Below are positions 1 through 31,390 of a stretch of 31,390 nt of DNA, piece after piece. This DNA comes from an uncultured cyanobacterium (GTDB lineage Bacteria > Cyanobacteriota > Cyanobacteriia > Leptolyngbyales > Leptolyngbyaceae): NCBI GenBank assembly GCA_963766075.1, contig CAVYAN010000069.1, positions 1 to 31,390 on the forward strand. Reading direction: 5' to 3'. A program made the translations under genes and the position numbers. The notes under the pieces are model-generated. The model did no database searches. It was given only the letters and a program-made list of their open reading frames with translations, and had not been told where the DNA came from. The stretch's first letter is position 1; each line of letters opens with the position of its first letter.

Positions 1-1
1 T

Positions 2-358
2 ACCGATCCACGGGTTCACCGCATGGCCTGGGATAACGTCAATGACGAATTGCTGCTGGCCTCATCTGTGCGCTCGACGATCCTGCGCTACAGTGCGCAA
101 ACCCTGGAATTCAAAGGCAGCATTCCCACGGTGTTTGGTGTCCGATCGGTGGCAGTTGACGCGCAGCGCCACCTGCTGCTGACGGGAGGACTGGCGACCA
201 ATAGGATGGAGGTCTTTGACCTGCTGACCCACCAAAAAATGGCTGACTACTATTTGGGTCCCTGGCTGCGGGAAATTTGTATTGACGCCAATGCCGGTGT
301 CGCCTATGTTTCTGCCAATGGGGCTTTGTATCAGGTGAACTATCTGGCCAAACTCTAG
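2..358 (+). CDS. Partial (C-terminal) YncE/YVTN-like beta-propeller protein
   Basis: Frame is open from position 2 (TDPRVHRMAWD...). Repeated propeller-blade-like segments (RSVAVDAQRHLLLTG, REICIDANAGVAYVS). Stop TAG at 356-358. Confidence 0.5.
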   Translation, partial: TDPRVHRMAWDNVNDELLLASSVRSTILRYSAQTLEFKGSIPTVFGVRSVAVDAQRHLLLTGGLATNRMEVFDLLTHQKMADYYLGPWLREICIDANAGVAYVSANGALYQVNYLAKL

Positions 359-481
359 AATTTTAGAGCGATCGCCCCGGCGGGTATTCCCGAAGGGATT
401 TTAGACTTTGGATTTTAGAGGTTTAATCTTTAATTGTAACTACTCAGCGATCGCGATCGCCTCTCTAGGGGGCCGAATTTG

Positions 482-559
482 ACCCGCCCCGCCCTGCGGA
501 CACCCCTCCCAGGAGGGGAATGCTCGAAAATCCCCTCCTGGGAGGGGTTCGGGGTGGGT
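482..559. repeat. Nested palindromic small dispersed repeat (REP/SDR-like)
   Basis: Perfect 18-bp inverted repeat acccctcccaggagggga (502-519) / tcccctcctgggaggggt (531-548). Each arm is itself a mini-hairpin. Outer arms acccgcccc (482-490) / ggggtgggt (551-559). Confidence 0.7.
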
Positions 560-647
560 GCAACGGATGGCACAAGCTGAGTAATAATTTTTAATTTCTA
601 ATTTTCAGAACTCCAGACTGTGCCCTCTTTGCTCTGTTGGTGCTGCT

Positions 648-2456
648 ATGTTGCCTAAACTTCGCTTTTCCAGAACCGTTGCCCGCTGTGTGCTGGGGGT
701 GATTTTGGCGATCGCCCTTCTCCTGCGCCTTCTGAGCTTGCGGGGCGAATCGTTCTGGCTGGATGAAGCCTACTCGTTTTATCAAGCCCGCAACCCGTTT
801 CTCTTCGGCGTGGATAACCCGTTTCATTTGGTTAAATTTACCTCGCGGCTGGCTTTTATTCGGCATATCCTGGCGGATGACATTCACCCGCCGTTTTACT
901 ATGGCCAGTTGGCGCTGTGGTCCCAGCTAGGGACGAGTGATATCCGGATGCGGGCCAATTCAATTCTGTGGGGCATGTTAACTATTCCAGCGACCTATGG
1001 GTTCGCCAAGCAATTGGTTGCGCCACAGCGGCGGGCCTCAATGTCGGTGTATCGGCCATTGGATTTGTCATTAGATTCGTCATCAGATTCGTCATTGGAG
1101 CCGTTATTAGATCCGTCCTGGAATCGGCGATCGCTGGAGCATGCAGAATCCATAGCCGAGGTGGTGGCATTAATCAGTGCGGCCCTGGTGGCCTTTTCGC
1201 CATTCTTTGTGGAGATGTCGGTGGAGTTGCGCATGTATGGACTAATGACGTTTCTAGCCGTGGTGTCTGTCAGCAGTTTCTACAGGATGGTGCAATCGGC
1301 TCAACCTACTTGGCGAGATGGGTTAATTTATACGATTTCAAATATCTTATTTATTTATAGTCAAGGCATCGGCTTTTTATGGTTCATCATTCAAGCCGCA
1401 CTGTACGCCAGTATTTTTGCACTGCCTGGGTTACGATCTCGCACTGTACCCGTCACGCTGAAGCCTTGGCTTTGGAGTCAAGCGATCGCCCTTTTGACTT
1501 TCTTGCCCTGGGCTTTGTTGGTGATCACAATGAGTGGCCGGATTCGCGGGGCAAATTACCTGCGGGTGCCCACTTGGCTCGATTTAATGAGTGTGCCGGG
1601 ACAGCTTTTATTTAATAATGCGGCGTCCTTTAGCTATCCTTCGCCGCCGTTGCCCACGCCGCTGCCGCTGCTGTGGGGATTATGGGCGGGGACCGTGGGC
1701 TTGGTGGCGATCGCCCTCTACCGTCTGCGCGATCGCCGCTTGGTGTTTGGGGTGCTGGTGTGGCCCTCGGTAGGGGCACTGGCGATTTTTTACGGGGTCA
1801 GTCTGTTGGCGAGACCGATTTTTATCTTGCGGGCGCTGTCATTTACGCTGCCGTTTTTTGCGGTGCTGGTGGCCATTGGCATGGTGACGGTGGTGGAACT
1901 GTTCTGCCACCCCGCGCGTCTGCGCAGGCTGCTGCTGGGTGGGGTGCTGGTGGGCCTTTTGGGGATTAATTTCTACGGCATTCACGATGGCATCGTCACG
2001 GCAAATCGCACGCAGTGGCGGGAGGTGGGCGCTTTTCTATCGCAGCGGGTGGACCCGAACGATGCGGTGGTGGTGCCCTATTCTTCGGCGGGGGAGTTTT
2101 TGTTGTATAACGCGGTGCCCCGGCAGCACTACACCGGGGAGCTGATTGAGCAGTTGCGGTTGTATTGGCGGGAACCGGAGAACTTCGTCAAGGTCTGGGG
2201 ACCGGATTATGATGGGTTTTTGCGATCGCAGCAGCTTGACTATCAAAAGTCTGTGCGCCTGCTGCTGCTGACGGAAAATGTGGAGCAGGTTTTGGCCGTG
2301 TCGGCCCAGCGTCCGCCCAGCGCCCGGGTTTGGCTGGTCACGAGTCCGGGGCGCACGGGGGACGAACTGGCCCGATACCAAGCCCAGTTGGCCAAAACCA
2401 AGGTTCTAAAAACAACGACACAATTCTTTCGGGCGACGGTGATGCAGTATGAGTGA
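648..2456 (+). CDS. GT-C fold membrane glycosyltransferase (family 39 / ArnT-PMT-like)
   Basis: 602 aa, many transmembrane segments. Motifs SFWLDEAYS, DIHPPFYY, ELRMY and a C-terminal WR...RVWLV periplasmic domain. Confidence 0.8.
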   Translation: MLPKLRFSRTVARCVLGVILAIALLLRLLSLRGESFWLDEAYSFYQARNPFLFGVDNPFHLVKFTSRLAFIRHILADDIHPPFYYGQLALWSQLGTSDIRMRANSILWGMLTIPATYGFAKQLVAPQRRASMSVYRPLDLSLDSSSDSSLEPLLDPSWNRRSLEHAESIAEVVALISAALVAFSPFFVEMSVELRMYGLMTFLAVVSVSSFYRMVQSAQPTWRDGLIYTISNILFIYSQGIGFLWFIIQAALYASIFALPGLRSRTVPVTLKPWLWSQAIALLTFLPWALLVITMSGRIRGANYLRVPTWLDLMSVPGQLLFNNAASFSYPSPPLPTPLPLLWGLWAGTVGLVAIALYRLRDRRLVFGVLVWPSVGALAIFYGVSLLARPIFILRALSFTLPFFAVLVAIGMVTVVELFCHPARLRRLLLGGVLVGLLGINFYGIHDGIVTANRTQWREVGAFLSQRVDPNDAVVVPYSSAGEFLLYNAVPRQHYTGELIEQLRLYWREPENFVKVWGPDYDGFLRSQQLDYQKSVRLLLLTENVEQVLAVSAQRPPSARVWLVTSPGRTGDELARYQAQLAKTKVLKTTTQFFRATVMQYE

Positions 2457-2929
2457 GCGGGATCGTCAAACTGGGCTTAGACGAGTTGGGGCGGTGGTAT
2501 TTGGGTTGAGGCATGGAGCGCGGGTTGGCTGTCCGGCGGGTCAAAAAATCACACAGATTTGAATAAAAATGCACTCTATGTGAGTTTGGGGGTATCTGAG
2601 TTTTGGCGGTTTAATGGGCGGGTCTGGCAGCAAGTCACGTGCAGTTCAGGCCGCTATAATCAATTGTAAAAATGCCAAAATGGCAACCTAAAGAATGTAG
2701 GGTCCATGGTGCCTACTATGCTATTTGGGGGCCGATTTTAAGCAAAAAACCCTCTGGGCAAGGGTTTTGCTTAAAAAATGGCTTGTATTAGCCATTAATC
2801 CTGAAATCCGCACTGAGCAGGGATTTTAACGATCACCGCTTACAAGCGGAGCTTTTGATAGTTGGGATGGGATTTAATTAAGGTCGGATCCAAGTCTAAT
2901 TCCCTGTGCCGGTTTTTCCATCTGCCCCC

Positions 2930-2958
2930 TTGCGTGGCTCTGCGCCTTCTGGTACGCT
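2930..2958 (+). promoter_or_regulatory. Putative sigma70-type promoter of the small-ORF module
   Basis: TTGCGT (2930-2935), 17-nt spacer, TACGCT (2953-2958), with extended -10 TG at 2950-2951. The predicted start (~2965) lies just before the first hairpin. Confidence 0.5.
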
Positions 2959-2964
2959 CGGATG

Positions 2965-3180
2965 CTAAGGCACGGGTCGATTCAGGCCCGGTGCCCTTCC
3001 CAAAAACTAAAGCGCGATCGCAGAGTGTTTGCGGCACTTTGCGATCGCTAACCCCCACGCTGTGTACACCAGCACGGAGGCTTGTTTCATTTTACAAGCC
3101 GCCCTGTTTTGTACTCGCAAACGGGGCGGCTTTAGTTTTTGGGTTTCCTACCCATACCAATAAACCAGGAGACCCAAAAA
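2965..3180 (+). ncRNA. Putative structured cis-regulatory leader / attenuator RNA (family not recognised)
   Basis: Hairpins 2969-2995, 3014-3048 (14 bp), 3079-3100, 3096-3132 (14 bp followed by U tract) and 3136-3180 (14 bp covering AGGAG). Competing perfect 15-bp helix 2999-3013/3129-3143. Confidence 0.55.
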
Positions 3181-3391
3181 TGAACATTCCCATGCCCAGC
3201 GGCCTAATCGCCACTGCCCCGTCCGAAGCGTGCATGTAGCCCTGACCGGTAGCCGCGCCAGTGTTCAGGCGGCGATTCACTTGCTCCACGAGTTGAACTT
3301 TATCGCGGGCAGCGAGTGGAGCAAGCCCATTGCGCTGCAACAAACTAACACGGTCATTTGCGTGGCGACGCGCCAAATTCGGACGGAATAG
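3180..3391 (+). CDS. Small hypothetical protein (~70 aa) with an apparent 1-nt frameshift near 3230, or a 53-aa protein from GTG 3230
   Basis: SD AGGAG 3167-3171 and ATG 3180 give MNIPMPSGLIATAPSEA. The frame from 3230 gives VHVALTGSRASVQAAIHLLHELNFIAGSEWSKPIALQQTNTVICVATRQIRTE*. One extra G (GCG GTG) joins them. The pattern LxGS-x3-V-x3-I-x2-LH...EWS-x-P resembles, from memory, a cyanobacterial hypothetical family. Confidence 0.6.
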
Positions 3392-3403
3392 GCCCTTGAT
3401 TCC

Positions 3404-3439
3404 CAGATCCCTGGGGTTTTGCAAAACCCCAGGGATCTG
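3404..3439. repeat. Perfect 36-bp palindrome (terminator or dispersed repeat)
   Basis: cagatccctggggttttg|caaaaccccagggatctg, starting 13 nt after the small ORF stop. Confidence 0.75.
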
Positions 3440-3525
3440 AAACCCCCCAGGAGTTACGGACTCAGCGGAACCGAGAGAAATCCCTGTGTATAGTTAGGAA
3501 AGATTTTCCTATCGCCGACGAGACC

Positions 3526-5721
3526 ATGAGTGTCCTGCAAATTCTCAGCGATCCCAATGTGCAACAAATCGTCATGCCTCTGGCCCTGGGACTGCTTGGC
3601 ATTCTATCGTCATGGGCGGGGAATCAGTTGCCGCAGTTGCCGAAGGCTAACGGCTGGCGAGTGCTGAAACTGGCGGTGGAAGTGATGTTAGCCGCTGTCG
3701 CTCTCGCCAGTTTGCCCAAGGCCATCACAGCGATCGCGACCAAAAGCGATGACACCCTTCAACTTATCGGTTGGATTTATGTGATTGTTTTGCTGCTGTT
3801 GCTCTGTGCGATCGCGGGGGATGGCTGGCAGTTATGGCACAAGCGATCGCCTGCCCAAACCATTGCCGATGAAAAAGCCACGCGCCGTCGCGATCTGCGG
3901 CAGGCTTTGATGGATGAGGTGCGGCACAAATGGATTCGTGGCGTGCTGGAAAAGGAAAACTCGTTGTATCACCGATCGCGGATTGAGCTGGGGTTGCAAG
4001 CCTGTCCGGATTTGGTGCGGCATTTGGAATCTCGGCAGCAGCAGCACTGGCGATCGCTGCCCGTGGGCACGCGAATTTTTGACGAGTTTGTCAACCTGGG
4101 GGAAGGGGGCACGCTGCTGATTGTGGGGGAGCCGGGGGGCGGCAAAACGACGCTGCTGCTGGAACTGGCGCGGGATTTGTTAGCGGCGACGGCGGCGACG
4201 GATCCGGAGCAACCCGTGCCCGTGGTGCTGAACCTGTCCTCCTGGGACAAGGTGCAGAAAGATCGCCAACCGATCTCCACTTTGCAGGATTGGCTGATTG
4301 CAGAGCTCTATGGCAAGTACAGCGTGCGGCGGGAAGTGGGTGCGGCGTTGCTGCAAGAGGAAAAGCTGGTGCTGCTGCTGGATGGTCTGGATGAGGTCCT
4401 CGCGGAGCGGCGAGAGGACTGTGTGGCGGCCATTAACCAGTTCCAGCGGAATCATGGGGCCATCGAAATCGTCGTCTGTTGCCGGATTGCGGACTACGAA
4501 GCGCTGACCACGGGGCTAGACCAGTTTCGGTCGGCGATTTATATTCGGCCCTTGGATTTGGCGCGGGTGGAGGACTATTTGCAGCAGGCGGGACCAGCGT
4601 TGGCGGGCTTTCGGCAAACGCTGCGCCGGGATGCCGACTTGCAAAAGCTGGTGGGCCAACCGCTGTTTTTGGCCATTGCCACCCTGGCCTACAAGGATCA
4701 CGCCGCCGCTGAGTTGGTGAATTTGTCGGAGGCGGCGCGGATGCAGATCTTGTTTGATCGCTACATCCAGCAGATGTTTGTCCAGCGCCCGCTGCCGCCG
4801 AGGGAACAACTCCAGATGCGGCGCTGGCTCTGCCAGGTGGCCCAGCAAATGGGCAGCGAAAAAGAATTCCTGATCGAACGGATGCAGCCCAGGGATTGGT
4901 TGCGGCGATCGGGCCATCAATGGCAATATCGGCTGATTTTGGGTCTGATTTTCGGTCTGATTCTGGGTCTGATGTGGGGGCTGATTTTTGGTCTGATGTG
5001 GGGTCTGATGTGGGGTCTGATGTGGGGTCTGGACTCGATTGATTTGGTCGAAGCGCTTCAAATTTCGATGCAGATCGGGGCGAGACGAAAAATTTTTAGG
5101 CAGATAAAACAAAATTTGATTTTGGGTCTGATGTGGGGGCTGATTTTGGGTCTGATGTGGGGCCTAATTTGGGGTTTGATTAGGGGTCTAATTTGGTTTC
5201 TGATTAGGGGTCTAATTTGGTTTCTGATTAGGAGTCTGATTAGGAGTCTGATTTTCGGTCTGATTTTTGGTCTGATTTTTGGTCTGATTTTCGGTTTGAT
5301 TAGGGGGCTGATAGGGGGTCTGAAGGCGGATATTCAGACTCGGACTGCGCCCAATCAGGGAATCTTGAATTCCCGCAATAACACGCTGCTGCTGAGCGGA
5401 GTGGCGCTGGGTTTAACCCCACTTTTATACCCAGCTCTGGCCTATGGGCTACCCTGGGTTGTCGATCAAGCGATGGTCGATTTTGTCATTCCTGCCACTC
5501 TTCCTGCACCCTTCCTGTTTGCCTTCTTGTTGGGCGGCGGCCAAGCCTGCATCCAGCACTTCGCCCTGCGCTTAGTCCTTTACGGCAACCACCTCATCCC
5601 CTGGAACTTTGTTCGCTTTTTCCAGCAGGCCGAAGACCGCCTGTTCATCCAGCGCACCGGCGGCAGCTACATTTTCATCCACCGCACCCTCCAAGAACAC
5701 TTCGCCACCCGGCGCGATTAG
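3526..5721 (+). CDS. NACHT-domain (STAND) NTPase with N-terminal TM helices and C-terminal GLIx-repeat membrane region
   Basis: Walker A GEPGGGKT, Walker B LLLDGLDEV, PVVLNLSSW, and the C-terminal IQHFALR...LFIQRTGGSYIFIHRTLQEHFA typical of cyanobacterial NACHT proteins. Confidence 0.9.
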   Translation: MSVLQILSDPNVQQIVMPLALGLLGILSSWAGNQLPQLPKANGWRVLKLAVEVMLAAVALASLPKAITAIATKSDDTLQLIGWIYVIVLLLLLCAIAGDGWQLWHKRSPAQTIADEKATRRRDLRQALMDEVRHKWIRGVLEKENSLYHRSRIELGLQACPDLVRHLESRQQQHWRSLPVGTRIFDEFVNLGEGGTLLIVGEPGGGKTTLLLELARDLLAATAATDPEQPVPVVLNLSSWDKVQKDRQPISTLQDWLIAELYGKYSVRREVGAALLQEEKLVLLLDGLDEVLAERREDCVAAINQFQRNHGAIEIVVCCRIADYEALTTGLDQFRSAIYIRPLDLARVEDYLQQAGPALAGFRQTLRRDADLQKLVGQPLFLAIATLAYKDHAAAELVNLSEAARMQILFDRYIQQMFVQRPLPPREQLQMRRWLCQVAQQMGSEKEFLIERMQPRDWLRRSGHQWQYRLILGLIFGLILGLMWGLIFGLMWGLMWGLMWGLDSIDLVEALQISMQIGARRKIFRQIKQNLILGLMWGLILGLMWGLIWGLIRGLIWFLIRGLIWFLIRSLIRSLIFGLIFGLIFGLIFGLIRGLIGGLKADIQTRTAPNQGILNSRNNTLLLSGVALGLTPLLYPALAYGLPWVVDQAMVDFVIPATLPAPFLFAFLLGGGQACIQHFALRLVLYGNHLIPWNFVRFFQQAEDRLFIQRTGGSYIFIHRTLQEHFATRRD
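4933..5322 (+). repeat. Two in-frame 12-nt tandem repeat tracts (GLIF/GLMW/GLIR) in the NACHT gene
   Basis: Units such as ggtctgattttc and ggtctgatgtgg at ~4933-5031 and ~5116-5322. Confidence 0.9.
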
Positions 5722-5837
5722 GCGGGTGCCCAACCCCATCACCCTCAGCGCCTACGGCTTCCGCCCCACCGACGACATTCTCAAAAAACGCCTGCCCCCC
5801 ACCCTGTCCCAAACCCAGGGCAGCAACCGCGCATCTC

Positions 5838-6827
5838 CTAGTCCAGGCGCTTCGTCAACTCGCTTAGCTGCTCCATCTGATTGGGCGCTAAACTCCATCC
5901 CAGCGCCCCCGCATTCTGCCGCGCCTGTTCCGCATTTTTGGCCCCCGGAATCGGCATCACATTCCCCTGCATAATCAGCCAATTCAGCGCCACCTGCGCC
6001 ATGGTCTTATCGTGCAGATCCGCAATTTTTTCCAAGGCATTCAGCACGGGTCTTAGCTTGTCTAAATTCTGGGGACTAAACCGTGGATCAATCTGCCGCG
6101 CCCCCTGGGCCTTAATCGAACCATCGCTCCGATATTTCCCCGTCAGCAACCCCTGCGCCAGCGGACTGTACGCCAAAATCGTCACCCCCAAATCCCGCGC
6201 CACCTGCAACACGCCATTGCGCTCAATTTGCCGGGTCAGCAGCGAATAACGCACCTGATTCACCGCCAAAGGAATGCCCCGCGCCGCCAACAGGGCATGC
6301 GCCCGCTGGGTTTGCTCTGCGGAATAATTGCTCACCCCGATCGCCCCAATCCGGCCCTTTTCCACCTCATCGGCCAAGGCATTCATCAACGTCGGCTGAC
6401 CCATCAAAAAATCCAACGGCCAATGGACCTGATAGAGCGGCACCGAAGCCACCTGGAGCCGCGCCAAACTAGCCGTCAGCGCTTCGGAAACCGATCGCGC
6501 CTGCCAGCGCCACGGCAAGGGAAAATATTTGGTCGCAATCTGCACAGGCTGCGACGTTTCCTGCATAAATCGGCCCAACAGCCGCTCCGACTCGCCCCAG
6601 CCATAAATTTCCGCCGTATCAAAAAAGGTAATGCCCGCCGCCACCGCCGCGTGGAAGGCCGCCTTCACCTGCTCTCCCCCATAGTCCTTGCCATAGCTCC
6701 AGAACAAGTTGTCCCCCCAAGCCCAGGTGCCAATTCCCAGGGCGGGAATCGTCGGTCCTTGGTGGCCCAGTTGAATCGTCTGCATGGGGATCGGCATGGG
6801 AGTCGGCATGGGAGTTGGCATGGACAT
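5838..6827 (-). CDS. Aldo/keto reductase
   Basis: LGIGTWAWG, FFDTAEIYG, IATK, YQVHWP, IGVSNY, NQVRYSLL, AYSPLAQGLLTGKY, PIPGAK. Start is Met 6827 or Met 6785 (MQTIQLG), not 7013. Confidence 0.92.
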   Translation of the reverse strand: MSMPTPMPTPMPIPMQTIQLGHQGPTIPALGIGTWAWGDNLFWSYGKDYGGEQVKAAFHAAVAAGITFFDTAEIYGWGESERLLGRFMQETSQPVQIATKYFPLPWRWQARSVSEALTASLARLQVASVPLYQVHWPLDFLMGQPTLMNALADEVEKGRIGAIGVSNYSAEQTQRAHALLAARGIPLAVNQVRYSLLTRQIERNGVLQVARDLGVTILAYSPLAQGLLTGKYRSDGSIKAQGARQIDPRFSPQNLDKLRPVLNALEKIADLHDKTMAQVALNWLIMQGNVMPIPGAKNAEQARQNAGALGWSLAPNQMEQLSELTKRLD

Positions 6828-7107
6828 ATCCTGAATCTTGGGTGATGCGTGCAGTGGCCGGGGGCCGCACGCCGGGGGCCGCAGGAGGCTGCGTTTTCTG
6901 ATGCATTTTCTGAGTATATCGCTCCTAAAGTGATGCGGAGGCGCGTTTCGAGTGCCATTCTGATTCGGATGCGGCCCGAATTTCTGATACCCGCCTGATT
7001 TCCCGTGCCCCATTGAAAACGTTTGCCCCTATTCTGGAGAATAACGTTTGGAGAATACCGTTCATCCCTCGTGTCGTCTGCCCTTTAGAAAAGCCGGATC
7101 CCCCGTT

Positions 7108-8586
7108 ATGGACAATCGTTCACCCAACCCAGAAGTGCCAAATCCAGAAGTGTCAAATCCAGAAGGGCTAAACCCAGCCAGTACCCCGCTGCCCCGCCTC
7201 TCCCTGCTGACGATGGGGCAACTGGGGCTATTCCAAATGGGCCTGGGCATGATGTCTGTGCTGCTGCTCGGCGTCTTGAACCGGGTCATGATTAAAGAGC
7301 TCGCGATTCCCGCGACGATCGCGGCGGGGGCGATCGCCGTCCACCAGTTCATGGCCCCGGCCCGCCTGTGGTTTGGGCAACTGTCTGATGCCCAGCGCCT
7401 TTGGGGATACCACCGCACGGGCTATGTGTGGATTGGGTCGGCACTGTTTGCGATCGCGGCCTTCCTCGCCGTCCAAGTCATGTGGCAACTGGGCGACAGT
7501 CTGCAAGCCGTGGGCTGGGCGTTGCCCACGCAACTCTGGGCGTTGTTATTGGGTCTGGTGTTTGCCCTGTATGGCTTGGCCCTTAGTTCTGGGTCTACGC
7601 CGTTTGCCGCGCTGCTGGTGGATGTATCCGACGAAGACCAACGTTCCAAGCTGGTGGGCATTGTCTGGTCCATGCTGATGGTGGGTATTGTGATTGGGGC
7701 CATCATTAGTTCAAAACTGCTGCCGGGGGCGGTGAATTGCTACGAGCTGGGGAAAGCCGACCTCACCACCCTGCGCGCAGGCATGAACCGACTGTTTGCG
7801 GTGGTGCCAGGAATCGTGTTTGGGCTGACACTGCTGGCCACCTGGGGCGTTGAGAAAAAGTATTCTCGCTTTGGGCAGCGATCATAACGGTGGAGCGAGA
7901 AGATCAAGTCACCTTTGGGCGGGCCTTTCGCATCCTCACGGCCTCGCCCCAGACGGGGCTGTTCTTCAGCTTCCTGCTGTTTATGACGATTAGCTTGTTT
8001 ATCCAGGATCCAGTGCTGGAGTCCTACGGCGGCCAGGTGTTTGGCATGTGCGTGGGCGATACGACAAAGCTGAATGCGTTTTGGGGCACGGGCACGCTGA
8101 TCGGCATTTCCGCAGCGGGCTTCGTGGTAGTGCCCAAATTGGGCAAGGAACGGACGGCCAAGCTGGGCTGCATTGGGGTGGCCCTCTGTGCCGGATTGTT
8201 GATTTTGGCGGGCGTTGCTGCCAACCAAACGCTATTCAAGAGCGCGGTGTTGCTGTTTGGTTTGGCGTCGGGCATCACGACGACGGGGGCGTTGAACCTG
8301 ATGCTGGATCTAACGGTGGCGGAAACAGCGGGGACGTTTATTGGGGCCTGGGGACTGGCCCAAGCCATGGCGCGGGGGTTTGCGACGGTGCTGGGCGGCT
8401 CGTTGCTGGATCTGGGCAAAGGGCTGTTTGGCAACAATGTGTTGGGGGCCTATGGTCTTGTGTTTGGGATACAGGCGATAGGCATGTTGGGGGCGATCGC
8501 CCTACTCAGCCGCTTGGATCTGAAGGAGTTTCGGACAACCGCCCAAAGGTGCGATCGCCACCGTTTTCCAAAGCGATCTGGACTAA
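7108..8586 (+). CDS. BCD (PucC-like) family MFS transporter with two apparent frameshifts (~7884 and ~8547)
   Basis: LGLFQMGLGMM, LNRVMIKEL, FGQLSD, GYHRTGY, QDPVLESYGG, ETAGTFIGAWGLAQA. Correcting both indels gives ~492 aa ending AQGAIATVFQSDLD* at TAA 8584-8586. Confidence 0.85.
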
Positions 8587-8628
8587 GGCAATTTCCCAGA
8601 AATAATACACCTACTGGGTAATAGATCC

Positions 8629-8756
8629 GCTGGCTGAGCGGAGTCGTAATCCGTTCCCGCAGGTTAGCCAGCGACAAATTGCTCCCTGAGCGGAGTCGAA
8701 GGGAGCGGAGTCGTAGCCAAGGCAGATTGATCCCTGAGCGGAGTCGAAGGGAGCGG
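8629..8756. repeat. Cluster of (ct)gagcggagtcg(a/t)a small dispersed repeats
   Basis: Four cores (8634, 8686, 8703, 8734). A 31-nt direct repeat at 8678-8708 / 8726-8756 has one mismatch. Confidence 0.8.
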
Positions 8757-8771
8757 TAGGTTACTAAAACG

Positions 8772-8813
8772 CCAAAGCTGCGGGTTTAGACTAAGCTAAG
8801 CCCGCAGCTTTGG
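8772..8813. terminator. Probable bidirectional terminator hairpin between convergent genes
   Basis: ccaaagctgcgggtttag (8772-8789) / ctaagcccgcagctttgg (8796-8813), 18 bp with one G-U on the + strand. Confidence 0.7.
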
Positions 8814-8853
8814 TAAAGGCATGACCCTTTGACACTGGCCTTTTGAGATTGGC

Positions 8854-11451
8854 CTAGACCGACGCTTGCTGACGCTGATAGAGCGACCAGTACAGTCCTC
8901 GGTTGCGGAGCAACTCATCATGGGTGCCCTTCTCCACGACAATGCCTTTTTCAAGCACAACAATTAAGTCTGCACGTTTTAGGGCGGCAAAGCGGTGGGC
9001 AATCAGAAATACGGTGCGCCCCTGGGTGGACTTTTGCAGATTTTGTAGAACTTGCTGTTCGGTTTCACTGTCCAGAGCGCTGGTGGCTTCATCCAAAATT
9101 AGGATTGGGGCTTTGGACAGGAAAAGACGGGCTAGGGCCAGACGCTGGCGCTGTCCCCCGGAAAGGGCCGTACCGCGTTCACCGGCGTTGGTTTCGTAGC
9201 CGTTGGGTAAGTCGCTGATAAAGTCGTGGGCCACCGCTAAGCGGGCAGCTTCCACTACTTGTTCCGCCGTGATTTCGGGATTGCTGAGGCTGATGTTGTC
9301 CAGGATAGTGCCGTTGAAGATGAAGTCTTCTTGGAGGACGACGCCCACCTGCTGTCTCAGAGAAACGAGGTCTGCGCTCTTGATGTCAAAGCCATCAATC
9401 AGGATACGACCAGACTCGGTGGTATACAGGCGCTGGAGCAGTTTGGATAGGGTGCTTTTGCCGGAACCACTGCGCCCGACCACACCCACCAGCATGCCGG
9501 GTTCCACATTAAAGGAAATACCGCGCAGAACGGGTTCCAGATTAGGCTGGTAGCGGAAAAAGACTTGGTCGAAGGTGACTTTGCCTTTGAGCGGCGGTAG
9601 AACCAGGCCAGTGCCCGCTTCGGCTTCTGGAGGAGTGTTGAGGATATCGCCGATGCGATCGACCGAGAGCAGAACCTGCTGTAGGGTCTGCCAGAGTTGA
9701 ATTAGGCGCAGAAGGGGGCCGGTCATGCGACCAGAAAGCATCTGGAAGGCAACCAGTTGACCAATGGTGATTTTTTGGCTAATCACTAATCCAGCCCCAA
9801 ACCACAGAATGACTAGGTAAGAGAGGTTGGTGAGAAAGTCGGCGATGTTGCTGCTGATGTTTTGAGTCGTGGAGGCTTTGAACCCGGTGCGGATGAAGCG
9901 GGCGAAGAGGCCCTCCCAGCGATCGCGGGAAACCTGTTCTGCGGCGTGGGCCTTCACCGCATGAATTCCCGTAACCGTTTCCACCAAAAACGACTGACTA
10001 TCGGCACTGCGATTAAAGGTTTCATTCAACCAGTTCCGCAGAATCGGCGTAGAAATAAACGTCAACAGAACAAATAAAGGAATTACAGACAACGCGGCCC
10101 AGGTAAGGGTGGCGCTGTAGTAGAACATAATCGTCAAGTAGACAGCCGCAAAAATGGAGTCCAACACCACTGTGAGGGCGGTGCCCGTGAGGAATTGGCG
10201 AATATTTTCCAACTCCTGGACTCGGGCTACGGTATCCCCCACCCGCCGTGCTTCAAAATAGGACAAGGGCAACCGCATCAGGTGGCGGAACAATTGGGCA
10301 GAAAGGCTCAGATCCAGGCGGCGCGCCGTGTGGGTAAAAATAAATAGGCGCAGAATCCCCAGGAAGGCTTCAAAGAAGGCAACCCCCAGCAGAGCGATCC
10401 CCATCACATCCAGGGTGGGAATGCTGCCTTGGACCATAACTTTGTCAATCACCACCTGGGTAATGACGGGAGTGGCTAAGCCCAGCAACTGCAAGGTAAA
10501 AGAGGCCAACAACACCTCTAGCAGCAGCTTGCGATATTTCATCACCGCAGGCAAAAACCACGCCAGACTAAAGCGCTCTTGCTTTTGAACCAGTTCCACT
10601 AGCCACAACTGGCCATCCCAATGGGGTTCAATCAGCGGACGAGGGATAGTTTCACAGGTGTGGGCGGGGTTGAGCGGATTGGCAACAATGAGGCGATCGC
10701 CCTTGACGCCGTACACCAGCACCCAACTCAGAGGAGGCTCTGGAACTACCCCAGAAGTTGCCCCATTACTTGAACCGTTACTTACGCCAGGGAGAGCTGT
10801 CGTTCCGCCCCGCCACTGCATCAACGCCGGAAAACTCAGTTTTCGGAAATCAGGCCAAGCGACCTCCACTCGGCGGAGCTGCAACCCCAGCTTATCGCAA
10901 GCTTCTACGACCTCCGCTGGACGTTGTCCGCGCAACTGGCGCTGCACCCAATCAATCTGGGTGGAATTCTGCAGGTGATTCGCCGCCATCGTGAGGCAGG
11001 CCGCCGCCGTATTGACACTGGGGACAAAGGGAAAGCCGGAAATCGGCTCGGGTGCAGTAGCTGCTTGCGGCAAATAGCGCCCCGCTTGCAATGCCCAGTA
11101 GCGATCTAACTCAGGTGAGGCAATGCTTTGCCAAAGATCCGTCGGCCAGACCGCCACTTGGACATCTTTGTCAGCAGAACGAGCTTTCCAATACCCCGGT
11201 AGATGGATCAAGTCGCCTAACCAGTCGCCCTGCTTAATCAGCGTGGAGGCTCCTTCTTCAGGGACCAAACGCACCTTGCCCGCAATGACGAGCATCTGGG
11301 TGCCTGGGTTGTCTGTCGCCCACAGCATTTCCCCCAAACCGAAACGCCGCAGTTTGGCCGCCTGCTTGAACTGAACTTGCTGCTCTGGGCTGAGGAATGA
11401 TAGGGGGGGAACCCCCCAGGGCAGATCGAGGGTTAGGTCATTGGCAATCAT
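8854..11451 (-). CDS. Type I secretion ABC permease/ATPase (HlyB family) with cNMP-binding-like and degenerate C39-like domains
   Basis: Walker A GRSGSGKST, signature LSGGQRQR, Walker B ILILDEATSALD, HlyB membrane motifs (VVIDKV, RRVGDTVARVQELENIR). Start overlaps the upstream stop (ATGA). Confidence 0.92.
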   Translation of the reverse strand: MIANDLTLDLPWGVPPLSFLSPEQQVQFKQAAKLRRFGLGEMLWATDNPGTQMLVIAGKVRLVPEEGASTLIKQGDWLGDLIHLPGYWKARSADKDVQVAVWPTDLWQSIASPELDRYWALQAGRYLPQAATAPEPISGFPFVPSVNTAAACLTMAANHLQNSTQIDWVQRQLRGQRPAEVVEACDKLGLQLRRVEVAWPDFRKLSFPALMQWRGGTTALPGVSNGSSNGATSGVVPEPPLSWVLVYGVKGDRLIVANPLNPAHTCETIPRPLIEPHWDGQLWLVELVQKQERFSLAWFLPAVMKYRKLLLEVLLASFTLQLLGLATPVITQVVIDKVMVQGSIPTLDVMGIALLGVAFFEAFLGILRLFIFTHTARRLDLSLSAQLFRHLMRLPLSYFEARRVGDTVARVQELENIRQFLTGTALTVVLDSIFAAVYLTIMFYYSATLTWAALSVIPLFVLLTFISTPILRNWLNETFNRSADSQSFLVETVTGIHAVKAHAAEQVSRDRWEGLFARFIRTGFKASTTQNISSNIADFLTNLSYLVILWFGAGLVISQKITIGQLVAFQMLSGRMTGPLLRLIQLWQTLQQVLLSVDRIGDILNTPPEAEAGTGLVLPPLKGKVTFDQVFFRYQPNLEPVLRGISFNVEPGMLVGVVGRSGSGKSTLSKLLQRLYTTESGRILIDGFDIKSADLVSLRQQVGVVLQEDFIFNGTILDNISLSNPEITAEQVVEAARLAVAHDFISDLPNGYETNAGERGTALSGGQRQRLALARLFLSKAPILILDEATSALDSETEQQVLQNLQKSTQGRTVFLIAHRFAALKRADLIVVLEKGIVVEKGTHDELLRNRGLYWSLYQRQQASV

Positions 11452-12245
11452 TCGTTCACCTGTAGTTTCACCGTCATGCTTTGGATTTTTTCGGACAGCC
11501 AGCGATCGAAAATTTCGGTTTGAATGACCTGGCGCAATTGAGCGTCATCCAGAGTTGCAGGCATCAACTGCTCTACGCGGAAAATCGCCCAGTATTTTTC
11601 GGCACCAAATTCTAACGGACCAACCAAGTCACCTACATTAGCAGAGTCGATCGCCGCCCGCAGAAAGTCCGGCATGGTACCCCGGCTGACCGGTCCCATC
11701 ATGCCATTGGCCACTCGCTCGTCAGCGGTAGAATATTCCCGTGCCAGATTCTCAAAACTCGCCCCCTCGCTAATTTGGGTATGCAGCTCTTCCGCCAACT
11801 CTTGGCTCGGCACCACAATCCGAGACAGCACAACGCGGTCAAAGAAAATCTTCCGATCAATAAAATGCTCTTGCAGGCGAGCATCAACAATCTGCGCCTT
11901 AAGCTTTTCTAGCTTGAAACTATTGGTAATTTGGCTATGGAACATTTCATAGGTTGTGCCGTTCCGCCCTAACCACTCCTGAAACGCTTTAGCATCGGTT
12001 AATTGATTTTGTAGGCGGAAGTCCACCACCGCCTGCTCAACCATGGCGCTACTAACGTCAAGACCATCGCGCGCAGCCACTTCGGACTCTAAAACATGCT
12101 GCCGCAAAATATCGCCAATAAACCCCTGCAGCTTACCCGCAGACTGTAAATATCGCAGACATTGCCGTAAAGATATTGGCGTTTCATCAATCAGCAGCAG
12201 GGCGTTTGAGGAGGGGGCGTTCGATAGGGGGGCGTTCGATTCCAT
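11448..12245 (-). CDS. PpiC/parvulin-type peptidylprolyl isomerase (T1SS-associated)
   Basis: LSRIVV...AEEL...GASFENLAREYS...GMMG rotamase core. Translationally coupled to the HlyB-like gene. Confidence 0.85.
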   Translation of the reverse strand: MESNAPLSNAPSSNALLLIDETPISLRQCLRYLQSAGKLQGFIGDILRQHVLESEVAARDGLDVSSAMVEQAVVDFRLQNQLTDAKAFQEWLGRNGTTYEMFHSQITNSFKLEKLKAQIVDARLQEHFIDRKIFFDRVVLSRIVVPSQELAEELHTQISEGASFENLAREYSTADERVANGMMGPVSRGTMPDFLRAAIDSANVGDLVGPLEFGAEKYWAIFRVEQLMPATLDDAQLRQVIQTEIFDRWLSEKIQSMTVKLQVNE

Positions 12246-12779
12246 GGGTACATCTAACTCGGTAGGGTTCTAGGGGTCATTACTATATTGCCCAAGATTA
12301 CGGGGAACCTCACACAAATCTCTCTCAGACTCTCCGAGAAATTAAGGATAGTGGCTACCGTAATCCCACGTAAGCTTGGCTTAAAATGCAGCGGGCGACC
12401 CTAGTGGCAGGGACCTCAAAGGCACTACATCCGTAAAACTACGCCGAGGGGTTATATAAAGTCAGGATCCGGATGCTAAACCTAGCATGGGTGGTAGGAA
12501 AGCCAGAGACATCCTTGCTCACTTTTCACACGATTTTCATTACGGCATTTTTATTTTAATCCTGAACTGGCACAGTCTAGGGTGATTCCGGCGTGACGAT
12601 CTGCACAACGATCTATATATCTATATATACGCGCCGTATGACCGCTTTACAATTTCAGTAAAATATTGGTGAATAGATCTAAACCCCGACCGGAAAACCG
12701 GAGAATTTATGGCAAGATCTATAAGGCTCTAATCCGGCTAAACTTTTAAAATTGTTGCAACGCAATAGGACATTCAGTT

Positions 12780-13421
12780 ATGGCTCTTCGACTTGGTGAT
12801 ACGGTCCCTGATTTTACGCAGGACTCTTCGGAAGGTACGATTAACTTTTTCGAGTGGGCGGGCGATAGCTGGGTTGTACTGTTTTCCCACCCGGCAGACT
12901 ATACTCCCGTCTGTACCACAGAACTCGGCATGGTAGCAAAGCTCAAGTCAGAATTCGACAAGCGCAATGTTAAATGCATTGCCCTCAGCGTGGATGATGC
13001 TGAGTCCCATAAAGGCTGGATTGGCGATATTAATGAAACTCAAGCTTGCAGCGTTAACTATCCGATTTTGGCCGATGGGGATAAGAAAGTATCGGAACTC
13101 TACGACATGATCCATCCTAATTCCAGCACCGGCATGGCGCTAACGGTGCGTTCGGTCTTTGTTATTGACCACAATAAGAAGCTGCGGCTCTCGATTACTT
13201 ATCCCGCCAGCACAGGCCGTAACTTTGACGAATTGCTGCGGGTGATTGATTCCCTGCAACTCACGGATAATTACAGCGTGGCGACTCCAGCCAATTGGAC
13301 GGACGGTGGAGATTGTGTGGTGGTGCCTTCTATCCCGACAGAGGAAGCGGTGAAGAAATTCCCCAAAGGCGTAAAAGAGATCAAGCCTTATCTGCGGATG
13401 ACTCCCCAGCCGAATAAGTAA
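12780..13421 (+). CDS. 1-Cys peroxiredoxin (Prx6 type)
   Basis: FSHPADYTPVCTTE, YPASTGRNFDE, VATPANW, PYLRMTPQP. SD-like AGGA upstream. Confidence 0.96.
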   Translation: MALRLGDTVPDFTQDSSEGTINFFEWAGDSWVVLFSHPADYTPVCTTELGMVAKLKSEFDKRNVKCIALSVDDAESHKGWIGDINETQACSVNYPILADGDKKVSELYDMIHPNSSTGMALTVRSVFVIDHNKKLRLSITYPASTGRNFDELLRVIDSLQLTDNYSVATPANWTDGGDCVVVPSIPTEEAVKKFPKGVKEIKPYLRMTPQPNK

Positions 13422-13450
13422 ACATAACAATAGTCGGACTAGGGCTTATC

Positions 13451-13494
13451 AAAGGAGTTCCCAAGGGCAGGTCTGCCCCTGGGAACTCCTTTTT
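13451..13494. terminator. Intrinsic, probably bidirectional terminator
   Basis: aaaggagttccca...tgggaactccttttt long stem with T tract between convergent prx and hisD. Confidence 0.8.
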
Positions 13495-13547
13495 GGCATA
13501 TCTGCCGCAGCACATCTGACGACCCCAATTAAACACCCGCACGAGCA

Positions 13548-14849
13548 CTAATCCCCTTGAACCCGCAACCGCACGGACGCTGCGTGAGAAGGTAAGCCCT
13601 CTGCTGTTGCTAGCACGTCGATCGCCCGCGCCACTTTCTGCAATGCGGTAGGGGAGTATTGAATCAGGCTGGAATGCTTCAAGAACGTTTCTACGCTCAA
13701 CGCTGAGGCATAGCGGGCCGCCCCCGACGTGGGCAAGGTGTGGTTCGGTCCTGCCAGGTAATCGCCAACGGCCTCTGGCGTGGAGCATCCGAGGAAAATC
13801 GCGCCAGCATGGCGAACCTTGTCCACCAGACTCCACGGATCCTCAACTTCCAACTCCAAATGTTCCGGTGCGAATTCGTTGGAGAGTTCCACAGCTTCCG
13901 CCAAAGATTCAACCACAACGACAAGTCCATAGTGCGCGATCGCCTTTTCCGTCAAAATCCGCCGGGGGTGATCCACCAACTGCCGCTCGACTTCTTCCAC
14001 CACCTTACGGGCTAACACCGAATCATTGGTTAGCAAAATCGCCGAGGCCATTTGGTCATGTTCCGCCTGAGCCAGCATATCCGCTGCCACATGGGCCGGG
14101 GTAGCCGTCCGGTCGGCAATAATCAGTACCTCCGATGGACCCGCCAACGAATCGATGCCAACGGTGCCATAAACCTGCTTCTTAGCCAAGGTCACATAGA
14201 TATTGCCGGGGCCGGTAATCACATCGACCTTGGGAATGGTCTCCGTGCCGTAGGCCAAAGCCGCGATCGCCTGAGCCCCTCCCACTTGATAGATTTCTTC
14301 CACTCCGGCTTCCTGCGCCGCCACCAACACCGCAGGATTGATCCCACCCCGATCCGCGTTAGGCGGCGTCACGATCACAATCCGCGGCACGCCCGCCACC
14401 TTCGCTGGTACCGCGTTCATCAGTACCGTGCTAGGATACGCCGCTTGCCCGCCCGGAACATAAAGCCCAGCCCGATCCACCGGGGTATAGCGCTTGCCCA
14501 AAACCACATCATCTTCAGCGAAATGGACCCAACTTTTGGGTACACGCTGCCGATGAAATGCCTCAATTTGGTGGCAAGCGAGGCGAATGGCATCCAGTAA
14601 CTCCTTGGGCACCTGCTGGTAGGCGGCCTCCAGGGCTGCACCACTCACCCGGAGTTCTTCGGCCTTGAAGGTCACATGGTCAAATTCGGCGGTGTAGTGC
14701 AGGAGTGCGCGATCGCCTTGACGTTTGATCGTCTGCAAGACTTCTCGAACCGTGGCTTCTTTGTGGAGCACCTGATCGTCATGGGTGCGATCGCAAAGTC
14801 GTCGCAATTCAATCAGTGCCTCAGACCGCTGAGTAATGATTCGCAGCAT
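13548..14849 (-). CDS. hisD: Histidinol dehydrogenase
   Basis: GLYVPGG, YPSTVLM, GGAQAIAALAYGTE, AGPSE, AQAEHD, APEHL, GDYLAGPNHTLPT. Confidence 0.97.
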   Translation of the reverse strand: MLRIITQRSEALIELRRLCDRTHDDQVLHKEATVREVLQTIKRQGDRALLHYTAEFDHVTFKAEELRVSGAALEAAYQQVPKELLDAIRLACHQIEAFHRQRVPKSWVHFAEDDVVLGKRYTPVDRAGLYVPGGQAAYPSTVLMNAVPAKVAGVPRIVIVTPPNADRGGINPAVLVAAQEAGVEEIYQVGGAQAIAALAYGTETIPKVDVITGPGNIYVTLAKKQVYGTVGIDSLAGPSEVLIIADRTATPAHVAADMLAQAEHDQMASAILLTNDSVLARKVVEEVERQLVDHPRRILTEKAIAHYGLVVVVESLAEAVELSNEFAPEHLELEVEDPWSLVDKVRHAGAIFLGCSTPEAVGDYLAGPNHTLPTSGAARYASALSVETFLKHSSLIQYSPTALQKVARAIDVLATAEGLPSHAASVRLRVQGD

Positions 14850-15143
14850 GGAGTTAGGAGAGCCAGTCTTAGGGAATAGCTGAGTAGAAATAGGAGAGTG
14901 GTCAGATATTCTCAGATTATGATGTCTCAGATCATTATGGCAACGCCAGTCACAAGATGCATCTGTACTCGTTACTCTAGCTTAACGTGGATTTTTTCAG
15001 GATTGCGTAATCCACCGAACGAAGTGCTATATTATTTATCCTGGCAACTAGTGTGTTGCATAAAGAGCAATACCTGAGCAATCTGTCCGAAATAGACTAT
15101 TGCTTCTAAAGCTCGGTCCATTGATTTTGTCCTGCTGTAGTAG

Positions 15144-15458
<315 letters not shown>

Positions 15459-15609
15459 TCCTGATGGTTGGTCGTGGGATCTATTTTTCTACGCCACGAG
15501 GTCAGTTTAGAATGAGCGATCGGGTCGAGAGTCGGCAGAGTCGCCGAAGGTTTTTGACTGATCCCATCAGCAGTCCCTCGCAATTTCCCTGTTGGGTTTA
15601 GCCTTGTCA

Positions 15610-16425
15610 ATGCAGTTGATTGATACCCACGTTCATATCAATTTTCATCAATTTCAGCCTGATATAGAGGCTGTCGCTTTGCGATGGCGAGAAGCTGGTG
15701 TGATCCGTTTGGTTCATTCTTGCGTTGAGCCTGGGGATTTTCCAAGTATGCAATCCCTGGCAGACCGCTTTCCGGAACTTTTTTTTGCGGTTGGCCTCCA
15801 TCCTCTCGATGTTGCTGAAAAATGGACGCATCAGTCGGCATCAGAAATCCTTAGATTGGCCCAGTCTGACGTGCGGGTAGTTGCCATTGGTGAAATGGGA
15901 CTGGACTTTTTTAAGGCGACCAATATCGAGGCCCAGCACCAAGCTCTGTTGGCCCAGTTGGCGATCGCCCGTGAGTTGGATTTGCCCGTCATTATTCACT
16001 GCCGAGATGCTGCGGTGGCGATGGCCGATTTGATGCGAGAGTTTTGGGCCGACCAAGGGCCCGTTCGTGGGGTCATGCATTGTTGGGGCGGCACACCGGA
16101 GGAAACCCAATGGTTTTTGGATTTGGGGCTTTTTATTAGCTTTAGCGGTACGGTGACATTCAAAAATGCGAAGCAGATCCAGGCTTCGGCCCAAATGGTT
16201 CCGAGCGATCGCCTACTAATTGAAACGGATTGTCCTTTTTTGTCCCCGGTTCCAAAACGGGGCGAGAAACGTAATGAGCCTGCCTATGTTCGATTTGTGG
16301 CTGAACAAGTTGCTGCGCTCCGAGATATGCCCCTCTCTACCTTGGCTGCCCAAACTACTGAAAACGCCTACCAGCTTTTCCGCTTACCCAAAATTGCTCT
16401 CGACGCGATTATTACAAAAAGCTGA
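15610..16425 (+). CDS. tatD: TatD family hydrolase/DNase
   Basis: [47 protein letters not shown] 15610 preferred as start. Confidence 0.93.
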
Positions 16426-16860
16426 TATCTTGACTGAGTTAAGGATTTTTGCTATGGAAAAGCTCACAAAATGCGTACCTTTGCTTCATAATAAGTACAA
16501 GTGTCACTATGGGTAGATCAATTTTGCTGAAACGACCTGCGTTTGAAATTTTGGCAAGGCCAGTTAGTCGTCCGTCTGCCATTTCTTTGACTTGATTCCT
16601 TCTATCTGTTGAGATGGTTTCGTCCCGTAGAAGTCTGTAACTCCCCATGACTCAGGTGGAATGGCAATTCATACCCTGTCGGAATATCGCAAAAGCTTGT
16701 CTAAGCACCTGAAGGTTTTGAGCCACGCTTCAATTTTATCTGCTATCTAAAAAACTTGTTTTTCCTAGGTTCCCGTGAATCGAGGGAATTTGTGTTGACT
16801 TATTCGTAAAAACCACGTAAAATCTGGGACCGCGTTAAGGTGGCCCGCTAGAGGAGACGC

Positions 16861-19800
16861 ATGACAGAGCAGACATTCAACACCCCCGCCTTCACTTTAC
16901 CAGACCTGGTTGAGATTCAGCGGGCTAGCTTCCGCTGGTTCCTGGAGGAAGGTTTGATCGAAGAGCTAGAAAGCTTTTCCCCCATTACTGACTACACGGG
17001 AAAGTTAGAGCTGCACTTCGTTGGCAAAGATTATAAGCTGAAGCGTCCAAAGTACGATGTTGATGAGGCCAAGCGCCGCGACAGTACCTACGCCGTCCAG
17101 ATGTACGTCCCTACCCGCTTAATTAATAAGGAGACGGGGGAAATCAAGGAACAAGAGGTATTCATCGGTGACCTGCCCTTGATGACTGATCGCGGCACCT
17201 TCATTATCAATGGGGCTGAGCGGGTCATTGTTAACCAAATCGTGCGCAGCCCTGGGGTCTACTACAAGTCTGAAACCGATAAAAACGGACGACGTACCTA
17301 TAATGCAAGCTTGATCCCCAACCGAGGGGCGTGGCTAAAGTTTGAGACGGATAAAAACGATCTGGTGTGGGTCCGGATTGATAAAACCCGCAAGCTCTCC
17401 GCGCAAGTCCTCCTAAAGGCGCTGGGTTTGAGTGATAGCGAAATCTTTGACTCCCTGCGACATCCGGAATACTTCCAGAAAACCATCGAAAAAGAAGGAC
17501 AGTTTGGCGAAGAGGAAGCCCTGCTAGAACTGTATCGGAAACTGCGGCCCGGGGAGCCGCCGACGGTTTCTGGAGGGCAGCAACTGTTGGATTCGCGCTT
17601 CTTTGATCCCAAGCGGTACGACCTGGGTAAAGTCGGGCGGTATAAGTTGAACCGCAAGCTGCGGCTGAGTGTGCCGGAGCCGACACGCGTGTTGACCCCA
17701 ACGGATATTTTGGCGGCGATCGACTACTTGATCAATCTAGAGTTTGACATCGGCACGATCGACGACATCGACCATCTAGGCAATCGACGTGTTCGCTCCG
17801 TGGGTGAATTGCTACAAAACCAGGTGCGTGTCGGCTTAAATCGCTTGGAGCGGATTATCCGCGAACGCATGACTGTTTCAGATGCTGAGACGCTGACTCC
17901 GGCCTCTCTGGTTAACCCTAAGCCTTTAGTGGCGGCCATCAAGGAATTCTTTGGTTCCTCCCAACTTTCTCAGTTCATGGACCAAACAAATCCCCTCGCT
18001 GAGTTGACCCACAAACGGCGGTTAAGTGCCCTCGGCCCAGGGGGGTTAACGCGAGAACGGGCAGGTTTCGCCGTCCGAGATATTCACCCGTCTCACTATG
18101 GCCGGATTTGCCCAATTGAAACGCCGGAAGGTCCAAACGCAGGTCTAATTGGGTCGCTGGCGACCCATGCCCGCGTGAATGCCTACGGATTTATCGAAAC
18201 CCCTTTTTGCAAGGTAGAGAACGGCAAAGTGCGCCGCGACATTGCGCCGCTTTATATGACGGCGGATGAAGAAGATGATCTGCGCGTCGCAGCAGGTGAT
18301 GTGGCCATGGACGAAGAGGGTAACCTTCAGGGTGAACAAGTCCCCGTCCGCTACCGCCAGGAATTCACAACGACGACGCCGGATGAAGTGGATTATGTGG
18401 CGGTTTCCCCAGTGCAGATTATTTCTGTGGCCACTTCACTGATTCCGTTCCTGGAACACGATGATGCTAACCGCGCCCTCATGGGCTCGAACATGCAACG
18501 GCAGGCAGTACCGCTGTTGCGCCCCGAACGGCCCTTGGTGGGGACTGGTTTGGAAGCCCAGGCGGCCCGTGACTCGGGGATGGTCATTGTTAGCCGTACC
18601 GATGGAGAAGTGACCTATGTGGCAGCCGATCGCCTCCGCGTTCGTGACCCCCAAGGGCGCGAAATCGAATATCAAGTTCAAAAGTACCAGCGCTCTAACC
18701 AAGATACCTGTCTGAACCAGCGACCCATCGTCTTTGCGGGTGACAAGGTGGTGGCTGGCCAGATCTTGGCGGATGGATCGGCGACGGAAAAAGGTGAATT
18801 GGCCTTGGGTCAAAATATTTTGGTCGCCTACATGCCCTGGGAAGGCTACAACTACGAGGACGCCATCCTGATCAGTGAGCGGCTGGTGTCCGAGGATGTG
18901 TACACCTCAATTCACATTGAGAAGTTCGAAATCGAAGCCCGTCAAACCAAGCTGGGCCCTGAGGAAATCACTCGGGAAATTCCCAACGTGGGTGAAGATT
19001 CCCTCCGGCAGTTGGATGAAACGGGCATTATCCGCAAAGGAGCCTGGGTCGAGTCTGGAGATATCCTTGTGGGTAAAGTTACCCCTAAGGGCGAATCCGA
19101 TCAGCCCCCAGAAGAAAAGTTGCTGCGGGCCATCTTCGGAGAAAAGGCTCGAGATGTGCGGGATAACTCTCTACGGGTGCCCAATGGTGAGAAGGGGCGC
19201 GTCGTTGACGTACGGGTGTTTACCCGAGAGCAGGGTGACGAGTTGCCCCCTGGGGCAAATATGGTTGTCCGGGTTTATGTGGCTCAGAAGCGGAAAATTC
19301 AAGTTGGGGACAAGATGGCGGGTCGCCACGGGAATAAGGGGATTATTTCCCGAATTTTGCCTCTGGAAGACATGCCTTACCTCCCCGATGGATCGCCCGT
19401 CGATATTGTGCTGAACCCTCTTGGGGTGCCTTCGCGGATGAATGTGGGTCAAGTGTATGAGTGCCTGCTGGCCTGGGCTGGGGAAAACCTGGACGTTCGG
19501 TTTAAGGTGGTTCCTTTCGATGAAATGCACGGCGAGGAGAAGTCGCGGGAAACGGTTCATGGCAAGCTCCAGGAAGCCGAGGAAATCCTGGCAAAGCCTT
19601 GGCTCTATAACCCCAAGAATCCCGGCAAAATTCAGGTCTATGACGGGCGCACGGGCGAGCCCTTTGATCGTCCGGTGACTGTAGGTAAAGCCTACATGCT
19701 GAAACTGGTGCACTTAGTGGATGACAAGATTCATGCTCGTTCCACGGGGCCGTACTCTCTGGTAACGCAGCAGCCCTTGGGCGGCAAAGCACAGCAGGGT

Positions 19801-20157
19801 GGACAGCGCTTTGGGGAAATGGAAGTATGGGCGCTGGAAGCCTTTGGGGCTGCCTATACGCTGCAGGAATTGCTGACTGTGAAGTCAGATGACATGCAGG
19901 GGCGAAATGAAGCGCTGAATGCGATCGTTAAGGGCAAAGCTATCCCGCGCCCTGGTACTCCGGAGTCCTTTAAGGTGCTGATGCGTGAGCTACAATCCCT
20001 TTGCCTCGATGTGGCTGTTCATAAATTGGATACCCGCGAGGATGGTGATAACCGTGACACCGAGGTCGATTTGATGGCCGATGCGGTCGTGCGTCGGGCA
20101 CCATCCCGGCCAACTTATGAGTCGATTTCTCGGGATGAAATGGATGATGACGAGTAG
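16861..20157 (+). CDS. rpoB: RNA polymerase beta subunit
   Basis: [52 protein letters not shown] upstream. Confidence 0.99.
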
Positions 20158-20219
20158 GGAGTTGTGGGCAGAGCGTTAGTCTGCCTTCGCTCCGGCATTC
20201 GCGCCAATCGTTATGCAGC

Positions 20220-20255
20220 GCGACTCGCGGGCCTCTGGACAAAGCCGCGAGTCGC
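20220..20255. other. Intergenic stem-loop between rpoB and rpoC1
   Basis: gcgactcgcgg (20220-20230) / ccgcgagtcgc (20245-20255), perfect 11 bp with no immediate U tract. Confidence 0.5.
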
Positions 20256-20310
20256 CAACGTTTTCTAAAAATTGATCAAAGCCATACACTAAATTCGAGG
20301 GACAGTCGTA

Positions 20311-22186
<1,876 letters not shown>

Positions 22187-22260
22187 GACATCTGATGTCG
22201 GGCAGGGAGTTTGGGACTTTGTGACGGGCTTGAATCAACCATTGGCATAGGCGGGTAGAC

Positions 22261-25200
22261 ATGGCAGAGAACGAAAAGCAACTTTTGTTTCGCAACAAGA
22301 TTATCAACAAAGGGCAGCTCACCAAGTTGATGTCTTGGACCTTTACCCACTACGGGACGGCCCGGACGGCCCAGATGGCGGATCGGATTAAGGATCTGGG
22401 CTTCCGTTATGCAACGCGGGCTGGGGTTTCGATCAGTGTTGATGATTTGCAGGTGCCGCCGATTAAGCGCCAGCTTTTGGAGGCGGCGGAAGCGACAATT
22501 CGGGATACGGAAGATCGCTACACACGAGGCGAAATTACCGAGGTTGAGCGTTTCCAGAAGGTGATTGATACGTGGAACGGGGCGAGCGAGGAGTTGAAGG
22601 ATGAGGTAGTGAAAAACTTCCGCGCCAACAACCCCCTGAATTCGGTCTATATGATGGCTTTTTCAGGAGCTCGGGGGAATATTTCCCAGGTGCGGCAGTT
22701 GGTGGGGATGCGGGGCTTGATGGCGAATCCCCAGGGTGAAATTATTGACTTGCCGATTAAGACAAATTTTCGGGAGGGCTTGACGGTTACGGAATATATC
22801 ATTTCCTCCTATGGAGCGCGGAAAGGGTTGGTGGATACCGCTCTGCGGACGGCTGACTCCGGCTACCTGACTCGGCGCTTGGTGGATGTGTCTCAGGATG
22901 TGATTATTCGAGAGTTAGACTGTGGTACCCAGCGCGGTGTGCCTGTACGGGCTATGACGGATGGCGATCGCATCCTGATTCCTCTGAAAAACCGCCTGTT
23001 GGGTCGGGTAGTGGCGGAAGATGTGATCCATGCCGAAACAGGTGCTGTGGTCGCAGCCCGGAACCAAGATATTTCTGATGAATTGGCCGAAGAGATTGGC
23101 AAGTGTGGCGTGGATCATGTGATGGTGCGATCGCCCCTCACCTGCGAAGCGACACGCTCCGTTTGCCAACACTGCTATGGCTGGAGTTTGGCCCATGCCA
23201 AGCTGGTGGATATCGGTGAAGCAGTCGGCATTATTGCGGCTCAATCCATCGGCGAACCGGGAACACAGCTCACCATGCGGACCTTCCACACGGGCGGCGT
23301 GTTTTCTGGGGAACTGGCCCAGCAAGAGCGGGCTAAATTTGATGGTACGGTCAAGTTTCCCAAGAAACTGCGGACCCGCGCCCTGCGGACCCGCCATGGG
23401 GAAGATGCCTACATCGTCGATTCCGTGGAAGCTACCTCCAAAATCGTTCTTGACGGTGGCAAAGAAGGGCAGCAATCTTTCTCGGTGCTGCAAGGTACCA
23501 CCCTGCTGGTGCATGATGGCCAGAAAGTCAAAGCGGGAGAGCTCTTAGCGGAAGTGCCCTTGACCGGGCGATCGCGCAAGACCACGGAAAAAGCGACCAA
23601 AGACGTGTCTTCGGACATGGCTGGAGAAGTCTTTTTTGCGGATTTAGTCTCAGAAGACAAGAAGGATCGGCAGGGCAACACCACTCGAATTGCCCAGCGG
23701 GGTGGGTTGCTGTGGATTCTTTCCGGTGAAGTGTATAACCTGCCACCCGGGGCCGAGCCGATTGTCAAGAATGGCGATCGCATTGCCGCGAACGGGGTCA
23801 TGGCTGAGACCAAACTGGTCACCGAACACGGTGGTACTGTGCGTTTACCCCTGCAGGAAACTGAAGGCAAAGGGGGACGAGAGGTTGAAATTATTACGGC
23901 TTCTGTCCTACTGGACCAAGCTCGCGTCCGAGCGGAAACCAGCCAACGCGGTGACCATTACCTGATTGAAACGGCCCACAACCAAACCTTTTCCCTAAAG
24001 GCCACCCCCGGCACCAAGGTCACCAACAACCAAGTTGTGGCCGAATTAATCGATGACCGCTACAACACACAAACGGGTGGAATTATTAAATACTCCGGTG
24101 TGGAAGTGGGCAAGCGGGGCAAGGCCAAGCAGGGCTACGAGGTGATTAAAGGGGGTACTCTTCTGTGGATTCCCGAAGAGGCCCATGAGGTCAACAAGGA
24201 TATTTCCTTGCTCTTAGTCGAAGATGGTCAATTTGTAGAAGCAGGTACCGAGGTCGTTAAGGATATCTTTTGCCAGAGCAGTGGCGTGATCGAGGTGACG
24301 CAGAAGAACGATATTCTGCGGGAAATCGTTGTCAAGCCCGGTGACCTGCACATGATTGACAGTACCGACGGTATTATTACCCGAGAAGCGGTGTTGGCGA
24401 ATCCTGGTCAGGAAGTGATGCCGGGACTCAAGCTTGATGAAGTTCGCTATGTTGAGTACGTAGAAACCCCGGAAGGTCCGGCCCTACTCCTGCGTCCCGT
24501 CACGGAATTTACCATTCCCGACGAACCCTCTGTACCTAGCCAGGAGTCCACCAGCGAAGAATCTGGGCGCTCCATTAGTCTGAGGGCCATTCAGCGATTG
24601 CCCTATAAGGATGGAGAACGGGTCAAGTCTGTGGAGGGGTTGGAACTATTAAAAACCCAGCTTATCCTAGAAATTGACAAGGATGCGCCCCAATTGGCTG
24701 CCGATATTGAGTTGATTCCCGATGAAACCGAGGCCGACATTATGCGGCTTCAGCTAGTGATTCTGGAATCCCTGGTAATTCGTCGGGATATTTCGGCAGA
24801 TACTACGCAGGGCAGCACTTCCACGAGAATTTTGGTGGAAGACGGCGATCAGATTGCTCCTGGGGCGGTTGTCGCCCGCACCGAGATTCTGTGTAAGGAA
24901 TCGGGTGAGGTCCAGGGGATTCGCGAGGGGATGGAGGCGATTCGTCGGATTCTAGTGGTTCGGGATGCCGACCAGTTGGTGATTGATACCCAAGGCAAGA
25001 CCCCCACAGCGGTACCCAATGATCTTGTCGTAGCAGGCTCGGAGCTGGCACCAGGATTGGTGCTAGAGGAATCTGGCAAGGTGTTACAGGTGAACGGAAA
25101 TCTGGTGACGATGCGCGTTGCGCGTCCTTACCGAGTGTCAGCCGGAGCCGTGCTGCATATTAGTGACGGCGACCTAGTGCAACGGGGGGACAACCTGGTA

Positions 25201-26268
25201 CTGCTGGTGTTTGAACGGGCCAAAACAGGGGATATTATCCAAGGGCTACCTCGGATTGAAGAACTGCTGGAAGCCCGGAAACCGAAAGAAGGCTGTATCT
25301 TGGCGGCGCGTCCCGGCACGGCCCAGGTGGTTTATGCGGAAGATGAGTCGGTGGAAGTTAAAGTGATTGAAGCCGATGGGGTGATGACCGAGTATCTGAT
25401 TGGCCCTGGTCAGAGCGTAATTGTCTCCGACGGTCAAGAAGTGGCGGCATCGGAACCGTTGACGGATGGTCCGCCAAATCCCCACGAATTATTGGAAACC
25501 TACTTCAAATACCGCAAGGAAATTGTGGGTACCCACGATGCCGCACAGGAAGCCATCCAGAAGGTACAGACGTTCCTAGTGAATGAAGTGCAGGGGGTCT
25601 ACCAATCTCAGGGAATTGAGATTTCGGACAAACACATTGAAGTGGTGGTTCGACAAATGACCTCTAAGGCTCGGGTGGATGATGGTGGGGATACCACGAT
25701 GCTCCCGGGTGAATTGGTGGAAATGTACCAAGTGGATCAGGTCAATCAGGCAATGGCGATTACTGGCGGTGCCCCGGCGGACTATACGCCGATGCTGCTG
25801 GGGATTACCAAGGCATCGCTGAATACGGATAGCTTTATTTCGGCAGCCAGCTTCCAAGAAACCACGCGGGTGCTCACGGAAGCGGCGATCGAAGGCAAGT
25901 CTGACTGGTTGCGCGGCCTCAAGGAAAACGTAATTATCGGGCGTTTAATTCCCGCTGGTACGGGTTTCAACGCCTATGAAGAGTCCAATAGTCCGGATGT
26001 AGATCTCTCCTATGAGGGGATTGGCGTGTTTGACGACGACGCTGATCTTCAGGATGTGGTGCTGGACGATCGCACGGCCCGGGTTTACGGACTAGATTCC
26101 TTTGATGAGCGTCCTTCCTACGGTTTTGGCGTGGGAACGGTGAGTGATGCCACCCCACCTGTTTTCTCACCCATCCTGGATGATGATGAACTGATTAGCG
26201 ATGAAACCGCACGGGATGTGGATGAGGACGATGATGATGATCTAATGGATGACGACGAAGAGGATTAA
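22261..26268 (+). CDS. rpoC2: RNA polymerase beta' subunit (cyanobacterial RpoC2)
   Basis: [41 protein letters not shown], large SI3 insertion, [24 protein letters not shown], acidic tail. Confidence 0.99.
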
Positions 26269-26347
26269 TCAGGTCAAATGTTTGCGTCATGACTTAGGTT
26301 AACTTATAGGTTAACTTCGGTCTAAACCACTGATTCAAAACTGCTTT

Positions 26348-26386
26348 AAACCAGTGTTTCTGCGATGTCAGAGGCACTGGTTTTTT
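26348..26386 (+). terminator. Rho-independent terminator of the rpo operon
   Basis: aaaccagtgtttctg...cagaggcactgg followed by tttttt. Confidence 0.85.
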
Positions 26387-26484
26387 GCTGATCTGGTCGT
26401 GAGCGGGCACCGTTTAATGGATGGGCTTAGTTAAGAAAGATCGGACGTCTGACATTTTGATCGCCGTACCATGCTAGATTACGG

Positions 26485-26665
26485 GGACTCGGAGCCTAGG
26501 GCTTTTAAGAATCCAAGGTTCAAAATCGGGAAAGTCCGGTGCGATTCCGGTACTGTGCCGCAACTGTAATGTGGGTTGATTGGGCAATTGGGCGGAGTTC
26601 ACGTGTTATCACCTGGATGTCCAGCGGGCCAGGGCCCCTCAGTTCACAAGTCAGAACACCGATTT
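26485..26665 (+). ncRNA. Cobalamin riboswitch
   Basis: GGGAAAGTCCGGTGCGATTCCGGTACTGTGCCGCAACTGTAA core (~26528-26569) and B12-box-like AAGTCAGAACACCG (~26648-26661), directly upstream of cob genes. Ends are approximate. Confidence 0.88.
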
Positions 26666-26730
26666 AGCGGGTATCCGGGGCTGTCCCTATTTCACTTATT
26701 CCCTGCGTTGCACGGGGAGCAGGTCACGCT

Positions 26731-28256
26731 ATGTTGTCTGAAATTTCTCCGTCCGCAAGGGCAATCGCTGAAACGGACTTTTCCCAAGCTGTCCCTCAGG
26801 TGGGTGAGACGGTTGATAGTGAGGCGGCTAGAGCCTCGCTCTGTCCGAGTGTCTTACACCCCACTCCGGCTCCCGATGGTGTGCTGTCGCGACTCCGTGT
26901 GGTGGGAGGGCTGTTGACGGCGGTGCAGGCAGAAGCGATCGCTCAATTCGCCGATCGTTTCAGTCAAGGCCGCATCCAAATTACCAACCGAGCTAATATC
27001 CAAATCCGGGGTCAGCAAGCCCTGCCCCCCGAGGCACGGGCCGTCTTGCAGTCCCTCGGGTTAGCCTCTCGCACCGCCGAAGTCGATCATCTCCGCAATA
27101 TCATGCTGAGCCCAACAGCGGGGATTGATGTCCAGAGTCTTTGGGATCCGCGCCCCGTGGCCCATCAATGGGAAGCCTATTTAGCAGATCATCCGGAACT
27201 GGCAATTCTCTCAGCCAAATTTAGTATTGGTTTCGACGGTGGAGAAGCAGCCACCATCAGCGATCGCCCCAATGATATCAGCCTAATCGCCACAATGGCA
27301 GAGGACAGGCTAAATTTGCGCCTGCGGTTGAGTTTGGGCGATCGCGGGCGGCTCCCCAGGATGTCGGGGTTCAACTGGCCCCAGATCAAGTCTTGCCTGC
27401 CCTTGCGGCCTTTGCTCAGGTTTACCACGACTATACGCAGCGGCAAAATGCGCCGCGTTCTCCCCGATTGCGAGAACTGCTGCGGGACTGGGGGGTGGAG
27501 GCCGTATTGCACGCTGTTGCCCAACAGTTGCCGGTGCCGTGGCGGCGCTGTCCGATCCAGTCGCCCCCTCCCTCCCTCCCAATCCACGCGCATTTGGGTC
27601 ACCATCCCCAGCAGCAAACTGGACTATCCTACTGGGGCGTGGCCTTGCCCCTGGGGCAGGTTACCAGCAAGCAACTGCGGGGAATTGTCCACCTGGCGGT
27701 GCACCATGGCAGTGGCCATATCCGATTGACCCCATGGCAAAATCTGCTGATTCCCGATGTCCCCCATGACCAAAGTACTCCGGTGAGCGAGGGTATAGGC
27801 CGTTTAGGCTTATCCACGCGGGCCGACCATCCCTGGGGAGCGATCGTGGCGTGTTCTGGCAGTACAGGATGCTATGCCTCGGCCACGGATACCCAGGCGG
27901 ATGCGATGGCATTGGCTCGGTGCCTGGAGACACGATACCCAGCCCCCGCTGATGAAGCAGGCAGGCAGACAGAGGACATGGGCAAAGAATTCACACGCGC
28001 CCTACCCATGACTTCCTCAGGCTCGCCCCATCGCTTCATTACTATTCATGTCACGGGTTGTGAAAAATCCTGTGCCCAGCACCACCCTGCCGACATCACC
28101 CTTGTGGGGATAAAGCTGGAAGAAGGCTCGGGGTACCGCGTATATGGGGGCGATCGCCCCACGCCCTTTGGTCAAATCCTCCACCCTTTCTGTCCAAGTG
28201 GCCAAATTCCTGACTCTATAGAGTCTTGGCTAGCGCACTGGAGGCAGATTGAGTAA
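26731..28256 (+). CDS. cobG: Precorrin-3B synthase with an apparent frameshift (one base missing) at ~27346-27348
   Basis: CPS...DGVLSRLRV.GG, ITNRANIQIRG, RNIMLSPTAG, LSAKFS, IRLTPWQN, ACSGSTGC, HVTGCEKSC. One added G yields ~508 aa. Lies upstream of cobH/cobI. Confidence 0.88.
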
Positions 28257-28417
28257 GAGCTCAATTCCGGTTTAGATGCCAGATTTAGATCTTTAGTCAG
28301 GTCTTCACCCTAACGTCGGGGCTTTACCCTAACCCTGATTCCTGCCTTTATTACTCCTGATTACTAAGGATATTCAAACTTTTCGCCAGTTATCCCGTTC
28401 AGAATTTTCTTTTTGGC

Positions 28418-29047
28418 ATGCTCGACTATATCCGTGACGGAACCGAGATTTATAAGAACTCCTTTGCCATTATTCGCGCCGAGGCCAATCTTGCCGCTCT
28501 ACCCCAGGGTCTAGAACCCGTTGCGGTGCGGTTGATTCACGCCTGTGGCATGACCGATATTGTCCAGGATTTAGCCTATTCGGCTAACGCGGCGGCAGTC
28601 GGTCGGCTGGCCTTGGCCCAAGGCGCACCTATTTTCTGTGATGCCCAAATGGTCGCGAATGGTGTCACCCGATCGCGCCTGCCTGCCAATAACCCAGTAC
28701 TCTGCACGCTTAACGATCCCCAGGTGGCTGGTTTGGCTCAAACGCTGCAAAATACCCGTTCCGCCGCCGCCCTGGAATTGTGGCGATCGCAGCTTGGGGG
28801 GTCTGTCGTGGCCATTGGTAATGCGCCGACCGCGCTGTTTCGCCTGTTGGAACTGCTGGAGACAGGGGTTGCCAAACCTGCTCTGGTTCTGGGCTTTCCC
28901 GTTGGCTTTGTGGGGGCTGCCGAGTCCAAATCAGCCTTGGCGGCCAACCGTTGGGGCGTCCCATTTATCACCCTGCATGGACGACGCGGCGGCAGTGCCA
29001 TGGCCGCCGCTGCTGTCAATGCATTAGCCCAGGAGCGCGAGATATGA
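28418..29047 (+). CDS. cobH: Precorrin-8X methylmutase
   Basis: IYKNSFAIIRAEA, RLIHACG, TRSAAA, AIGNAPTALF, PVGFVGAAESK, GRRGGSAMAAAAVNAL. Confidence 0.96.
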   Translation: MLDYIRDGTEIYKNSFAIIRAEANLAALPQGLEPVAVRLIHACGMTDIVQDLAYSANAAAVGRLALAQGAPIFCDAQMVANGVTRSRLPANNPVLCTLNDPQVAGLAQTLQNTRSAAALELWRSQLGGSVVAIGNAPTALFRLLELLETGVAKPALVLGFPVGFVGAAESKSALAANRWGVPFITLHGRRGGSAMAAAAVNALAQEREI

Positions 29048-29835
29048 GCAATGTGACCCAGCCTGAAGTGACCCAGCCTGAAGTAACTCAGCCTGAAGAA
29101 AGCCAACTGGAAGGAAGCCAAGGGGCAGACACCCAAACCCCAGGACGGCTGTATGGCTTAGGTATTGGCCCCGGCGATCCGGAACTGCTGACCCTCAAGG
29201 CCCATCGGATTTTGACCTCCGTACCCGTAATTGCCTATCCGACGATGGAAAATGGCAAGGTGTTGGCGCGGGCGATCGTCAGTGATTTTATTTCTCCCCG
29301 TCAGATTGAGTTGCCGATGCCATTGCCGTTTAGTGTAGAGCGATCGTCCCAGCCCTATTACGACATTGCTGCCGCTAAGATTGCCGAGCATTTAGCGGCA
29401 GGCCGGGATGTGGCGGTGCTGTGCGAAGGCGAGCCAATGCTGTACGGGTCGTTTATGTACATTTTTAATCGGCTGGCCGGACAGTTTAAGACGGAGGTGG
29501 TGCCGGGAATTTCCTCTACCTACGCCAGTGCAGCCATGCTGGGGGCACCCTTGACCTACCGTAATGATGTGCTGAGCATTATGCCAGCCACCCTGGATGC
29601 GGCGACCTTGCGCGATCGCCTTGCGGTGGCCGATGCGGCCGTGATTATTAAACTGGGCCGCCACTTTGCCAAAGTTCGGGAGGTGCTGCAAACCCTGGGC
29701 CAGTTTGATCGCGCCCTGTATATCGAACGCGCCACCATGCCCAACCAGGTGATTCGCCCCATCGCTGAAGTGGATGCCACCACGGTCCCTTACTGGGCGT
29801 TGATTCTCATTCCGAGCCAAACTCAACCGCAATAA
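29044..29835 (+). CDS. cobI: Precorrin-2 C20-methyltransferase
   Basis: GRLYGLGIGPGDPELLTLKA, LCEGEPMLYGSFMY, VVPGISS, IIKLGRH. ATG 29044 overlaps the cobH stop (ATGA). Confidence 0.93.
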   Translation: MSNVTQPEVTQPEVTQPEESQLEGSQGADTQTPGRLYGLGIGPGDPELLTLKAHRILTSVPVIAYPTMENGKVLARAIVSDFISPRQIELPMPLPFSVERSSQPYYDIAAAKIAEHLAAGRDVAVLCEGEPMLYGSFMYIFNRLAGQFKTEVVPGISSTYASAAMLGAPLTYRNDVLSIMPATLDAATLRDRLAVADAAVIIKLGRHFAKVREVLQTLGQFDRALYIERATMPNQVIRPIAEVDATTVPYWALILIPSQTQPQ

Positions 29836-29873
29836 GCAGGGTAGGAACTGGGGTGGCCGCAGTTGCAGGACCC

Positions 29874-30635
29874 TCAGGCCAAAAGCAGCGCTTGGGCCTG
29901 GGCCATATCGAAGTAGGGAGTCCCAAGACTTTGGCCTCGGAGCACCTGAAAAGGCAGATCGGGTTCGCCCAGGTGGTCCAGCACTAGATCTGCCTCAGAA
30001 AAATCCTGATGACGGGTATAATCATTTACCGTAATCACAGTTTTCAAGCGGGCTTGGGAAGAGGACTTCCAGCCGGGATAGGAGTCTTCAAACGCAAGGC
30101 AAACGTCGGGATCTAGCCCCAGCTTGTCGAGGGTATAGAGGTAGATATCAGGGGCGGGCTTTTTCGCCGGAACAATATCACCCGCTGCGATAATTTCAAA
30201 CCAGTGCAAACTGTCTGGGCCTAGGGTTGTTTCTAGAAGCGCGGAGACGTTTTCGGGAGTGGTCGTGGTGGCGATCGCCAATCGGATGCCCTGCGATCGC
30301 GCTTCGGTCAATAGTCGCCGCACACCGGGACGCAAGGGCACAACGTTATCAGCAATTAATTGCTTATAGTGCTGGGTCTTGGCCCGATGCAGCGCCGCAG
30401 CCCAAGCGGGAATATCAGCAGCAGGCTGAAAGCCGGGATGGTCCGTTTTGAGATAGTACTGAATCCGCTCTTTGCCCCCGGTCACATGCAGCAGGTCGCC
30501 ATACTTGGACACAGACCACTCCCAATCTAAGCCCGCCTCTGCAAAGGCTCGATTAAAGGCAACGCGATGGCCGTCGCGTTCGGTATCGGCGAGGGTGCCA
30601 TCCACATCAAAAATCAAGGCTTGTAGGGCAGGCAT
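29874..30635 (-). CDS. cbbY: HAD-superfamily hydrolase, CbbY-like
   Basis: LIFDVDGTLADTERDGHRVAFN, GGKERI, ATTTT, KKPAPDIY, FEDS. Confidence 0.85.
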   Translation of the reverse strand: MPALQALIFDVDGTLADTERDGHRVAFNRAFAEAGLDWEWSVSKYGDLLHVTGGKERIQYYLKTDHPGFQPAADIPAWAAALHRAKTQHYKQLIADNVVPLRPGVRRLLTEARSQGIRLAIATTTTPENVSALLETTLGPDSLHWFEIIAAGDIVPAKKPAPDIYLYTLDKLGLDPDVCLAFEDSYPGWKSSSQARLKTVITVNDYTRHQDFSEADLVLDHLGEPDLPFQVLRGQSLGTPYFDMAQAQALLLA

Positions 30636-30716
30636 GGGAATTCCACGGTAAAGGTACGCTCCTCATTTTTGCGGAGTTTGGGGATCGGTCGCAACATTTT
30701 TAGGCATCATCCTGTT

Positions 30717-31390
30717 TTAGGCATCATCCTGGGGTCGCGTATCGGCAGGACCCAGTTCAGAGCAAAGCGGTTCAGGTTCTGACTCCCCTGAAGCGATCGC
30801 TGATGGGTCAGACACTGCAACGATCAGGTCGCGCTTTCTACGGCCAAACTGGTCTACCCCCGCATGGGTCCACTCGTCCAGCACATCTTCTAACAGGGTG
30901 TGCCGTAGCCAAATCTGGGATACCACCGTCAGGGGAATCGCAAACGCCAACCCCAAAAAGCCAAAGACCGTGGCAAAAAACACCTGGGCCATCAGCGTAA
31001 TAGCAGGCAATAGCGATAGCTGCTGCGCCATCACATAGGGAGTTAACAAATTGCTTTCAAACTGTTGCACCAAAAAGTAGAGGATAAATACAGCAACGGG
31101 CTTCCACCACATCCCATCCACCAGGGAAATCGACATTGGCAGCACCACACTCAGCGTTGGCCCAATATTGGGAATAAAGTTAAGCAATCCGGCCAAGATC
31201 CCCTGGGCCAGGGCCGCTGGGACCCCAATAATCCACAATCCAATGGTGCTGAGAATAGCGACAACGCTCATACTAATCAGCGCCCCCACCATCCAACGCC
31301 CCAGAGCGATTTCGCATTCCTTCAAAATCTGATCAATCCGCCGCCGATAAAAAGACGGAAATAAGCGAATGAACACGCGGCGATAGGCCA
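30717..31390 (-). CDS. AI-2E family transporter (5' end outside the window)
   Basis: LFPSFYRRR, GLLNFIPNIGP, QQFESNLLTP, FGFLGLAFAIPL. Frame is open to the window edge. Confidence 0.9.
   Translation of the reverse strand, partial: AYRRVFIRLFPSFYRRRIDQILKECEIALGRWMVGALISMSVVAILSTIGLWIIGVPAALAQGILAGLLNFIPNIGPTLSVVLPMSISLVDGMWWKPVAVFILYFLVQQFESNLLTPYVMAQQLSLLPAITLMAQVFFATVFGFLGLAFAIPLTVVSQIWLRHTLLEDVLDEWTHAGVDQFGRRKRDLIVAVSDPSAIASGESEPEPLCSELGPADTRPQDDA

Follow-up and report, generated by a model that had tools for sequence, protein, structure and literature searches.

Positions 2930-3180 of the window, by which we mean the whole 31,390-nt stretch of cyanobacterial DNA analysed here, raise a two-part question: is the leader encoded there an RNA switch, and if so, what throws it? 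The original prediction described a promoter and an almost wholly helical leader that would switch transcription and translation of a small gene between two exclusive states. The locus is composed of the following elements.

2930-2958, plus strand: sense promoter, with the -35 box TTGCGT (2930-2935), a 17-nt spacer and the -10 box TACGCT (2953-2958).
2969-2995, plus strand: P1, the predicted 5' hairpin of the mRNA; homologues have a hairpin of unrelated sequence in the same place.
2999-3013, plus strand: alpha, the putative anti-anti-SD or antiterminator arm, whose complement is the U-rich 3' tail of a predicted antisense RNA.
3014-3048, unstranded: P2, or antisense stem-loop 2, with a hypervariable loop at 3028-3034.
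3050-3082, unstranded: P3, or antisense stem-loop 1, with a hypervariable loop at 3063-3069.
3079-3100, plus strand: P4 hairpin (arms 3079-3085/3094-3100), competing with the 5' arm of T.
3096-3140, plus strand: T, a terminator-like hairpin (stem 3096-3109/3119-3132) with a U-rich tail.
3129-3149, plus strand: alpha-prime (3129-3143), overlapping the anti-SD arm (3136-3149), from sequence and duplex test.
3167-3182, plus strand: SD (AGGAG) and start codon ATG, which the anti-SD arm sequesters (3136-3149/3167-3180).
3180-3391, plus strand: small gene of ~70 aa with a frame shift near 3226, a beta-alpha-beta model and a conserved W-S motif.
3404-3439, unstranded: perfect palindrome of 36 nt following the stop codon; it is a dispersed repeat in its own right.

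Re-checking on the sequence confirmed the position of every helix originally described, and 2999-3013 is indeed the perfect 15-nt reverse complement of 3129-3143. The window has three perfect 15-nt inverted repeats spaced by 20-300 nt; apart from this one, they are simple palindromes. The coordinates of the promoter are exact as well, and a TG at 2950-2951 gives it an extended -10. A consensus promoter scan called 0 sites at the sense promoter of the window leader. We accept the promoter despite the scanner because the motif TTG-N16-18-TAnnnT recurs with its spacing at the same position in homologues (the regular expression finds no match at 2/56 loci); the support is thus the homologue motif and not the consensus scan. 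The mRNA would start at about 2965. The fold of 2964-3200 reaches -104.2 kcal/mol with a z of -8.98, and 0/200 shuffles were as good. This places the helices beyond chance, and they are conserved. Rfam gave no match to the window leader at gathering score and none meaningful at E<=10, and the leaders of 16 homologous loci had no Rfam match, in agreement with the view that this is not a known riboswitch family.

The exclusivity of the two states is less complete than proposed. The competing helices are real and the forced folds of the window copy are nearly equal (ON -99.2, OFF -98.9 kcal/mol), but the minimum free energy structure (-103.4 kcal/mol) is a hybrid in which the inner long-range helix coexists with a 10-bp SD helix and the SD is paired. 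In the absence of antisense RNA, predicted SD pairing in the window copy is at least 0.99 at equilibrium, so that any ON state must be kinetic. Folds of the growing transcript of this copy complete the long-range helix before the SD is transcribed.

RNAalifold on a MAFFT alignment of homologues recovered only P3 and T because the alignment register shifts, and covariation was therefore tested with duplexes of cognate and non-cognate arms. Among 19 lineage representatives, which are related to each other and not independent, cognate arms pair better (permutation p<1e-4): -23.6 vs -19.5 kcal/mol for the long-range helix at equal window choice, -15.5 vs -12.4 kcal/mol for the anti-SD:SD helix and -13.3 vs -10.9 kcal/mol for P4 (3079-3100). 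In most rows, the cognate arms do not take the first rank. The perfect 15-mer pairing is peculiar to the window copy, and its paralogues carry interrupted versions. The anticipated covariation of the competing helices in homologues is thus found, and the sequence comparison supports a conserved two-state leader that would gate the SD.

The original prediction treated the locus as single. The leader is real, but it is one of 18 dispersed copies in the source genome, each made of promoter, ~220-nt leader and a gene of ~60-100 aa, which stand alone between housekeeping and accessory genes; the multicopy family had been missed. For genome searches, covariance model R1 was built on the minus strand of the leader. 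It matched in 10/151 phylum genomes and 23/61 order genomes; G206 has 42 matches, and the three relatives G164, G169 and G179 have at least 64 each. Matches occurred in 0/17 genomes of family f7, though 5 of these hold the small protein, and in 0/50 of family f22. Of 63 loci inspected for the gene after the leader, 7 end at a contig edge; in 54/56 readable loci the gene belongs to the same small-protein family, judged by eye from its motif (one is broken). L158 (1802-2392) and L159, from two family f2 genomes, have the leader in front of an unrelated protein of ~197 aa with no Pfam match.

Several observations concern individual copies. Short tandem arrays of ~21 nt lie just upstream of the promoter in copies C41, C90, C21, C31, C8 and C65 of G000 and in L076, and in C41 an integrase gene adjoins them. 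In L268 (G000:C109:5594-5701), the RBS and the first ~35 codons are fused in frame to an MgsA/RarA ATPase gene, as a remnant or a chimera. In L087 (1089-1138), a match to NsiR1 (RF02399) lies ~350 nt from the gene and is unrelated to the leader.

The small gene behind the leader is present, but it differs from the 19-aa ORF that the start codon suggests. The frame of the ATG at 3180 gives a 19-aa product (ORF 3180-3239), and a core at 3230-3391, in another frame, matches many loci of the same genome. P0002, an intact 70-aa orthologue, is 87% identical over the 53-aa core, and its N-terminus resembles the 19-aa product. Because of the core matches and because P0002 spans both parts, we assign the gene to 3180-3391 with a frame change near 3226. 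Four of the 18 own copies, the window's included, have frameshifted ORFs, which would fit a dispersed repeat of decaying, non-functional copies with the window copy in particular dead. This explanation is very improbable: 14/18 copies are intact, the element is conserved across the family and the ORF is under purifying selection, with paralogue groups differing by 0.02-0.07 at codon positions 1+2 and by 0.12-0.22 at position 3 (third positions change 1.6- to 11-fold faster than the other two). In addition, assembly indel errors appear even in rpoC1, so that some breaks may be artefacts. The rpoC1 (20311-22186), PucC-family (7048-8621) and CobG-like (26731-28256) genes of the window are each split across frames, which points to such errors; with an assumed rate of one error per 5-12 kb, four breaks would be improbable (P 0.012-0.0005). 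The frameshift near 3226 may be genuine or come from the assembly. The copy in the window is possibly a ghost, and decay may hold for this copy, not for the family.

The protein family occurs in 16/151 phylum-sampled and 43/61 order-sampled genomes, and its named relatives are cyanobacterial hypothetical proteins. Searches of Pfam, NCBIfam, PHROGs, PADLOC, PDB sequences and the ESM Atlas gave nothing usable. The structure model is strand-helix-strand (mean pLDDT 83.6). Fold searches returned a best Z of 4.3 and nothing at E<=0.001, a generic half-ferredoxin-like likeness only. No transmembrane helix is apparent, as a KD19 of 1.6 is reached by 3/98 family members. In the libraries searched, the protein resembles no toxin family in sequence or fold. 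In L016, L019, L021 and L032 it is fused to an extra N-terminal domain of ~50 aa that belongs to no known family. Downstream in the window, the palindrome at 3404-3439 may end the transcript; further occurrences of it lie in other parts of the genome, one of them behind the C72 copy, and a second perfect palindromic repeat lies at 502-548. A NACHT NTPase gene with Gly/Leu-rich hydrophobic repeats (3526-5721) directly follows the module. Further along, a cobalamin riboswitch (RF00174, 26473-26685) precedes cobalamin synthesis genes.

A candidate for the trigger lies on the opposite strand.

2996-3083, minus strand: predicted cis-antisense RNA of ~75-90 nt with two stem-loops and a U-rich tail, both ends putative.
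3089-3094, minus strand: antisense -10 box TAAAAT, from comparison across leaders.

Read from 3083 to 2996, the minus strand folds into the two stem-loops and the U-rich tail with a z of -3.89. In 64/64 parsed leaders (a set that excludes L079 and L116, where the sense-promoter match is absent), a minus-strand TAnnAT box lies at most 30 nt upstream of T, in seven hexamer variants, and 45/64 add a TG extension; the copies of the source genome have neither the extension nor a clear -35. TGn-TAnnnT occurs in 46/46 later loci (excluding L229, L243 and L244) against a shuffled rate of 0.23 for the bare -10, a count that is partly circular, as these loci were found with a model containing the -10 and the hairpins. 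By comparison, convergent sense and antisense promoters are shared across leaders. For the P2-P3 segment, the minus strand gives the better fold in 64/64 leaders (median -11.9 kcal/mol), and the segment from T to AUG favours the plus strand in 53/64. Corrected for composition by shuffling, z is lower on the minus strand in 19/19 representatives. Stem-loop 1 carries 12 double-sided changes, with 0/500 shuffles as high; the control takes no account of relatedness. In 18/19 representatives, the stems are completed by G-U pairs on the minus strand only (3-8 vs 0-2). The exception is the window copy, which has the weakest strand asymmetry (-40.0 vs -34.7; 4 vs 5 G-U pairs); its P3 stem has 13 bp on the minus and 6 bp on the plus strand. 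For homologue L033, 24 public RNA runs are listed, all as contigs, with shares of at most 0.18. Contigs from four runs of 3 studies cover the leader, and as strand, ends and level are unreadable, we do not count them as support.

The existence of the predicted antisense RNA is highly probable, and the leader's likely trigger is this RNA of its own rather than a ligand. The original switch logic stands as far as the two-state leader is concerned, but it named no trigger and overlooked the cis-antisense RNA. A switch acting in cis only, as the original prediction implied, be it a riboswitch, a thermometer or a protein-binding attenuator, would need no antisense RNA and would agree with the near-equal ON and OFF energies and the covarying helices. 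We regard it as very unlikely, given that the loops are the least conserved part, unlike an aptamer, that G-U pairs complete the stems only on the minus strand, that the sole single-stranded motif without variation can be read as a -10 box of the minus strand and that Rfam has no match. A riboswitch with a conserved aptamer was rejected on the hypervariable loops and the missing Rfam match.

All loop pairs are distinct among the 18 own copies. In 25 close paralogue pairs, the loops differ at 0.45 and 0.50 of sites, compared to 0.11 of third codon positions and 0.05 of the rest of the leader. Across three groups (25, 3 and 2 pairs), the loops differ by 0.45-0.57, third positions by 0.11-0.20 and the other leader positions by 0.03-0.06; in three further groups, the loops differ by 0.29-0.71 and third positions by 0.12-0.22. 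Divergence in the two loops thus far outpaces that at third codon positions, which is the behaviour of lock-and-key kissing loops. A YUNR U-turn motif occurs at the second antisense loop in 37/64 leaders vs 28% of random 8-mers, a comparison between non-independent copies on which we do not rely. In genus g4, the second loops of L018 and L033 are exact reverse complements of those of L038, L061 and L065, which suggests loop inversion as a source of new specificities.

How would such an RNA act on an SD that it does not reach? In the mechanism we propose, the mRNA starts near 2965 and alpha captures alpha-prime before the SD appears, which would leave a brief SD-free window. The antisense RNA, running from 3083 to ~2996, would meet both mRNA loops by kissing and then zip into a duplex of ~75-90 bp, removing alpha and the 5' arm of P4. 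With alpha removed, the full-length anti-SD:SD helix would form, and in some lineages T would terminate transcription. By analogy, decay of the duplex by RNase III is likely; both this step and the entry by kissing loops are borrowed from the account of aapA1/IsoA1 (PMC5416894, as far as it describes them). Owing to loop divergence, each copy would answer only to its own antisense RNA, a pattern expected of addiction modules.

The folding calculations are consistent with this relay. The footprint of the predicted RNA takes in both loops, all or part of alpha and, at the RNA's own 5' end, the 5' arm of P4. When the antisense footprint is masked, the cost of opening the RBS rises by more than 1 kcal/mol in 41/55 leaders (median +5.0), and in the window copy from 5.6 to 12.0 (+6.4 kcal/mol); this test is partly true by construction. 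The 14/55 leaders without tightening of the RBS are 13 of genus g4 and L127. In the full-length mRNA, the SD is sequestered in silico by the covarying anti-SD:SD helix, which is weak in g4. Masking P1 alone shifts the opening cost by less than 0.7 in 17/19. In 18/55 leaders, the free nascent RNA disfavours the T stem, which forms anyway in the other 37 and, once the footprint is masked, in 55/55; its U-tract is interrupted in many lineages. Of the coupled transcriptional and translational switch first proposed, the conserved gating of the SD stands, but the terminator arm is partial, T being disfavoured in the free RNA of only those 18 leaders. Translational control would be the common output and termination a lineage-dependent addition.

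What is kept off in this way? We consider it fairly probable that the locus is a stand-alone multicopy module in which a cis-antisense RNA keeps a small, probably harmful protein off, much like a toxin-antitoxin system of type I. Toxicity of the putative effector is the weakest step, with an even chance of being right. In loci without the leader, the gene faces a divergent HTH (29) or RHH (1) gene in 30/77 cases, and from this frequent pairing with a repressor gene we take the small gene to be kept tightly off. Apart from these, L015, L090, L092-L099, L102, L103, L133 and L138 have neither leader nor HTH gene and share a ACCGTGTAAATT-like promoter motif. A quick tree (109 rows, 66 columns; near-duplicates left out, P0002 labelled by orthology, root placement provisional) requires 7 changes of the leader label, of which strong branches force at least 3, and the clade of the window (support 99) holds both leader and leaderless kinds. 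Decayed loci show a related pattern. In L170, the antisense promoter and the ORF start are deleted together; L175 is broken at the antisense promoter with the ORF absent after the break; and L161 keeps the antisense unit with the ORF absent. No intact gene with a lost antisense box was seen among the parsed leaders. The decayed loci and the repressor layout agree with a product that is harmful and with selection of the addiction type for new loops, and also with a regulator or a spreading factor.

Under this other explanation, the antisense switch is the same and the protein is no toxin but an antirepressor-like regulator or a factor that spreads the cassette, the antisense RNA serving as copy-number or immunity control as in plasmid replicons. 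Its divergent HTH or RHH gene recalls a phage immunity region, the matches expand to 18, 42 and at least 64 per genome, the gene is carried by 13 plasmid records, several own copies have integrase, methylase/HNH, IS or RT genes as neighbours, and in L158 and L159 the leader precedes a different gene. Against it, the 18 own copies have no common ends and no target duplication by eye, no operon or replication gene follows the small gene, and phage genomes, viral contigs and PHROGs hold no match to it. On balance, we judge it unlikely. The toxin-like reading can be carried further, and here we are tentative: the module may be a new toxin-antitoxin family of type I in filamentous-type cyanobacteria, whose toxin is soluble, whose antisense RNA acts at a distance through a leader refolding relay, which has been amplified to at least 64 copies per genome through diversification of the two kissing loops, and whose RNA control can be swapped for a divergent HTH or RHH repressor.

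The RNA and protein families are absent from the libraries searched, and the module is real, conserved and richer than first read. No description of the leader and gene was found in the literature, outside subscription papers and supplementary TSS tables, which could hold it. If the toxin-antitoxin reading is true, the copy number would be unusual, and nature would provide dozens of orthogonal antisense/leader pairs as a library, its members being distinguished by two 7-nt loops only. How antisense specificity evolves would become directly testable, and orthogonal RNA switches would be ready for cyanobacterial engineering. One protein family moving between RNA and protein repressors, as the tree hints, bears on the interconversion of toxin-antitoxin types.

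Two phage systems and hok/sok were named as analogues in the original prediction. The P1 C4 and P4 CI RNAs come from the same strand, and their loops find their pairing partners at other sites of the leader. The present leader also places variable-loop hairpins before a small gene, but same-strand loop targets were found in 0/18 copies for either loop within -250/+450 nt, and the Rfam C4 family is absent, so this analogy is dropped. The comparison with hok/sok, made for its mRNA refolding, came close. Membrane-peptide type I toxins (Hok, Ldr, Fst, AapA, TisB, MsoT1) are small and hydrophobic and have a transmembrane helix. The present protein was rejected as a member of this class on the absence of such a helix, the beta-alpha-beta model and the lack of a Pfam or NCBIfam match.

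Two cyanobacterial systems are the nearest by host. MsoT1/MsoA1 of Microcystis is likewise a candidate type I system, called the first of the phylum in its paper (PMC12390103). In the portion of that paper cited here, MsoT1 has 63 aa and two predicted membrane helices, and the screen discarded proteins without such helices; it could not find the present family because this protein has none. To the sole type I candidate that we found reported for cyanobacteria, a membrane peptide, the present family would add a soluble effector. The ssr7036/asRNA1 pair of pSYSA in Synechocystis also combines a small gene with a stem-loop cis-antisense RNA (PMC9978351). Unlike the present module, asRNA1 (~150 nt) is described in the cited part as overlapping the coding sequence and controlling plasmid replication from a single locus.

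By mechanism, the closest relatives are the antisense attenuators and aapA/IsoA. As in pT181, pIP501, pAMbeta1, repABC and Shigella RnaG/icsA, the antisense RNA would act on the nascent leader and remove the antiterminator arm, and in pT181-type attenuation a terminator or SD-blocking hairpin then forms, according to the passages cited (PMC2879508). Those systems, as described there, control replication initiators or one virulence gene, whereas the present one is a chromosomal cassette in tens of copies. Rfam ctRNA and plasmid antisense families gave no match to the leader, and replication-initiator control of the pT181/pIP501 kind was rejected since the downstream gene encodes the small protein in 54/56 readable loci. 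With aapA/IsoA of Helicobacter pylori, as far as the accounts cited go (PMC5416894, PMC6733600), the module would share an antisense RNA of ~80 nt opposite the 5' UTR with two stem-loops and kissing loops, loops that give copy specificity, anti-SD arms that hold the SD, and several chromosomal and ghost copies. The trait of a two-loop antisense RNA with copy-specific loops is found here in predicted structure and loop divergence. Searches at the level of Rfam, Pfam and NCBIfam families gave no sign of homology to AapA/IsoA. AapA is a 30-aa peptide and the protein here a soluble one of ~70 aa modelled as beta-alpha-beta. According to the cited accounts, the RBS of aapA is covered by the duplex itself, and a long-distance 5'-3' fold must undergo 3' processing for activation. 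In the present module, ~85 nt separate the antisense footprint from the SD, a refolding relay is proposed and the leader holds a terminator-like hairpin. We conclude that the module belongs to none of these systems but, as predicted from its sequence, works like aapA/IsoA and antisense attenuation.
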